Below are positions 1 through 64,000 of a DNA stretch of 64,000 nucleotides, piece after piece. Origin of the DNA: Microthyrium microscopicum (taxonomy: Eukaryota); NCBI GenBank assembly GCA_010405405.1, contig MU004232.1, positions 825,481 through 889,480 of the forward strand, written 5' to 3'. Positions within the stretch are counted from its first letter, which is position 1. Each line of letters begins with the position of its first letter. Below the pieces are notes generated by a model that did not search any database, was not told the DNA's origin, and was given only the letters and a program-made list of their open reading frames with translations. A program made the position numbers and the translations under genes.

Positions 1-478
1 GAAATGAGTTTGATCACAGAAAAAACGATTTATATCATCAAATTAGAATTGAACACGGATGGATGAATAGAAAAGAGAATTCTGGATACACGCTAGAAGC
101 ACATTTGTCGCGGAGCACTAGGTTGTGTCTGTATACGTTATGAGGCATGCAATTTCTACACTAGCGACTGTTGATTCGGGAGACGTCCAATTCCGCATGC
201 AGAAGTTAACTTTGCGGCCACCTCTTGGGCTGTTCCAGGATGTTTATAGAGGAAAAATATGTACTAAAATCTGGTATCGAGGGTAGCAAGGGTGTCTTAA
301 GCTTCAGCCCAGTTGTTACAACATGGGAATTGTGACCAAGAATAACGTTCCTATACACTCAACTTTCAAGACACTGTAAACAGATCTTTCGGGTCGCATC
401 CAAATACGGTAACTAAAAGATATTTTGACTGTAAATTCATCTAACCCCGATACAAGGTGCACCTCGAAGGATGGATCG

Positions 479-1817
479 TCATTGTTGGGTATCTGAAATG
501 CTGTTCCACGACAAGATAGGTTTGATAACCTGTTCACGAGAGTCAGCGAGTTAAGATTTTCACTCTGTAAGAAGTTTAACTTACAGTGCCAGCCTTCAGA
601 TCCTCCAACGCTTGCTCAATATTTTGGACATCATAGACCTTACCAAGCTTGTCGATTGGGAAGTGACCTTGCTGATAAAGTTGTATCAATTGAGGCAAAG
701 TCTAAAATGCAGTGTTTAATCAGTTCCTTTGACCAAATGAAACATATTGAGTAATGGAGATCTTACCTCGGGGGGATTACATTGGCCTTCTATAACTCCA
801 ACTAGAGTCTTGGTTGACATCAAAAAATTCAGAGGATCAATATCAATCGGCATGTCGGGTCGAGGAACGCCCACCAGTGCCATCTTGCCAGCATGACTGA
901 GGGCCTTGATTCCTTGTGCTATCAACTTTGATATCCCCGTGGTCTCAATGATATGCTCGACTCCTCCAATTGCTGCGAAAGCCGCACATATGTCATCTAC
1001 ATCGCCAGTGTTTATAGTCTCAGTTGCTCCCAAAGATCTAGCAAACTCGAGCTTGCCTGGTAAAATATCAACTGCGATTATGTGCGTTACTCCCAGAGAT
1101 TTTGCTGCCAGTAAAGCAGCACACCCTACTGCTCCCATTCCAAAAACGGCCAATCTTGTAGTAGGCGTTGGTTTTAGGACATTTAGAACTGTCCCAGCGC
1201 CCGTCTGGTAACCGCATCCCAATGGAGCCATCATGGCAAGGCTCTCTTCACTAACATCGCACGGAACAACCGAATTCTCATGCACGACTGCAAGCTTGCT
1301 GAAGGACGACTGCCCAAAGAATTGCCCACGGGCGCCTGTACCATCCAAAAGTTTGGCAGGGTGACTACCGTCTGATTTTCTTGTGCCTGCGAAGTTGATC
1401 TCCGTCGACGATGGACAATTTCCAGGTAGTCCTGAGACACAGGAAGAGCATTTTTGGCAACTGTTGAAGCTGAGTAGCACGAGCTTTCCTTTTTCAAGGG
1501 ATTTATTCTTGACAGACTTTCCAACCATTCGTATAACTCCAGCTCCTTCATGACCAAGGACTGCGGGAAAGCCGCCTACGGGCATCAAGCCATGCTGCGC
1601 AACGATGTCCTATGGCATAATATTAGTTTTTGAGGTAACTCGCTTTTCAGCATGGGATTGATACCGTATGACAGAGACCACTATATTTCATCTCCACCAG
1701 TACTTCATCATTGCGGACTTCATCCAATAATATCTCTTGCAACACAAAAGGAGACCCGGCCTTTTCAACAACTAAAGCTTGAGTGCGCATATTCTGGGAA
1801 TGGTTTTGAACAGTCAT
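479..1817 (-). CDS. Zinc-dependent (MDR) alcohol dehydrogenase, aryl/benzyl-alcohol dehydrogenase-like; 4 exons (1665-1817, 767-1609, 585-701, 479-529)
   Basis: CHTD (across intron 1) and GHEGAG catalytic Zn motifs, CxxCxxC...C structural Zn motif, GMGAVG Rossmann motif, C-terminal VIKPIL. GT-AG introns restore a continuous frame. Confidence 0.9.
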
Positions 1818-2031
1818 GATCAGTCAATGGTTTGGGTTTGTTTATTTTCTGCTACGTCCTACGGTCTTTCCTAAAGGGCGATGATTTATGTCTTTGAGCA
1901 AGGGCTTGTACGAGAGCCCAGAAAATTGCCCTGGAAGAACCTCAATTGGCATCGTCATACCCAAGATTTGGCGGTTCTCGATCCGGCATTTCAGAAGACT
2001 TGTGAACCCTTTCCACATGCCGAACTTGAGC

Positions 2032-2046
2032 TCCGCAATATGCGGA
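2032..2046. promoter_or_regulatory. Palindrome TCCGCA-ATA-TGCGGA (CCG-N7-CGG), candidate Zn2Cys6 transcription factor site
   Basis: Perfect 6-bp inverted repeat with CCG/CGG triplets in the ~570 bp divergent promoter between the ADH and monooxygenase genes. Confidence 0.35.
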
Positions 2047-2385
2047 TCATCACCCGCCAGATTTATCCATGCAGAACTTCGTCTTCCTGTGACCTCCTAA
2101 AAAGTCTAATTCCGCGACTTCATCGCAACTTAAACTCAAGTGCGCAATTGATTCCACGTTAGTAGGGAAGATATTGGAAGATATGGATTGTGACTTCACG
2201 AGATTTATTCAATCGCGATCGGGAATCAGATTATTGATCCCCTTAGTGCGCACCGTCAGCCTTGCAGAGCTCTAATCAGATAGAATAAATAGGTACCCAA
2301 CGCCCTACAGTCATTGTCATATTTCTCAAATCATCATACCATCCATAATCCAACATCTTACATCTCACGACGCACTTACTTAACC

Positions 2386-4367
2386 ATGACTCCCATCGAA
2401 ACCGAGGTCCTAATATGCGGCAGTGGAAGCGCCGGTCTCTGCGCAGGACTCTGGCTAGCTCGACTCGGAATCGACTATCAAATCATCGAGAAAAGAGATG
2501 GACCTCTAGTCATAGGACAAGCAGATGGAGTCCAATGTCGAACAGTGGAAGTGTTCGAGAGCTTCAATCTGGACAGTGATCTGGTCAAGAATGCTTACTG
2601 GGTGAATGAAGTATGTTTTTGGTCACCAAACAACACCAGCGATAGCTCTGGGGAACGAATATCGAGGAGTAAAATAACACCAGATGTTATGCCTGGAATC
2701 TCACATAAACCACATGTGATTATGAATCAGGCGTATCTCAATATGCTGCTCACAGACGACATGAAGCGCTACTCCGGGACGCCGATTTCTTACGGGGTAT
2801 CTGTGAAAGCGATTAAGGACATTGATATCGGTCAGACATATCCAGTCACAGTGATGGCAGAAAAAGATGGTGAGGTACAAGAATATCGTGCCAAATACGT
2901 CCTGGTAAGCACCAAATTGTGATTCAAGACTCAAAAGCTAAACCACTAAGGGCTGCGACGGAGCACACAGCACAGTTCGAAAGTCTCTAGGTTATCAAAT
3001 GGTCGGCGACACCAGCGACGCAGTCTGGGTACCTATTTCTCCCTTCAAGGCCACACATCCATCCCGCTAAACTCAATCTCTAGGGCGTAATGGACATCTT
3101 CCTAGACACCGACTTCCCCGACATCCGCAAAAAAGTAATCATCCGCTCAAAAGCAGGCAACATGCTAATAATCCCACGTGAAGGCGACCATATGGTTCGC
3201 TTCTATCTCGAACTGCCCCACGGTACTGTAGCGAAACAAGTTAAACTCGAAGACTTACAAGCAACAGCTACTGCCATTTTATCGCAATATAAGTTACATA
3301 TCAAACATACATTCTGGTGGTCCGCCTACGCTATTGGTCAAAGACTGGCAGACCACTTCTCCAAAGACAATCGCATTTTCCTCACAGGCGATGCGTGCCA
3401 TACGCATTCGCCAAAAGCCGGGCAAGGAATGAATCTCAGTTTGCAAGATGGCTATAACATAGGCTGGAAACTTGCCGCCGTCCTTCAAGGATATGCGAGT
3501 GAGGACCTACTGAGGACGTATAATTTGGAACGGGAGAAGACTGCGAAAGATTTGATAGCCTTTGATAGAGAGTTTACGGAGCTGTTTTCCTCAAATGCAG
3601 ACAGTCAGAGTAAAGATGCAGCGAAGGTGTTTAGTGAGTATTTTATAAAGTCGGGGAAGTATACGGCTGGCTTGACGACGAGATATGGCGACTCGATGAT
3701 TACGAATTCGCATGGGAGTAGGCAGGATTTGGCGAGAAATGTTACGGTTGGTATGAGATTGCCCAGTGCGCAGGTTGTTAGGTTGAGTGATGCAAAAGCT
3801 GTTCAACTGGGGAAAGTGTTGCAGTGTACGGGACAGTGGCGGGTGGTTGTTTTGGCTGGAGATATTGGAGATACTGGGGCGTATCAGGCGATGCAGAAGG
3901 TATTCGGGCGCGACCTTTTCTAAAGTATGGCAATGTGCTAACTTGATGTAGTTCGCAGACCACTGGGGACAAAGTGGCATCTCTCCAAAACTGGTTGAGT
4001 GTCTACTCATCTTGGACCAAGACCGCCTTGCTCTGGATGATGCTGTGATAGAAGGACAAATATCGATACCTGCGATCTTCACACCAAAAGAAGGTGAATA
4101 CAAGCTTTCATGTAAGCCAGGAAATGCTCCAGTCCCGCTTTGCTACTGTTACTAACTCTCATAGTTCACCACAAGATTCTCATAGATGAAGAAAGCTATA
4201 ATAGTGGCCATGGACAGGCCTACAAAACGCTGGGAGTGGACTCGCGGCAAGGAGCAGTGATAGTCGTTCGGCCGGACCAGCATGTTGCCATGGTCACTTC
4301 GCTTGAAGATGTTGCTGGTGTTCAAAAGTTCTTTGGTATTTTTTTGACTGGCAAATCGAGTCTGTAA
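2386..4367 (+). CDS. FAD-dependent phenol 2-monooxygenase / hydroxybenzoate hydroxylase family protein (multi-exon)
   Basis: ICGSGSAGL FAD motif, GQADGVQCRTVEVF, spliced GCDGAHSTVR, GDACHTHSPKAGQGMN, and C-terminal dimerisation domain VVRPDQHV. Introns join ORFs 2314, 3090 and 4140. Confidence 0.92.
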
Positions 4368-7300
4368 TATAACTCGCGTTGTCGTTATGTATGATATGAG
4401 ACAAAGGCTCTTCTCGTTCAAGCGGTTTAACATCATAGTATCTTGAGTTGGTTTGAGATTCCAATCTCGCTTGAACGCTAGCAATTGCTCACAATTTCTT
4501 AAAAATGAAAGAGTCCGCAAAGTATATTCATCTGCTGCCTTGTATTCTCATAGAAAAGGGATACCCTTGAAGCGGTTGAGCTACGCGACAATAAAAGTCG
4601 GTAGTTGAAGATTACATGCAGACAGCCTTGATAAATTCTTCAAGGCAATAGTTGAACCAGGTTTACTTGATAATCAGGCACGTATTCAATCGTCCTTTTC
4701 TGTGGTGTCTTCGGGTAAGACGGCAGTTACTCAAATCCTAGAAAACCCCATGAAGCATATTTGAAGATGTTATACTGGACAAGCGAAAATAGAATAGCAT
4801 ATTTCAGCTTGATAAACAAAGTAAGATTGATAACATTTGGGCTCTGCATTTGAGGATCGAAAGCAGCATGAAGCTAAAGATCAACCTCTGGGAAGAATAC
4901 ACATAAGAACAATGCCTAAACTTATCTGACCTTCCAGGATCTTATTTCTAAATCTGATTAGACCCCTGTTATGGCTGGAGAGCCGAAAAGCTCCAAAGGA
5001 ATTGAATTGCCTAGAACTCTAAAAGTCGGAGACTGATTCCCTTCTACTCCGTTTCGAACTATCATTTCACTTCAATTTGAGAAGATCCGATGGTGGCGCA
5101 AGGAATGGCCTGGAAGAAGGCTGAAAATGAGATAGATCCAGATCTGGATTCAGCCAAATAGCAACCCACAAAACGATTTGATTTTGTTTGTGCAACAACT
5201 GTATCTTTGACACTGTTAACTATAATTCCAAAACTTTGCCGCTGGTCGTTGTTTTCAAATAACAACTTGAAGCTTTTCAGATGTTCAATAGGGCCCCAAC
5301 CATCAAAAAGACACATTCCCAGGAAACGCGTTTACAAGTTGTCAGAAAAAAATGTCAAGATGCCTGAGACACCAACACTGGACCAGCAAGCATGCGGGCT
5401 GTATAAATAACATGACGTCGGCAAGTCGGACGTTTTCAAACCGTGTGTGACAACGCCATGGTCGTGAGGGCTGAGAGAATATCCACACAGTACGGTAAGG
5501 TGGTGTAACTTATGGCGGTGTTTTCCGATCCACTCTGTTGAATCTGACTGGATAGAAAGGCTAGATTTGAGGTCTGTTATATGTTTAACAGAATGTTAAA
5601 GGGGACCGTTAATGGTGGGATTGTGGGCTTGGTGGACGAGAATGGGGTTTTATCTATCAATGTGCCATGTGCACGTTTCGTGTCGTGAAATTTTCTTAAA
5701 CTGTGGAGACAGAATTGTCGAGATTGGAAATGAGCCTTGTTCTGCTTGTTAGGCGAACAATTGAAGGAGGGCCCATATTTAGAATTAGGCTCAGGCCCTG
5801 GGACGATGTGCGGGTTGCCTTGCGTTCGTGAGCACTGAAGGTGAATGCGCGGTTCAACGGCAGGAGGCAAGTCAAACTTAACTGTAGGTCAATAAGGGCA
5901 TTTGCTGCAACGATTATAGAAGTTCCTAGGTCGATATTTGTGCAATTAGGTTTATACAGCATTCGCCAGTTCTTTGAAGTAGAGAATGTGAGACTTGCAG
6001 GTTGTTGAAGAATTGAAGATGCATGTTGTTGCAGGAACGGATGGGTTGTCGATCATTCTAGGTTCGAGCATTGAGTGCCTGATGACCCTTCGGACAGTTG
6101 CAGCGTGGACATGCATGTGGCAATGCATGGCGTAAGAAGGGCTTGTAGCGACGAGTGCGAGGCCAGGTCAATGAAGCACAAGTGGTGTGGAAATGGCTTA
6201 GTGTGTGTGGTACCGATGGTAGGTTCCGCTTGGTCGCAGGGTGTATTCTTTTTGTGTTGCGAGATGATAATAGGAGTTGAGATAAGACGACGGGATAGAA
6301 CCGGATTCTGGAGGTGTCGTAACTTTCCTACAATCCTGGGCATGTCATCTATACTGGAGAGAAAAGCCGTTGAACAACGGTCAAAATAGCAGTTATGGAT
6401 GTACCTAAATGCGGCTATGCAATGTTTAAACTGGCAGCGTTGGAGCAATGGACAAATGAGACGACTTGTCAGATCCGAATTGTTACTGTTTTGGGTCAGT
6501 TCTGCGGGTGAGGCTCGCAGTCGGCTCTCCATGAATTCCGCCATACGGTATGTTAATAGATAGCCCCAAATGCCGCTGGATTTAGTGGGAATGTCGCTAT
6601 TTTGCTGGTGAATCTGACAGGCGGCTGCTGGGCTGGCGCTGTCTGGCTGGGAATTTAGGCGTCTGGCTGCGGAAAAATAGTGACCAGAGCCCCTTGAGCC
6701 CTGTCATTCTCCCCTTAAGCGCAAGTTTAAGATATCTTGAGCCTCACTAAGTAACGACCCCTGTCACAACCAACCCCTGACCCCGGACAATGGCCCATGC
6801 TCCTGCTCTCGTTCAGTTTCAGAGCAACTTCAAGTCTTGTCTGTCTAACATTTGCTCCACAACTTTCACCATTCTGCTGCTTAGGGAATCTCCCAGCTCC
6901 CAGGGCCTGTTCCTCGCCTGTCCGATGTCTGTTCCGTTGTCCAAGAGAGATACCCGTAAGCTCAACCAGCGAGTACGAGACCGTGCAGATGTCATGGTGA
7001 TAATAATATCGTCTGGTCCGGCTGTGCCAGGCCCAAGTCTTGCCCATGTCTTGTCCTGCTGTCCTCCATAAGGTATCTTCATCTCCTGCTCGCCGAGTTT
7101 CTAAAGAAGTTTTCTCTGTTCCTCTACTCTTTTGACCGTAGCCCGTTTGCTGGAAACATTCCATATCCTATCGTTTTGTTTCCCAAAAAAGCCCCTGCTT
7201 TTCCTATACTCCCGCCCATACTGCCAAAGCATTGACTGCCAGTCTGCAAATGTATGTGATCAAGTACCTTTCTTGTTTGAACACTATTCCAGTCAAAATC

Positions 7301-7431
7301 TTCCCCTGTTTCCTTGACCTCTTGCCCCATATACCCTCTATGGTTTGCCGCGTTCGTTTCCCACAAACTGCTCTACTCCAGATTGACCCATACACGTCCC
7401 GTCAGAACCCTTTGGTCTAACAGTAAACAGC

Positions 7432-9240
7432 ATGCAGCCCAACAATGCGGGCCAGATGCCTCCTCCGCTCGAGCAGCTCAGAATACCAGATGCCTACCAA
7501 TACAATAATACTACTAATATGTCCGGCCGCGACAGCCCTAAGAGTGTCTACAAAGCCCGTCATATCTCTCTTCAGTCAAGAGTCGAATCAATGCAATCCT
7601 TTCATGGCTTAGAAGACGGGAACTACCCAGACTTGCCAGCTCCATACAATCAACATCCACCACTTCCAAGAAAAAGCTACATGGCTGACGTCGCTTATCC
7701 TCCTCATCATCATGAGGATGACCACGAAAAGTTCTCGGGTGAGAGCACGCCTCGGAATGGAGGCGCCATACACGAAAAAATGGAGCATCCTCCAGCAATA
7801 CACATGTCAACGACGAGAGAATTCTTGTTCGTTGCTGTCATATCGTTAGCACATTTCATGACACAGGCCGGTCTTGGGCAAGCACTAGCACCACTCGATA
7901 TTATCGGACGGACTTTTAAAACACAAAATATGGGCCAAGAATCGTGGTTCGTTGCTGGCTACTCATTAACAGCTGGTACTTTTATTCTTGTATCTGGACG
8001 GTTGGGTGATATTATCGGTCACAAGAGAATGTTCTGCTTTGGATTTGCTTGGTTTGGTGTCTGGTCTGCCTTTGCTGGATTCGCCGCCTATACTGGACAA
8101 CAAGTTTTCTTCGATATTTGCCGAGCAATGCAAGGTGTTGGACCAGCAATTGTCATGCCCAACGGACTGGCACTTTTCGGCCGAGCTTACCCACCAGGCA
8201 TCAAAAAGAACATCGTATTCAGCATCTTTGGAGCCGTCGCACCAGCAGGCTTCGTAACTGGCGCAGTATTCGGCTCTCTCTTCGCCCAACTCGTCTGGTG
8301 GCCATGGGCATTCTGGAGCTTCGCCATCACCTGCTGGGCTCTTACAGTTCTAGCACTCCTCGCTATCCCCAGAGAACTCAGCGAAAAACCAGTCAACCCA
8401 CCTGGCTTCGATTGGAGCGGCTCAGCTGTAGGTGTCATTGGCCTCCTCCTCGTCAACATCGCCTGGAACAACGCACCCATGTACGGCTGGGGATCACCAA
8501 CCGTATACTTCCTCCTAATAATCGGTCTCCTCTGTCTCGTCGGCTTCGTGTGGATCGAGAAACGCGCCGTTTCTCCTATCCTGCCCATTTCCGCTATGAA
8601 CGGCACAGTCTGCTTCGTGCTCATTTGCGTCGGTGTCGGCTGGGGTGCATTTGGTGTCTGGGTCTTCTACACCTTCCGCTTCCTCGAAACCGTCCGCCAT
8701 CTCTCACCACTTACCGTAGCAGCGCAATACGGACCAGCACCAATATGCGGTCTCCTCGCATCAGGTCTTACTGGCTTCATGTTAACGCACACGCCCGTTA
8801 GCTTCACCATGTTCATGTCCATGTGCGCCTTCTGTCTCGGCATAATAATCGCCGCCTTCCAACCAATGCAACAAATCTACTGGGCACAAATGTTCGTCTC
8901 CATCGTAATTATGCCCTTCGGCATGGACATGAGTTTCCCCGCCGCCTCCGTCCTCCTCTCCAACCACATGCCGCCTGAGCATCAAGGACTGGCCCAAAGT
9001 CTTGTCAGCACAGTCGTCAACTACAGTATTTCCATCTCGCTCGGTATCGCCGGCACAGTAGAAGTCAATGTAGCGAAACCCGGGCCCGGCGTCGACATGA
9101 CAGACCTCAACTTCCTCTTCAAAGGATACCAATCCGGCTACTACACGGCAGTTGGACTCAGTGCCATGGGCGTGATATGTGGAGCATTGTTCTTTTTCAG
9201 AACATTTTCGAAAGAGGGCTGGAAGGTCATGGATCATTAA
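7432..9240 (+). CDS. MFS transporter, DHA2-type (ATR1/AMF1-like), about 14 TM, intronless
   Basis: SWFVAGYSLTAGTFILVSGRLGDIIGHKR, MDMSFPAA, HQGLAQSLVSTVVNYSISISLG; many hydrophobic helices. Confidence 0.92.
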   Translation: MQPNNAGQMPPPLEQLRIPDAYQYNNTTNMSGRDSPKSVYKARHISLQSRVESMQSFHGLEDGNYPDLPAPYNQHPPLPRKSYMADVAYPPHHHEDDHEKFSGESTPRNGGAIHEKMEHPPAIHMSTTREFLFVAVISLAHFMTQAGLGQALAPLDIIGRTFKTQNMGQESWFVAGYSLTAGTFILVSGRLGDIIGHKRMFCFGFAWFGVWSAFAGFAAYTGQQVFFDICRAMQGVGPAIVMPNGLALFGRAYPPGIKKNIVFSIFGAVAPAGFVTGAVFGSLFAQLVWWPWAFWSFAITCWALTVLALLAIPRELSEKPVNPPGFDWSGSAVGVIGLLLVNIAWNNAPMYGWGSPTVYFLLIIGLLCLVGFVWIEKRAVSPILPISAMNGTVCFVLICVGVGWGAFGVWVFYTFRFLETVRHLSPLTVAAQYGPAPICGLLASGLTGFMLTHTPVSFTMFMSMCAFCLGIIIAAFQPMQQIYWAQMFVSIVIMPFGMDMSFPAASVLLSNHMPPEHQGLAQSLVSTVVNYSISISLGIAGTVEVNVAKPGPGVDMTDLNFLFKGYQSGYYTAVGLSAMGVICGALFFFRTFSKEGWKVMDH

Positions 9241-11169
9241 ACAACTTAATTGCCCATCGCGAGCCAAAGCGAGCGACATTCCTAGCGGATTTGTTACATT
9301 GCCTGCCAGTTCGACGTTCTCTCGAACTCAAGAACTGCGCAAACCCATTTGGTTTTCCTATTTTACAAAGGAGCAACAACGGATACAGAGGAAGAGAAGA
9401 AATGTCTTCAATAACGCATCATGTGCATTGGGAAACCGGCGTTGAACCATATTTTTGCTACTCCTTTTATTTATCACAGAACATGTTGAATATAATTCAC
9501 CATGCGGTCTATTGGCCAGCCATCTATATTTCTCTCCATTTTTTTATCTCCTTGCTCTTGTTAGTAGCGATGTTGGTGTTCCGAGACTTGTCTGCTTCCG
9601 TGCAGTGTGAGGGATATTGGGAGTCGTCACAGGGCTGAATAGGTCTGGTGGACGATCATACAGCGACACTGTTTTGTCTCCAAACCTTGCGAGTTTTACA
9701 CATCATGATTTTTAGAAGTTTCGGCACATCGGCCTCCCTGGGCTGGGCTTCCTACCTAGAGAAATTTAGATCTCAATAATATCCAATACTTCTGTTTTTG
9801 TTACGTAGGTCACTGGTAACTTACCAGTTGGTACCTATGATGTAGAAAGATTTACAAATATATGCAGTTTATGTTTATACCAACAACCTAACGTCTCCAG
9901 TTTTATGGTTCATTTCAGTCCATATGTTCCAGAAACTATATGCTGGCCCATCATATGTCCAAACAGTGTCTAGTCAAACTCTTGGACCGTGAGCTGATAA
10001 ACTTCATTTCGTTGGTCATTGCGCAGTTTGTACTGGTGCCGGGGCCAACGGTTTGATCCGCAAGATTGACAGTTCGTGTGTGGGAGTGGTGTTTCTGTGT
10101 TTGTTAGGAGGCTGATGGTCATTGGTGGGTTTTGTGCTGTATATGATGGGTGGTATGATTTCTTATAGTGGTAATTTTGTTGTATACTCGTCGTGGTTGT
10201 GATATCTCCGAGGGGGAGAAAGTCTATTCAGGCCCTGGGAGTTTTTCTTCTGATATTTCTATTGTAGACATGTCTGTGTAAGTTTATAGATTTCTTGTTG
10301 GTGATATTGTTGGTGATATGACTTGGACAGCGAGTACCTACAGTTGATCAACAACAGAACAACACGTTAAATACCGCTTCCAAAGTATCCTAGGCCAATA
10401 CGCTGCTTTTTTTCCCCTGCTTTGAGTTGATTTATTCATCAGAAAGTGAAGAATAGTTGAAACGTCTAACAAACATGGCATTTCTCAGCACATTTGATTC
10501 ACTACATAGTGCTAGAAAATGTTTTTCCATGCTCTTGACCATAACAATGACTTCTGACTTTTGAGGCACCATTTTCTGCAGCAATTGAAATCATTCACGC
10601 CTCGAGTCTGATAACGCCGAATATAAGTTCTCATTGCTTTCGTCGATATCAACAGTATTTGCCACAGATTTACCTGCCCGATGGTGGTTTCGATCGAAGG
10701 GTTTAGCAAGCATGTTGACGTCACTATCATAGTCTGGCAAATATAAGTCGGCTACATCATATCGAGAACATGTGAGGTCTCGATACAAATACTGGTAGTA
10801 ATTTGACTCTCATAAATTATTCAATGGGATGGAAGGGTGAAAGCTAACACTTCTTTTCTAGCAATGATAATGGTTCTTGCTAGCTTTTCGACTTGGCTTC
10901 CCTACAAAATAGAATTCAACGTCCTCTCGAACAATAAGTTTTGGTTTGAGGGAAACCGCCTGTCCGCGGAAGCAGCAGGAGCGGTAGATAAGGAAAGTCC
11001 ATCAGGGTCGACCCGGGATAAAAGCGGCCCTTGGTTGCGCAACGAAGGGCGCGATGACGAGGGACAACTCCTCATAAAAGGATCCGATTCCGCAAAACCT
11101 AATAGCATCAACTACACTGCTGCCGCGAAATTCAAACCATTCACCAGGTCCTTACCAAATCTCAGAGAG

Positions 11170-11915
11170 ATGAGCTTGCAGCAATCGGGTAATTCGTGGG
11201 AGAAACATGGACTAGAACTGCAATCGGGTGAGATCAGGTAATTCGCTTTATATGACTGTCACTAAAATTCTCAGAAACATCCTCCTCTGATACATCATTG
11301 TCGACCTCAGAGAAGCCAGCTGCAAAGCGCAATAACCGACAAACACCCCTCGAGCAACACTGCGCCTTCTTTGACCGCGATCAAGACGGCATCATATGGC
11401 CACTAGACACCTTCATAAGCTTTCGCAAACTCGGCTTCAATCTACTCATCTCCATTTTCGGCACCTTTGCCATCCACGGCGGTCTTTCCTACGCTACGCA
11501 AACCTCATGGATTCCAGACCCTCGTCTGCCCGTCAACATTCCCACCGTCCATCGTGCTAAACACGGCAGCGATTCCGGCACATATGACAACGGAGGCGAT
11601 TTAGTGCCTCAGAGGTTTGAAGCCACATTTACCACATATGCTAGTGAAGGGGATTATCTCACTTTCCGAGATCTAATTCGGATGTGGATTGGTCAGCGTT
11701 GTGTTATGGATTTCTTTGGGGTGACTGCGTCAGTACTAGAATGTGAGTTTTCGAGGCCGGCTTATTATGTCGCTAGCTAACCACGAACAGGGCTCGCACT
11801 ATATCTCATGCTGTGGCCACAAGATGGTAGGATGCGAAAGGAGGATGTTCTCGGAGTATTTGATGGGAGTATCTTTTACACGGTTGCCGAAAGGCACTCG
11901 AAGGGCAAAATGTAA
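11170..11915 (+). CDS. Caleosin / peroxygenase (exons 11170-11227, 11275-11742, 11791-11915)
   Basis: LEQHCAFFDRDQDGIIWPLDTF (EF-hand), proline knot WIPDPRLP, HRAKHGSDSG, and spliced C-terminus EWLALYLMLWPQDGRMRKEDV..FDGSIF. Confidence 0.88.
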
Positions 11916-12434
11916 AGTTGTGCCGGTCTCTAGCAAAGTGAGCGTTGTTATCGCTCTTATACTTGAGGTTACCTAAAATTCTCGACCTTTTCCCAAGAAA
12001 TGGAGTGATCATCAATAAATGGTGGTCTTTTTAGATTTTAACTTCGGCTTCAATGAATTCGTGAGTATTTTGATCTTACATTAACGTGTGAGCACAACTC
12101 CTTCGACGAACTTTTCTGTGTCTCATATGAAATTACAACATCAGATTTATTTGGACGAATGAATCGTTAGATATATTGCTTCTGATAATTCCACCTTCAG
12201 CCTCATTCCATTCGCGGAGCATTAACGCCACCAACCATTTTGGGCTGGTGTAAATTTAGCACGATGCAAAAGCCAACTTCATCTCTCCTTTTTCTACTAA
12301 AGCTTTTCACCGCACTTCAAGAAATACAGGAATGATTATCTCGCGTTGCTGAGTCCTTGTTCTTTTTCCTGATTGTTGCTCGCCCTTCCTCTGAACGGTG
12401 GTTTCAGCAACATCATCCATAACCAGCTTATCAA

Positions 12435-13700
12435 ATGATGGCTTCAGAATCAGCCCCTGAACCAGTCGACGATGCCGCAAGTGCAAGTTTCTGGGGCATT
12501 CTAGTCAAAGGGGACGAGGAAATTACCAGTATTCCACTCAATCGACTCCTACTCTGTAAGTCCTCCTGTAAAGGTGTTAAATTAATCTAAGGGTTGAAGC
12601 AATCTATGACTTCCTTCGATGTACAACGAAGGAAGAACTTCCCACACTCGCTACATGTCGGGCACAATCGTACCTTAACACGGAAATGATAACTCGAATC
12701 TTGTCACTTTTGGGCAACGACGATCTCGCATGGATTGATATGAACCTCGAAAGCACTGATCCGAGACTATTCTACTCCTACTTCACTGAGTTTTACAAAG
12801 CTCACAAAATGAGACCAACTTTATTTTCAACTGCGCTAGAACCACCGGATAAGTACAAGGTAGTCGCCCAAGCTTCCTTCGCAGGAGGGGAGGGTGAATT
12901 GACCTTTGACAAAGGCGCTGAGATATTCAACGTGCGCAAGCCATTTTTCAGCAGGAAAGAGACCGATTGGTGGACGGGTTGGACGGGTGGACGTGAAGGC
13001 AAATTTCCTTGGTAGGTCCATACGATCACTAGATATGTTGCTATAACAAGAATAGATCCGCTGATGATGTATAGCAATATTGTGAAGCCTTTCCAGCCGT
13101 TGATCAATGTTCCCTGGTGTACTCGAGGCAACTTTGGGTACTGGTTATACAAATATATAGCCGCACGCCCAGATGAAATGCATGTCAAACTCAACACATT
13201 ATTGGGGAAGGAGGACTTTCAGTTCATTGATCCCTTTACAGATGAACCATGGACATTTCGCCAGATCCCTCGCTCTGCGTTTCCTGCAGAGCCTGTGCCT
13301 AACTTTGTTGACATCTTACATAACGACGAAAAGAGATGGCAAGATGCGTGTGAAGGCTTCAAGTCTGAAGCAGAGGGGAAAAGTGAGTTCTCTTAAATCA
13401 TCGAATACATTGGAGCATGTTGATATTTACTAAACAAATCCAGAACGAGCCAAGTCGGTACCACAATATTCGCAACTCAGTCTTGCTCTCGCAGAACCCA
13501 GTGCTCTCGATCGAACGAATCGAGCGAATCAGACAGCGATGCAGATGCTTGGTTTGACGCAAGCTCCTCAAACTCTGCGTTCCAACATCTTACCGCCACC
13601 AATAGTTGACCAAGTAGCGCTTGATACTGCCCGCTTGAATGCAGCTTCTGCTGATCTTGCGGCTGCACGCATGCGTTCCAGGGCAATAAGAGAGATGTAG
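12435..13700 (+). CDS. DUF7514-like protein with an internal SH3 domain (introns ~12556-12599, 13012-13074, 13383-13443; 3' end uncertain)
   Basis: Spliced product FWGILV...LNRLLLSIYDFL...GELTFDKGAEI...DWWTGWTGGREGKFPCNIV (SH3 signature)...GNFGYWL..IAARPDE...IPRSAFP. Confidence 0.65.
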
Positions 13701-13916
13701 CTCAAGATCATATGGAGACCATCACAAATTCAAACAGATGCTAACGTCAGATGTATGTTGATTGTATCTAGTCTAATAAGCCCAGTAAATTGGCCCAAGA
13801 TGATTACCAGTTTTGTTTTACGAATGCTATGCTGAACGCCTTCAAATGCCAAACAAGATCCGCCATTCGCTATGCAAAAAAGTCAAGCCAACCGGATGTC
13901 AACAATGATGCTATAA

Positions 13917-14873
13917 CTAAAGCAAGTTCCAGTATTGGCCCAGCTCGCTCAATCCTGATCCATCGCCATTGATCAAGTTGCCCTGATCCGCCGACCACCA
14001 AGCATATCTTTCAACAAAGTCTTGCTGGTTCATCCACTGACTCAATTCGCGCATCAAGTTCTTCTTCTGGTCGATTGGTGGGTTCGATCCAACTTGATGT
14101 GCAAACTCAGTCACCCAGACCTTTCGCGCCGGATCTCCTCCTGCCATGTATGCCCCCGTGATTGCGTTCTTGAACATCTGGATATCCGTTGGTGGACCAT
14201 ATGCATGCACAGGAATGAAATCAATCACACAGTCTGTGCAGAGCATGAGGAACCGTTGAAGCCATCGCACGCCCTTGTTTACTGCAGCAGGTGAATTGCT
14301 CACAGCTGGCGCACCAAGACGGGCGCGGCAGGCATATGGCAAAATATACTTGCGGTATAGCTCCACTGCTGTCTCCGGGGACATGTCTGAGCCACCGGCG
14401 TTAATGGGCATGTCTGGCTCGTTAAAGGCCAGAATTGCAAGATCCTCGCGTCCCTTCAACAGTCCATCGATATCTTGGTTCCAGGTATTGGTGATGTCTG
14501 GCTTGTTTGAGTGTATCATAGGCACGTAATCGATGTTTCCGTTGAGAGAGGCTGCATTTGGAGACCAGTACTTCGCCGCGTGATACCAATTATAGGCCCA
14601 TGAGATGCGGTTGAAGTAGTTGGCGTACCGGGTTTGATCGCGTGGATAGGAGACACCTTTTTTGGTAGAAAGCGACTTTTGTGGTAGATGGCAACCAAGG
14701 GCGGCGCGAATGTGAAATGCGGAGTTACTGGTCGTATTGGATAGTTCACGAGGCAATAAAGCGTCGAGGTCCACTTGGGAGTGAGTCTGCTTTGCTGATG
14801 TTGCAGTGACTGGCTGGGCCGCTGTCGTGGTTGCTTGGAGCAGCAAAGTTGAGAGTATTATGGGAAAAATCAT
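13917..14873 (-). CDS. Secreted glycoside hydrolase family 128 (Asl1-like beta-1,3-glucanase)
   Basis: Signal peptide, SWAYNW, YVPMIH, catalytic AFNEPD and WVTEFA, DFIPVHAY, VERYAWW. Confidence 0.9.
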   Translation of the reverse strand: MIFPIILSTLLLQATTTAAQPVTATSAKQTHSQVDLDALLPRELSNTTSNSAFHIRAALGCHLPQKSLSTKKGVSYPRDQTRYANYFNRISWAYNWYHAAKYWSPNAASLNGNIDYVPMIHSNKPDITNTWNQDIDGLLKGREDLAILAFNEPDMPINAGGSDMSPETAVELYRKYILPYACRARLGAPAVSNSPAAVNKGVRWLQRFLMLCTDCVIDFIPVHAYGPPTDIQMFKNAITGAYMAGGDPARKVWVTEFAHQVGSNPPIDQKKNLMRELSQWMNQQDFVERYAWWSADQGNLINGDGSGLSELGQYWNLL

Positions 14874-15480
14874 GATGTGTGAAAGAAGAAGAGCTCAATG
14901 TGGCAATGAATGGCGCGATGATCGCAGAGATATTCTGGGAATTATAAAGTGGTTGGAAAAAGGGGTTTATAGTTTTATATTTCTTTGTGCTGTGGAATGA
15001 TAATACCATAAACTGAGAGGCGGGAAAGTCACTATTTTATGTTTCTTCCAAATACTAGTGACTGCATGTAGTCGTGGTATGCTCCTACCTCAAAATAGAA
15101 GTTGCAAAATGATAATCGTGGATCATGCCGAGCATTCCTTCACTGTTCCTAGCGATCTGGGCGTTGGTGTTGAACTTGCCAGCCAGTCATTCAACCAAGA
15201 ACAACTAGAAGATCCACCAACGACTAACTACCAATCATACAGTTTAATGGGAGAAATCAGATTACCGCTTTCTCTACTCAATCGTCCGACTTTAAACATG
15301 TCGACAGAGACATTTCTTTCAATCTTCTGCCTACAGTATTCTCATATACAACAGTAAAGATAACACATGGGATAATCACAAACACTAATGTTAGGACCTA
15401 TCTAGTCTAGTTTGGGAGCAATCCTGCCTTCAATCGACCAAATCCGTCGTAAAATTGTTTGTATTTACAGTCGAACGAAA

Positions 15481-15510
15481 TCTGAGTTGTTCTGAGTTGT
15501 TCTGAGTTGT
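15481..15510. repeat. Tandem repeat (TCTGAGTTGT)x3
   Basis: Three perfect 10-bp units seen directly. Confidence 0.9.
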
Positions 15511-16713
15511 GTTGAGGGCACAGACTGATCTCCAAAATCCTACGCCTTGCGGTAGAGCACGAGATGATGAATTGAGAGGATTCTAATTCCATATTTAATT
15601 TATTCCTTCTAATAACTCTAATTCGGGATCGCTAGCTTAACGATCTACTGGGGATCTCATCTGGGGAAAAATATCTACTAAACGCAAAGAATAGTCGTCA
15701 GTGTCATTTAGCGATCAATAGGGAGATGAATCCTGTCCTGAGAGAACAATCCAGTTACAAGCCTACTTTTTGTCCGTTACTTGCACGTACAAGTAGTCTC
15801 TACAATCTACCTACTTCTATCTCTAGAACTGATGAAGAGTGTTGAATATGTAAACACATTAACATGATTAAAACATGGTTCCTGTTAAGACTTTGCCCCG
15901 AGCTTGAACTCCAGCGTGTTATATGAGCGAGGTTGCTGACACTCAGCGTTAAGTTTCAGAGCCAATCTTGTACTATAGATACAACAAACTCAGAAATGTT
16001 TTTTAAGATACAAAATAGCGTGCGAGTGAGGCCCTCGTTTGGATCAAATTTGTATGCTTGTTGGAATGATACGGGACTAGCCCTAATGGGCATTGATATT
16101 ACGACGACTTTGGTAATTCCAGCCTCTTGCAAGGCGACGGTTCAATTCCCTCTGGGAACACGACACGACACGATCCTCCGATCCCCCGATCCCCCGACCG
16201 AGATAAAAGCCACCGGGCTTTTCCTCATGATACACCTTCTACAATCGAGTAGGGGCTGTATCATGAGTTTTTGCTCTTTTTGTCGGTACTTGCTGACCTT
16301 GTTCTAGTGGTTCATGGGGGGTCAAGGCAAGCAAATATGGCCATGCAACGGCGGAAGAAAACTATGGGTTTGAATGGGTAGCGGTAGAAGTCACTTTTAG
16401 ACTCGATCAGGATGCCAGCTTTGAAGCGCTGATCTGAAATCGATAAATGTGGTAGGAGCTGGTGCAAGGTGTTCAAGTTCTTATTAGATTTTATCCTTTT
16501 TGGCGGTAATGCGCCCTCATAGATCATGGCACTAAGGAAAATCAATGTATAGACTGCTAAATATTTCAGACTGCTACTATGAGCAGATTGATATCTATAC
16601 TAGTCTGGGAGAAATGGAGACCTGCGAATCAGGTTGATAGAGTATTGATTCCATGAAAAGAAGTACCACAATGGTTTGATGGGATTCTTTCTCCTGCCAC
16701 ATCGCTTCCAGTT

Positions 16714-18908
16714 CTAATAGATGTAGACTTTTTGCTGAAGTTCTGCCTCCCTGAGTCCGTTTACTGCGCGAGAAAAGCAGTTCAGGTGGTCATTAGCGGG
16801 CAAGGTTGGGCGGACTCGCATAGTAAATATTCCGATTCTTGTCCACGATAAACGTATCCAGCGGGCTGGTGACCTTTGTGCTTCTTCGTCCGGTATCAAT
16901 ATCAACCCTTGAAAAGAATTGCCAATACTTCGAAGAAACAAACAATAAAATGCTGATCGCGGCCGAAGCAGGAGAGACTCATCGAAAAAGTAAGTTCCAG
17001 CAAGAGAAGAGAATTGCTTCCATCCCTTCTTGCCGTCACTTGAAGTGAAATGCAAATTCTCCAAGAAGATGGCGTTACTGGATGTCGAATCTGCCCTAGA
17101 ATATTGAAAAGACTCTTGATTGGCTGCGGATGTACGAAGCAATGGAGCGACCATAGTCATGTAGCCTTCTTTAATTTGACCGAATTTGTTGTTCTTGTCG
17201 GTGTAAATTATTTTGACGTCCAGCAGCGAAAGAAAATGCTCGTCTACCCGGTTAGGATATTCTTCGGAGTGATCTGAATGATCGATCTGACCTTCTCGTG
17301 AGGCCCAGCTCTAGTTTATACAGTCAGCCATCGCTTGACAACTAGGTTCTTCGAGTGGAAAACTGATACTTGCTTGAAGATTGGGAAGTGTTGACAAGGA
17401 ATTGGCTCACCCAAGATGGCGCTCGATACGGAGAGACGGTCCCACCCAACGGGCCACCAGTGAAGTGCCATAAGAGAGCGTCTATAGATCCTTTTTCCCC
17501 TTTCATGAACATTCCTGCTACATAAGGTATCTGAGTCTGATTGAACTGGCGTCTGGCGATGCCAGCTATCGCTGGTAATTTGTCTTCCCGATGTGTTATC
17601 GAAGATCTTGAGTAGGCTTTGACTATCTGCCACCATGCCTTCGCATCAGTGTGATGAATAGAAAATGGAGGCCGTTCGTCGAAATGCTTTGACTGAGATA
17701 CGAAACCGTTTGGAAAAGTCTCACAGGCTAGAACTTCGTCGCACTCCCAAATGAGTTGATTTCCACCGAAGTGAAGGGTTCTTGGCGAGAGTAAACGCTC
17801 TTGCTGAACCCATGCTCGATGGAGTAGTGGACAGGCCAATAGCTGCGTAAGATAATCTCGAGGGGTTATTGAGTAAAGTTCATTTTCTCGTGATCCCACC
17901 TTTTGAGATGGGTCAGTAGATTCGATGATGCAAGGTTTGACGGCATCAGGATCACGATAAACAAAGACTCCCGTCTCGGCATTATCGCCATGATCCGCGG
18001 ATATGTTAACTACGCCATTGGAGTAGATCACTGCCATTTCGCTTAGATGTCTTTGCCAATCTTCCATGGACCCTTGACCGGTTTGTAATATACACAAAGC
18101 ATCTACCCACAGAAGTTGAAACCCAAGATGTGTTGTAGTACGCATAGCTTCTCGGAAAGTTGGAGCAAGTGATGAGATTTTTATTCCAACCTTCAAAGCA
18201 TCGTAGTTCTGAGCTGTCAAGGTCAAATGTTTCGGATTTGATCCCCAACAGTAACTAAGCGTTGCGTAGCGGCCTTGATTGGCGGACACTGCTAGGTCAC
18301 TACTTTCGATTACACGAACCGAGTCGTTCTCTATTTGAAGAAGTCTAGGGGGATAGTAATCTGGTTGCTCATGGCTTGAGCATTTCGTATGATCAGACAA
18401 GCATTTTAACATCCAGAATCGGGCCCTGTCCAGTACTTTTGCTTCTCCAGTGTTGCTGCAGTTTAGGTTGTGTATGTTATTTTGATCTGTCATTCGGTTG
18501 CCAAATTTCGTTACTAGCCTTTCACCCGAAAAGATTTGTAGGAGACTACCTGTCCCATCTTCCAAACTCGGAGTAAGATAAAGATGTAGATGAGTACAGC
18601 ATAGCACTGGGGCAGCACACACCTATTGAAGCTCTGAATTCAAGCAGTGTAGAGTAGCCACGCCGCCTACCAAGGTATCGCAACCAGGAACCACTGCCCA
18701 GAGAATTGGTATAAACCTCGGGAAACTTCTTGCTTCTCATAGAATTCTGGAGCTGAGTACATATGCCACAACCTGCAGCAGCTGATACTAGAAGGCTCCT
18801 CGTCGTGCGGTGATGATCGCCTATTCTTTCGTACCATTGATGCTCAGCAAGATCTGCGAACATAGTCTTGCAGACTTGACATAAAGGTGCGATCGCATCA
18901 CCGTCCAT
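16714..18908 (-). CDS. HET (heterokaryon incompatibility) domain protein; 2 introns (first intron boundaries uncertain)
   Basis: N-terminal LCQVC...HH...GCGIC, YATLSYCWG, LWVDALCILQ, MAVIYSN, LHRAWVQQERLLSPRTLHF, DKLPAIAGIA, and RAPSW|SWAS across an intron. Confidence 0.88.
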
Positions 18909-19238
18909 AATGGGTGAAGTTGGATTGTTTGATGTCGGGCAATTAAGAGTTGCATCTCAGAGCTAAAAGATACCCCCGCATCAACGCAACCCCTTGTGCT
19001 GACGGTTAGCGCAGTATCCTTGTGAAGAATTAGGCGGCAGCATATTATTTCTAGGTTTTTATTCCTTAATCTTTAAAGCAAGAAGTTATCATCTTTCCAG
19101 TACCTATCAACCTGCAAAGATCAACAAATGTAGTCGAGGGCTCTGTATCATCCATCTAAGACCAAAAAAATATCGTGAGGTTATACCTCAGTTCACCCAG
19201 CACATCAATCATCATTCCGGTGTGAAACTGCGTAAATC

Positions 19239-19910
19239 ATGTCTTCAGAGTATGCCAACCAGAAACACTCATTCTTTTGCGACAGAGAACATATATTAAC
19301 CTTTTCTAGAAGCCCATTCCAAAGCCTCGGCCAAGGCGGTGTGACGTTGCGCCCAGCGACTCTGGATGATATTCCGGCAGCACTAAGACTTATGGACATC
19401 GCAGTCGATTGGCTTGTTAAGCGAGGGCAACCTGGACAATGGGGAACCGAAAAGCCTTCAGAAGATCCCGCCAGAGTTGAGCACGCAACACAATTCGTAG
19501 AATCCGGCGGCACCTGGATTGCGGTAGACAATACTGCATCGCCCAAGTCTGGAGAATCAGGCGAAGAGCTTTCGATAATAAACAGTGTTGTCGGCGTCTT
19601 GACAGTTGGTAAAGCGAATCCATACGTTGAGCCAGCGACCGACCCGGAGCTCTACATCAACTTTCTCATAACGGACCGCGCCTCTAGCGGCAAAAGCATC
19701 GGCACCCTTTTGTTGGATAAAGCGCGTGGACTGGCTCGTGAGGCAGGAGTGTCTCTGCTTCGAGTTGATTGTTATGCCGGTGGAAGTGGTGGATTGGTCC
19801 GGTATTACGAGTCCCAAGGTTTCGAGAAAACGGACGCTTTTGAGATTAAGGACTGGCCGGGCCAGATTCTCATACAAAGATTGAATATAGGGAACAAGTC
19901 TGGCGGCTAG
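19239..19910 (+). CDS. GNAT family N-acetyltransferase (probable in-frame 60-nt intron 19250-19309)
   Basis: LRPATLDD, ELYINFLITDR, acetyl-CoA loop SGKSIGTLLL, LRVDCYAGG..GLVRYYESQGF. GTATGC...TTAAC...CTAG intron signals near the start. Confidence 0.88.
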   Translation: MSSEYANQKHSFFCDREHILTFSRSPFQSLGQGGVTLRPATLDDIPAALRLMDIAVDWLVKRGQPGQWGTEKPSEDPARVEHATQFVESGGTWIAVDNTASPKSGESGEELSIINSVVGVLTVGKANPYVEPATDPELYINFLITDRASSGKSIGTLLLDKARGLAREAGVSLLRVDCYAGGSGGLVRYYESQGFEKTDAFEIKDWPGQILIQRLNIGNKSGG

Positions 19911-20541
19911 AAAGACTCATATCTGGGTTTGATGCAATTTGCCATCGTTGAGTGTACTCTATGAAGTAGATTGAAAGACTTCAAGTTGGAGGTCGAGGTT
20001 CCAGTTAAGGCTTTTCAGCCACCTCCTGGCCATCCATGATAGCCACATGGCGCAGCTATATGCCAAATTTATATCAGTAATGCGATATCCTTCATTTGAA
20101 ATCCTGCTACTAGAAAGGAACGAAGAAAACTCATTCAGAACCAACGGTGCTGAAAAGAGATCAGTCTACTTCATAACTGACAAGGTTAGCATGAAAGATC
20201 GCCTGGCACCTGCATACAGGCGCCGGTGAGAATGTAACACTGCCCCCACCTCGTCTTTTCACCTAGTACTGTGTTTACTTTACCTTAGATTTTGAAGTCC
20301 ATCATCTCAAGCGTACTTTTGCTTACTTTATCATGAGTTTGCTGTGAATAGATTTTCAGTGCGTCTAATTGGTCTCAAATCTGCATGCTTGGGTTGAGCA
20401 TTGAACGCTCATCATTCCGCGATCGGACGGGCCCAGCATCGCCATTCAGTGAAGCCAACAGTTATATCCTTATCGATATTCTATTCCAGGTTGTTTGAAA
20501 AAGGAGTCGTCATTTTTTCACTAGGTGGTTCGAAAGAGAAC

Positions 20542-22869
20542 ATGTTCGACAGCAAGGATCTCAAGGAGAGATTAGGCAAAATATCTGCAAAGACATTGTC
20601 CTCAGGGGGAAAGGAGTTATTTCGAACTCGCAATGAACGCAAGGTGAGCAAGTATGTTCTTTACTTCCCCTATAGTAGCTGATTATAAGTGCAGATAAAG
20701 TTCTCAGAAGAGTTTACCTACTCGCCACTGAGCGATTCACGATGCATACGACTTGTAAAGATCCACAAAGGAGCAGAGACAGATATTTTGTCGTGTGATC
20801 TCTGCGAAGCCAACCTTGAGAAAGAACCCATATTTCATGCTTTGTCATATTCATGGGATCTGGATCCTCATTTCAGTGCCTGGGACTTTGCCATGGTTCC
20901 TGACAAAAAGAAAGAGGAGAGGCCCATACTGTGCAACGGAAAGGTTTTACATATTACAATGAATCTTTACAACGCCATGTTAGAATTTCGCCGACAGGAA
21001 CGACTAGTACCTACCTGGGCTGATCAAATATCGATAAATCAACATGACGAAGAGGAGAAGATTGCGCAGTTGTCAATCATGGCGGACATATTTAGCTCAG
21101 CTAGCACGGTCATTGTTTGGCTTGGACTCTTGAATTCGGTGCGAAACAACGCTTTGGATTTCATGGAAGAGCTGCCAGAGACCAAATTGCCAGATACACT
21201 GGGAACCCTGGAGCAGAACCCGTTGAGTGGCCCGGAGAACATGGGGAAATTTGATCTCAAGAGTCTACGACGACCTTTACATCTCATAACAACAGCCTCC
21301 AGCTCGGTGGGAAATCATTATCATTGGTTTGGCGCAGTGTACGTCCTTGCGCGCCAATGGTTCTCAAGAGGCTGGACTCTGCAGGAATTTCTCCTGTCAA
21401 AAGAGGTTGTATTTCTCATGGGCAATCGAGAGATATCTTCAGCTGCCATCATCAAAACAGCAAGACAATTGTGCGGATTCTATTCCTCCGATCCCTTGTC
21501 AATACAGGTAGGCCTCAACGTTACGATGATAAGTTTGCGCAGGTTTATCGAAGGGAGAGCTAAGATGTTTGAAGAGCGCGAAAAGTTCCAGAACGGGAAG
21601 CGGTATACGGCCGAAGAATATCTAGGAGTCGTAAGAGCTAGGAAATGCAGCGTTAGGAAGGATAAAGTGTTTGCAGGCACCGCACTACTGGAACCTGGCA
21701 AGTCGCTCAAGGCAAATTACCATTCTACGACTCTCGAGGTTTATATTTCGTTTGCCCATGAACGACTTTGGCCTGAAACTGGTGTCTTTATGCTCTCTCT
21801 TGTCGGTGGTACTATGCCGGATACGGAAGGTTTACCATCCTGGATACCAGATCTGAACGGTTTTCTTCGTCCAGAACCACTGCGATATTGTAGTGCGACA
21901 AAGGTTGTACCATTGATATCTTCTCGGACCGATGACTGCTTGGTCGATGGCAGAACATTAAACCTTATGGTAGCGCAATGGGATGTTGTTGAAGAGGTTG
22001 GCGAATCAATTTGGAGCTGGACAAAATATGACGATGAGGCTTACAACGCCGACCCAATTGCCAAAATGCGCACATCAGGCTCCGTACAAAGAGAGCGATT
22101 CGGTCTGATGTTCAAGCTTCTCGAGCAGTTGGGTCCTATTTATAGTCACACAGGCGAGCGCATCACGGACGTATTCTGGCAAACTTTGATCGGCGGCATC
22201 GAAACTACGAACGAGGAAGACTTTGCACTCTGGCGAACACGATTCCAAAACTGGTTTGCTTTCACGCTTGGCCAAATGCGTGCCAACTTCTATCTGGAGA
22301 AAACGCATTCTGGGAATAAGCTGATGACCGCGTCGGCGCCCAAGAAATGGATGACACCCCTGATTGCTGAATGGACACAAATGGAAAACCGAGTGGCCGC
22401 TTTCTTGGATTTTCACGACCAAAACATCGGAAATGTTGCCGTTCCTGCTGAACAGCCACTTCGGAAGACTATTTCTGCTATCGCAAAGCGAGTCTGGGGA
22501 ACCGACAGCTTTGAGAAAACAGGCATTTTACAAGGCTCTCAAGGTTCTATGGCTGGAATGTACTCGACGGTAGCAGATCAGGAATTCTATGGACCTATCA
22601 GTCTCTTCGGCGACCGCTTCGTCAAATTCTACGATGGAAGGAGAATCTTCGTGACCAAGAACGGGTACCTTGGTGCTGGAATTGAGGATGTGAAAGCAGG
22701 CGATGTGATATGCCTCGTTCGTGGTTCAGACGTCCCATATATACTGAGACCAAGTGAAACGTCCGAGGATAGCTACACGTTGGTCGGCGAGGCATTTTTC
22801 CATGGTATCATGAGTGATGCAACTATAAAGGAGGATGTACTTGACTTCAAGAAGGTCAAAATAATTTAA
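20542..22869 (+). CDS. HET-6-like HET domain protein (intron 20644-20694)
   Basis: YSPL...IRLV, FHALSYSW, WADQISINQ, MADIFSSASTVIVWLG, WFSRGWTLQE, DKVFA, LPSWIPD, and C-terminal GRRIFVTKNGYLG...GDVICLVRG..VPYILR...LVGEAFFHGIM. Confidence 0.92.
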
Positions 22870-22935
22870 TGCTGCCATGTTTGGTCTCTGCTCGTACAAG
22901 AATCTCCACAGGTCGCTTCTTCTACTTCTCTTCGC

Positions 22936-24216
22936 TCAAAGCTCTATATGATTTGCTTCCGTGCCAACCTTTTTGTGCACAGGCGTAATCCAGCCTTGCA
23001 ATTCACCGTCACTCGCGTCCTTCACCGAAACGTTTTTCGGCACCTTCACATCAAGCTCCACAAAGTACGGTCTCCGATGGCTACCAACAAATTTATCCGT
23101 ACCCTTCTTGAGCGGTGCATCACCAGGGTCGAATCCAGCAAAAGTCGCCACCCATCCGCCATTGGGACCAATCTGAGCAACAGTAGGCACCCCAGGCGCC
23201 AGAACTTGATCGCCCACATAGCGCCAACCATCATGCTGTACCTCAGATTGAAGGAGGTAGTACACTTCTTTCGGACCCTTACTTTTCCACAGATTGTGTG
23301 GATTGTCCTTCATTACCTTACGGTACGGCTTGCCATTGGTAGGCAGGAATGTATCCGAGTAGGCAATTCCCATTTTATAAGTTGGATGATTGTATGCGCC
23401 GACTGAGTATGCCATTACGAATTTTCCAGCGATAGCACGGATGTTGCCGGTTTCAATGAGCTTGAAATGGGGACTGCCGACATAGTTCTCCGAGTTGAGA
23501 TGTTTGTCTGGCAGAAGTAACATAATGGGCTTGCTGCCTGCTTTCTTGGTGGTAGGATTATCCAATCGCCATGCGAATACGCCGTCGCGTTTAGGTTTCT
23601 TGGAGTGTTGTTTTTGGTACACGAGGTAGAGCTCGCCATCCGGTGTCTGGAAGTACTTGCCATCGTAATTGGCAGGGACATTCTTTGCAAAGGATCCGAC
23701 GAGAACCTGATCTCCGATCCAAGACTTTGGAGGTGAGTCGACTTTAGTGTCATGTTCTGGGTGTGCGTGGACAATGACACTCCAGCCCGATATGCCGGAA
23801 CAGTTGTTGTTGTCTTGCACGTGTAGAGTTACTATAGCATCCCATGATCGTTTGCCGTCTTTTGTACGTTGGAATGGATGAATACCGGCGGCACCACAGA
23901 TAGTTGTACCAGAGTGCTTTGCTGTTTGGTTGAGGTGGTGATTGCTGATATACTTGTTCTCCAACGACGAAGCACATCCTGGCTGCAGAAAGTCATCACA
24001 TTCGAGATATTTATGCGTGGTTCCTGAAATGTAGACTTCCTTACTCTTATGGTAAGGTACGTGATAGGGATCTGAAAAATACCTGGCAGTACCACCATTA
24101 CTGAAGTTTGTCAGGGGGTATATGGGGATCTTGGCCTGGGCATTCGACCAAGACACACAGAAGATAATAGCAATGAATAACGTCAACATAATGATGCAAC
24201 GAGAAGAACATATCAA
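22936..24216 (-). CDS. Secreted beta-propeller glycoside hydrolase, GH43-like; intronless (start may be Met at ~24189)
   Basis: Signal peptide; FSDPY, NYDGKYF..PDGELYLVY, LIETGNI...GKFVMAYSVGAY..PTYKMGIAYS, LAPG motifs reminiscent of five-bladed propeller GH43/clan F enzymes. Confidence 0.6.
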   Translation of the reverse strand: MICSSRCIIMLTLFIAIIFCVSWSNAQAKIPIYPLTNFSNGGTARYFSDPYHVPYHKSKEVYISGTTHKYLECDDFLQPGCASSLENKYISNHHLNQTAKHSGTTICGAAGIHPFQRTKDGKRSWDAIVTLHVQDNNNCSGISGWSVIVHAHPEHDTKVDSPPKSWIGDQVLVGSFAKNVPANYDGKYFQTPDGELYLVYQKQHSKKPKRDGVFAWRLDNPTTKKAGSKPIMLLLPDKHLNSENYVGSPHFKLIETGNIRAIAGKFVMAYSVGAYNHPTYKMGIAYSDTFLPTNGKPYRKVMKDNPHNLWKSKGPKEVYYLLQSEVQHDGWRYVGDQVLAPGVPTVAQIGPNGGWVATFAGFDPGDAPLKKGTDKFVGSHRRPYFVELDVKVPKNVSVKDASDGELQGWITPVHKKVGTEANHIEL

Positions 24217-25244
24217 TTGGGGTTTTTATTGCAAGAATTTATTCCACGCTTGCAAAAGTTCGAATTTATATATCGCGGAGGTCAACAAGATGATGATCTT
24301 GCTGACGCAAATCATGTCCGAATTGGATTCTGAAGTCACAAGGCGAAGGTTGGACTGTTCGGGCACACCGACACTTCTCATCCAAGAACTTGACTGTCTC
24401 CGCAAACTTTGGACCTTTCGAATGCTTCATACGAAATCAGGTATCGATCTACCGTGGCAGTGTTTGAAAGGTTATCAGATGCCTGCATCATGCATGGGAT
24501 ATATTTAGGCCTTGGCGTTGTAAGCAGCCAGTTAGAAAGTTCATTAATTTTGCTTTCCAATAAAAAGATTGACCGGAGATATATCAAGGCTTTTGTCCGT
24601 CCGTTTCAAGATCCATACCTAATCAGAGACCAGTGGCTTTTGAAATGAAATATTTGGAAAGAAATAGCCCGTTGAGGGATTTGAAAAATGACCTTAACTT
24701 GATAGAAAACAGCTCAAGACAAATGTACGATCAAGCTTTGGCGAAAGAACAGAACATAATGCAACATCTTCATCGCTTGATTAAATAACACTAATGGCTT
24801 AGCGGTGACCGCTGTAGTTGAGTGATCGGTATACTCATTTTAGAGAGGTCACTTGGTTATATACTCTGGTGGCACTAGAAATTTTTACAAGAGGAGGGTT
24901 TCAGTGAATGTCAAGTTCGAAGACCAAGTCGCCGCGTAGTTCAAGCTGGTGTCTTCCTCGTTTCTAAACTCTCTTCTGATGAGGCAACTCAAGAAAAGTG
25001 AACAAGGCTGAAACCCAGCCTTATCGTCCGCACGTGGTATTGCTGCCTTCACTAATCCCTGTCAGCCTTTTAACTTCTCCACCATCGAACTCTCCGTCCA
25101 AGAAACTCAACCCCAAACCTCTCCAATTCATCAACCACCAACAACCTTCAAATCTCTCGCCAAATCTCTCATACCAAACCAAACCCACCATCAAAACAAA
25201 ACACTACCACCGCTCCAAAAACCCACCAAAACCACCTCCTCACA

Positions 25245-25676
25245 ATGGGCTCCCTCGTCCTCCCCCACCTGCACACCGGCTGGCACGTCGACCAAGCCAT
25301 CCTCAGCGAAGAAGACCGCCTAGTCGTAATCCGCTTCGGCCGTCTCGGCGACCCCGCCTGCATGGCGCAAGACGAAATCCTCTACAAGATCGCGAACCGC
25401 GTAAAAAACTTCTGCGTAATCTACCTGTGCGATCTCGACGAAGTCAAAGACTTCAATTCCATGTACGAGCTCTACGACCCGATGACGATTATGTTTTTTT
25501 TCCGCAATAAGCATATGATGTGCGATTTTGGCACGGGCAATAATAATAAGTTGAATTGGGTGTTGGATGATAAGCAGGAGTTGATTGATATTTTGGATAC
25601 GATATATCGGGGCGCGAAGAAGGGGAGGGGGTTGGTGGTTAGTCCGAAGGATTATAGTACGCGGTATCGATATTAA
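25245..25676 (+). CDS. DIB1: U5 snRNP spliceosomal protein Dib1/Dim1 (thioredoxin-like)
   Basis: Closely matches the family consensus: LPHLHTGWHVDQAILSEEDRLVVIRFG...FNSMYELYDP...GTGNNNKLNW...GLVVSPKDYSTRYRY. Confidence 0.97.
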   Translation: MGSLVLPHLHTGWHVDQAILSEEDRLVVIRFGRLGDPACMAQDEILYKIANRVKNFCVIYLCDLDEVKDFNSMYELYDPMTIMFFFRNKHMMCDFGTGNNNKLNWVLDDKQELIDILDTIYRGAKKGRGLVVSPKDYSTRYRY

Positions 25677-25933
25677 GGGGGGTGGTATGGGAGGATGGGT
25701 ATGGGAGGGGAAGAAAGTGTGGGTGTGAAAAGATGTTGTTCTGGAAGATGGGGTGTTGAGATGCATAATGAGCGTGAATTTGGGCTGGGAGGCGTTACTC
25801 GGTTCGTCTCTATAAATCATAGAGTTCGCGATGCTAATATGATCATGTTGTAATATCAAAGTCCTCACCAAATCTTCAAACGACTATGGGATATGTGAAG
25901 GCTGCAATGCCAAAAGGTTCATTCATTTCATTT

Positions 25934-28336
25934 CTAATGTCGTGACCACAGATGTTTCTTCTTCTTTTTATCCGCATCGCTCTCTTTCTTAAGCTTCCCA
26001 GAGCCGCCTCCAAGGTCTAGATTGATACGCCCCTGACTTGGACCGCCGTTTAGATTCATAGCACCCATCTGCTGCGTCGGCAAACCGCCAGCTTGCGGTG
26101 GCCTTGGTCCTCCCCTCCCAGCTGGATTCGATGGCAATCCTCCAGGCATCCCACCCATTTCAGGCGCCTTCATCGAGGCTGGCGGCGGTTTCGGTCTGTC
26201 ATCTTCAAACAAATGCGCTGGTGCCCGTTTGGCTGGTCTATCTTGCGGTAAACCCAGACCTCGTCTATCGACACTAAGATCGCCAAGTTGTCGTAAGAAG
26301 AAGCCAGGGTTTAGCATGTGGCTGGTGATGAGTATGCAGTCGCGACTAGTTTGTTCGGTCGCTTCGTAGCACGCTCTTGCTTCCGAGTATGTAGCGCCCC
26401 CAGCCATAAACACAAGTATCCGTTGTCTTGGCTCCACAGCGCCGAGTTTTGCTTTCGCCCAAGTTGGTTTCGCGGACCGTAGAGAACTAGTCGAGAGAGT
26501 CGTTGAAGAGTCGTTGGGCTGGGGCATCAATTCTGGCTTGATATATGGGAAGACATTGGGATCTAGGGTGCCTCGAATATGTTCTTCGAGCATGTACTTG
26601 AGCATCGGCTCGAATCTGGATATCAGCACATCTTCGCCTTGGTTTGGTGGTGGTGGAGGTTTTTTGAAGAGGGCGGGGAGGGGTGAACGCGTGTCTTTGA
26701 GGCTCTTGGTGACTCTGACACCGAGGAACTCGAGATTACGGAGGATAGCTTCGTCTTGAACGGGAATTTTGGCATGGAGAAGTAGTTTGTGGATGTCGGC
26801 CTGGAGGACGCCGTAGCGGTAGATGATATACATTGCGATGAGTCGAAGGCGATCGCCTTGGGGAATTGCTGGTTCGTCAAGCATGCGGACTACTTGATCG
26901 GAGACGTTCTTTGGTTTGCGGTAGTCTTCGTCTAGTCCAGTCGCTAGAGTCTGGGTGTGTTAGACAACATCGTACAAAAGATAAATAGGCTGCTTACTTG
27001 TTCTAATGCCGACAGGTCTGACAATTTATGTTCTTGAAAGATGTTCATACAATCTTGAGCCATATTCAAATGTAAGGAATATGCTTCTTTCATTTCTTGA
27101 AATTGTGGTAGACCTGCCAACATGTCCTTGATCGCATTCAGATTTGTTGTATCGCTCTCATTTGCAAAATGCGGATTCGCATCGATGAATTTTTGAAAGT
27201 CGTTCATCAACTTTTGTATCGTTTCGGCCATGTGGAGATGTCTGTATTGTACCCAGACTTTATCCTTGTCTGTGATTTCCATTTCTTTCGTTTCCTGATT
27301 TTCTCTTCCCTCGTTGATTGTTACCGAAAAGGTCACCTCATCTGCCTCTTTTATTGGTAATAAGTCGTGAGCCATTGCCTGGTAAGTAAATTCGTGGATA
27401 AAAGGAGCATTGAGATCCATTGATCGATCTGTAATGTATAGAGCGGCTTTTGGTCGATTTGAAGGTTGCGCAAAGTCTGGATTCCATTGTGCAAATTCGT
27501 CGAGCTCTTGCTGAACGGCGAGAGCCAGTTGTTGACATAGAATGGCGGCTTCGTGTGTGGGTTCGCGAGGGTGATAGAAACGGATTGTGGGACTTTCATC
27601 CAACGCGATACATACAGAGGCAATTCGTTGGGAAAGGTCTGCGATGTGCTGTTTTACTAAAGGCGCACATGCTGGATGAAAGAGGATGGGAAAGCTGTAT
27701 GGATCGCGTAGAGTGACTACATGAGACTCTCGAGGATTGAAATCGATGTTCAGAACTTGATAGTTCAGTTTTGCGCTGTTGGAAGCTCGTGGTTCTGTTA
27801 AACGGGCTCGTAGTTTTGGTGGGAGGACTATCACAGTCAGTAGGAATTTTTGTACGAAGATGAGAGATGCTACTTGATGTCCATAATATGTAATATGCAG
27901 CATATCTTCCTTTTTCTATATCTGACAGAACACATTCAACGATATGCGGCTCTGCTGTGAGGATATAAAGGGCATCAGTTTCGACATTTCTGGTTCGTTT
28001 CTGCTCTATCTGATCGATGTCTGCGCTATGATTAGTGCTGCGCATAAGGATTGGCCGTGCACATACTGGTTACGCGATTCTCTAGAATATCGTCTTCGCG
28101 AACAACATTGTCTATCAATCTGCGACTATCTTCGTCAACCACCAACACCTTCCACTAGCAAGAGTTAGAAAGTGCCACGAAATAATATGGATAAAATCTT
28201 ACTCCTCCAGCAGATCGACCAGCTGGAGAGTTTCGTATCGAGTTAAGTATCACTGTATTGGATCAGAACAAGTGATGTATAATAGGGGAAGTGATGTAGT
28301 ACAATCTCGCTGCAAGTCTATCAACGAGAGGACCAT
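25934..28336 (-). CDS. SEC1: Sec1/Munc18 family exocytic SM protein (multi-exon)
   Basis: Spliced N-terminus WKVLVVD; DRSMDLNAPFIHEFTYQAMAHDLL, LRHLHMAETI-like motif, AYSLHLNMA, QRILVFMAGGATYSEAR; C-terminal KKKKHLW tail. Confidence 0.93.
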
Positions 28337-29368
28337 GTTGGGCGGCAACGAGATATGACCCCAAGCAGGACAGTAGACAGTTGTAGGCCAGTATAGAATA
28401 CCATGTAGCAGCAGTGTCAATCTCTCGGAAGAATTGGATTCGCGATTATGAGCTGGGCATAATTTTGGCAATGGTTTGATGTTGTATGAGTTGTTGGGTG
28501 AAGTTCAGTATGAGGTTACCTAGTCGCATTGGCATTGCTTGCCAGAGTCGCATTGGAACCGACCCCACCAACGTAGCTTCCATTTTGGACTAGCTTACTC
28601 TGGGGTTTGGGTGTGAAGAAGGAGCGATCAGTTAAAATGCACGTGCAAGGATTCCAGGTCATGTGGCAGTGCAAATGTGGCGGCCATGAAGATCGCTCTT
28701 GCCGAGGTTCTACCAGCTTGAGTGCATTGTGGTTACTCTCCAAACAAAACATCAACATTTGAACCGCCCCCAGATTGAATCTAACCTCTTTGAAGTGCCA
28801 AGATGGATCAACCTCCATGGCTTATCAATCTAATGGTTTTCGCGACTCTATGCGGCCAATCAATGTTTCCAAACAAGGCGCATTTCACCAATCAAGGAAT
28901 CCCCCTTGCCAAAAGTTCTAACATTTCTTCTCTTCCGCTCTGTTTCTCTGCGAAATGACATCGGTGTGGCGTCAATTTGCCAAGTCACAACTGTAAAGAA
29001 GTTGGATTGGGCCCTGTAACCACCTTAACCCTTGCGCCGTAACTACTTACAGATACTTTGTTGTCTATACTTTTACGCGAATCCAGATCCCAAAAGTCTT
29101 TTGCGGTGATCTTTCGCTTCTTTGGCATCTTTAGTTGCATGTGCGCATGAAGCCTTTTGTTCTCAGACTTCAGAGGCCTTTTTGCTGCACTATCTTTTGA
29201 CTCGGAGCGCGAAGTCTCGCCATGGTTTCTGGCCCTAATTGATACCCAGCATCCCATCGTACCATCTTCTCCTGCCTTCTCACTAATCCCTCAATTTCTT
29301 AATAAACCATCATAATATACCTAATCTGGGCCATCTCAACTACAGCTACTGCGTAGTATCCATACACC

Positions 29369-31693
29369 ATGGACCCGCAAAGGCCATCGCGGCCTCCTCT
29401 TCAGGCTCGCCAAGAAACAACACACAATCCGGTCATCGCTCTAGGGAGAAAAGTCAAGTCGGTCCTCAGTACAAGCCAACGGCCTAGCATTCGGATTCTT
29501 CGCGATAATACTCCTGTTGTGCCTGTGGCAGACAAAATTGCAGAGAAGTTTGGATCGCATCAAGACGCACCTGGAAATGCTCCCGATATCCAGATAACTG
29601 AGCCTGTTGAGCACCATCCTCTTCCGACAGCAGCACATCCGGGTCCGACAGAATCCTACCCCAATGCGCCTATTCATCCCGAAATAGCGTCCGCTCATCC
29701 ACAGGAACCACTTCATCTACAACCCGAGCCTACAAGAGAAGATGCCCCTTCATTGCATAGTACCCGCAGCCGACCAAGTGGTGTTCGCCGCTTATTCAGT
29801 CGCACTGAAAAGGCTCCGAGCGATCATGCATCTCCCGACGATGAATATGATGCGGATATGGTGGATCTATTGGACGTTGTAGGCATGTATAATCCTCCCT
29901 TCTCAAGCAAAATTCAACTAACCCTTATCAGACCCCGAAGTATCAACACTTTCTACTCTCACCAACGTCCAGAATTCTCTTTTCGTGCCTTCACTCGGAA
30001 GATTAGTCAATCGTCAACCTACATACCGACTTAAAGATTCACCAGGAGAACAACGCACAGTTGATAGGCTTAGAGAATCCATGAGAAAATTAGCACATCC
30101 AACAGATCAACAAGATGACCACCTTGATACGATACCAGAGGGTGGGAGACCTGAGTTGGATAGGAGCCATACAATCGCATCAGATTTAACAGAAACACCT
30201 GGTCAATTTGCTATATTGCCTGAAGGAGAAACGCTGGAAGGCTGGACCCATGCAGAGAAAGCTGAGCTTAATGATATTGTCAGGCATATGCTTCACTCTC
30301 GAAGATCAAAGATGAAGCGCACGATGAAAGGTTTTGGACAATATGTTCGACGACGTAAGTACAACTGATGAACTTCTTGATCAACTTACTTACAATATAT
30401 CTAGCATTCGGCCTGTTCATCACTGTCTACGCCACTCTAATCACCCTCTTCGGCGCAGCATGGGTCTTCTTCCTAATTGGCTGGGTATCTCTCGGTTCCA
30501 AAAAAGACTACATCGTAAACGTAGTCGACAACGTCTTAGTCGCCCTTTTCGCCATCATTGGTGATGGTCTCGCTCCCTTCCGCGCAGTCGATACCTACCA
30601 CATGATCTACATCGTCCATTACCACCGCAAAACCTGGAAGAAGCGAGCCAAAATGGGTCTTCCGGAACTAGCCGACCACAATGATCTACCCGATCAACGC
30701 AAGGAAGATGTCGAAGCCCCTCAAATCGACCTAGAATCTCTCGTCGCCCGCCGCATGCCCAACGGCCTCGCGAAACGAATCGCACCCATGATACCACGTC
30801 GAATTGCACGCGGAATGGTAAATCGCAGTGGCGCAAACGATCAACCAGCATTCGAATACACAGTCCTAACTCCCGAACAACAAGCAAAACTCGAATTCCA
30901 CGAACGTAAATTCGCAAAATCCCACACTTTCTACAAACCACACGAAACGCAAACGCACTACGCCTTCCCGCTCAAACTCCTCATGACCGTCGTCATCCTC
31001 CTCGATCTCCATTCCTGTCTCCAAATCTCCTTGGGCGCATGTACATGGGGCATTCCCTACAAAGAGCGTCCCTTCGCCCTCACCACTGTAATTCTCTGCT
31101 GCAGTATAACATGCAACATTCTCGGCGGTGTCTTCATTTCCGTTGGTGATAAGCGAACACGCAAAAAGGACGTCATCGAACGTATGATGCGCCAAGAACT
31201 TACAGCAGAAGCTATTGAGCAGATGGAGAAGAGACGATTAAAGGAATTGGAAGAACGTGGTGAAATCGATCGATCTGTACGCAAACAATACGAGCATGAG
31301 AAGGAAGAGCAGGATAACAAGGAAGTCAAACATGCTTGGAAAACAGTGCCCCTACTACCAAAGAAATTGCTGGGTAAAGGAGAGGATCATCGACAACCTT
31401 CACTACCACAGCGCATGCGAAAATCGGGATCGGTGGCTGGATCTAGTGCGGCGTCTACGACCTCTGGAAGCTCCGGAAACTCGGGCAAAGTGAAATCTAA
31501 GAAGAACACGAATGCGCCGCTGGCTTCTGTCGAGGAGGGTACAACTGCTCCGCAATATGTTTCTGATCGTCCGGGCCCGGCACTTGCACCTCCTCTGGAG
31601 CCAATTGAGACACGCGGTCCTGAACCTGTGCCGGAGAGTCGAAGGGATCGGGTGATGAAGTTTATCCGAAGAGCTGATTTTGACAGAAGCTGA
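29369..31693 (+). CDS. Fungal integral membrane protein, DUF2985-like (introns 29883-29931 [GC-AG] and 30355-30404)
   Basis: DLLDVVD|PEVSTLSTLTNVQNSLFVP, GFGQYVRRP|FGLFITVYATLITLFG, VDNVLVALFAIIGDGLAPFR, KSHTFYKPHETQTHYAFP. Confidence 0.8.
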
Positions 31694-32158
31694 ACGAAGC
31701 GAAGATTCAACGGAGGGAAGATGGAAGGGGCTTCATATGGAAGGTGTATACCATTTTGTTTAATTGAGCGTCGTGCTGTAAATACTAGACTGTAGAGTCA
31801 GTTGTTCTATGCGGCAGCAAGCGCGCTGCGTGAGCAATTGCATTCAGAGCCACGTGGTGGCCAGTTTATGTTTAGTTTAATTAAGTAATGTCAATTGACT
31901 ATTTTCGAGCCAAACTCAACATCGTAAATCCAAAATCTCGAGAGTCTGACATTCGAATTCGTCTCGAATGCTTAAATCCGATATTCCCGGTGCAGATGGA
32001 TGACTTCAATGAAGCGCGACAACTTTTTTCAGCATCGCCCTGATCTTGTCGAAACCGTCCTTTACCACCAACATTAAAAGTCGAGTCCAAAACGATCTAG
32101 CAACTCATCCGTCGCCCATAAATTCCTCCTGATAGACATTCATGCCATTATTCCTGGT

Positions 32159-35102
32159 ATGCGCCAATTGAAGCCATCATGGCATCCTCATCCACATCAC
32201 CCAGCTCGTCACGGCCCGCCTTCTCTTCACACACGAATCCCCTCGCGCGCCTTCATTCACACATCGAAATACACTCTCTCGCGCAATAACATATCCATAA
32301 TCAGTACTCAAGTACGACCAACTACAAACCACCCAACGAATGTGCAACCCCTTCCCATCTCCCCCTTCAGCACCCATCCACGCCACCATCAAACACCCAC
32401 AGATTCAATAGTAAACCGCGTAGCATCAACAAGATGGAACAGATCGAGGCAACACGTGTTGAAGTCAGACGACACGGGGTTCCTTCCTATCGCTCCTATC
32501 CATCCTGGAAGTTTCCGTCCGAAACGTGGTGGCAGCGCTGAACCTCGTGAACCTCATGACGCGAAAACACTGCTGGGCGGCGACAATAAACGTCGTCTGG
32601 AGAGCATTGCGAAGATGGCACTTGTACAACCGACCTTTAATAAGCATATTAAGGTGGCTGATTTTAGTAATCAGAAGAGATTGGCTGTATGTTATCTGTT
32701 TTTTTTTTTGCACTTGTTTTGCCTTTTGCTTATATGCTTTCATGCTCCCCTTCAGCACGCAGTATCTAACTAGTACACAGCTTCGTGTCGGCAATACCAT
32801 TGTTACAAACGTCGAGACATGCTTCAAAAATCTTGAAGTTGAGATTCGTAAATATCGACCCTTTGATAACCTCGACATTTCTTCTGATAAATCATGGGCT
32901 ATATTTCATGGTTATGAAAGGAGGGTTCTGGATCAAGTCAAACTGCGCTTTGGCTATGCTGATGCTCGACCTGGCTCCTCTTCTGGCTCCTCCCCATATT
33001 CTGGCGGCGATGGGGACCACATACTTCAGATCGTCAGAGCGGCAGGCAACCAAACTGATCTACGAAATGCTGTGAAAATTGGACTATATAATACGATCAT
33101 GTCACACTTGTTTACGAAAAAGCAAGTTGATCGACAATCTGCTATCACTGATTGCCGGTATCCGATGGAATGGTTTCCGAGAGCAAGGACGTTGAAGCGA
33201 ACGATCCATTTGCATGTTGGTCCGACGAATTCGGGAAAGACGTATAATGCGCTTAAAAGACTGGAAGCGGCTGAGAGAGGATGCTATGCTGGTCCTTTAC
33301 GATTACTTGCTCAAGAAGTGTATAGCAGACTGAATGCCCAAGGCAAGCCGGCCTTCCTTGTGACAGGTGATGATATGCAAGAGCCTACTGCCGGAGAAAT
33401 GAAGGTCGGAGAGACTTGTGTAAGCTGCACGGTAGAAATGATAGACTATGGGCAGGAGTACGACGTGGCTGTGATTGATGAAGTTCAAATGGCAGCAAAT
33501 TCGCATCGAGGGCATGCTTGGACATCAGCTATTGTTGGAGTTGCTGCGAAAGAAGTACATCTTTGTGGTGAAGACAGAACAGTTCCTGTCATTGAGGAGA
33601 TTGCGAGGTCTTTGGGTGAAGAGCTTGTTATTCATCGGTATAAGAGATTGAGTCCTTTGGCTGTGATGAAGAATCCGTTATCTTCGATTACAGAGGTCCA
33701 AAAAGGAGATTGTGTTGTATGCTTTTCGGTCAAGCGCCTTCATGCGATGAAGCAATACGTTGAGAAGCACACAAAAAAGCGATGTGCTATCATTTACGGC
33801 AGCTTGCCTCCTGAGGTTCGGGCTCAGCAAGCCCGGCTCTTCAACGACCCTGATAACGAGTATGACTATCTGGTTGCTAGCGATGCCGTCGGTATGGGTC
33901 TCAACCTGTAAGTTGTTCTACCCTGATCAAAATAACGTGCTAACTCGCACAGCGCTATCGGTCGTATGATCTTCGATACTGTTAGCAAGCGAACCAGAGA
34001 AGGTCTTCATCCCCTCACAACCCCCGAAATCCGCCAAATTGGCGGCCGAGCCGGTCGATATCGAACATCTGCCCAAGTCGAACCATCCACACTTCCTCCA
34101 ACCGCCGACACCAACTCATCATCCGATAGCCTCTACCCAGCTGCACCACCACCACCCGAGCCGAGCAAAATCGGCCTCGTCACAGCCTTTGAGCCCGCTG
34201 CCCTCCGCAGAATCCGCGAAAGCATGTCTACAGACCCAGAACCAATCAAAAAAATCGGCATCTTCCCCACCAACGACATGATCGAAACCCTCTGCAGCTA
34301 CTTCCCCACCGGTGTCCCCTACTCGTTTATTCTAGCACGTATTCTCGCCGTCAGCCAAGTCAGCGATCGCTTCTTCTTCTGCCAGCTAGGCGAAACCATA
34401 CAAATCGCCGACATCATACAGCACATCACCGACCTATCCATCGCCGACCGAATCAAAATCTGTTTCGCGCCCGTCAACGTGCGCACAGAATCACTTGTAG
34501 AGCTCATCAAGGAGATGGCATGGGCTATATCGAGACAAAGCGGTGGTGGTGTGCTTGAGCTGAAAAGCTTGGATTTCAGTGTCCTTGATATGGAAGTCAA
34601 GGCGGATCGTGGGTATTTGAGTATGTTGGAGGATTTGCACAAGGGGTTGGTGCTGTATAATTGGATGAGTTTTCGATTTCCGGGCGTGTTTACACAGCGG
34701 CCGCTGAGTCAGAAGGCGAAGGGGCTGGTGGAGGAGAATATTGATAAGTGTTTGAGTCAGTGGAGGCATGTGGATGTGGATAAGTCGAGGGTGAGGACGC
34801 CGAATGTGGCGGAGCCGAGTATTGAGGATGTTGTTGCGTTGAGTGAGAAGAGGTTGGGGATGGCGAAGGAGGAGGACGGGAATGAGGTTGTGGTAGCGGT
34901 TGCGGATGATGGCGAACAGGGTGAGGAGCTGATGCCGGAAGATGATGCTGAGGAGTATCCTGAACTCAAAGAGGATCTTGAAGCTGAGGAGCTCGAGGAA
35001 CAACGTGGAGAGAGCACAGAGTTCGGCTCGATCGGCAAGATTGAGGTTTCTCAGGATGGCTTGAAGGCCCCAAACTCTCGAGACAATATTGTTCATCCTT
35101 GA
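32159..35102 (+). CDS. SUV3: Mitochondrial ATP-dependent RNA helicase Suv3 (introns 32687-32780 and ~33908-33952; start codon uncertain)
   Basis: PMEWFPRAR..KRTIHLHVGPTNSGKT, AGPLRLLA, VAVIDEVQM, IYGSLPPEVR..QARLFN, VASDAVGMGLNL, QIGGRAGRY. Confidence 0.95.
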
Positions 35103-36835
35103 AATATTGGAAGGTCTAGGCAAGAGTTTTCATTGCACTTACACTCTTGCACTTACACTGTAACATATTGAATTGTACATCATACATAGAATTTCTAAGC
35201 CCGAGAGAGACGACGCCAATGAACGAAACACATCATCAACGCCCTCATGGTCCCATAAGGCTTTGACAGTTCTAAGCGCCCATCAAGTGTGATTCTACCC
35301 ATCGCACTCGTTGTCTAGTGGTGAACATCACCCATGAAAAGCACATGCTCTATTTCCAGCTGTCTTTTATAACTTTCCATTTGATCATGCAGTCGACAGA
35401 AAGGTGAATGTCCTACATAAGCGTCGCATATGGGAACCAAGTATGTTAATGGGAACACCAGACTTATTGTCCATTCACTAGGAACTTGACGTCGTCCAAT
35501 AAGTCACTTTAACACAAAACCGCGCAGAGTCCTCTGGAGCTTTCTGAATAGACCCGATCCGAACACGGAAAAGAAATATGCCTGGATTTGGGTAGATAGA
35601 GCTCAGTGACTGGGAGTTTTCAACTTCAACAACCATAATACCATTAACACTTTCAGACCGTGTAATCAGATCTAGAGTCTTAATATGACGATCTAACCCT
35701 TGTATCCAAACAATTAACAAAAATGAAGGGCCCACTCCCATCGAGTGCGATATCTACCACCACATCTTTCAAAGAGCGTGCCTTCTGATTCATCGGATTT
35801 GGTATTTCAAGAGCACTTCCATGTACTTAGGGGAAAACAAAGTAGTCAATAACAGAGCTTAGCGTATGGGCACCTAAAAAGCTGATGGGAAGGCGCTACT
35901 TATTTGGAAGGTGGTTGTAATGCGCCTGGGAAGCTATGTGACTGTCTAGGTATACTAATACATCAACTGTCTAAAAGTTGATGACAAGTTATTTACAAGT
36001 ATAGAATATAGACTGGCAACACTGCCACCTCAGTGAAACATGACAATCCTATATGCTAATCATAGAAAAGAATTATAGACAAAAAGAGCAGTGAGCACAG
36101 AACCCACGTATATTCTAAGAATAACACTTTCTACCTACTACTGCTTGAATATGTTATTTAATAGACTTTATCTAAGTCAAGTCTTCGCTCAGTAAAGAAA
36201 GGTAAGCCAAATACATCCACCGCCTCGAAGCATAAAACATGCACAACCAAAAAAAGTAGTTGATCAATAGATCATTTGTGGAGATGCTGGGAATTGAACT
36301 GAAATTACTATTAGGTTTGAATTCGAAGAAGATTGAAGTAGTGCACGGACCCCAGGACCTCTCTGGCATTTGGTTAGTTTACGTTCTTTCAAAGTAGATG
36401 ATGTAGAAATCTTACTCCAGAATCGACATTGTGAAAATGCGAAGGAAGCATCATACCCCTAGCGATGGTATTAGTAACTGCTGGTTCAGTGGGCGGCTGC
36501 AGTAACAAACCTAGACCACATCCCCTTTGCAGCTAGACTAATACACAGAATGGCATACCAAACGTGCATTTTCGTCTAAGAAATTTGCAAGAAAGTTCGA
36601 GCATTAATTCCCCGCATTCGAATATATCTAACCTAAAATATAGCACTTGGGTCGAAGAGCGTCGCATTAACAAGAAATACCTATTCTTCATTCAGAATAC
36701 ATACCTACAAGAATAGGTCCAGATATACCTTTTTTGTTTCGTGAGTTACAGTCTCTGCGATGTCAAAAGCCAAGCTCAACGTTCGCGAATTGGTACCCAA
36801 GGAGGCGAATGTGCGCCACATCTCGGCAACCGATG

Positions 36836-37032
36836 GACAAAATAAATGGCGTGCCCCCATCGACTTCGAGAGCTCCTACACAACACGCGCTTTGGTATCG
36901 AGTACTTCATTCATCATATATAGTGTCCAGGCTTGGATCGTTTATCGAATGCGATGGAAAGTATAACACCGCTTAATTAAAAGCTTTCGTGGGAGCCAGC
37001 AAGGTTGATGGGAGAACGCCAGTTATTTTGTC
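36836..37032. mobile_element. MITE-like element, copy A (197 bp core, imperfect ~40 bp TIRs starting GACAAAATAA)
   Basis: Begins GACAAAATAAATGGC and ends GCCAGTTATTTTGTC. Aligns end to end with the reverse complement of 55726-55920 (hand count about 151/195 identical, one 2-nt gap). No credible ORF. Confidence 0.75.
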
Positions 37033-38435
37033 ATGCGGTTGCTCGGATATCCATAGTATGCATACGATATCATAGAATCCAAGCCTTGTCCACTCTTTTC
37101 AACATGTTTCCGGGCATTTAAAGACTATCTTTCCCTATTCACTCCAAACCAGTATATCGCAGGCTACCTACAACAGCCTATGCGCCACCCCCGAGCTTTG
37201 TGCGCCACAGTCAGGGCGGCCATCATCATTCGAATATTATACCAACATAAAGGGCACTCAGGACTGTAAAAGTAATATATTTGACAATTCTAGTCCACAG
37301 GCTTCGATTGAGATCAGCTTGCATTGAACATATCATTACCCTATGAAAGTGTGCCACTTTGCGATTCTGGCGTTCAGGCCACGTTCATCTTAAGGACACC
37401 AAACTTGCTCTTTGATATGACAGCATGTTTGACACGATTAAGATGCATCTAGCCTCACTTCGAAACTAATAGTGGGCAAAGTCTTTTCTCAAATCGCTGT
37501 GCTTCAAGCTCCAATTTTGGCTTGACACTGGGCAATGAACTGGCAAAATGACTGACCTGCCCTCATGAATTTACTAAGCTCCCATCCGCCACGCTATAGT
37601 ATCGAGCGATTTCTTTCTGAAAGAATGTGTTTGATTCTGGACAGTGTATCGAATGCGATCAGGACCATAGCGTCCTTTTCATAGAAGCATTGGTGGGAGC
37701 CGTGAAAGTTGAGAGGAGCAGCTCATTGATAGTCTTTTCAGCCTCATTCTTCGGACAATACCTGTTCGAATCAAAAGCGACACCTCTCCCATCGCACTCT
37801 ATGACTACCATAACGTGCGTTTTCAATCGAGTGCTATGGTAGCCATCGAATGCGAATAATTACCAGTCCCTTGGCGAGATAGGTTGAAGATAACAAAAGG
37901 TTGTGCAGGAAGAGTTTCTTGAACGTTCTCCAATGCCATGGTGCCGATGATTAGACTCGATTACACCAGGACTAAACAATCTTAAGTCACTGAAAGCAAT
38001 CATTCAATTGTCTTCTATCTACTCGAGGTTGCGGTTAGCTCGTCTGCTATGACATGCTCAGCATTCAACACCATTGGCAAAGCCTATCTTTCCCCTGAGA
38101 GTTAGGTGAGAAATAGGTCACTCGGCATCCGGCACCTCATTTACGCATAAAGTATCGCCTCCATCCTTCTGCCTGCACCTTCTTCTCCGTAGCCTTGAAG
38201 CAGAGTCAAGACTCTGATTGATTAGTTGCGGAGAAGCGTGACAATGTTATATTGCGAAGAGAAGATTTTGCTCATACTTAAACTTCAATTATGAGTGATT
38301 GACGAAAAACACATCCCTTTGGGCTAAAGAAGGACGTAAACCGCCGATTTTGAAAGGCAACCACAATTTGCTTCTCAAACCCTACGCCTCCCAGACACTC
38401 TTTACTTCTACTAATTGGATGCGGTCTCCGCTTAG

Positions 38436-38591
38436 TTAACACTGGGGACACTGGTACATGTCCCATCTCGTAAACACGCACTGTTCCTGTGGGCATATCA
38501 TGTTGTTCGCCTTTGCCCTGTCACATTTGGTTGTCTCTGTTTTCCTTCCGCCATGGACGCAATGGTAGGTTTTGACATCGATGTCACACAT
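38436..38591 (-). CDS. Small Cys/His-rich putative zinc-binding microprotein, array copy A (51 aa)
   Basis: MCDIDVKTYHCVHGG...C...C..QC...CPQC; paralogous to 40884-41069. 5'-UTR intron 38630-38763; TATA at 38915-38921. Confidence 0.8.
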   Translation of the reverse strand: MCDIDVKTYHCVHGGRKTETTKCDRAKANNMICPQEQCVFTRWDMYQCPQC

Positions 38592-39426
38592 TTCTTTGAG
38601 TGTATGAATAGGGTATGCTGTTCGTTGTCCTGAAGTCTTGTTTAGCGGTTCACGATCAAGAAGTCTCATTGCGTCTTGCCCTTCTGTAGCTTCAAAAAGA
38701 CTACAACAATTTATATTTGCAATGAAGGCAAGCTGTAGCTAAAAAGCATGCGAATTGTCTTACCCTTGGGTTGTTAGATCGTAAAGTTGAGTCTTATCAA
38801 CCGAACAAATAGCAGTATACTTATGGTTTGGTATGATTTTTTAACGGCACTTTGTTCGCTGGATGTCAGTCAGATTGTTTTTGCATTTCTTCTCATGTTC
38901 TACAAAGACCTGATATTTATACGAAAATGCACACTCATCAAGCGCTGCTCACTAACAGGTACCTAAATGACGTTAATAATGGCGGTAAAAGGTGAGTTTC
39001 TCCTTCATGGATGGCATTAACATCAATATGCGAACGGTTAGATACCCACAACAGCCTCCAGCTTGAGACTGGCCCACAACATAAGTACTTCGTAGCCAGT
39101 GCGGATGGAACAGAATGAGAATGGACCTCTTTAATTATGATACCCAGTGTTTCGGGCAATGCTATATGCACGTAATGACCAACCTGAAAACATTTGACCG
39201 TATAATCATCCTCCAAGCAACGGAACCTTCTCTCGCACAACCGTTCCCCTGTGTACATGATTGCCGACTGTTGTAAAATGACCGTATATGCACCCCCAAG
39301 CCATGAACAACTAGCAAATTGGGCCCCTAACACCCAAATAGATCATCAAATTCCATAATAATGATATGACTCGCAGCAAATTGATCTTGAAATGCAAAGG
39401 CCTGACAATCGTCTGATATGTTGTCC

Positions 39427-39648
39427 TCAATGGCCATTAACACCATTAGTCTTCTTCTCTCCATTTGATCCGTTCGTTGCCGGCTGGTATCTACGTTTGC
39501 AACGATCGCTGCAGTACTCGTCGGTTCGGTCGTAAGTAGGACCACGCACGTCGCTGCATGGCTCTTGCAAACTCATGTCGTGCAAGACGACGTGTACCTC
39601 CTCCCCTTCATGGCCACAGGCATACATAAACTTCCAAGACGTACACAT
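39427..39648 (-). CDS. Small Cys/His-rich putative zinc-binding microprotein, array copy B (73 aa)
   Basis: MCTSWKFMYACGH...H...C...CSDRC. 5'-UTR intron 39682-39804; shared leader box 39914-39935; TATA 39969-39975. Confidence 0.75.
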   Translation of the reverse strand: MCTSWKFMYACGHEGEEVHVVLHDMSLQEPCSDVRGPTYDRTDEYCSDRCKRRYQPATNGSNGEKKTNGVNGH

Positions 39649-40883
39649 CCCGAGAAATGCCGAAGACTGTTCTGGCTTGTCCTGAATACTGATCAGTCTC
39701 GATTCCACAAAAGGCAAGTGGAAACTTGGTCAGCAAGCAGAAGGCATGAAAGCATGCTGAAATGTTGCACTGCGAAAGAAGCTGTAAGGTTTAGAAAGAC
39801 ATACCGTGAGTTTTGTTTGAGGTTGGAGTAAATAGTTTTCGATTAAGTTGATAGGAAAGAAAATCTTTGAGTCTTGAATTGATGTTGTTTGTGCTTTGAT
39901 GGTATCTGTTCTTTGAGGCTCTGCCTTATTGTTCTGGTATTTCTTTTAGTATCGCAGATACGACTTTCATTTATACGAAAGACACCAAACCTACAAACGC
40001 TGCTGAATCTGTTTACCTATTGATGCTGGTAAAAGCTCAACCCATCTTTTGTTTACTTCATTCACATTGGCATCTCGCATTGACATGCATGCAAACAGCC
40101 TTGACAGCTAACGAGCTAAATGAACAACGAGCTTCCAAACACTGCGTTGGCTCTAGTCTAGTTCGTTCAGTCACCGTACGCTCTGTGACCTCCCCGATTA
40201 CTTAGATACCTAGCTAAATAACTATTATCTATAATGAGAAGTGAGGCTTATGCTTATCGATAGGACTGATGACACCATCATGAGTGCGTGTCATTAGCAA
40301 CGTCAGTTATCTCGTGAAGTGGTTGGAGAAAAAGGAGGTCTATATCGCTATAGATCGATAAACATGTAGAAATTGAAATAGACGAAGTAGCTTTGTAGAC
40401 CAATGGCAATATCATGTTTGTCTAGTTCCCAGTGTATTGGGCTATGTGTGTCTGACGTCAATCAAGGCGGCAGAAGGTAAGCTCACCTTGAAACGTTGGC
40501 ATTGATGTTAATATGCAAAAGGCGAACACGCATATATCAAGTTTTGACTTGGAAGTGTCATCAGGTCCAGTAGTTAGTAGGCTCATTCGATGGAAAAGAA
40601 TGAGAATGAACTTGCTCAATTTGGTGTGCAGTATATTGGGATATGTGTCCCTATATGCCAATGATACATGGATTGAGCTAAAATGATAGCATTGCCAAAG
40701 TCAAATTACCAACAGTTCCCAGGTGTGATCCCATTACCAACCAGAAGTATAATGACCGTAAAAACATCCTTCAAGCCAAAGTAGGACTTGGACCACCAGG
40801 GTCCATTTCAATCAAGCAGTACAAAATGATATACGGTGAAGCCTCCTTGCTGTCCGAACACAAACGGGTAAAACCTCTCTTCC

Positions 40884-41069
40884 CTACTCCTTTGATGCAT
40901 TCCCTTCCTTGTAACACTTGGGACACGATTTCATGTTGAATCTAGTAATGACACAGTGCTTTTGATCACACAGGATGCCGCCATTGTTCCATGCCTTCTC
41001 ACACTTCACGGTGTGACGGCCTACTCCGCCGTGCTTGCAGAGGTAGGTCCATACGTCGATGTCACACAT
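40884..41069 (-). CDS. Small Cys/His-rich putative zinc-binding microprotein, array copy C (61 aa)
   Basis: MCDIDVWTYLCKHGG...CEKA...C..HC...CPKC. 5'-UTR intron 41104-41237; leader box 41346-41368; TATA 41402-41408. Confidence 0.8.
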   Translation of the reverse strand: MCDIDVWTYLCKHGGVGRHTVKCEKAWNNGGILCDQKHCVITRFNMKSCPKCYKEGNASKE

Positions 41070-42099
41070 TGTGTAGTTTGTGAGGATGGACGTTTTTCTT
41101 GTCCTGCAAAATTGATTAGCTATTGATAGTCGAGGTTATCGCACAACATCCTCTCCTGAACCGTAAAAGCATCTCCATATCTGAAAAATAGGAAAGGGAC
41201 GTAATGAAATGGGTCTGCAAGATTTCAAGAGCCTTACGTTGAGGTTTGATCGAAGTGAAAGCAGGGTCTTTTGTAAGGATTAATGAGAGGCGATGTTTGA
41301 GCTTGATAGTGGCCGGTGATTGTGTTTTGATAGAAGTTTTTTCTCTGAGGCTCTGCCTTGGTTGTTCTGATGTCTCTTCCAATGTCGCAGATAAGCCATT
41401 TATTTATACGAAAGATATCAGATCCACAAACGCTGTTAGATCTGTTTGGCTGTGAGTGAAAGTGGAATGTCAAACCATCTTGCGTTTAATATATTCACAT
41501 GGACATGGAAGCGAACCGCGGATGGGACAAGTAATTCGGCGTGCTTCCAAACACCGCGTTGGCTCTAAACCAGATCACTCATTGAGTGGTCACTTGTTTA
41601 CTCTCCAACTAAGTAAATGACTACATACTTTACGTAGGTAGGTAAAATATTACATGCAATATGCAGTAGATCACTGTTACCAGAAGGATAGAAACAGTCA
41701 TTGTGGGCCATAGGGAGCTTTATTTATCATGTTAATCGGTAGGCAAAAGGGCCTTTGCTCACAGTAAGACTTCAAATAACTCAAAGAGAAGGTATTTGTA
41801 TCAAATAAAGATAATATCATGCTATTTTACTTCCCAGTGTATCGGGATATGTGTTTTCGCTTCCAGTCATGTATAATATGACCAGATGACCATCCTCCCT
41901 ACCTAAGCAACAGTACAATTGAATTCACTACAGCTCGCACGAGTACATGAATCCCGATCATAATATAAAGACCACAAAAGATTTCATCAAGCCACAAGCA
42001 ATTGGACCACCAGGGTCTAAAATAATCAGAAGCCAAGCATCATTGATCGCGAACCCACACCTGTTGTCGAGTGATTCTCCATGCCCTTCTTCACTAAGT

Positions 42100-42294
42100 T
42101 CACTTTTTGGCGAAACGCTCTCGTGTCTTGCCTCTTTTGTTGACGCATTCCCAGCAGTTGAAGCCATCTACATAGATCGGTCTATGTTTAGTTCGATGAT
42201 CGCACAGTTTTCGCACCCTCTCCGCCTTCTCGCATGCTTTCGGAGCCTTTTCTCGGCACCCGCATTCGTAATCGCAATAGTACATGTCGCACAT
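42100..42294 (-). CDS. Small Cys-rich putative zinc-binding microprotein, array copy D (64 aa)
   Basis: MCDMYYCDYECGC...CEKA...C...CWEC. 5'-UTR intron 42323-42462; leader box 42579-42601; TATA 42635-42641. Confidence 0.78.
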   Translation of the reverse strand: MCDMYYCDYECGCREKAPKACEKAERVRKLCDHRTKHRPIYVDGFNCWECVNKRGKTRERFAKK

Positions 42295-43474
42295 CTTGAA
42301 GGCTCGTGGAGAGTAAGATTTTCTGTTTTGTATTGTGACTTGATCAGAAATTGCCAGATATGAAATAGCAATCGCGTTGTTTGTTCTGCTGATCAGAGAT
42401 ATAAAATCAAAGGCATTGTAGTGAAGGCTCGCAAAGATTTGGCAACAGGTTTAGGGACTTACCAGGGGATGTGTGAAGCCTAAATTAGCCTGACTGATTT
42501 GATCGAGTTCAAAGGGTGGGGATTTTGAAGAGTTGAAGTTTTGTATCGTCTTGTGGGGATTGAAAGCAATGTGTTCTGTGAGGCTCTGCCTTGGTTGTTC
42601 TAAAAACATCTACCAAATGAAAGATTAACCATTGATTTATATATGTTGCCAGCAAACGCTGGCTTGACATGTTGCATCATGGTGTTGGAGATGTTTTCGT
42701 TTGATGTTAAGTTTGTTACTGTCGATATTCAAGCGTAAGAAAAAATCAAACCGCTCCATAGCCTCAAGGTGACCCTATCTCACCAGCAGTGAAGCACTAA
42801 AAACCATTAACAAACTGCTTCAAGAACAAATTGATAGTCTTACTAGCTCATGGGCATCTCCAGGCACTTACGGCTCCATGTCCACTAGCAAGCACAAGCC
42901 AAAGTGAAGTTAAATGAGCGGTAGGATATGAAGAAGAAGTCCAATAGCGAGAGCTTTTCCTGCAATTCCATGGCTCAATACCTCCAAACAATACAAAGCG
43001 GCTGACTGAAGCCAACGCGAAATATCAATTGCCAATCAAGCGTTGTGGAGGAGTAACCTTTCTACACTGTGGTATTGACTACAGATCACAGACCATACTG
43101 AAGCTTCGCCAACGAAATATTTGACTATAACCTGAACTTTGCTACCCGTTGCATATTCCAGTGCCCGGTCTAAATCAAACAAAACCAGAATGAGCTCCCA
43201 GGTGTCAGATTAGGATTGAAGTTACACAGCGCACTATTGATCACCGCAACAGCTATCGCCGCAATCAATCAATCGCATCGGTTTACAACATTGCTGAACA
43301 AAGCTGCCCAAGTTGCAGCCAAGTGAATGGCCAGAGACATGCATGCACGAGCTGTCACAATGTGTGGCCACTTTACAGATCCTGCTGCGTGCATTCTCAA
43401 AAATGATATAGCTGACGAAGCTTTAAACCTTCTAAAAATGGATCATTGAGAATTAGCATTACTATTGACAAAGC

Positions 43475-43927
43475 TTAAGCAGGCGTGATAGCCGCAGCAA
43501 CCAAATACATCGTCGATCCTGCAAGACCGCCGGTTCCCCGGTAGAATCGTACGTTCGATACGGCTGTAAACGTGCCAGTTCTGAGCCAGTCTGCACTATT
43601 CTGAGCAACCACCAACTTCTGGACGTCATAGACAAAATAGACAAGGTTTAGACCTCTGGCATAGGCGGTAAATTGATACTGCTGTCCAGGTACCAGACTG
43701 GTAAATGTCTGCGATACGAGAGCGCTATAGCCAGCATCATCAATCCCGTTATCCGCGGTTAATTGGAAATAGTAGTTGCCGGAAATACGATCGCTAATGC
43801 AAACAACAACGTTGGCAGTGACGACACCAGATGGGTTCTTGTCAATATCAACGTTCCATGGGTCTAAAGAGCCAATTTCAAAGTCACCGTTGGCGATTAA
43901 AGGGACTGCCGACGATGATGCAGCAGC
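43475..43927 (-). pseudogene. CBM4/9-like (galactose-binding-like) carbohydrate-binding module remnant, cut off from the upstream gene by stop codons
   Basis: Minus-strand frame reads AAASSSAVPLIANGDFEIGSLDPWNV...SGNYYFQL...VSQTFTSLVPGQQYQFTAYARG, immediately preceded by in-frame TGA at 43928-43930; no own start codon upstream of the domain. Confidence 0.55.
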
Positions 43928-44127
43928 TCATGAGGATGCTGCGCTGCTTAATGACACATCGAATGAGGTAGGGAAACTTGTGGTATCGGAGAAGCTTAGG
44001 GAAGTGACTAAACTGATAAATCCGATGAAGTAGCTATCGCGAGGCTGCCGATTTGGGGCAGATGCAGAACTAGGCAAAAAGTAAGATCAGGCCACAAGTT
44101 TCATTCTACGTATTTTATAGGGGTCCT

Positions 44128-45846
44128 TCAGACAGTAGCACTACTGCTGGGCGCTGAAGTTGTTGAGCTTGAAAGACCTGACGACATTGTGGAAGGACTG
44201 GACGATGTAGCCGAGCTTGATGAATCTGAAACAGTAGAACTGCTGCTCAGAGCCACACTTGTGGAACTCGAAGTAGCTGAAGAAGTGATTGTGCTCGAAA
44301 CCGAACTGGACTCGCCGCCTGAGCATGTAAGATTATAGACCTGCAGATCGGAGACAGTATCAGTGCAAAAAATATCACCAGTCTCAAATGCTTTTGCAGC
44401 TGCCTCACATAATGCGCTTTCGCTGATCCAGTATACAAAACATGGAGCAGTCGTGCAATAAGCTTGACAAGCAGATAATGAGGGCGCTGGGCCAGCAAAA
44501 AACACCACGTCAGCAGCAGCATATGATATCGTACATTCACCTGCTCCGTGATAGACATCGATAAAAGAGCAGGTTGGAGATGTGGAGATCGACGATGTTG
44601 TTGAACTGGTCGTCGAAGGCGATAAGCTGCTTGGGTCCGTTGAGGAGCTCGTGGATGAAGAGACATATGAAGGTGATGAGCTGCTAGGTATTGTAGATGA
44701 GCTTGTGGATGTAGAAACAAACGAAGATGATGAGCTGCTAGGCATCGTAGAGGAGCTTGTAGACGAAAAAACAATTGAAGATGATGTAGCTCCAGAGCAG
44801 GCCAGATCGTAGAATTTGTATGGAGAGCTCGCGTCCTCCTTAAAATTGCCTGCCACCGGCGTCTTGTATAGGTAGCAGATTGAGCTTGACAGTGCAATAG
44901 ATTGGCATCCAGAAGTCGCTTTGCACAATCCCACACACCCCGAAAGTGTATGATAGGCAGCAGAGGTGGAATCCGTGAAAGATTCAGGTGAGTTCTTGTC
45001 GTACCCTGATATTTGTTAATATATCGCCATGTCCAGAGCTAACAGATTTTGAAGTGACCATTTGATCTGTTACAGGAACCATAACAATCGATTGTATTAG
45101 GGAGGCAAATCATGGGAGCAGCCAAATATAATGGCAGCTACCACGATTTTACTAAGCTTTGACTGCAAATGCTGCCTTTTGGAACATTGTATTCTTACCT
45201 ACGAGACCGCAACTCAAGGCGGATGGAACGGAACTGGAAGCTGTCGATGAGCGAGAAAGGCTGCTGGATGCCGACGTGATTGTTGATAGAGTCGAAGAGA
45301 GAACAAGGCTGCTGGATGATGTGACGTGTGCTGAAGATGTCGATGATTGCACAAGACTACTACTAGATAGCAGAGCGTGCGTTGATACTGTGGAAGATCG
45401 AAGGCTCGAAGAGGCAGAGCGAGACGGGCTTGCTGAGACGGAACGAGTAGAGACGCTTGAGTGGGCTAAGCTAGACGAGGATGCTGAAGACGTAGCACAG
45501 CTTCTATCATAGAAAGCGTAAGGACTTTCAGAGTTTGGATTGAAATTACCAGTTCTGGAAACGCGGTGAGATTGAGTCAACCAAAAGAACACGTAAAAGC
45601 TTACACTGGTACAGTATAATGTAGGCATGTGTTGTCCCCAACAGCAAAGCTGGCGCAAGAACTGTCTGCCAAACAATGCGCTCCACATGCTTTAATGGTC
45701 GCGAGAGATCCTGTTTGACCGAAATATGCGTTTGTTGAGAGGTCATATCCGTAGCCCCCGCAGATAGGTTGGGCGCGTTTGAGAAGAAAGTCAGTCGAAA
45801 GGGCAGAACAGACCGGCAAGGCTACTAAAAGCCCGAATGAATACAT
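44128..45846 (-). CDS. Secreted Ser/Thr-rich protein with PAN/Apple-like Cys domains (introns 45555-45604, 45006-45198)
   Basis: Signal peptide MYSFGLLVALPVCSA plus KR; repeated CG..GYD...C...C....C.S.A.....C..Y...V.GNF....SPY.FYD..C modules separated by Ser-rich linkers. Confidence 0.75.
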
Positions 45847-46727
45847 TAGAAGAAGATTATGACTGTAAGAAGGTATAGAGACTGCAAGTTGACAAGGGAA
45901 AGAAGGCTGTATACCCAAAACCGGGAGTGACATCTCGCCTGCTTTAATACATAGGACTTTTGCCCAATTCTTGACCATTGTGAGGATTCGGTGACCGTAG
46001 AATGGGCCAACGTGCAATGCCAGTGGCTTCAGCCTTATTGTTATTGTTCAGCTGGGATACGGCCCGCCGAATCAAGATGCTTCGCCTATGGTTATGGAGG
46101 CCTTAACAGCCCTATACGCGATAGGGGAGGCTCGGCTGGTTAGCGAAGTGCTTAAGCTGGAAAAGAATTTCTCCTCCTGCGTTGGCCTTATTGTTAATAC
46201 CTCGATTCTAATACGGTGTCTAGGTATGGTGAAAGGAGTCAAGAACAAATGTCTCCTGTAACTTCGTGCCATGTGCACCTGATTGGAGTTAATAGAATGT
46301 TGCGCCTGTGTGATAATAAGCAAGTCTCTACTTCTAAGTCCTGAGGCTGTGGACGGAAATAGCTTACCCGTACTATCGTATATCGCTTCTCGGAAGCAGA
46401 GTTGAAAAGAAAGACCAGTCTGAGGAATTGATAGTCCAATATTGATTATTTCGTGTTGCGGAGCTGAAGCAACGAAAAGGGAGTGACTAAGAGCGAGACC
46501 AACGTCAACCATGCGATTGCTGTAAACTTCACAGTTCGAAATCTTCAGACCCATCATACCTGATAGTTCTGTCTTGAGTGATATAGATCGAAATTGTGTT
46601 TACAACAAGCTAGGACCGCAAGCTCCAGATTCAGTGCTTGAGCAGTCGGTAGTAAAGCAGCTCTTTCGGAACGATCATGAGCAATAAGACTGAACTAATG
46701 GTATTGGCAAGAGTGAAACAGCTTCTA

Positions 46728-48971
46728 TCATTTCCTCGCCTTTCGCGCCATTCGCTTCTTCGCAATGATCCGAGATCTTTTAGCTAGGTTATTCCGTTCT
46801 TCGAGGGACTTTCCATCCATGGGAGCAGCATCGCCTTTTTTGGACTTATCCCTATTGTTGGGTTTCTCACCCTGTTTGAACTTGGCCCCTTGCCTACCAT
46901 TCGCACTTTCACCGCCAGCACGAGAAGGTTCGGACCTCTTCCGCTTCATTCCCCGACGACCTGCGTCCTGCCGCCCGCCATCCTCTGCATCACCGTCATC
47001 TTGCCGGCTCCCACGCGGCATTTTCTGGATTCGTTCCGCGCGACGCGTCACTACGTTGACATTTTCCAGCGCAAACTCGACGATGAGCCGTCTCTTCCTG
47101 TCCTCATCCACTACAGCGCCCTTCTTGCCCGTACTAGCCGCTTTATAGTCGACTTGATGTCCATTCAGCCAACGTAGCCCCATGAGCGCATTGCGATGTG
47201 TATAGTATTCAATGAAACCATAGCCACGACTCCGTCCACCGCCTTCCGATTCCTGGATCTTAGTGCCCTCTTTGCTTTCAACGACGACCTTAGCTTGCCG
47301 CACAACGCCCTTGCCTTTGAGCCGGCGCTCGCGTTCTGCGAGTTTCATTTCTTCACCGCCTCGTGCGGTTTCTTCTTTAGACAGCTTTTTACGCTTCTCG
47401 TTGGTCACGTCTTCTGCGAAACCGACGATCGCTTTGCGTGCGAGAGCTTTCAAGTCTTTGGAGTTCATTGAGCGTGGTAGGTTGCGGACGGAGAGACGGG
47501 TCAAGGAGAGATGTAGAGAGGGATTAGTTTCGACAAACTTTTTGCGCTGCTTGGCGGAGGCTTCCCGCATGGCAATGTCAGACGGTGAGAGTTTGCTGTA
47601 TAGTGGTGATTTTGAGGTTATGCGGCCTTCGTGGAGGAGATAAAGACGGCGCTTGTCGCGGTCACGGGCGGAGCGCTTTTCTACGCCTTCATCGCGTAGC
47701 CGTTCTGCTTCGTCCTTTTTGACGGCTTTAGTGACGATCAGGACACGGCCTTGGAGAGTGTATTTGCCGCTGGGATCTGATGCTTCGTCTTGGAGGACTG
47801 TGTGGCTGGTGGCTCCATTTTTAGCTCCGGCCATGCTGCTGTCGCTTTTGGGTGCCTCGCGGGTGCATGTGTCGGCCGAGGTTTTGTCCATGAAGCAGAC
47901 GAAACCGGTGCCTCTTGATTGTTCGGTGACTTGGTTATAGACTACTCGGCTGTATCTTACGTTGCCGAATTGCTCAAAATGTTCCGTGAGCTCATCATCG
48001 CCGCAAGTAAATGGTAGGTTGCGGACGAATACCGTGCAGTCTGTATTGTCGTAGCGTTTCTTGGGAGCATCCTGAGAATCATCTTCATCTTCATCGCCTT
48101 CGCTGTCATCTTCCCAGTCGTTCTCCTCTTCGGGCTCATCCTCCTCGCCATCGCTACTAGGCAATTCCGCACCAAAACCTAGCTCAGGATCGTCAATATC
48201 CATAGCTTCCTCATCTTCATCATCACTGTCTTTCTCCACAGCTTCTTCGCCATTACCCACCTCTTCATCTTTATCACCTTCCTCCTCCGCTTTCGCCTTC
48301 TCCCACGTCTCTCGATCCGCAGCCCAATCCACCGCCAACGTACGTCCGTCCACCATCTTCCCATTCATATCCGCCACCGCTTTCTCCGCATTCTTCTTGC
48401 CTCTGACAATCACAATGCCAAAGCCCAACAGCTTGCCACCCTCGCCCCTTGGTAATACTGCTTCCTTGACTTTTCCAAAGCTCAGAAACATGTGTGCCAG
48501 CTTTTCCTTGGAGTCTACACTCCATGGCAGATTCCGCACAATCAGCTTCGGCACGCTGACTTCCTTCTTACCATCAGCCCCCTTGACTATCTTCGCACCG
48601 TGCTCATCTTGCCGTTTCCGCACTTGCGCGCTATCAACTTTGATCTTTTTTCCAAGCAGGACTGAGCCGTCAAGCTCGGTTTTGGCTGCAGTCGCATCAG
48701 CTATGTCGGTATAGGTAACAAAGCCATAGCCGCGGCATTGTGTTGTGACCTTATCAAGGACGGCGACTGCGTGTTTCAACGGGTAGGCTTGTGAGAAGTG
48801 AGCGGCGAGGTCTGAGGAGGTGGTAGTTGGTGGAAGGGCGGATACGAAAAGCGTGCGCGGATCTTGAGGCTTTTGGGCGCCATTGGAAGATGTTGTGTTC
48901 GAAGGAATGGTGGAGACGGCAGTGCTGTCACCAGCTTCGTTGAGCTTGCGTTTCTTGTTTTGTTTGCCCAT
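46728..48971 (-). CDS. NOP4: Nucleolar RRM protein Nop4 (RBM28), 60S biogenesis
   Basis: Four RRMs (TLFVSALP/RGYGFV, LIVRNLPW, VFVRNLPF/RGTGFVCF, LSVRNLP/RGYGFIEY), acidic linker, DKRRLYLLHEG, NPSLHLSLTRL, RRLIVEFALEN; start at MGKQNKKRK. Confidence 0.95.
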   Translation of the reverse strand: MGKQNKKRKLNEAGDSTAVSTIPSNTTSSNGAQKPQDPRTLFVSALPPTTTSSDLAAHFSQAYPLKHAVAVLDKVTTQCRGYGFVTYTDIADATAAKTELDGSVLLGKKIKVDSAQVRKRQDEHGAKIVKGADGKKEVSVPKLIVRNLPWSVDSKEKLAHMFLSFGKVKEAVLPRGEGGKLLGFGIVIVRGKKNAEKAVADMNGKMVDGRTLAVDWAADRETWEKAKAEEEGDKDEEVGNGEEAVEKDSDDEDEEAMDIDDPELGFGAELPSSDGEEDEPEEENDWEDDSEGDEDEDDSQDAPKKRYDNTDCTVFVRNLPFTCGDDELTEHFEQFGNVRYSRVVYNQVTEQSRGTGFVCFMDKTSADTCTREAPKSDSSMAGAKNGATSHTVLQDEASDPSGKYTLQGRVLIVTKAVKKDEAERLRDEGVEKRSARDRDKRRLYLLHEGRITSKSPLYSKLSPSDIAMREASAKQRKKFVETNPSLHLSLTRLSVRNLPRSMNSKDLKALARKAIVGFAEDVTNEKRKKLSKEETARGGEEMKLAERERRLKGKGVVRQAKVVVESKEGTKIQESEGGGRSRGYGFIEYYTHRNALMGLRWLNGHQVDYKAASTGKKGAVVDEDRKRRLIVEFALENVNVVTRRAERIQKMPRGSRQDDGDAEDGGRQDAGRRGMKRKRSEPSRAGGESANGRQGAKFKQGEKPNNRDKSKKGDAAPMDGKSLEERNNLAKRSRIIAKKRMARKARK

Positions 48972-49394
48972 GATTGTTCTTGTTGGTGGTGATGGAGAGA
49001 GTCTGGGAATTTTCGGAGTTGAAATTTTGTCGGTGATGGTTTCTGGGATATTTTTTTTAGCGGGGAATTGGAAAATGACTGATTGAAGCAATTCCAGCAC
49101 CCACCGTATGATTATTACACTAAATTTTCCAAATATCCATAGAGAACGTGATATAAACCTAGGACCATGCTAAATACAATACTTTTACAGGCCCGCTTGG
49201 TTGCGTGGTTAAGAACAGAGGCTTGAACTTGGGAATAAAAGGGTGGGAAGCTAGTCCTTATTGGGGCTAGCGCCATCCATTAACTTCTGCTGCTCAACAC
49301 CAAAGCCATCACGGTTCAATCCTCATATCTTCTAATCTTATTCAAGATCGAGGTAGCACCTGAGCTGAGGTGTTTCGCCTCAGTGGCTGTAAAT

Positions 49395-49677
49395 AACGGT
49401 CTTGGCCCCCTTAACACTAAGTCGAAAGGGTTCTTTACATCTTTATGTCAGCAACTATTCTCAACTGTTAACACCTCTCTCTCTCTCTCTTCGATCGTGA
49501 CTCTCACGCTCGTAAGCTCGCTCCGAGGGGATTTCATATCTATCCTGGGCTTAGAGAGCTTATCTTTAGGAACGCTTAGTCCCCCTCCCTTCGGGGTTTG
49601 GGGTTCGTGGCCTTACCTACAAACACGGGTTCCTAATCTTTCATTGCTTAACATAGTACGCCGCTGCGACGGCTTGT
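49395..49677. mobile_element. Possible solo-LTR / retroelement terminal repeat remnant (283 bp)
   Basis: Flanked by a TAAAT direct repeat (49390-49394 and 49678-49682); contains a (CT)n tract and a CC-TTCG-GG hairpin; TpA-rich as expected after RIP. No second copy in this window. Confidence 0.35.
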
Positions 49678-49686
49678 TAAATGTTA

Positions 49687-49724
49687 ATTGAACCAAGAGG
49701 GAAGAACATTGAACCAAGAGGGAA
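49687..49724. repeat. Direct repeat ATTGAACCAAGAGGGAA x2 (21-bp period)
   Basis: Two identical 17-mers at 49687-49703 and 49708-49724. Confidence 0.85.
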
Positions 49725-50240
49725 ACACGTGAGATTGTAAAGCATTTGTCAAACGTTTTGATGGCGTTGTCAGGCGTAATCTAAACTAAGGGGTAAATGC
49801 GCTGTGGCGAAACACCTCAGCTCACCTAATCCCTCTTCAAGATCATATTCCAGATCTATGTACAGCGCCTGCTATGGCTGGCATCAAGTTCGCTCCGATC
49901 CTCGCACGGCTTTGAAACTATATTCCATGAGGCCGCTGAGAGACGTGTGGAGACTACTTTCTTCAGCCTGATGCACAAAAGAGACAAGACGCAGCAAATA
50001 TAGTCAGATCTGACTACCTGCAGGCAGGCTTAGACCTTGTCCAACCGCATAAGAGGCCGGGAATTCGTAGCATAATGAGAATACCCCCATGAATCATACA
50101 GACATTTCTTCTGCTTCTACAACCTTTCATCTGCATATCACCACACGAAACTAAGAGGTAGTTGGGAAAAGCTGCTGAGACTTTAACGTGACGACCACCA
50201 CAGCATATCCGTGCCAACTCCCCTCTAGAAACTACCAATC

Positions 50241-51119
50241 ATGGCAATTATATCTCGTCTCTTCCTCCTCTCAATCCTCACCAACCACATCCTCCCAATC
50301 TCCTCCCTCGGCATAAACTGTCGCGGCTCAGGCGTCTGTCCCCTAGCAACTCTCTTCGCCGGCTCCCAAAACGCCGGCCAAGACATAATACAAGGTCTCC
50401 TAAACATGCTCCAACACACCACCCTACCAGACAGCACAACCTACAGTAACGGCGAGCACATCGCCTGTGTCAGCAACACTATCCCCATCACCCTTTCAAT
50501 CGGACCCCCATTCATCCAAGTCCAGCTAGGAGGCGGAATACCCGCCGGCGGAATCTGTATGTTTGCACAAAACTTGTCTGGAGGAAAGGCGTTGAGTTTG
50601 GGGGATATCAAGACATTGGCAGAGGATATAGTGCAGCATGGATGTAAGACGTGTGGGAGTGTGCCGATTACGTTCCCTGATAATGAGAATGTGGATGATG
50701 TAGGTGAATTGACGGTCAATTTTGTGTCAGAGGGGAAGTTCGTCTGTGATGGGAACTGTGTGTCTGCTGTATCGAATTCGAATATTGGAGCGGCGGCATC
50801 AGTCTCATCTGGCTCAGTGGTAGCCTCAACTAGTAACGCAGGTAAGCATATATCTCAAGTTTTAGGTTCCTTTGCTAATGTATGACGAGTTACGCAAGCT
50901 GCTACAGTCACAGTAGCTGCGACTACCATCACGCGGGGAACCAGTACAAGCACCACATCTGGTATGTCTGCATAAACCTCCTTTCATGGTATCTTGCTTA
51001 CAACTTTAGGCCCGCCAACCGTGACGGTCACTCAGAGCGAGGCTAGAAGATCAAATCCCCGGACATTCTCATCATTGGTCGTTCTGCTTGGACTCCTTTC
51101 ACTAGTTCACGCAACCTGA
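50241..51119 (+). CDS. Killer toxin KP4-domain protein with Ser/Thr stalk and putative GPI signal (introns 50842-50898, 50962-51009)
   Basis: Signal peptide, LGINCRGSGVC, YSNGEHIAC, GGICMFAQN, HGCKTCGSVP, GELTVNFV (KP4 signature); spliced tail ...TQSEARRSNPRTFSSLVVLLGLLSLVHAT*. Confidence 0.88.
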
Positions 51120-51467
51120 AGTTCTCGCATCTACTAGAGCAAAACAAATCGCATCCCTGGACGGTATCATAGGATTTTGACATTTTTCGAGCAAGGAGCT
51201 TTCACGAAGGAGTAACGAATATGATCTAGGAAGCTTCAGGCACTTCATCAACTATCGAAGCAGCTATGTTGAAGACATGGTTTGGCATTTATGCATGTCC
51301 TGGTATGTATTACTTCCAGATAACGATAAGACTCTATATAAACGAGCCAGCGTACTCGATAATACAAATAACCCAATTCCACCGCACCACCGAAGCCATC
51401 CCATCATAACTCATCCATCTAAACCACAAACCCATACCCAGACAATTCACACCACTAACCACACCAC

Positions 51468-53899
51468 CTACAACTTCGCTTTCTTCTTCTTCCCCCCATC
51501 CGCCAACCATCCCTCCCTCCCCACCAAATCCACCAACCCCATAACCCTCGTCCTTACAGTCCCGGCATCCCGTCTATTCTTTCCTTCCCGTCTACTCTGA
51601 CTAATCTGCTCCGCAAACTCCCACAACTTGCCCTTCGCCTCCAGCTTCCCTTCGCTATCTCGTGTAGGCGCCCAATTCTCCGCTAGGCGGATCTGGAGGT
51701 TGGGTGACTTGCGCGGGACGATAATACCGTCTTCTTCAAAACGGAGGTACGCGTTTTTGAGAGTCTCTTTGTTGACGGCTTCAAAGTACGAGAGATCGCC
51801 TTGGTGGTAAAGAGTTTTGCCGAGAAGTTGGGCGCGGTCTTGGGTGGCGGTTGCGTCTAGCCATGGCTCGCCTATGTGGTTGGTGGGTGGTGTGAGCATA
51901 AGGAGGGAGATGGCGCCGAGCCAGCTAGCCTCGATGAATGGCCAGATGAGAAAGCAGTAAAAGTCGTAGTTCTCGCGTCCGCGGTCTCGTTCTGCGGGCG
52001 CGAGTTGGATGGTTGTTATGGTGGTGCTGGAGTTTTCACCTGCGGTGGGTGTGCGGGTTAGTAGGAGGACGCCGTCTGCTTCGAGGCGGGATAGGGCGGT
52101 GGCGAGATTGATGTCCAGACCGGCGGTGGGGAAGATGAATTCGCCGCGGAAGAGTTGTGAGAGGAATCCGACTTGGGCTTTTAGATCGGTGTAGCTCATG
52201 GTGTAGTTTTCGTCGCCGCCGCCGAGCTTGAATTTTGTGTAGAGGCCGGCGCAGGTGAGGGCTTCGAGGATGAAGAGGTGTATGGTCATGTTGCGGTAGA
52301 ATGATAGTTGGAATCTAGTGATTTGTTAGTCATTCTAGGTATGGAGATTTTACGAAGAAGTGTCACTTACCTGTCGACGGCATAGTAGGTGTCTTCGGGC
52401 AGACTGGGGACTTTGCCTACCATGGCAGGGCCGAGGACTTCAAGCGCGCGCTCTACGACAGTGGATGTCTTTTGATTGGCAAAGTGAGCTACGCGGCCAC
52501 CTTTGTCGCGAACTCGTTCACATAGCCATTCCACTCGGCGGACCAGTTCGGATATGCCTACACCACGCCCTCTCAGTGTGAGGATGACGGTGCCTACCAG
52601 AGCAGTCGGCATGACCACTGAGACCTCATTGATATCAGATAGAACGCGATATCCCATTGTTCTGAGCACTTTGATTCTGCCTTCGTTGGTCCACTTGCCC
52701 TTTTCCGTTATTTGGCCAGGGATATCAGTTGACCTGAGAAACTGTTCCTGGATGAAATCTTTTAAGCTCCAAGGTTCGTGGTACCGAACGTCTACCCGAC
52801 CTAATTTGAGGTTGAGAATGGAGCTAGCGTTCAAGAAATCCATCAAATTCTCCTTCTGCTTCGGTTGGCCAAGGAGCTCCGTAATATAGGAGTCCACTTC
52901 AATGACCTTGTCGTATTGCGTGCTGACGGGACATATTATAGCATCGTTGACTCGACCTGACATGACACTATCCATAATAAACCGCAGAATACCAAATTTT
53001 GGTGGAAGCAGTTTTCCTGTCCTTGAACGACCGCCTTCGATGAAGCATGCGAAGTTGTAACCGTTTTGCAATAACGTGTCGATATATGCTTGTACAGTCG
53101 TAGAATACAGTTGATCGTTTCCAAAGCTCCTCCGAATCCACATAGCACCAGCATGCTGCATAAAAGGCCCGACAAGGGGGAAGTTTAAATTTTCGCCTGC
53201 TACAACAGTCGGTAGTGCCAAACCCAGCCGGTACGAGATGATCTGTTGCGATATGTAGTCAACATGACTCCGATGTGACGGCAGAAATACAATGCTCTGC
53301 TTCTTCTTTTGCGCTTCCTGAGCGATCGCTCTCAATTTCAGAACTTCCTCACTGCTAACATGGATTCCCTGATGGTATGCGCGTGTCAACAGCTGTGTCG
53401 CAAGATAGTACTGTGTTCGAATGAATGTCTTGTTCTCCATCTTGCACACCATCTTGTCAAGCATGTCATCGACGACTTCTTCCAGTGACTGTTTTAGTTG
53501 ATTGTAGCGTTTCTCCTGGGCTGCCTCGTCGCCAGTAAGTAGACCTTCTTTCTTCTCAACAACCACACGTTTTGTTGAGAGATCCGTAATCTTCTCTTGC
53601 AGCATGGTGCTGGACATGACCATCTCTTTCATGCGGTCCGTGAAGCCAGGAAAGTACATTGGTGCACCAATTGGATTGTCGTAGGCTCGCCAACCAGTAC
53701 CGTTGACATGCAAACTAACTTCGCGGAAGAATTCGAGCGGACTCGAACGGAATCGAGCCATGGTATCAATGAGTGTGCGGGACTTGTCCTCATTGCGTCG
53801 AGCTTGCGACTCGGTATAGCCGGAAGGATAGAGGGTGGCATTGTCTCCTAGTATGGAAATGTCTGGCGCCGTTTCCGACTGTTGTTTTCGTTTCGACAT
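51468..53899 (-). CDS. Glycerol-3-phosphate / dihydroxyacetone-phosphate acyltransferase (GPAT/DHAPAT family) with PTS1 (-AKL); intron 52315-52370
   Basis: LPSHRSHVDY (HxxxxD), GAMWIRRSF, FIEGGRSRTGKLLPPKFG, ICPVSTQYDKVIE, spliced DRFQLSFYRNM; ends KKKAKL. Confidence 0.92.
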
Positions 53900-54830
53900 T
53901 TTGATCTGTAGTATTGCTGGCGGGTATCAGCAACTGGCTAGTGGGGAGCGAATATGTTGAGTGGCAGTTTTGAAGGTCGTCCAAGTCGTCAATGGTACCG
54001 GCCGAGAATATGTATGCTGTTAGTGGCAAGCATAGTGCTCGAACCTCCGATCGGCCCTAGGATGAAATTCAATGGGCGAATAGACGATTAGATTGACTGA
54101 AGCTAGATGTATATTAAGCAACCTTATTTAGCAATAGTTTGTTGATGGTGGTCAAGTGGTCAAGTGGTGTTTAAAGAGTCTGGAGCTTGACTGATTTTGG
54201 GGATTCGAGGCAAACAACGACCGAGGTCCATCGTCATTTCTGGACCTGCATATCCAACCACTGGGTGCATGTGCCAGGCAGATGCCAATATTCATGCGTA
54301 TTTAATCCAATCCAGAAAGCAAAAACATACGGATTTTGATGTGATGTTACCATGTTTTAGGATGATGGTGCTGCTTTGTATATCAATGATTGGCATCAAA
54401 CCATCTCGGACAGTACTGGCACTGGCAGTGGCATCGTTGCTGCCTACTACTGTATGTATGCAAGCATGGATTACATGGCCATTATTGCTGTAAGTACAGT
54501 ATGCAGTGGCTCGATTGTGCTCATAAACGTTTATTAATGCATAATCCACGCCTTGAAGTGGTGCTAATACAGCTAACAATATCTACATAACTCCAGCATC
54601 GATCCCATGCCATGTCAAAACCACAAACCATACGCGCCAACCTTCCATCCCAGTTATCCGATCAACCTGTACAGCCGACATGAGCCAGATCACTCCATAG
54701 TACTTCATTCTTTCGAAGTTCCAAGCAAAGCCTCGCTCGAGATTCTGTTCGGAATTTCGTTCGAAATTTCATCACAATCCTTCTCTCCATATCTTAACGC
54801 CGCAATCATATCCTCAGCCCATTCCAAAAT

Positions 54831-55481
54831 CTATTCATGGCTCTGAATCTTATTATCTCCCTTCACGACCTCAGAGTAACTAGGTGGCGGCGCACCATCG
54901 CTTGGTCCAGCACCCTCCGCGTCGATCCTCGCCTCCTGGACCTTTGATGGCTTCGGCGCTGGGGTAGCTTCTGAAGGCGCACGGCTACTTCCGCCATTTG
55001 CTTGAGGGTTTGGTGTAGTCACGGTGGTGGTTTGGTTTTGTGGCTTTGCACTTCCACGAAGCGTCCCATAGCTAGCTTGTGGTGTGCTGTGAGCGCCAGC
55101 TGTTGGACCAGCGGAGGGTGGTGGTGGGCCGCCGGAGACGTAGTAATATTGGACGCGGGATTCCTCAGAGTCGACGGGCTCGTAGCCGGGGTCGGGGAAC
55201 TTGGATATAATGTACTAGAGAAGCAAGTTAGTTGGTGTGGCGGGTTGGAGGAGTTGGGAGGCGAGACGTACCCATGCGTGAAGGAGGCCTGGGAGGTAGC
55301 CGAGAATGCAGAGGGCGAGATTTATGAAGGCAGCGGCGCTGCAGATACCGCGTTTGACCCAGACTGAGGGATAGTTAGTGATATATCTTGCATGGCATGG
55401 AGCTGTGTTGGGTACTGTACCGCCAATTGGGGGAAAGAGGACGGAGAGGATGCAGAGGAACAGATCTGGGCCGTCACACAT
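54831..55481 (-). CDS. Pmp3/SNA (RCI2-like) proteolipid with C-terminal PY motif; 3 exons
   Basis: Spliced ILSVLFPPIG|VWVKRGIC...INLALCILGYLPGLLHAW|YIISKFPDP; tail PPPSYSEVVKGDNKIQ. Confidence 0.9.
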
Positions 55482-55725
55482 GATGACGCTGGCGTAGATA
55501 AATGGAAATTACAGGTAGGTTGCTGGTGCTGGATAGATGCCGACGGTTGTCGACTATGTTGTTTGTAAGTAGAGAGTATTATGAAGAGGATGAAGAGGAT
55601 GAAGAGAGTTGTATAGTTGTTGCCTGTTGTGCTTGATGTAGGATGGAAGGATGAATGGGTGGGTGGGGTGCATTTGCCCTGCAGAAACCGTGGAAGACAC
55701 TCGTCACTGCGCCACCAAACTGATG

Positions 55726-55920
55726 GACAAAATAACTGGCCTTCTCCCATCAGCGTCGATGGCGCCCACGAACGTTGTTAATTCAAACGTGTTATATTTC
55801 CCAACGCATTCGATAAATAATCGAAGTCTGAACGCGCTCTATGGCAAATAAAGCACTCGATAGCAGATCGTATTGTATGGGAGCCATCGCACTCGTTGGG
55901 AGCGCGCCGTTTATTTTGTC
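55726..55920. mobile_element. MITE-like element, copy B (195 bp core, inverted relative to copy A)
   Basis: Begins GACAAAATAACTGGC and ends GCCGTTTATTTTGTC; homologous over its full length to 36836-37032. Confidence 0.75.
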
Positions 55921-56041
55921 GACCCCTTCCAAGCCACCCGCAGATCTTTCCTGTCACAAGTCCATTCGACATCTGACCTGATATTGCATTGCATTTGATA
56001 TACCCATCATCACCATCATAATCGCTGGAAGCACTAACTCC

Positions 56042-56455
56042 ATGTCCACCTCTGTGACAACTCAAACCATCGTCAATTCCTACCGAACACTCTACCGCGC
56101 CAGCCTCCGCGCCGTCCAATACTCCACTCCAAACCGCTACCTTCTCCGCGACCGTCTTCGACGCGCCTTTCGCGAATCTCCGCGCGCCGACTATGAACCC
56201 GACCGCATCGCCAACACACTCAGTTTCCTCAATGCTGCAGCCTCTGACACGGGCTTGGAGCACCGTGTAGTGAAATCCCTCTGTCATGTCTGGCACGGCG
56301 AACATCGACAGTGGAAGGCGCGCAGCCGAACATGGACAATGATACATTCACAAAAGGCAAAACGCCCACAGGTCAAGTGGGAGACGCAGGCATATGACAA
56401 CTTTTACTGGACTGTTCGCATGCTGAATGAGAGTATGGGGCTTTGCATTAAATGA
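56042..56455 (+). CDS. Small LYR-like, probably mitochondrial protein (DUF1763-like)
   Basis: YRTLYRASLRAVQYSTPNRY..RDRLRRAFR, IANTLSFL..AA...GLEHRVVKSL, C-terminal MLNESMGLCIK. Confidence 0.75.
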   Translation: MSTSVTTQTIVNSYRTLYRASLRAVQYSTPNRYLLRDRLRRAFRESPRADYEPDRIANTLSFLNAAASDTGLEHRVVKSLCHVWHGEHRQWKARSRTWTMIHSQKAKRPQVKWETQAYDNFYWTVRMLNESMGLCIK

Positions 56456-56491
56456 ATCCCCACCGCAATCTGGATAATCTACATATAGCCA

Positions 56492-57403
56492 TCACATAAA
56501 GTCCTCCTCAAAGTCCGATCCACGGTCCTGGTTGCTAGACTGCGCCTTATTGTCCTCCGAAAAGAGGTCATCGTACGCATGGTCACGCTGGTACGCCTTC
56601 TCCCTGCGCTCACGGGCTACGCGCTGCTCTTCTTTGACACGTTGTTGGCGCGTTGATTGCTCTCGGCGGCGGAGTTCTTGGAGACGGTCTTCGCGTTCTT
56701 GACGGAGGTCAGGGAACCTTTCGACTTTGGTTTTGTTGAGGCGGTTGACGATGGGGTTTTCGCGGGCGATGACGTGGATGCGTTTTACCTGGTGGACACA
56801 AAGTCAGGCAGGGAGACTCAGTGCGGATGATGAACAGGGTAGACTACCTTCTTGTTATCCTTGAAGCTGACTTGTCCTACGGCCATACTTCCATCTTTCT
56901 TGAGATTGGACCATGGCGTGTAGATGACGGTGACATTGTCTTTCTTGTTGCCTGGATACTGTCAGATCAGGTTGAGTCTACCAACTAAGAGCTTTACCCT
57001 CGATTGAGTTGGCCTTGGTCAGTTGAGCGCAATCCGTCAGAAGATCGGCGGGAATATTCTCCCATGAATCTCCTTCTCTCAACCGGACATATATATGGGC
57101 ACTGGATAGATTGTCGACATGGAACTGTACAATATATATTGGTCATTTTGGAACCCGAAATGGACGCGAAGGTCATACCCTTTTCGCAGTTAGACTTTCA
57201 TTATTTCATTTGATGTTAAGAACATAAGAATTACCAAACGTCTTCCTCCCAACCAAACTTGATTAATTCCTCATCTGCGTAATAGTCTCAATATTATGTC
57301 GTCCTTTCATGTCATGCGGGGCTGTCATACTTTCAACTTTGTCCTTGCCAACATAGATGAAGGCGGACGGTTCAACGACATTACTCGTGAAGTAAAGCAC
57401 CAT
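56492..57403 (-). CDS. CCDC25: CCDC25/Jlp2-like NFACT-R domain protein; multi-exon, including a predicted 1-nt exon at 57179
   Basis: Not in the ORF track as one ORF. Splicing gives [50 protein letters not shown]...[42 protein letters not shown]...EEDFM. Confidence 0.92.
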
Positions 57404-58399
57404 GGCTGATAGGCGATTTGTGGAACTGGTCTGTCGTGGAAAAAGTCTGAGAGTTTGGAGATGGTGCTGGCGAATGAAGCTCCCCACATTGAGGATCCAA
57501 AAGGCTTTAGCGCTCGGGCCACTTTGACCTCCAACTCGACCTCCTTCCTCTTTTGAATGCTGTGTTTACCGCTTTGTACGTTCTGCGACAGGGTAGAAAC
57601 TCAGCTTACAGAAGACCAAGAAGAGCTTCCGGCTTTTGAATGAATATCGAGAAACGTGGAGGGCTGTCTCGAGAGATCATGAACCCGGGGTTCCCAACCA
57701 CATGAACCAGTAGACAGCATGATCGACCGACACCCCAACAGTTTACTATCATGCTTCAGAGGTGGGCTCATCGGGATAGTTGTGTCGAAGCTCTTTGATG
57801 AGGTTCTGCATGATAATAATTAGTCTCATGTCAGGAGCATAGAGTGCAATTGTATACCGCTAGAGCTTCCGGATTCACACCTCGTTGAATAAGCGAAACA
57901 CAGGCAGCAAGCTGTTTACGAGACAGATGAGTGTTCTATTTGTATGTTAGATAGCGAAACAATCGGCCTAGTTCCTCGGCTTACCAGAATGGATGAGATA
58001 TCGGCAATGATATCGAGTGCTTCGCGCGCAGCAAGCTGCTTTTTCTGATCTTGCTCTTGGCCTGGCATCGTGGGTCTATTTCCGTTGGTGGCGAAGTCCC
58101 TATATTGTGATGATAAGTCTCCTCAGAAGACCGTGAACAATTCGTTGGAAAAGATTTTTGGTCAAGTTGTTGTAGTTGAAGCGATGGTCGAGCTTCATAC
58201 AGCTCTTTCAGATATCTCCAAATTGACAAGGATCACGTGGAGACGCGTCAAACATCAATCGACCTACGATTTCTTTGCTGCATCTCCTTTAAGATATCCT
58301 GGAATTTACAATAAGCCCAAAATTTGGCATTCGAAGAGCAGAACGGATGCGCGTCAGTAGAAATGTACGCGACCTGACAGTCAAATCGCTGTCGCCAAA

Positions 58400-60670
58400 A
58401 TGCTTCACGAAATCTTGCTATCCCTTTCGGGACACCCCTCACCATTATTTCAGGATGGAGTCACCAAAAACGGAGAGTTTCCAATGCTATCGCCATCGGA
58501 GAAAGAGCTATTGAAGAAAATCGGTCGATTATCAATACTACACCAAAACATCCGGAAAACCATAGCTCTCATCGCAAGCAGCCACAGCTCACCCATATGC
58601 AAAGCTGTCGCAACGACCATAGAAAGCTACCACCTATCCAACTTTCAAAAGAAGATACTAGAAGTTGAAGAAGCCATACTCCAGCGAGATTCTGCGGTAG
58701 TCGGAGCCTACAACATCGTCCCCCTCGCGACAATTGTCACCGAATTCGATGGCTGGCATCGGCTTATGGAATGGCTATGGGAGGCCACAATCTTCATAGC
58801 GCCTAGTAAACGAGAACCTCATGGCTGTAATGGGCCAGATCTTATCAATAGGTTACGGAACAGCGCGCAGACTGGATTTCCTGATATTGAGGATGCGGCT
58901 ATTCAGCTGTCGAAAGTTGCTGAAGCTGCTTGGCTGAGACAGCTTGCGAAATGGGTACTTTATGGACAATTACCCGAATCTGGCTCGTCAGATTTTCTTA
59001 TACAGCCTGGTATCACAGAAAATCGTTCTCCAACACAGTATGAGATAATTCAGCAGCGAAGACCTGTCTTCGTATCAAATGAAACGGCAACTTCAATATT
59101 GTTCGTTGGTCAGGCCTTGCATCAGATCAGCTCTCGATCACAAGAAAACTCCACCGCAACGCGAGTAAAGCCTCGTATTGAACTACTTCCAGCTCATCAA
59201 AAGATGTTATCGTCTCTGAGATTACCAATATCTTCGCCTCACCTCTCAGAATCAGTGCGTGAAATACGACTATCGCTTTCTCGGAACATATTACAAAAGT
59301 TATTACCTGTTAGCGAAGTCATCCGCCTGTTGACGTTACTTCGGGAGTTCTTTCTACTCGGTCAAGGTGAATTTGCTTTGAGTATCATCCGCGAAGCCGA
59401 CGATCGGGTGGCCGCCAGGACACGACAATACGAGCAGAAGCCAGGCAAGGATGGTCTTCAAGGTTTAGTCATGAAAGACGCCGAATTAACTGCCATCTTG
59501 ACCAAGACCTGGACTCACCTGTCCAGCCTGATAGGAAATGATGACGATGATGCCCATGACCTGCTTGAAATGGGTAGAGATCTTATAACTCTGTCCATCG
59601 GACGCAATACAAACAATTCAAGGAAAGACAAGTCAACCATTGATGACCCATCCAGTAAAAGCCATTTCAGCAACTTCATACTTCCCATCCCAACATCACT
59701 CGATCTCAGCATAACACAACCCTTTGATCTGTTCATCTCCCAGTCAGAAATCCAAACATACTCCGCACTCAACGCTTACCTCCTCGCTATCCGACGCGGT
59801 CACATGCACATCGCTGACCTGTGGAAGCAATCATCCATCCGTCGAGATCACCCAACACCACTAGGTCCACCCAAAAGCTGTACGACTGCCGGCCAACGAA
59901 TCCTCCAGAAACGTCGTGAACGCTCCCATGCCCGCTATGTCGAGATGCGCAAGGTCTGGGCCACCTGCCATGCAGTCCTCTTCCTCCTGAACGAGCTAGG
60001 CGAGTACTTTGCTGGACAAGTTCTACCTGCCATGTGGGATGACTTGCTGGCATACATCACCAATGAACCAACATCCGCTGCAACGTCTCACAGCACCCTT
60101 TCATCGCGTCCACCCACAGCCAACTCATCACAACCACCCAATATTCTACCTCCCAGTACCCCATCTCAACAACCAGCCCATGATCCTGCAACCCTGTCAA
60201 CCGCCCACCGCATCTTTCTCACTGCCCTCTCCCACGCCCTCCTATACACGGACACTCCCTTCCTCTCGGCCCTGACAACGCTCCTGCACGCCATCGATGA
60301 TATGATCGCACAGATCATGCGCCTTCAGACCGTTCAGCGAAATATGGATCTAGAAGAGGACGAAGGTGTCTTTGATGCCATGGAGAACTATGTGGCTGAG
60401 GCCGCAGAGTGTGCGGTCGAGTTAGATCGTGCGCGAAAGAGGGTCGATTCTGGAGCAAGGGCAGTCGTGGGAAGACTGAAGGAGTTAAGTGCTGGCGACG
60501 GATTGAATGGCGTTGTATCTGGTATCGGTGGTATAGGCTTAGGTAATATGGGTGTAGGCAAGATTGATGGCGATGGTTATAGACCCGTGGTTGGGGGTAA
60601 GATTGAGTGGTTGATTATGAAGTTGGAGTTTGGACGGGATCAGGAGGACGGGGAGTGGGAGGAGGATTGA
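58400..60670 (+). CDS. GCP4: Gamma-tubulin complex component, GCP4-like (Spc97/Spc98 family), intronless
   Basis: MLHEILLSLSGHPSPLF start, WLRQLAKWVLYGQLP, SILFVG, REFFLLGQGEFA, PFDLFIS...YS.LNAYLL. Confidence 0.85.
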   Translation: MLHEILLSLSGHPSPLFQDGVTKNGEFPMLSPSEKELLKKIGRLSILHQNIRKTIALIASSHSSPICKAVATTIESYHLSNFQKKILEVEEAILQRDSAVVGAYNIVPLATIVTEFDGWHRLMEWLWEATIFIAPSKREPHGCNGPDLINRLRNSAQTGFPDIEDAAIQLSKVAEAAWLRQLAKWVLYGQLPESGSSDFLIQPGITENRSPTQYEIIQQRRPVFVSNETATSILFVGQALHQISSRSQENSTATRVKPRIELLPAHQKMLSSLRLPISSPHLSESVREIRLSLSRNILQKLLPVSEVIRLLTLLREFFLLGQGEFALSIIREADDRVAARTRQYEQKPGKDGLQGLVMKDAELTAILTKTWTHLSSLIGNDDDDAHDLLEMGRDLITLSIGRNTNNSRKDKSTIDDPSSKSHFSNFILPIPTSLDLSITQPFDLFISQSEIQTYSALNAYLLAIRRGHMHIADLWKQSSIRRDHPTPLGPPKSCTTAGQRILQKRRERSHARYVEMRKVWATCHAVLFLLNELGEYFAGQVLPAMWDDLLAYITNEPTSAATSHSTLSSRPPTANSSQPPNILPPSTPSQQPAHDPATLSTAHRIFLTALSHALLYTDTPFLSALTTLLHAIDDMIAQIMRLQTVQRNMDLEEDEGVFDAMENYVAEAAECAVELDRARKRVDSGARAVVGRLKELSAGDGLNGVVSGIGGIGLGNMGVGKIDGDGYRPVVGGKIEWLIMKLEFGRDQEDGEWEED

Positions 60671-60851
60671 TTGATATGGGATTTCGAAGGTCTTGTGCGA
60701 CTGTATAACAAGAGCTCCGACTTTATGATGAATGAAGATGATATATTATATGCAAAACGTTCCTATTTAGTGCTATGTACGAGTTTCGTCGCTTCCAAGA
60801 AAGTACTCCATATCATAGCCGTACATGTCAAGCATTCTCAATCCATATTGT

Positions 60852-62570
60852 CTACAATTTAGCGTGAGGTTTCTCTTCAGCGGCGATTGCTAACCCAGCT
60901 GCTCTACCACTGAATATACAGCCTGTGAGAAACGTGCCTTCTAGAGCATTATATCCATGGACTCCTCCGCCGCCGAATCCAGCTACTTCACCCGCAGCGT
61001 ATAGACCTGGGAAGACCTGGCCATTCGGCTGCAGAACCTGGCTTTGTAGATTCGTCTGTAGACCACCCAGAGTCTTACGGGTCAAGATATTCATCCTCAC
61101 AGCCACAAGCGGCCCAAACTTTGGATCCAGTATGCGATGAAGTTTAGCCGTACGAGCCAATCTGTCTCCACGGAATTTGAGTGAATTCTGAATCAGCATA
61201 ATCTGAGCGTCCTTAACAAAGGGATGGTCTAGCTGCCCATCTCGCTCTTCCAAGATCTTGCGGATCTCGGCATGACCAAGGTGAGGAGCGCCATCGCGTT
61301 GTAATTTGTTCATACCATCAACTAGCCCTTCCAGGTCTTTGCTAACGACAAAGTCTTCTCCGTGCTCTTGAAACTTCCGGACTGGTTCTTGACCACCGGT
61401 AAGTCGCTTGAGGAGAAGCCATATTGACTTTTCTGTGATATCGGGGTTTTGCTCAGAGCCGGACAGTGAAAACTCCTTTTGTAGGATGGTCTGGTTCAGG
61501 ACGAACCAGCTGTAATCGTGTCCAGTACTGAGGATTCGTTTTAGTGTGCCTAGTGTATCGCAGCCTGGAAAGAAGGGTGGCTCCAATCTCTTGCCAAATG
61601 CATCCAGCCATATCGACGATGGTCCTGGTATGACTCTAATTCCATGATTTGGCCATATCGAATTCCAATTGTTCATACCTTCCGTATAATGCCACATGCG
61701 GTCCTTATTCACCACGCTCGCACCAACCTCTTCCGCGATCTTTATCATCCGGCCATCAACATGCGCCGGGACTCCGGTTACAAACGTACTCGGCACCTTT
61801 CCACCCATTCTCTCCACTGGCCACATCTCCTTGATAAGCTCCACATTCGCGCCAATACCACCGCTCGTCACTACCACCGCTCGTCCCCTATACTCAAACG
61901 AATCCACAACAGTCCTCGAACTCGCCACTCCGCGCTCCACAGAACTCTCCTCCAAGATACTCCCTCTCACGCCAACCGCGCGCCCAGATGAATCTTTCAA
62001 TATAGTGTCCACACGATGCCGAAACCTCATCTCCACACCCTGTCCCTCCTTCTTCCCAACCGGCTCCGCAAAAACCCTCACAACCTCCGGCCCACACCCC
62101 CAAGCCAGATGAAATCTCGGCACACTATTTCCATGCCCGCCCGCCCTCCCATCTCCTCTTTCCGCCCAGCCTGCCGTCGGCATAAACCGCATGCCCAAAT
62201 CATTCAAGTATGACTTCATCCCGCCTGCAGAAAACTTGACATACTCCTCCGCCCACTCCGCCGCGTATTTATCCTGGTCCTCCAAACGATCGAATTGTGC
62301 TGAGTTGAACCAGTCCGACCTCGCTAGTGCCAGAGAGTCTTTCACGCCCATCCATCGCTGCTGCGGCGTGTCGATGAGAAATATACCGCCCAAAGACCAG
62401 AACGCTTGGCCACCGAGGGAGGCGCGGGGCTCTTGGTCGAGGAGGAGGACGGGGATATGGGCGAGGGCGAGTTCATGGGCGGCTACGAGGCCTGCTAAGC
62501 CGGCGCCGATTATTATTACGGGGTCGGCGGAGGTGGGGAGGGAGGCTGTTGATGACGACTTGGAAGACAT
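60852..62570 (-). CDS. KsdD-like FAD-binding dehydrogenase (FAD_binding_2 family) with PTS1 (-AKL), intronless
   Basis: IIGAGLAGLVAA, LGGQAFWSLGG, WAERG...GHGNSVPRFH, DRMWHYTEG, HGIRVIPGPSS, LTRKTLGGL, GLYAAGEVAGFGGGGVHGYNALEGTFL. Confidence 0.92.
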   Translation of the reverse strand: MSSKSSSTASLPTSADPVIIIGAGLAGLVAAHELALAHIPVLLLDQEPRASLGGQAFWSLGGIFLIDTPQQRWMGVKDSLALARSDWFNSAQFDRLEDQDKYAAEWAEEYVKFSAGGMKSYLNDLGMRFMPTAGWAERGDGRAGGHGNSVPRFHLAWGCGPEVVRVFAEPVGKKEGQGVEMRFRHRVDTILKDSSGRAVGVRGSILEESSVERGVASSRTVVDSFEYRGRAVVVTSGGIGANVELIKEMWPVERMGGKVPSTFVTGVPAHVDGRMIKIAEEVGASVVNKDRMWHYTEGMNNWNSIWPNHGIRVIPGPSSIWLDAFGKRLEPPFFPGCDTLGTLKRILSTGHDYSWFVLNQTILQKEFSLSGSEQNPDITEKSIWLLLKRLTGGQEPVRKFQEHGEDFVVSKDLEGLVDGMNKLQRDGAPHLGHAEIRKILEERDGQLDHPFVKDAQIMLIQNSLKFRGDRLARTAKLHRILDPKFGPLVAVRMNILTRKTLGGLQTNLQSQVLQPNGQVFPGLYAAGEVAGFGGGGVHGYNALEGTFLTGCIFSGRAAGLAIAAEEKPHAKL

Positions 62571-63216
62571 GTTGGAGCAAGGTTAATGTTGGTGAGAGGG
62601 GAGAGGAGTTGGTGGTATGCTGGTGGTGGGTTGGAGATGTAGAGTGGTGATCCAGATCCAGATCTTGATCTGGTGGGAGTTGGGGTTGAGGGTGGGTAGT
62701 GGCGGTAGGCTTATATCGTGAAGGTAGATTGTTGGTACATATATTACAATGAAACGCAGGCGGATAGATTATATGAGCTCTGTATTGTGGCGGAACTGGA
62801 TAAGAATAGTTGTTTAGAAAGCTCGGCGGGATGTCGAAGTGGAGATGGTAGGCTGGCCCGGATGGCATGGGGGGATGGTTGCAGGAGCTTGAGCCCTGGG
62901 TGTGGAGGGCGCTATTCGACCATGGTTCGTTCTGCGGTACGAATATGTTAATTCTACCAAGTGAAATCTGACTCTATTTGACAAAGGAATTGCTACACGG
63001 CACATCTGGAGATTGTTTTCTTTTACGGCTGCTTCGCGCACTATGCACAGAACTATCACAGCTGATAGCTTAGTCCTCTCGACCCGCATGCTATCAATCG
63101 AATGGTTAAGATTGGCTGGGCATTTTGCCAGTTGTGGTATTGTAGTCCGCTTCATGCCAAATATATACATTTCATACTACACAACGACCTGGAAGCTTGC
63201 CCATAGACCTGTAGCT

Positions 63217-64000
63217 CTACTTCGTCCTCACGATCTTCAGCTTCCCAGGTACATGCGTAAAGTTGTTCGCGTACGCCTTGACCACAAACTTGCGAGCATT
63301 CGGTTCCTGAACGAAGTATTCATAGCCCTGCTTCTCTGCGAATCTGATCGCATCCTCCTTACTCTTGAAACCTATTCGCTCGCCCTGCATGAAATCACCT
63401 GTTGATTGCCATCCCATCAAAGGATTCTCCCACCGATGACCTTTTGGAAGTGGGTCCCAATCCATGAGCCAGGCCATGCCGTGCCATGTACCGGATTGCG
63501 TTGCTGGTTTAGCTGGTTTAAATATTCTAGACAGGTCAGTCCACATCCGAGAGCATTGGGGCGGAGATATGTACCTGACCGTCCGGGCTTGGAGGTCGAC
63601 TGGCGCGCCTGACACTACGGCTGCTGGAACAGTGTCACCGGGCTCGCTGCCGTCCACGACTCGTAGTGGGATAGGTGTGAATTGACTGCTATATGTTAGT
63701 CGGCTTCTGTTTTGGCGGGGAGTAAACTGACGAAGTTCGATAGTCTACAACGGCATTGTAGTCTAAACTGTGCTTGGGCATTTGATCTTGGGCTAAATCA
63801 TCTCGTATTAAGCCCTTTCTTTGTTCCTGTGGCGACTCGGCTCTTTGAGTGACCTCATGCGCTGAAGCTGCAGTCTGGTTGCTGCCTTTGACTGATGGTT
63901 GATTGGGAGTCGTCGAATTGCGGCGGATCTGCACTGCTGAGACTCTCGAGGAGCTTTGAATAGAGCAAACTGTAAGCAGCCTCGAGGCTACAGGTCTAGT
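63217..64000 (-). CDS. NDUFS4: Complex I subunit NDUFS4 (fungal 21-kDa subunit); 5' end lies beyond the window
   Basis: SGAPVDLQARTVR|IFKPAKPATQSG, RWENPLMGWQSTGDFMQG, FKSKEDAIRFAEKQGYEYFV, KLKIVRTK. Confidence 0.95.

Follow-up and report, generated by a model that had tools for sequence, protein, structure and literature searches.

Four co-oriented ORFs on the minus strand of a 64 kb window of Microthyrium microscopicum contig MU004232.1 (the whole stretch of DNA analysed here, 64,000 nt) form a tandem array and look like real genes. They encode proteins of 51, 73, 61 and 64 aa (genes A to D) and are found at corresponding places in four tandem units, each 1.06-1.42 kb long, that are true duplicates. 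The explanation that we favour, at about an even chance taken as a whole, is that these are four real, co-regulated genes of a filamentous ascomycete which arose by old tandem duplications, form a lineage-restricted family and encode products that would fold around zinc and bind a partner. As a gene prediction the array is well supported; its biochemical property is inferred, and it falls short of a demonstrated system.

Organization of the array and features of its products

The interval that carries the array is flanked by a SUV3 helicase gene and by a gene whose Ser-rich product matches CBM_4_9 weakly. As regards the accessory interval inferred in the initial reading, the flanking genes include housekeeping genes (SUV3 helicase, RRM protein). 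The coordinates, lengths and spacings of the four minus-strand ORFs are exactly those first described in a sequence-only reading of this DNA, with ATG-to-ATG distances of 1057, 1421 and 1225 nt. Each CDS is a single exon that opens with ATGTG (M-C) in all four cases.

38436..38591, minus strand: gene A CDS, 51 aa, stop codon included; Cys 2, 11, 23, 33, 38, 48 and 51, His 10 and 13
39427..39648, minus strand: gene B CDS, 73 aa, the furthest diverged of the four, its tail rich in Gly/Asn/Lys; Cys 2, 11, 31, 46 and 50, His 13, 19, 23 and 73
40884..41069, minus strand: gene C CDS, 61 aa; Cys 2, 11, 23, 34, 39, 49 and 52, His 13, 19 and 38
42100..42294, minus strand: gene D CDS, 64 aa, strongly basic (pI 9.1); Cys 2, 7, 11, 13, 21, 31, 47 and 50, His 33 and 37

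The Cys/His ligand skeleton proposed from the initial reading is present in full, each of its elements occurring in four of four proteins: M1-C2-x6-Y9-x-C11-x-[H/C]13 (with His at position 13 in three copies), a Cys or His at positions 21-23 (C23 in A and C, H23 in B, C21 in D), a Cys at positions 31-34 and a distal motif, which is CxxC except in B, where it reads CxxxC. With only 5 Cys and 4 His, copy B has two Cys fewer than A and C and lacks an equivalent of Cys-38/39. Invariance of C2, Y9 and C11 over the ungapped positions 2-13 was reached by 4 of 200,000 shuffles for B, C and D, and by 1 of 200,000 for A, B and D. Cys makes up 6.8-13.7% of residues as compared to 1.2% in the long ORFs of the window, a figure to be read against other small, presumably spurious, ORFs of the window that attain 10-12%.

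Outside this skeleton the copies have diverged to different extents, as previously noted for A and C (close paralogs) and for B and D (little beyond the ligands). A and C are 53% identical, and their Smith-Waterman score was reached by none of 2000 composition-preserving shuffles; for the other pairs the number of shuffles (of 2000) reaching the observed score was 5 (AD), 44 (CD), 78 (BC), 230 (AB) and 664 (BD), so that the protein similarity of B to A and of B to D is not significant. HMMs that left out B, D or both (A+C, A+C+D, A+C+B), run against 1577 six-frame pieces of the window, failed to retrieve the missing copies.

The products are hydrophilic, of 6-8 kDa, with C and D basic (pI 8.7 and 9.1), and A, C and D have acidic residues at positions 3-5. 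As claimed earlier, none of the four shows a signal peptide, nor was a membrane segment found: within the first 30 residues the highest Kyte-Doolittle 9-residue window is at most 0.84, and no apolar run among the first 35 exceeds 3 residues.

Promoters, predicted leader introns and spacers

The claim that each gene sits in its own duplicated transcription unit is supported insofar as the ORFs lie in transcription-unit-like modules: the four units can be aligned from the promoter through leader and splice signals to the start codon. In every unit a TATAAAT box is followed by a conserved block ca. 37 nt downstream (the start block), a predicted 5'-leader intron of 123-140 nt and the single-exon CDS, with TATAAAT boxes, GTAAG/GTATG donors and CAG acceptors at homologous positions. 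The introns were predicted from consensus donor, branch and acceptor signals at positions that are homologous in the four units.

38915..38949, minus strand: gene A core promoter; CAGCGCTTG element at 38939-38949, TATAAAT at 38915-38921
38630..38763, minus strand: gene A predicted 5'-leader intron, 134 nt; donor GTAAGA, acceptor CAG
39914..40004, minus strand: gene B promoter module; AGCAGCGTTTG at 39994-40004, TATAAAT at 39969-39975
39914-39927, minus strand: gene B conserved start block, containing AAGGCAGAGCCTCA
39682..39804, minus strand: gene B predicted 5'-leader intron, 123 nt; GTATGT ... CTGAT ... CAG
41346..41437, minus strand: gene C promoter module; AACAGCGTTTG at 41427-41437, TATAAAT at 41402-41408, start block at 41346-41359
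41104..41237, minus strand: gene C predicted 5'-leader intron, 134 nt; GTAAGG ... CTAAT ... CAG
42579..42663, minus strand: gene D promoter module; CAGCGTTTG element at about 42653-42661, TATAAAT at 42635-42641, start block at 42579-42592
42323..42462, minus strand: gene D predicted 5'-leader intron, 140 nt; GTAAGT ... CTGAT ... CAG
38992..39426, minus strand: spacer B to A, 3' region of B and far upstream region of A, with blocks common to the other two spacers
40055..40883, minus strand: spacer C to B; 17-nt palindrome GGACCCTGGTGGTCCAA at 40788-40804
41488..42099, minus strand: spacer D to C; palindrome GGACCCTGGTGGTCCAA again, at 42002-42018, with 1 mismatch

The promoter element common to the units is CAGCG(T/C)TTG. 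Promoter and exon 1 are alike between units (z=14.5 and 16.3 for BC, 10.6 for CD, 6.9 for BD) whereas the intron interiors are not significantly so (z=1.5-3.2), indicating that splice and promoter signals have been kept while the intron filler drifts. The AAGGCAGAGCCTCA sequence occurs three times, always inside the array, against 0.59 expected, and three occurrences were reached in none of 100 shuffles. Similarity also extends over the 300 nt downstream of the stop codon (BC z=6.0, BD z=6.5), and nhmmer, with the four-unit alignment as query, matched these four places and nothing else in the 64 kb window.

In the spacers, the palindrome of C to B and that of D to C sit at an equal distance from the stop codon, and spacer C to B carries two copies of a ACACATATCCC.ATA.ACTG motif.

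Coding capacity versus a non-coding role

Several evolutionary marks of coding, in support of the earlier claim of real genes, were found in addition to the C2/Y9/C11 invariance. At local composition, the chance of an open frame from the homologous start is 0.045, 0.012, 0.024 and 0.020 for the four ORFs (jointly 2.6e-7). Between A and C, there are 18.8 synonymous differences over 27.7 sites (pS 0.68, saturated) and 41.2 non-synonymous differences over 125.3 sites (pN 0.33), with pN below pS (Fisher p=0.001); differences by codon position are 18/14/28, a skew that reaches only p=0.07. GC3 is 0.56-0.64 in all four ORFs versus 0.38-0.43 by phase in the spacer, and the annotated frame is each time the best-scoring of the three. 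From the conserved start block on, the spliced leaders are devoid of ATG while the four introns contain 9, and position -3 is a purine in four of four genes. On the favoured explanation, the four genes would be transcribed, spliced and translated.

These same marks bear on an alternative in which the units do give rise to transcripts, yet what is selected is the promoter and leader, as a non-coding RNA or a regulatory repeat, the ORFs being non-functional, drifting remnants of one ancestral ORF. The CDS are less well conserved than promoter and leader, the best-conserved parts of the units, which would also fit an RNA or promoter as the selected part; in particular, the CDS of B is not significantly like the other copies at the DNA level (AB z=2.9, BC z=2.6, BD z=0.7). 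The failure of the HMMs to retrieve B and D, the lack of protein relatives (see below) and unremarkable codon-usage scores (log-odds near zero, with B, C and D ranking 56, 75 and 77 among 163 small control ORFs of the window) point the same way. Against it stand the four jointly open frames, the A/C substitution pattern, the raised GC3, the invariant C2/Y9/C11 and the ATG-free leaders, and no Rfam family was matched at E<=1. We regard this alternative as unlikely.

Searches for relatives and mobile-element origin

As the initial reading supposed, no described family or transposon was matched, whether in Pfam, in PDB, in protein clusters or in a six-frame scan. Searches of PDB sequences, of 5.8 billion protein clusters and of 1.84 billion representatives gave no relative beyond one borderline match to uS14 (see below), and the exact protein sequences were not found among 15 billion predicted proteins. 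None of the four proteins matched a Pfam-A family at the gathering cut-off, and nothing was listed for D; the best matches below cut-off were DUF5472 (12.7 bits, cut-off 25), DUF2116 (12.4, cut-off 26.8) and EGF_DL_JAG (12.8, cut-off 27). Ribosomal, metallothionein and Ecl1 models (the last also has a Pfam entry) were all absent from the matches listed at E<=10 for the four proteins, lists from which HMMER filters may drop matches with E above about 0.1. None of 81 six-frame pieces of 35103-43474 attained a Pfam cut-off. The Cys/His skeleton beginning at residue 2 matches no described domain. The ESM Atlas recognition level is 1927 and 2026 for two copies, as compared to 2300 typical of known families, and two AlphaFold2 models had mean pLDDT of 43.3 and 43.0 and were uninformative on the fold.

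A transposon or repeat fragment was rejected, since no transposon domain and no RIP signature occur in the interval (RIP indices 0.74 and 1.28, equal to the flanks) and only four copies, in tandem, are found in the 64 kb window. Fungal RiPP precursors, which have adjoining tailoring enzyme genes and a leader/core organization with processing sites, were also discarded: there is no ORF of at least 150 aa between 35130 and 43475 and no Pfam domain in the interval.

Comparison with known classes of small Cys-rich proteins

Tandem families of small cysteine-rich proteins in fungi usually consist of secreted effectors, and the array resembles the effector-like orphan families of filamentous fungi in orphan status, small size, tandem duplication and a conserved Cys scaffold with fast-diverging loops. 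The products could be bioactive peptides, disulfide-rich or otherwise processed (toxins, antimicrobials, effectors or signals), exported along a non-classical route, and diversifying selection would account for their fast divergence. This is distinctly unlikely: unlike such families, all four proteins are devoid of a signal peptide and of any apolar segment, Kex2-type repeats are missing, and the 8.3 kb interval contains no gene for a tailoring enzyme, protease or transporter. A, B and C have odd Cys counts (7, 5 and 7), and the conserved pattern includes His (H13 in three of four), which suits metal ligation better than disulfides. [quoted passage not shown]

Fungal metallothioneins are small, intracellular, Cys-rich and sometimes tandemly amplified, as in yeast CUP1. 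The array shares all these traits, as well as a promoter common to its genes, so that metal buffers for Cu, Zn or Cd, amplified in copy number for metal tolerance, might be considered. Metallothioneins are, however, defined by an extremely high proportion of Cys, arranged in CxC/CC/CxxC clusters, and by a scarcity of aromatic residues, and the array proteins were not assigned to this class: their Cys density is much lower (7/51, 5/73, 7/61 and 8/64), a single CxC occurs (in D) with no CC cluster, every copy has W, Y and F, and charged residues are many. The paralogues are also old and divergent, with saturated pS, rather than recent identical amplicons, and no metallothionein model was among the Pfam matches listed at E<=10. 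A role as metal buffer is quite improbable.

Finally, descent from a duplicated uS14/S29-like ribosomal zinc-knuckle gene, with action at or near the ribosome or RNA, is very improbable. When a profile of the four proteins was compared to 177,635 PDB sequences, the top five of 8 matches at E<=10 were uS14/S29 chains (E=0.027-0.2), and the only PDB sequences with E below 0.1 were uS14/S29 zinc-knuckle chains. Copy C alone aligned LCDQKHCVITRFNMKSCPKCYKE to the uS14 knuckle with borderline E-values (0.029-0.033) over ca. 23 residues, and A, B and D singly gave no PDB match at E<=10. The proteins resemble the PDB chains in size (51-73 aa versus 48-57 residues), two of them, C and D, are basic, and a C-terminal strand-CxxC-[YF] knuckle is also seen in uS14 (S29) and in the eL40 zinc ribbon. 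The uS14/S29 zinc quartet is CxxC ... CxxC; in the HMMER alignment the array proteins agree with it only at the distal CxxC and at the second Cys of the first knuckle, with nothing opposite the first Cys of the quartet, and their N-terminal MC..Y.C.H half is in turn missing from uS14. The next match of the profile (E=0.5) fell on a fusion of ubiquitin with a ribosomal protein, at its zinc-ribbon end; this is another and unrelated zinc ribbon, which suggests motif-level convergence; no ribosomal Pfam model was listed.

Proposed function and significance

Returning to the favoured explanation, a probable description of the array is a lineage-restricted family of small intracellular, probably zinc-binding proteins. 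Zinc binding is suggested by the ligand spacing and by the borderline uS14 match of copy C; the two metals and 7-8 ligands of the initial reading would likewise be read from the spacing. Each gene would be a two-exon unit with a TATA promoter carrying the CAGCG(T/C)TTG element, an ATG-free C/A-rich leader and one intron, and the conserved promoter would make the four genes respond to one signal. The products would be small, hydrophilic and non-secreted, with metal-ligand-type residues as their only conserved features. Zinc may organise their fold, two sites being the likeliest arrangement: an N-terminal one formed by C2, C11, H/C13 and C/H21-23, and a C-terminal knuckle- or ribbon-like one formed by C31-34, C38/39 where present and the distal CxxC. 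Their mode of action might be to bind another macromolecule, protein or nucleic acid, leaving the surface between ligands free to diverge between paralogues. We see only a small chance that the array represents an unrecognised fold family, namely intracellular two-zinc microproteins with the first ligand next to the initiator Met, encoded by a co-regulated four-gene array in which all but the ligands diversify. Such diversification would be expected if the paralogues track changing partners, for example in intracellular conflict (mycovirus, allorecognition, toxin-like interference) rather than in housekeeping metal chemistry.

The introduction of PMC10038150 describes the paralogous ecl1, ecl2 and ecl3 genes of fission yeast, which encode intracellular proteins of less than 100 residues predicted to bind Zn2+ via conserved cysteines and which are induced by stress or starvation signals. 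The Ecl1 family would offer the closest functional analogy, that of small zinc-stabilised regulators acting via partner binding. The array differs in having no sequence relationship to Ecl1, in a ligand pattern that starts at Cys-2 and includes His, and in tandem genes with a shared promoter.

Judged from its sequence, the family is old, tandemly arrayed and provided with constrained regulatory signals. At 4.4 kb the array is compact; a single deletion could remove all of it, which makes it a tractable system. If expressed, its genes would exemplify what size-filtered fungal annotation misses, and the family would join the few known small intracellular zinc-binding regulators of fungi, of which Ecl1 is the best studied.

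Four tandem Cys/His-rich ORFs

Four ORFs starting with ATG were found on the minus strand between 38300 and 42800, exactly where the sequence-only reading had placed them:

38436-38591, minus strand: ORF A, 51 aa, Cys at 2, 11, 23, 33, 38, 48 and 51
39427-39648, minus strand: ORF B, 73 aa, Cys at 2, 11, 31, 46 and 50
40884-41069, minus strand: ORF C, 61 aa, Cys at 2, 11, 23, 34, 39, 49 and 52
42100-42294, minus strand: ORF D, 64 aa, Cys at 2, 7, 11, 13, 21, 31, 47 and 50

The Cys/His skeleton that had been claimed for their products was recovered in full: M-C2-x6-Y9-x-C11-x-[H/C]13 occurs in all four proteins together with a Cys or His at 21-23 and a Cys at 31-34, and is followed by a distal CxxC in A, C and D and by CxxxC in B. 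The predicted products, of 6-8 kDa, are hydrophilic (GRAVY -0.57 to -1.15; top 9-residue Kyte-Doolittle window at most 0.84). None carries an apolar segment fit to anchor it in a membrane or, as also claimed, to act as signal peptide. D is strongly basic with a Lys/Arg-rich tail (pI 9.1), C has a pI of 8.7 and B is acidic (pI 6.0).

Were the intron predicted for gene A retained, an in-frame ATG within it would lengthen the ORF to 77 aa (38436-38669, minus strand); no comparable extension occurs in B, C or D. Gene D and its leader are overlapped on the opposite strand by a 138-aa ORF (41947-42363, plus strand), which lacks both a Pfam match and an equivalent in A, B and C and is probably spurious.

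Organization of the duplicated units

Each ORF is set in its own tandem, co-oriented unit bearing promoter-like and leader sequences, in agreement with the earlier proposal of duplicated transcription units. The elements of these units are as follows:

12-19 nt before the TATAAAT box, minus strand: CAGCG(T/C)TTG element, in each unit
array units: promoter element CAGCGTTTG
38921 (A), 39975 (B), 41408 (C) and 42641 (D), minus strand: first T of the TATAAAT box
ca. 37 nt past the TATA box, minus strand: conserved block CAGAACAA(C)CAAGGCAGAGCCTCA, in B, C and D; degenerate in A
between this block and the donor, minus strand: C/A-rich leader, in each unit
38763 (A), 39804 (B), 41237 (C) and 42462 (D), minus strand: predicted donor GTAAG/GTATG
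inside the predicted intron, minus strand: branch-like motif CT(G/A)A(T/A), in each unit
38630 (A), 39682 (B), 41104 (C) and 42323 (D), minus strand: predicted acceptor CAG
28-38 nt, minus strand: second-exon leader, then a CDS starting ATGTG, in each unit

The block CAGAACAA(C)CAAGGCAGAGCCTCA is likely to represent the start region of the transcription units. Three copies of the sequence AAGGCAGAGCCTCA are present in the window, all of them within the array (0.59 expected; three reached in none of 100 shuffles). With at most one mismatch, the upstream element AGCAGCGTTTG also has three matches, all within the array, a number that 13 of 100 shuffles reach as well; its support comes from its place in the unit alignment and not from its frequency.

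A DNA profile built from the four units matched these four places alone in the 64 kb window, and a protein profile retrieved the four ORFs alone among 1577 six-frame pieces, the next match having E=0.16. Further blocks are common to all of the spacers (B to A, C to B and D to C). Outside the array, past A and ahead of D, these blocks are absent, as would be expected if unequal crossing-over had produced three full repeats and a partial one. One spacer motif of ca. 20 nt, ACACATATCCC.ATA.ACTG, occurs on the minus strand at 40430-40449, 40629-40648 and 41835-41854; two of these copies lie ca. 200 nt apart in the C-to-B spacer, a doubling which in part explains why unit C is the longest.

A 17-nt palindrome, GGACCCTGGTGGTCCAA, was also detected on the minus strand at 40788-40804 and 42002-42018, 80-98 nt past the stop codons of C and D and at equal distance from the stop in both (two matches versus 0.10 expected), and is degenerate in B. 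Its folding is no better than that of shuffles (z=-0.59 and +0.59); a site for protein binding or a signal for 3'-end formation are possible roles.

Divergence within the array

Conservation was assessed by pairwise alignment of each segment, with z scores against shuffles. The promoter and first exon are strongly similar in B/C (z=14.5 and 16.3), C/D (z=10.6) and B/D (z=6.9) and only weakly so with A, whereas CDS similarity is strong in A/C alone (z=11.7), with z=4.1 for C/D and at most 2.9 for the remaining pairs; the CDS have therefore diverged further than the promoter. The 300 nt past the stop are similar among B, C and D (z=6.0-8.8). Intron interiors display no significant similarity in any pair (z=1.5-3.2) while the splice signals are in register, and regulatory and splicing signals have thus been kept while the filler drifted.

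Even A/C has reached saturation at synonymous sites (dS about 1.8), which indicates that the array is old; promoter and leader sequences that are still 77% identical among B, C and D must therefore reflect constraint or conversion rather than recency. Since the RIP indices of the array (TpA/ApT 0.74; (CpA+TpG)/(ApC+GpT) 1.28) are the same as those of its flanks, the divergence is not accounted for by repeat-induced point mutation. A shared and constrained promoter implies that the four genes would be regulated in common by some factor.

Evidence for translation

In silico analyses make it quite likely that A to D are translated genes. From the homologous ATG onward, no frame of the four is interrupted; with stops at the local frequency of 0.059 per codon, the chances of an open frame are 0.045, 0.012, 0.024 and 0.020 (product 2.6e-7). 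A and C, the sole pair amenable to codon alignment (51 codons), differ with pS=0.68 and pN=0.33 (Fisher p=0.001), and their 18, 14 and 28 differences at codon positions 1, 2 and 3 represent a skew that alone gives p=0.07. GC3 is 0.56-0.64 in the four ORFs versus 0.38-0.43 in the spacers in any phase and 0.51 in the long ORFs of the window, and the best codon score of the three frames falls on the annotated frame in every case. When leaders are counted from an arbitrary cut at TATA+30, the spliced leaders of B and C contain no ATG and those of A and D one each, a few bases past the cut and upstream of the conserved block; the four predicted introns contain 9 ATGs in 531 nt. A purine is found at -3 in all four. 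Finally, C2, Y9 and C11 are invariant in ungapped register across three independent lineages, and three such columns were reached in 4 of 200,000 composition-preserving shuffles for B, C and D and in 1 of 200,000 for A, B and D.

That the ORFs are untranslated or decaying is unlikely; several results speak against translation or weaken the case for it. A sequencing run under the same species label, of presumed RNA origin, gave no contig on 38300-42800, which counts neither for nor against expression. Codon-usage log-odds are near zero (B, C and D rank 56, 75 and 77 among 163 small control ORFs) and were uninformative as a coding test, and a Cys content of 10-12% is also found in several other small ORFs of the window. 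Smith-Waterman scores compared with 2000 shuffles are convincing for A/C alone (reached by none), marginal for A/D (5), C/D (44) and B/C (78) and not significant for A/B (230) and B/D (664), and leave-one-out HMMs did not recover the omitted B or D.

Putative zinc binding and function

The conserved residues are nearly all Cys or His, with one Tyr, and A, C and D have 7-8 of them. Two groups can be told apart, one N-terminal (C2, C11, H/C13 and C/H21-23) and one C-terminal (C31-34, C38/39 and CxxC), for which two tetrahedral zinc sites would be the simplest reading. Two AlphaFold2 models (pLDDT 43.3 and 43.0) were uninformative and too poor for a fold search. The proteins are proposed to be intracellular and to ligate metal rather than form disulfides because they are hydrophilic, have no secretion signal, have odd Cys counts in A, B and C and include His in the pattern; against these features, their being bioactive peptides exported by a non-classical route is decidedly unlikely.

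Zinc-stabilised modules as small as these usually serve as binding surfaces. A role as metallothionein-like buffers is improbable. Basic D and C would be suited to nucleic acid or acidic partners and, given that B is acidic, the paralogues probably differ in partner. The sequence-only reading had proposed undescribed intracellular microproteins binding two metals through 7-8 ligands: the observation itself is borne out and the interpretation is supported in part, the chances being about even that A to D are both real genes and zinc-binding adaptors. The closest functional analogy is the Ecl1 family of fission yeast, with which there is no sequence relationship and which comprises three genes induced by starvation and stress, encoding proteins of <100 residues predicted to bind Zn2+ via conserved cysteines (PMC10038150).

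Search for relatives

Pfam gave nothing near cut-off for the four proteins, in line with the earlier proposal that they are undescribed. The exact sequences of A to D are absent from ca. 15 billion predicted proteins. Within 5.8 billion clusters, a word-seeded search with C gave no candidate, and the four-sequence alignment gave 4 candidates of near length and 66 of longer length, none at E<=10. No match at E<=0.001 emerged when 1.84 billion representatives were searched in full with the HMMER profile; at this library size a 66-position profile has little power, and distant relatives may have escaped it. In the ESM Atlas, C (0.88) and D (0.92) have one and the same first match, an unnamed 66-aa cluster of 61 members, mostly from Ascomycota, which may be a lead to annotated relatives beyond the reach of HMMER. 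Two metagenome loci from a single-protein scan were rejected as pattern artefacts, sharing CKHGGVGR alone in frames with stops or unrelated sequence. A full-text literature search found no description of such a family, which is weak evidence since words cannot find a family by sequence.

In the PDB, sequence matches below E=0.1 were confined to eukaryotic uS14/S29 chains (profile E=0.027; C alone E=0.029-0.033), over the stretch LCDQKHCVITRFNMKSCPKCYKE; for C, the next match (E=0.5) was to the zinc ribbon at the end of a fusion of ubiquitin with a ribosomal protein, and A, B and D searched singly had no match. Given that the first knuckle of uS14 is not conserved, these matches would reflect a motif-level resemblance to a strand-CxxC-aromatic zinc knuckle and not homology, and a uS14-derived ribosome or RNA factor is very improbable.

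Genomic neighbourhood

Around the array, which measures 4.4 kb, no ORF reaches 150 aa over a stretch of 8.3 kb (35130-43475). Its surroundings include:

20689-22869, plus strand: HET (heterokaryon incompatibility) domain ORF of up to 726 aa (PF06985, E=2.5e-23), ca. 16 kb from the array
32463-35102, plus strand: SUV3-type RNA helicase gene, on one flank
43475-45015, minus strand: Ser-rich gene with a weak CBM_4_9 match, on the other flank
46728-49169: RRM protein gene, beyond the Ser-rich gene

HET genes are typical of filamentous ascomycetes, and the HET-domain gene together with the intron signals points to such a fungus. Ser/Thr-rich ORFs with Cys-containing blocks at 44128-45978 (minus strand) are probably part of a multi-exon gene for a wall- or surface-type glycoprotein directly upstream of the array; the CBM_4_9 match lies in the adjoining piece 43475-43927 and scores 25.1 bits, under the cut-off of 25.9. 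Beside the array, the 3.2 kb at 35130-38300 (42.6% GC) follow the SUV3 gene as an intergenic region that is unusually long and empty, with no ORF of at least 150 aa, Pfam match, similarity to the array units or RIP signature.

None of the 81 six-frame pieces of at least 45 aa from 35103-43474 reached the Pfam cut-off; an eRF1_2 match in the leader of B (18.4 bits versus a cut-off of 27.1) was taken as chance. A snoRNA-host or ncRNA reading is unsupported by an Rfam search of 35000-43600, which gave no match at E<=1.

A probable lineage-restricted family

A to D represent a probable new, lineage-restricted family of small Cys/His-rich proteins that probably bind zinc. Fungi commonly have orphan gene families in tandem, and this one is of a familiar general kind; what sets the array apart is a ligand at residue 2, a promoter better conserved than the protein and its absence from the protein databases searched.

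Follow-up and report, generated by a model that had tools for sequence, protein, structure and literature searches.

Tandem families of genes for small proteins, in which the coding sequences evolve fast and the flanks stay conserved, include the MSDIN toxin precursors of Amanita, the toxin genes of cone snails and the effector clusters of fungi. The four neighbouring units A to D described here, all on the minus strand of the window (the whole 64-kb stretch of DNA that was analysed), resemble these families inasmuch as coding similarity has been lost in most copies while the non-coding and N-terminal landmarks stay; they differ from them in having neither a signal peptide nor a processed core. 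Each unit is a very diverged copy of a small cysteine-rich gene, the predicted product being a microprotein of 51-73 aa, and the N-termini of these proteins, judged by eye and not by a predictor, do not look like signal peptides. The order of the elements is common to all four units: CAGCGYTTG, TATAAAT, a spacer of 33 nt, a leader block, a GT-AG interval and the ATG. Taking the gene model as a whole, we consider it likely that the region harbours four RNA polymerase II genes of a filamentous ascomycete, old paralogues arranged in tandem, and that the units have inherited a single gene architecture, the functional points of which would have been kept by selection.

When such an architecture is proposed for a fungal locus, one question comes up at once: do fungal genes have TATA boxes? 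The accessible text of PMC9801653 reports that, in Podospora anserina, a clear TATA-box signature was missing in the vicinity of the mapped transcription starts, and cites earlier work according to which most fungal promoters have no canonical TATA box. Hence, four perfect TATA boxes in succession are a trait of the family. TATAAAT, which satisfies the TATAWAW consensus upstream of the gene in all four units, has 11 matches in the window, and four of these come after a CAGCG box, as the sequence-only reading had proposed; its extended form TTTCGTATAAAT is confined to units A, B and C (three of three matches in the window), the promoter of unit D having no TTTCG part. The CAGCGYTTG element itself has four matches on both strands of the 64-kb window and all of them sit in units A-D, the expectation from shuffled sequence being 0.93 and the count of four being reached in 0 of 100 shuffles. 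The positions given earlier for this element hold for B, C and D; in A the element lies one base away from the 38938-38946 that had been read. No factor could be named as a match to CAGCGYTTG. The proximal promoters are as follows:

38915..38947, minus strand: unit A proximal promoter; CAGCGCTTG at 38939-38947, gap of 17 nt to TATA, TTTCGTATAAAT at 38915-38926
39969..40002, minus strand: unit B proximal promoter; CAGCGTTTG at 39994-40002, gap of 18 nt to TATA, TTTCGTATAAAT at 39969-39980
41402..41435, minus strand: unit C proximal promoter; CAGCGTTTG at 41427-41435, gap of 18 nt to TATA, TTTCGTATAAAT at 41402-41413
42635..42661, minus strand: unit D proximal promoter; CAGCGTTTG at 42653-42661, gap of 11 nt, TATAAAT at 42635-42641

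The spacer between TATA and the leader box, previously put at about 35 nt, is exactly 33 nt in all four units, and in each of them it ends at a pyrimidine-A step. In the consensus TATAAAT, in the fixed distance of 33 nt to the pyrimidine-A step and in the ATG-free zone that opens at this step, the units are like RNA polymerase II core promoters composed of TATA and initiator, the difference being that in units A-D we infer the start from sequence. In the proposed gene, the CAGCGYTTG upstream element would be followed by the TATA box, the spacer and the pyrimidine-A step that opens the leader block; this step would mark the start region, with transcription beginning at or near the box.

The description of the box that had been given from the sequence stands. 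The box is identical at 23 of 23 positions between C (41346-41368) and D (42579-42601), is present in B as a 22-nt version (39914-39935), and is degenerate in A, where AAAACAA alone is retained. Its 5' half, ARAACAA, is found in all four units and would serve initiation. Its 3' half, AAGGCAGAGCCTCA, is found in B, C and D and lost in A; at up to two mismatches, all three matches in the window fall in these three units (0.59 expected). This half is a putative site of a sequence-specific factor that would co-regulate three of the four genes. Since the coding sequence of unit A looks constrained despite the loss of the core, the core would be regulatory and not basal.

A weak lead to such a factor is provided by the opposite strand of the box, which reads GAGGCTC exactly in B, C and D (three of the four units) and, in C and D, carries TTGGTTG 4 nt further on. 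[quoted passage not shown] The box in B, C and D has on its opposite strand this GAGGCTC, quoted for a type of element that Crz1/CrzA zinc-finger factors bind, and the TTGGTTG of C and D fits TTGNTTG; unlike the CDRE, the box lies on or past the presumed start instead of upstream. The S. cerevisiae form GNGGC(G/T)CA, as quoted in the same text, has no match in the array. In the window, GAGGCTC occurs 7 times, which is about the chance rate, and TTGNTTG 76 times. About ten other factors were considered before this one, and we take GAGGCTC in the box as a lead to a possible calcineurin-response site, not as a match.

If transcription starts where it is predicted to start, the box would make up the first ~23 nt of the transcript, as it begins 33 nt past TATA, just downstream of the expected start, and the last upstream ATGs (in A and D) end 1-5 nt before it. 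This placement, together with conservation that runs about 45 columns into the leader, would suit an action in RNA, with a 5'-terminal, family-specific element being read by an RNA-binding protein that sets translation, stability or localisation, much as in 5'-terminal oligopyrimidine leaders. However, RNAalifold predicted 0 pairs for the four leaders, folding of the leaders yielded nothing beyond a 4-bp hairpin (z from -1.67 to 0.93), no Rfam family matched the leaders, and unit A has no box core; the present data are compatible with both a role in RNA and a role in DNA, the former being in our view unlikely. A more far-reaching proposal, that the 23-nt block at the transcript start is dedicated to the control of an orphan family of zinc-binding-like microproteins, be it a start-overlapping Crz1-type calcium/calcineurin site or a 5'-terminal RNA tag, so that B, C and D (and any further members genome-wide) would be switched together and A would have escaped, is in our judgement distinctly unlikely.

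Returning to the gene model that we prefer, a first exon of 118-139 nt, non-coding, rich in A and C and without ATG, would precede an intron in the 5'UTR:

38764..38881, minus strand: unit A predicted non-coding exon 1; 118 nt, opens with the degenerate block 38859-38881, A/C-rich, no ATG
39805..39935, minus strand: unit B predicted exon 1; 131 nt, opens with the 22-nt box 39914-39935, no ATG
41238..41368, minus strand: unit C predicted exon 1; 131 nt, opens with the 23-nt box 41346-41368, no ATG
42463..42601, minus strand: unit D predicted exon 1; 139 nt, opens with the 23-nt box 42579-42601, equal to the box of C, no ATG
38630..38763, minus strand: unit A predicted 5'UTR intron; 134 nt, GTAAGA, branch-like CTAAA 12 nt before the end, CAG; 2 ATGs
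39682..39804, minus strand: unit B predicted 5'UTR intron; 123 nt, GTATGT, CTGAT 11 nt before the end, CAG; 3 ATGs, one within the 5' splice site
41104..41237, minus strand: unit C predicted 5'UTR intron; 134 nt, GTAAGG, CTAAT 12 nt before the end, CAG; 3 ATGs
42323..42462, minus strand: unit D predicted 5'UTR intron; 140 nt, GTAAGT, CTGAT 21 nt before the end, CAG; 1 ATG

The distribution of ATG triplets follows these predicted boundaries: there are none in the 654 nt of predicted mature leader (all four units) and 9 in the 531 nt of predicted intron, and the 130 nt from TATA to the box hold 5. The absence from the leader has P = 0.0006 against mononucleotide shuffling and P of only 0.04 in a first-order Markov control, the latter because the leader is poor in G. 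Base composition likewise shifts at the predicted boundaries (A 0.39 and C 0.29 in the leader vs T 0.33 in the intron). The ATG counts and the change in composition lend the predicted gene model independent, if indirect, support.

The GT-AG intervals, upon re-measurement, have the lengths claimed for them before (134, 123, 134 and 140 nt in A, B, C and D, respectively); their distances from the ATG, 38, 33, 34 and 28 nt in the same order, accord with the earlier range of 28-38 nt. The shared CAG/GACAA junction of A, B and C was likewise confirmed, with three of the four window matches of CAGGACAA lying at these junctions. The 5' splice site agrees with GTRNGY, ending in a pyrimidine in only two of the four units; it is the sole GTANGN between TATA and ATG in each unit and is aligned in all four. 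The branch site, sought as CTRAY some 10-40 nt before YAG, fits strictly in three of four units, unit A having CTAAA, and appears in the four-way alignment as the conserved island CTRAWCA. Two other introns in the window, inferred at frame breaks in conserved genes, have GTAAGT, CTAAC and YAG at about 55 nt each, so that the predicted introns of the units, at 123-140 nt, are more than twice as long.

Introns of this kind have precedents: UTR introns are reported in the accessible text of PMC9801653 for another member of Pezizomycotina, and promoter-proximal introns are said, in that of PMC3141229, to enhance expression in fungi as well as in plants and animals. The units are like the leader introns known from intron-mediated enhancement in having a single promoter-proximal GT-AG intron that would lie wholly within the 5'UTR, and in combining conserved splice signals with a freely varying interior; for units A-D, both the splicing and the enhancement are putative. 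We envisage a canonical spliceosomal intron of 123-140 nt, which would be spliced out of the 5'UTR and be followed by 28-38 nt of leader and ATG-TGY. It has probably been kept because, as a promoter-proximal intron, it would help so short an open reading frame to be expressed, and probably also because its removal would strip 1-3 upstream ATGs from each gene.

The GT-AG interval might, instead, be retained, either with the start inside or after it, in which case the upstream islands would be distal elements, or through regulated splicing, whereby retention would block translation via the intronic ATGs. As the mapped starts of Podospora anserina go without a clear TATA signature, according to the accessible text of PMC9801653, TATA need not mark the start; moreover, each interval holds 1-3 ATGs, of which the one at 38669, in unit A, shares the frame of the coding sequence, so that a retained form would yield another product. 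We nevertheless consider retention very unlikely: conservation across all four units is limited, inside the interval, to the 5' splice site and the branch site, ATGs are absent on both sides of it and present at the background rate within it, the composition shifts at both its borders, and the distance from TATA to the box is invariant.

Under the preferred model, the second exon would carry the whole coding sequence:

38436..38629, minus strand: unit A exon 2; 38-nt leader from GACAA, coding sequence 38436-38591, 51 aa, MCDIDV...CPQC, stop TAA
39427..39681, minus strand: unit B exon 2; 33-nt leader, coding sequence 39427-39648, 73 aa, stop TGA
40884..41103, minus strand: unit C exon 2; 34-nt leader, coding sequence 40884-41069, 61 aa, stop TAG
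42100..42322, minus strand: unit D exon 2; 28-nt leader, coding sequence 42100-42294, 64 aa, stop TGA

The proteins of units A and C, identical at 27 of 51 residues and with dN/dS of 0.24, are under purifying selection. The same comparison is uninformative for B and D, given their saturated synonymous sites and the lack of significant protein similarity of either unit to any other copy. Could the units then be non-coding, as an ncRNA or a decaying pseudogene array with accidental open frames? Searches of protein collections yielded no homologue of the units and no related locus was found, no Pfam family matched their proteins, and frames as long as theirs are opened by 13-19% of all ATGs in the window (13-15% for the lengths of B and D, so that the open frames of these two units are not evidence by themselves). 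Still, this is exceedingly improbable in view of the dN/dS of the A/C pair, obtained at saturated synonymous sites, and of the landmarks common to all four units, namely, an ATG-TGY start at the same place, with a purine at -3 and no ATG ahead of it in the predicted mature leader, and the invariant M1, C2, Y9 and C11 along with two later cysteine columns. As the searched protein collections gave no match, not even of the units to themselves, the four microprotein genes are probably absent from the annotation.

The eS29/uS14 zinc ribbon was considered as a relative of these proteins. In A and C, the C-terminal half (profile positions 31-58) can be aligned to eS29 chains, in the region of their second zinc-knuckle, at E = 0.0055-0.037, a borderline score that is driven by the cysteine pattern and leaves the first CxxC pair unmatched. 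The identity was rejected, the best E of 0.0055 covering 28 residues only and not the whole zinc ribbon; the Pfam ribosomal S14 family is absent from the weak matches of the units' proteins.

How much of the shared sequence exceeds what old duplicates would share anyway? Synonymous divergence is near or at saturation in every pair (pS of 0.68 for A/C and 0.81-1.03 for the five other pairs). Scanned in an unbiased way, the four-way alignment gave 10 conserved islands comprising 190 columns, compared to a mean of 0.17 and a maximum of 1 island in 30 shuffled sets. The 10 islands correspond to the boxes of the promoter, a leader block of 45 columns, the 5' splice site and the branch site, the region around the ATG and a single block of coding sequence; the 3' flanks also hold conserved islands. 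Measured against shuffles, the box segment reaches z = 7.7-8.6 among B, C and D and the core promoter 9.4 (B/C), 5.7 (C/D) and 5.5 (A/C), while the intron interiors, with z = 2.3-3.1, align about like shuffled sequence, and coding DNA gives 0.3-3.3 save for A/C (7.3). Thus, in the test named beforehand, the identity of the motifs greatly exceeds the background that the duplicated units set, with z of up to 8.6 for the box and 9.4 for the core promoter against 2.3-3.1 for the introns and saturation at synonymous sites.

The closest pair, however, changes from segment to segment, being B/C in the promoter, A/C in the coding sequence and C/D in the 3' flank. The B/C promoters are 72% identical across 145 nt, and the 24/25 match between B and C further upstream, noticed in the sequence-only reading, is indeed there, within a 42-nt stretch of 81% identity:

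40131..40155, minus strand: unit B distal upstream element; 24/25 match to the unit C element
41543..41567, minus strand: unit C distal upstream element; partner of 40131-40155

Such mosaic similarity points to unequal crossing-over or conversion besides selection, and some of the conservation may stem from recombination between units. Accordingly, of the claim that non-coding similarity outlasted coding similarity, the above-background conservation of the motifs stands, and part of the pattern probably reflects mosaic ancestry, as with the B/C promoter and the A/C coding sequence. In the extreme case, the shared motifs would be unselected leftovers of duplication or short tracts of gene conversion. 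The mosaic similarity, the B/C identity over 145 nt and the islands in the 3' flanks all speak for recombination within the array. Yet the islands are short, sharp-edged and placed exactly on TATA, the 5' splice site, the branch site and the ATG; the 23/23 match of C and D adjoins sequence that aligns at shuffle level, with synonymous sites saturated; for blocks to be conserved in three or four units, conversion would have had to strike the same few bases time and again; and no signature of repeat-induced point mutation was found. We therefore deem unselected leftovers very improbable.

Taken together, the shared motifs, the leader and the intron before the ATG appear to be the ordinary signature of a duplicated family under what would be common control. 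The architecture is real but ordinary, that of an orphan tandem family; biologically, it is what old tandem duplication under putative common control would be expected to leave, and no new mechanism. What the array offers is a complete predicted gene model, with promoter, start region, leader intron and start codon, obtained by paralogous footprinting alone, and, in CAGCGYTTG and the leader box, two short and specific motifs by which the rest of the family, or of its regulon, may be located genome-wide.

The window belongs to a eukaryotic host, and the presence of two HET-domain frames identifies that host as a filamentous ascomycete; genes for a Suv3 helicase and a gamma-tubulin complex protein, among others typical of fungi, are also present, and the GC content is 42-52%. 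The two HET-domain frames lie about 2 kb apart. The minus strand carries a tandem array of four paralogous microprotein gene units, A to D, each of which closes with a short open frame beginning with ATG-TGY (Met-Cys).

Features of the array and of its surroundings
38436-42661, minus strand: the four units, ordered D, C, B, A
42294-42100, minus strand: frame of unit D, 64 aa
41069-40884, minus strand: frame of unit C, 61 aa
39648-39427, minus strand: frame of unit B, 73 aa
38591-38436, minus strand: frame of unit A, 51 aa
17342-18622, minus strand: HET-domain (heterokaryon incompatibility) frame, E = 5e-27
20689-22869, plus strand: HET-domain (heterokaryon incompatibility) frame, E = 2.5e-23
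44615-44776 and 45237-45361: repeats tied to a 295-aa frame

The last of these entries refers to a stop-free minus-strand frame at 44128-45015, without a Pfam match, which is associated with three tandem 54-nt repeats of 72-74% identity and with a second set spaced 48 nt.

The sequence-only reading had proposed that a common series of promoter boxes, a leader box and a 5'-UTR intron precedes each microprotein frame, and all of its elements were found in the units, with one coordinate corrected. Specifically, CAGCGYTTG is present in all four units, the copy of unit A being located at 38939-38947, one base away from the position originally assigned to it. These are the only four matches on both strands of the window, compared with a shuffle mean of 0.93, and four matches were reached in none of 100 shuffles. 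TATAAAT follows at a distance of 17, 18, 18 and 11 nt in A, B, C and D, respectively, and all three window matches of TTTCGTATAAAT fall in A, B and C. C and D have an identical leader box (23/23), of which B carries a 22-nt version; the 3' core of the box, AAGGCAGAGCCTCA, yields three matches in the window, all in these units, even with up to two mismatches allowed. Exactly 33 nt separate the last T of TATAAAT from the first base of the box in every unit, including unit A, although only AAAACAA of its box survives. The GT..AG intervals are 134, 123, 134 and 140 nt long, leaving 38, 33, 34 and 28 nt up to the ATG (A, B, C, D), three of the four window matches of CAGGACAA being the junctions of A, B and C. 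Finally, the 24/25 match upstream of B and C is embedded in 42 nt of 81% identity.

When considering duplicated units, the similarity of any motif has to be judged against the background of the duplication itself. By this comparison, the motif identity proved clearly higher than the background, as judged from saturated or nearly saturated synonymous sites, segment z-scores and an island scan. The synonymous sites of every pair of units are near or at saturation, with pS = 0.68 for A/C and 0.81-1.03 for the other five pairs. In segment-wise global alignments compared with shuffles, the introns scored z = 2.3-3.1 and the coding DNA z = 0.3-3.3, with the exception of A/C (7.3), whereas the box reached 7.7-8.6 among B, C and D, and the core promoter 9.4 (B/C), 5.7 (C/D) and 5.5 (A/C). 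The four-way alignment was also scanned in an unbiased way, and 12-column windows whose pairwise identity averaged 0.6 or more formed 10 overlapping islands over 190 columns, namely, an upstream CATGT block, the CAGCG and TATA boxes, a leader block of 45 columns, the 5' splice site and the branch site (CTRAWCA) of the intron, the region of the ATG and one coding block; in 30 sets of shuffled controls treated identically, the number of islands averaged 0.17 and never exceeded one. Repeat-induced point mutation does not account for the divergence of the copies, as the TpA/ApT index of the array (0.74) and the second index (1.28) resemble the values found elsewhere in the window.

The argument that non-coding motifs have outlasted the coding similarity is, however, tempered by the mosaic history of the array. 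The promoter and upstream region is closest between B and C (z = 7.9-9.4; 145 nt at 72% identity), the coding sequence between A and C, and the 3' flank between C and D (z = 7.8); therefore, the array evolved with recombination between units. Such a history leaves the short, sharply bounded four-way islands unexplained.

The 3' flanks and spacers contain further shared elements. The sequence GACCCTGGTGGTCCAA is identical (16/16) at 40788-40803 and 42002-42017 (minus strand), approximately 80-100 nt beyond the C and D stop codons, and belongs to an inverted repeat GGACC...GGTCC, which could be a 3'-UTR hairpin or a palindromic binding site; the counterpart in B is a loose GGGGCCCAA. A second island, ACACATATCCCRATACACTGGGAA, is found at 41831-41848, 40625-40642 and 40426-40443 (minus strand), 232-264 nt past the D, C and B stop codons, and in degenerate form near 39140-39163. 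The respective pattern search gave four matches against 0.10 expected, three of the four inside the array, and the double occurrence in the C-B spacer indicates that part of this spacer, about 200 nt, has been duplicated internally. The same spacer contains, at approximately 40455-40470 (minus strand), a perfect palindrome of the CRE/ATF type, TGACGTCA; the surrounding block has its homologue immediately upstream of the promoter of A (approximately 38965-38975, minus strand), where the palindrome reads TAACGTCA.

From these signals, we infer the transcription start, the splicing and the co-expression of the four units, and the distribution of ATG triplets is consistent with the predicted gene model. 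A sequencing run bearing the same species label, presumed to be RNA, placed no contigs on 38300-42800. The predicted mature leader, i.e. exon 1 from the box onward plus the part of exon 2 before the ATG, contains no ATG in 654 nt pooled over the four units, compared with approximately 13 expected from the window density of 0.0197 per nt, whereas nine are found in the 531 nt of the predicted introns and five in the 130 nt between TATA and box. The depletion is significant against mono-nucleotide shuffles (P = 0.0006) but only P = 0.04 against a first-order Markov control, owing to the scarcity of G in the leader (A 0.39, C 0.29, G 0.12, T 0.20); the predicted introns are rich in T (0.33) and A (0.27). 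In all four units, a scan along the predicted spliced leader meets the Met-Cys start as its first ATG, with a purine at -3. Since the last upstream ATG in A and D ends 1-5 nt ahead of the box, a scanning model places the predicted start at or just before the box. Exactly one GTANGN per unit occurs between TATA and ATG, and two other introns of the window, predicted from frame breaks in conserved genes, have the signals GTAAGT, CTAAC and YAG. As predicted exon 1 lacks an ATG, it would be non-coding, which excludes an upstream coding exon or signal peptide, and a conserved upstream peptide encoded in the box is ruled out by the different frames of C and D. In unit A, an ATG within the predicted intron, at 38669, is in frame with the microprotein with no stop between, opening a 77-aa frame (38436-38669, minus strand) not shared by B, C or D; intron retention in this unit, if true, would yield an N-terminally extended product.

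The predicted leader intron has probably been kept, in part, because its removal clears one to three upstream ATGs per gene and probably also for the raised expression that a promoter-proximal position may confer, both being reasons that we infer. Promoter-proximal introns are reported to enhance expression in plants, animals and fungi alike (PMC3141229), and UTR introns have been documented in Podospora (PMC9801653).

The two parts of the leader box appear to differ in their roles. The 5' part, ARAACAA, kept in all four units, would mark initiation, as suggested by the fixed 33-nt spacing from TATA and a Y-A step. Units B, C and D have retained the 3' part, AAGGCAGAGCCTCA, which A has lost, yet the coding sequence of A is still constrained, which suggests a regulatory rather than a basal role. 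A search for conserved RNA structure in the leader gave no consensus pairs, the sole 4-bp hairpin being no better than in shuffles, and Rfam gave no match at E <= 1 across 37500-43500, so that an intron-hosted snoRNA or other known RNA is unsupported; the block would thus act as primary sequence, in DNA or RNA. A metagenome scan for the TATAAAT-gap-box pattern returned no loci. On the opposite strand, the box reads GAGGCTC in B, C and D, a sequence quoted as a response element dependent on calcineurin (CDRE) from the Aspergillus giganteus afp promoter (PMC2873923), and 4 nt further on C and D carry TTGGTTG, in agreement with the TTGNTTG motif that the same source describes as enriched in MoCRZ1-bound DNA. 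CDRE consensus sequences vary widely among fungi (PMC2873923), GAGGCTC occurs seven times in the window, at about the chance rate, and TTGNTTG 76 times, and the presumed start site is an unusual position for a CDRE; a Crz1-type factor is a weak lead for the box. The motifs of PacC, Ace1/Mac1, Zap1, StuA and AP-1-like factors, compared by eye, did not fit it.

As for the proteins, A and C show the sole significant likeness among the copies (tblastn E = 4e-16), and their dN/dS of 0.24 supports a real protein. The B and D proteins had no tblastn match elsewhere in the window, and frame length does not help, as 13-15% of the ATGs across the window start frames of such length; their presumed coding status rests on positional homology and the shared Met-Cys...Tyr..Cys start. 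The four-way protein alignment has M1, C2, Y9, C11 and two later Cys columns invariant. Frames of this size are often missed in gene calling. Pfam gave sub-threshold hits only (E >= 0.13), and a word-based protein search with C, limited to lengths of 33-107 aa, returned no candidate, not even C itself. A HMMER profile of all four proteins, of low sensitivity owing to the poor alignment of such short sequences, had no hits at E <= 0.001 among 1.84 billion representatives. In a metagenome scan guided by the A+C protein alignment, none of 230 pattern matches was confirmed by tblastn, and the ESM Atlas gave unnamed ascomycete clusters below threshold (top score 0.88). The AlphaFold2 model of C from a two-row alignment was unusable (mean pLDDT 43). 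For residues ~31-58 of A and C, in the C-terminal half, a profile comparison with PDB chains of ribosomal protein eS29/uS14 gave a borderline match to their zinc-knuckle region (E = 0.0055-0.037), a hint of a zinc-ribbon-like fold that may reflect shared Cys spacing alone.

Taken together, neither the two specific motifs nor the family of proteins had a match in Pfam, the word-based protein search, HMMER, Rfam, the ESM Atlas and the metagenome scans, a comparison made without a transcription-factor motif library or a eukaryotic genome collection. Each component by itself belongs to a known kind, be it the TATA/initiator core promoter, the leader intron or the tandem family with its shared control.

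Follow-up and report, generated by a model that had tools for sequence, protein, structure and literature searches.

Few one-nucleotide exons have been documented. In Arabidopsis, the single-nucleotide exon of APC11 was proven by mutagenesis in which the lone base was substituted, expanded or deleted (A>T, A>G, A>TT and deletion), as the available text of Guo & Liu (2015; PMC4674806) reports. In fungi, the CYP621A gene of Fusarium carries a one-nucleotide exon within the sequence AGGGT in 20 orthologous genes from Fusarium and Nectria, and the available text of that study presents it as the first fungal case (Nelson & Syed, 2026; PMC12940212). A long-read annotation of Coprinopsis cinerea gives thirteen 1-nt exons in 13 genes, reported in the available text as a count (PMC12230235). 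One-base exons are also on record from mitochondria, in placozoan cox1 and in Ophiostoma mitogenomes, according to the available portions of those accounts.

Two further systems bear on introns that lie this close together. A stwintron has an internal intron lodged within a splice signal (donor, branch site or acceptor) of an external one; the latter takes shape only once the internal intron is gone, and no exonic sequence separates the two. In recursive splicing, known from Drosophila and vertebrates, a 3′ site is directly followed by a regenerated or adjacent 5′ site, and very long introns are removed stepwise with no base left behind.

Here we describe a one-base exon in a stretch of 64,000 nt (the window) from Microthyrium microscopicum, contig MU004232.1 of assembly GCA_010405405.1, positions 825,481 to 889,480; all coordinates below are those of the window. 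We put the probability at roughly nine in ten that the codon for Trp-38 of a CCDC25/Jlp2 orthologue is split TG/G by two separate U2-type GT-AG introns that leave a single exonic G at 57179, and that this layout is old (slashes mark splice junctions). An exon of this size belongs to an already known, though very rare, kind, given those published for APC11, CYP621A and Coprinopsis cinerea. Two things set this one apart: how old and widespread it appears to be, and the gene-model errors that it has apparently caused beside a presumed catalytic residue.

The resemblance to the Fusarium case, as far as the available text describes it, is extensive. Both are nuclear genes of filamentous ascomycetes with an identical AG/G/GT, in both the G completes a codon within a conserved motif, and in both the intervening sequence as a whole has roughly double the length of an ordinary intron and automatic gene models are wrong at the site; the support in each case comes from read or contig junctions together with an alignment of orthologues. 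The genes differ, however. CYP621A encodes a P450 and its lone G is the middle base of a Gly codon, whereas here the product is an NFACT-R release factor and the G is the third base of a Trp codon. The reach of the two cases also differs, the former being described from Fusarium and Nectria orthologues and the latter from loci close to four Pezizomycotina classes. Like the APC11 exon, which is constitutive by the account available to us (PMC4674806), the base lies between two GT-AG introns, is needed for the reading frame, and sits at a site that had been mis-annotated. Unlike it, the base is G rather than A, the gene is fungal rather than plant, the introns are short rather than long (the intron earlier assigned in APC11 is 422 nt), and the evidence consists of contigs and sequence rather than mutagenesis. 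The Coprinopsis exons are likewise nuclear, fungal and drawn from transcript evidence, and their omission often leads to premature stops; that species, however, is a basidiomycete (PMC12230235, available text). Our literature search for a published 1-nt exon or stwintron in CCDC25, DUF814 or NFACT genes turned up none among the papers listed, and the supplements to the Coprinopsis and Fusarium studies could name further genes.

The gene has six exons on the minus strand and runs from an ATG at 57403-57401 to a TGA at 56494-56492. Its fourth exon alone matches Pfam PF05670 (NFACT-R_1) with 38.1 bits (Pfam cut-off 29.8; E = 2.4e-9), and a protein search with this exon gave 942 matches at E ≤ 0.001 among 954 candidates. 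The named proteins in the best 120 matches are mostly called DUF814, NFACT RNA-binding domain or CCDC25 and are mostly about 210 aa long (200-215 aa for the best named matches); the top match is a 212-aa M. microscopicum protein (P0001) that is 100% identical over exon 4. Together with the length of the product, these matches bear out the name CCDC25 that the first-pass annotation had given the gene. By homology, then, it is identified as the CCDC25/Jlp2 orthologue, a solo NFACT-R domain protein, of a dothideomycete fungus. With the one-base exon kept, the coding sequence is 642 nt and encodes 213 aa, the modal length of the family, and the family motif DVWFHVD is restored. In an alignment of 26 homologues (A1), W38, F39, H40, V41 and D42 are invariant (26/26) and V37 is nearly so; this supports the proposal that the lone G completes the Trp codon of this motif. 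In the available text of a 2026 preprint (bioRxiv 10.1101/2025.09.04.673968), yeast Jlp2 is reported to act on stalled ribosomal complexes, where it frees peptides from peptidyl-tRNA, and to need for this its His44, equivalent to His41 of human CCDC25. H40 of the WFH motif lies two codons past the split Trp codon and, by numbering alone, is most likely the counterpart of yeast H44 and human H41.

The coordinates of the exons and introns follow from the minus-strand sequence, its spliced translation and the joints of a public sequencing run described below (X1). The coding part of exon 1 (57331..57403), 24 whole codons with one nucleotide over, is followed by intron 1 (57275..57330; 56 nt, GTATGA..ACGCAG), which an X1 joint skips exactly (56 nt, CT..AC on the forward strand). 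Exon 2 (57235..57274; 40 nt), supported by sequence, X1 joints and translation, starts within an N codon and ends with the TG of the Trp codon. Then come intron A (57180..57234; 55 nt, donor GTAATT, acceptor GAAAAG), the one-nucleotide exon (57179..57179) and intron B (57125..57178; 54 nt, donor GTATGA, acceptor TGTACAG), both introns being absent from the X1 contig that spans them. Exon 4 (56998..57124) carries the NFACT-R_1 core, including H40, and ends ANSIE(G), with X1 joints at its borders. Intron 4 (56952..56997; 46 nt, GTAAAG..ATCCAG) is skipped by a joint at 56950>56997 (46 nt, cut +1), and exon 5 (56848..56951), again supported by sequence, X1 joints and translation, starts with (G). 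Intron 5 (56789..56847; 59 nt, GTAGTC..CACCAG) is skipped by a joint at 56785>56845 (59 nt, cut +3) and is present both as this spliced joint and in an unspliced 113-nt contig (record 2, 56761-56873). Finally, exon 6 (56492..56788) runs to the stop codon and is covered by X1 record 1 (56300-56790). The positions first assigned to intron A, the lone G and intron B all proved right on the minus-strand sequence.

The transcript evidence comes from this one run, examined as contigs over 56300-57600; rare variants drop out of such contigs. The run is labelled 'RNA? (a guess)', and it is its four joints that point to RNA. Three of them skip 56, 46 and 59 nt with GT..AG ends at allowed cuts, and the fourth spans the double intron. 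The latter lies in a 980-nt contig without extra letters (record 5), which has joints at 56950>56997, 57123>57233 and 57274>57331. The joint 57123>57233 skips 109 nt, with two letters that fit on either side, and reads ...GACGTTTGG/TTCCAT... on the minus strand, which is the cDNA that had been predicted. Skipping the G would have given a gap of 110 nt, and use of a GTTTGG donor a gap of 115 nt. No other junction at the site, including the GTTTGG-donor joint GAAGAC/TTCCAT that the first-pass annotation had named as evidence against its proposal, is found among the X1 contig joints. The mRNA therefore holds one base that is contiguous with neither flanking exon in the genome, although in the mRNA alone this base is indistinguishable from its neighbouring Gs at 57234 and 57125. 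Because the retained G is flanked by other Gs in the genome, the junction by itself also fits a single excision of 109 nt. The X1 contigs cross 57136-57223 solely by joining over it, and none contains the two introns, so that canonical signals and their conservation, rather than splicing intermediates, carry the case for two introns.

These signals are laid out around G57179 as follows. The 3′ end of exon 2, at 57235, is ...GACGTTTG or, in its other rendering, ...GGAAGACGTTTG (GAC GTT TG), and exon 4 begins at 57124 with TTCCATGTCGAC (TTC CAT GTC GAC). Intron A (57234-57180) reads GTAATT...GTCTAAC...GAAAAG and intron B (57178-57125) reads GTATGA...TGTACAG; at 57184-57173 the sequence is AAAAG/G/GTATGA, with an AG directly before the lone G and a GT directly after it. 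Intron A has a branch-site match, CTAAC, at 57193-57189, whose branch A (57190) lies 10 nt before the acceptor G. A search of the intron B sequence for the strict branch motif YTRAY returned none; reading by eye gave a loose candidate, ATGAC, at 57146-57142, 18 nt before the acceptor. The branch site would thus be the weak point in the completeness of intron B. Its donor, GTATGA, is the same hexamer as the donor of intron 1, and the lengths of the two introns (55 and 54 nt) compare with 56, 46 and 59 nt for the other three introns of the gene. The ends are GT..AG throughout, and U12 or AT-AC introns were rejected on that ground. AGGGT occurs exactly once in the 110-nt stretch, and the chance of an AGGGT with at least 40 nt on each side was p = 0.0135 in 20,000 shuffles of its interior, so that the pattern exceeds what is expected at random.

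Computed translations agree with the consequences foreseen for the alternative products. If G57179 is omitted, the frame shifts and a TGA follows after 17 codons; if intron B is kept, the product ends ...DVWV* (TGG GTA TGA). If intron A is kept, it ends ...DVW* (TGG TAA). Since retention of either intron leads to an immediate stop codon, incompletely spliced products should be non-functional.

We looked for the same layout in other fungi by using the 26-homologue alignment to retrieve DNA from metagenome contigs, which gave 584 matching stretches, of which 515 were confirmed and 80 loci were kept. The layout TG/GT...AG/G/GT...AG/TTY is present in 12 of the 80 loci, representing eight distinct sequences (L013 = L014; L023; L024; L025; L031; L051 = L052; L058 = L062, nearly identical to L066; and L064). 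A thirteenth locus, L036, is a partial contig that begins within intron A and reads CAG/G/GTATGA...AG/TTC. The expectation that AG-G-GT would recur at this position in orthologues was thus borne out. Most loci (62/80) have no intron at the W/F site, seven of them possibly cDNA-like or intronless; two (L054 and L055) have a single phase-0 intron, TGG/GTATGG...CACAG/TTC, of 59 nt at the place of intron B; two (L063 and L077) are interrupted instead by an intron a few codons before the site; and L073 does not include the region. One of the two search patterns used, WFHVD[NK]LS, favours loci in which W-F is uninterrupted, and because of this bias and of the seven possibly cDNA-like loci the proportions of these intron states carry no weight.

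Within the eight distinct sequences, AGGGT occurs exactly once in each (shuffle p = 0.005-0.053 per sequence) and separates halves of 52-163 nt. Counting the window with them as nine lineages, the stretch begins with GT, ends with AG and contains an internal AG/G/GT in 9/9. Intron A combines GT, YTRAY and AG in eight of the nine; intron B has a strict YTRAY in four. Apart from these signals, the halves have little in common: pairwise identity was 0.57 for intron A against 0.53 for shuffled partners, and 0.48 against 0.45 for intron B (36 pairs each, with duplicate loci and the partial L036 left out). Judged by these comparisons, the splice signals alone are kept across lineages, the remaining intron sequence having apparently drifted to background. 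The locus therefore shows AG-N-GT, introns complete on both sides and conservation in orthologues, as a single-nucleotide exon between U2-type GT-AG introns would; together with the mRNA junction, this conservation of splice signals supports the one-base-exon interpretation.

How would such an exon be spliced? The mature mRNA would arise from two standard U2-type reactions on introns whose lengths, 55 and 54 nt, are usual for fungi. In these, G57179 would serve as the first base of the 3′ exon for intron A (AAAAG/G) and as the last base of the 5′ exon for intron B (G/GTATGA). A G is favoured both right after an acceptor (+1) and right before a donor (−1), according to the available text of Nelson & Syed (2026; PMC12940212). 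The AG of the intron A acceptor also occupies positions −3 and −2 of the intron B donor, and the branch site of intron A precedes that donor by 12 nt. U1 on the intron B donor and the factors bound to the branch site and acceptor of intron A presumably could not sit together, and exon definition would be impossible. Given what is generally understood of spliceosome footprints, on which this argument rests, introns with overlapping sites would not be spliceosome-bound simultaneously and would thus be removed one after the other. Either order of removal would yield the same mRNA. The same base would be used as a 3′ exon in one reaction and as a 5′ exon in the other, in whichever order, which makes the site a compact natural substrate for the study of ordered splicing under intron definition.

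This scheme is close to that of stwintrons, with which the first-pass annotation had drawn a parallel. The likeness stands as an analogy of consecutive splicing: two U2 introns are packed together in a fungal transcript, they would be removed consecutively, and the central G belongs to both an acceptor and a donor context. It does not stand as a class assignment. Both donors (GTAATT and GTATGA) and both acceptors (AAAAG and TACAG) are intact, and removing either intron creates no new signal; the splice signals of each intron are left unbroken by the other, and the pair is therefore not a stwintron. In contrast to that arrangement, the primary transcript contains two whole introns with a single exonic base between them, the sequence being AG/G/GT rather than an overlapping AGT. 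A recursive splice site, in the sense of a zero-length exon, was also rejected, the sequence being AGGGT with one G retained in the mRNA; one base is kept here, and the introns are about 55 nt rather than very long.

The same mRNA could be produced in one reaction from a single 109-nt intron with non-canonical ends (GTAATT...GTACA/G or G/TAATT...TACAG), the internal AGGGT playing no role. The X1 junction, ambiguous by two letters, fits this equally well, the mRNA alone also fits ends of the types GT..CA, TA..AG or AA..GT, and the case for two introns is weaker at intron B, which has a strict branch motif in four of nine lineages and none in the gene described here. However, the table of junctions across lineages shows that a single intron would need CA or TA as its acceptor, or else TA, TT or TG as its donor. 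The nine lineages, moreover, all start with GT and end with AG, with one AGGGT making two intron-sized halves while the rest has diverged, and a single intron would leave the persistence of that AGGGT unexplained. At 109 nt, it would also be about twice as long as the other introns of the gene (46-59 nt). We regard a single excision as very unlikely.

We consider it a little less likely still that the public annotation is right and that the donor lies at GAC/GTTTGG, yielding a protein without Val-Trp as the main product or a substantial isoform. This donor had been raised in the first-pass annotation as the one alternative, which would delete the conserved VW. It keeps the frame, gives GT..AG ends and agrees with the public model P0001, which reads ...GWEED/FHVDN; as a description of actual splicing it is contradicted by the X1 contig, in which the sole joint at the site skips 109 nt and retains GTTTGG. 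It would also discard W38, invariant in the 26 homologues, and the nearly invariant V37, and P0001 departs from an X1 joint a second time, with an extra Val at intron 5. As a rare isoform it may still occur, since contigs lose rare variants. Least likely of all, and close to negligible, is an assembly error in which the genome truly has an extra G at the exon 4 boundary (...TACAG/GTTCC) and one canonical intron of about 110 nt. Although the mRNA would look identical, the same G is 'missing', and the internal AG/G/GT present, in 12 metagenome loci (8 distinct) that were assembled independently, and each half carries splice signals of its own.

We next consider how widely the exon is distributed. 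The metagenome loci were placed by their nearest named proteins: Penicillium cinerascens for L051 (83% identity) and Podospora or Corynascus for L024, L023 and L036 (63-77%). L058 and L066 fall nearest to Tuber indicum (74-77%), and for L013, L025, L031 and L064 even the nearest named proteins are not close (48-61%). A quick tree of 175 columns, in which 45 proteins out of the 120 (chosen by name) were combined with 23 of the 80 loci, trimmed from FH.D onward, grouped L051 with Penicillium (SH-aLRT 80-92), L023, L024 and L036 with sordariomycetes (SH-aLRT 87), and L058 and L064 with Tuber indicum (SH-aLRT 95); its deep order does not match the species tree, the Tuber group falling inside the Dothideomycetes. 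The one-base-exon layout is thus probably present in four classes, the Dothideomycetes, Eurotiomycetes, Sordariomycetes and early-branching Pezizomycetes, a breadth that is probable rather than proven because it is drawn from a protein of about 175-210 aa and a quick tree. Occurrence in four classes, including the Pezizomycetes, would place the origin at or near the base of the Pezizomycotina, followed by joint loss of both introns in many lineages; the phase-0 intron of L054 and L055 is consistent with loss of intron A alone. A different origin, proposed in the available text of Nelson & Syed (2026; PMC12940212), may apply here too: one base is lost where an intron meets its exon, and a cryptic AGGGT within a longer intron makes good the loss.

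On balance, we lean somewhat towards an exon that is ancestral to the Pezizomycotina, with AG/G/GT kept in at least four classes while the introns drifted, and that would be the hidden cause of a systematic error, two codons before the presumed catalytic histidine, in dozens of public fungal CCDC25 models. If so, it would far exceed every other known one-nucleotide exon in age and in breadth of conservation, and would be a natural, repeated test of how an intron-defining spliceosome handles an exon too small to bind. The presence of the layout in loci near four fungal classes already sets it apart from the published nuclear cases compared here, as their available texts describe them, and adds a one-base exon in a conserved housekeeping gene to the few on record. 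Since other loci have neither intron, or the phase-0 intron only, its origin, stability and loss are open to comparative study.

The public gene models are affected at this very site. P0001, at 212 aa, lacks Val-Trp, which is the product expected from the GTTTGG donor, and its extra Val lies at intron 5, a stretch of 59 nt that the X1 joint leaves out. Among the best 120 homologues, 72 have a contiguous D[VI]W-FH, VW is missing from 14, further residues follow DV[W/C] in 8, and in 26 the upstream part is unrelated or cut short. The models without VW come, by source name, from Microthyrium, Lophium, three Phyllosticta, Aspergillus versicolor, A. crustosus, Thozetella, Trichophyton, Corynascus, Dichotomopilus, two Penicillium and Bathelium; those in which the upstream part is unrelated or cut short include Tuber indicum, Coccidioides, Emmonsia and Thermothielavioides. 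The model of Penicillium taxi has an insertion, VGFLPA, similar to what the first codons of intron B would encode in L051, the Penicillium-like locus (GTC GGT TTC CTT GCC...). These defects seem to fit a widespread 1-nt exon that gene finders fail to place. The one-base exon may already be implicit in some of the 213-aa models published for relatives. Gene finders unable to place exons of one nucleotide would keep repeating the error, and the errors adjoin the WFH histidine, the residue reported in the recent preprint to be essential for peptide release by Jlp2.

Elsewhere in the translated product, the C-terminal part is rich in K, E and R and ends ...DFEEDFM. The divergent upstream neighbour of the gene, an open reading frame at 58400-60670 on the plus strand, is a gamma-tubulin complex component.

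Two of the 80 related metagenome loci (L054, about 404-1269, and L055, 1501-2366) carry a single phase-0 intron at the site where the CCDC25 gene has introns A and B on either side of its one-base exon (G at 57179). In both, this 59-nt intron follows an intact TGG (TGG|GTATGG...CACAG|TTC) and sits at the place of intron B, a state consistent with loss of intron A alone. Intron A without intron B was found in 0 of the 80 loci, a set for which one of the two search patterns (WFHVD[NK]LS) favors loci lacking an intron at W-F. In L063 (near 1640-1720) and L077 (near 416-496), ATC TGG TTC is unbroken and an apparent intron lies a few codons 5′ (...GAG|GT...AG|GAC ATC TGG), a different intron position within the same motif-coding stretch.

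Public protein models vary at the split Trp. Among the best 120 of 942 homologues, Val-Trp is absent in 14 models, extra residues follow DV[W/C] in 8, and the N-terminal part is unrelated or truncated immediately before FH[VA]D in 26. Phyllosticta citriasiana has two differing models, one of 211 aa without VW and one of 213 aa with it. Although V41 is invariant among the 26 homologues of alignment A1, many related loci have FHAD, not FHVD, after Trp (L002, L015, L025, L031, L033-L036, L042, L043, L047, L049, L050, L053, L058, L064 and others); thus, the Val of DVWFHVD is not invariant over the wider family.

The public M. microscopicum model of the gene (P0001) also has an additional Val at intron 5 (minus strand, 56789-56847), reading KDNKKVVKRIHV vs. 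KDNKKVKRIHV, which is what use of a donor 3 nt farther downstream would give. The shorter form, without this Val, is backed by a joint in the contigs of X1, a public run presumed to be RNA, that skips 59 nt. Intron 5 is also crossed by an unspliced 113-nt X1 contig (56761-56873), so either part of the RNA keeps this intron or the run contains some DNA.

Upstream of the CCDC25 gene and divergent from it, an uninterrupted plus-strand ORF of 756 aa (58400-60670) matches the N- and C-terminal domains of gamma-tubulin complex components (E = 1e-27 and 1e-16), and one X1 contig (record 5) extends past 57600 toward it. Just past the gene's 3′ end, ORFs of 137 aa (plus strand, 56042-56455) and 189 aa (minus strand, 55778-56347) overlap each other, and neither has a Pfam match. 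Another X1 contig (record 1) spans 56300-56790; therefore, at least part of the region 3′ of CCDC25 is transcribed as 3′ UTR.
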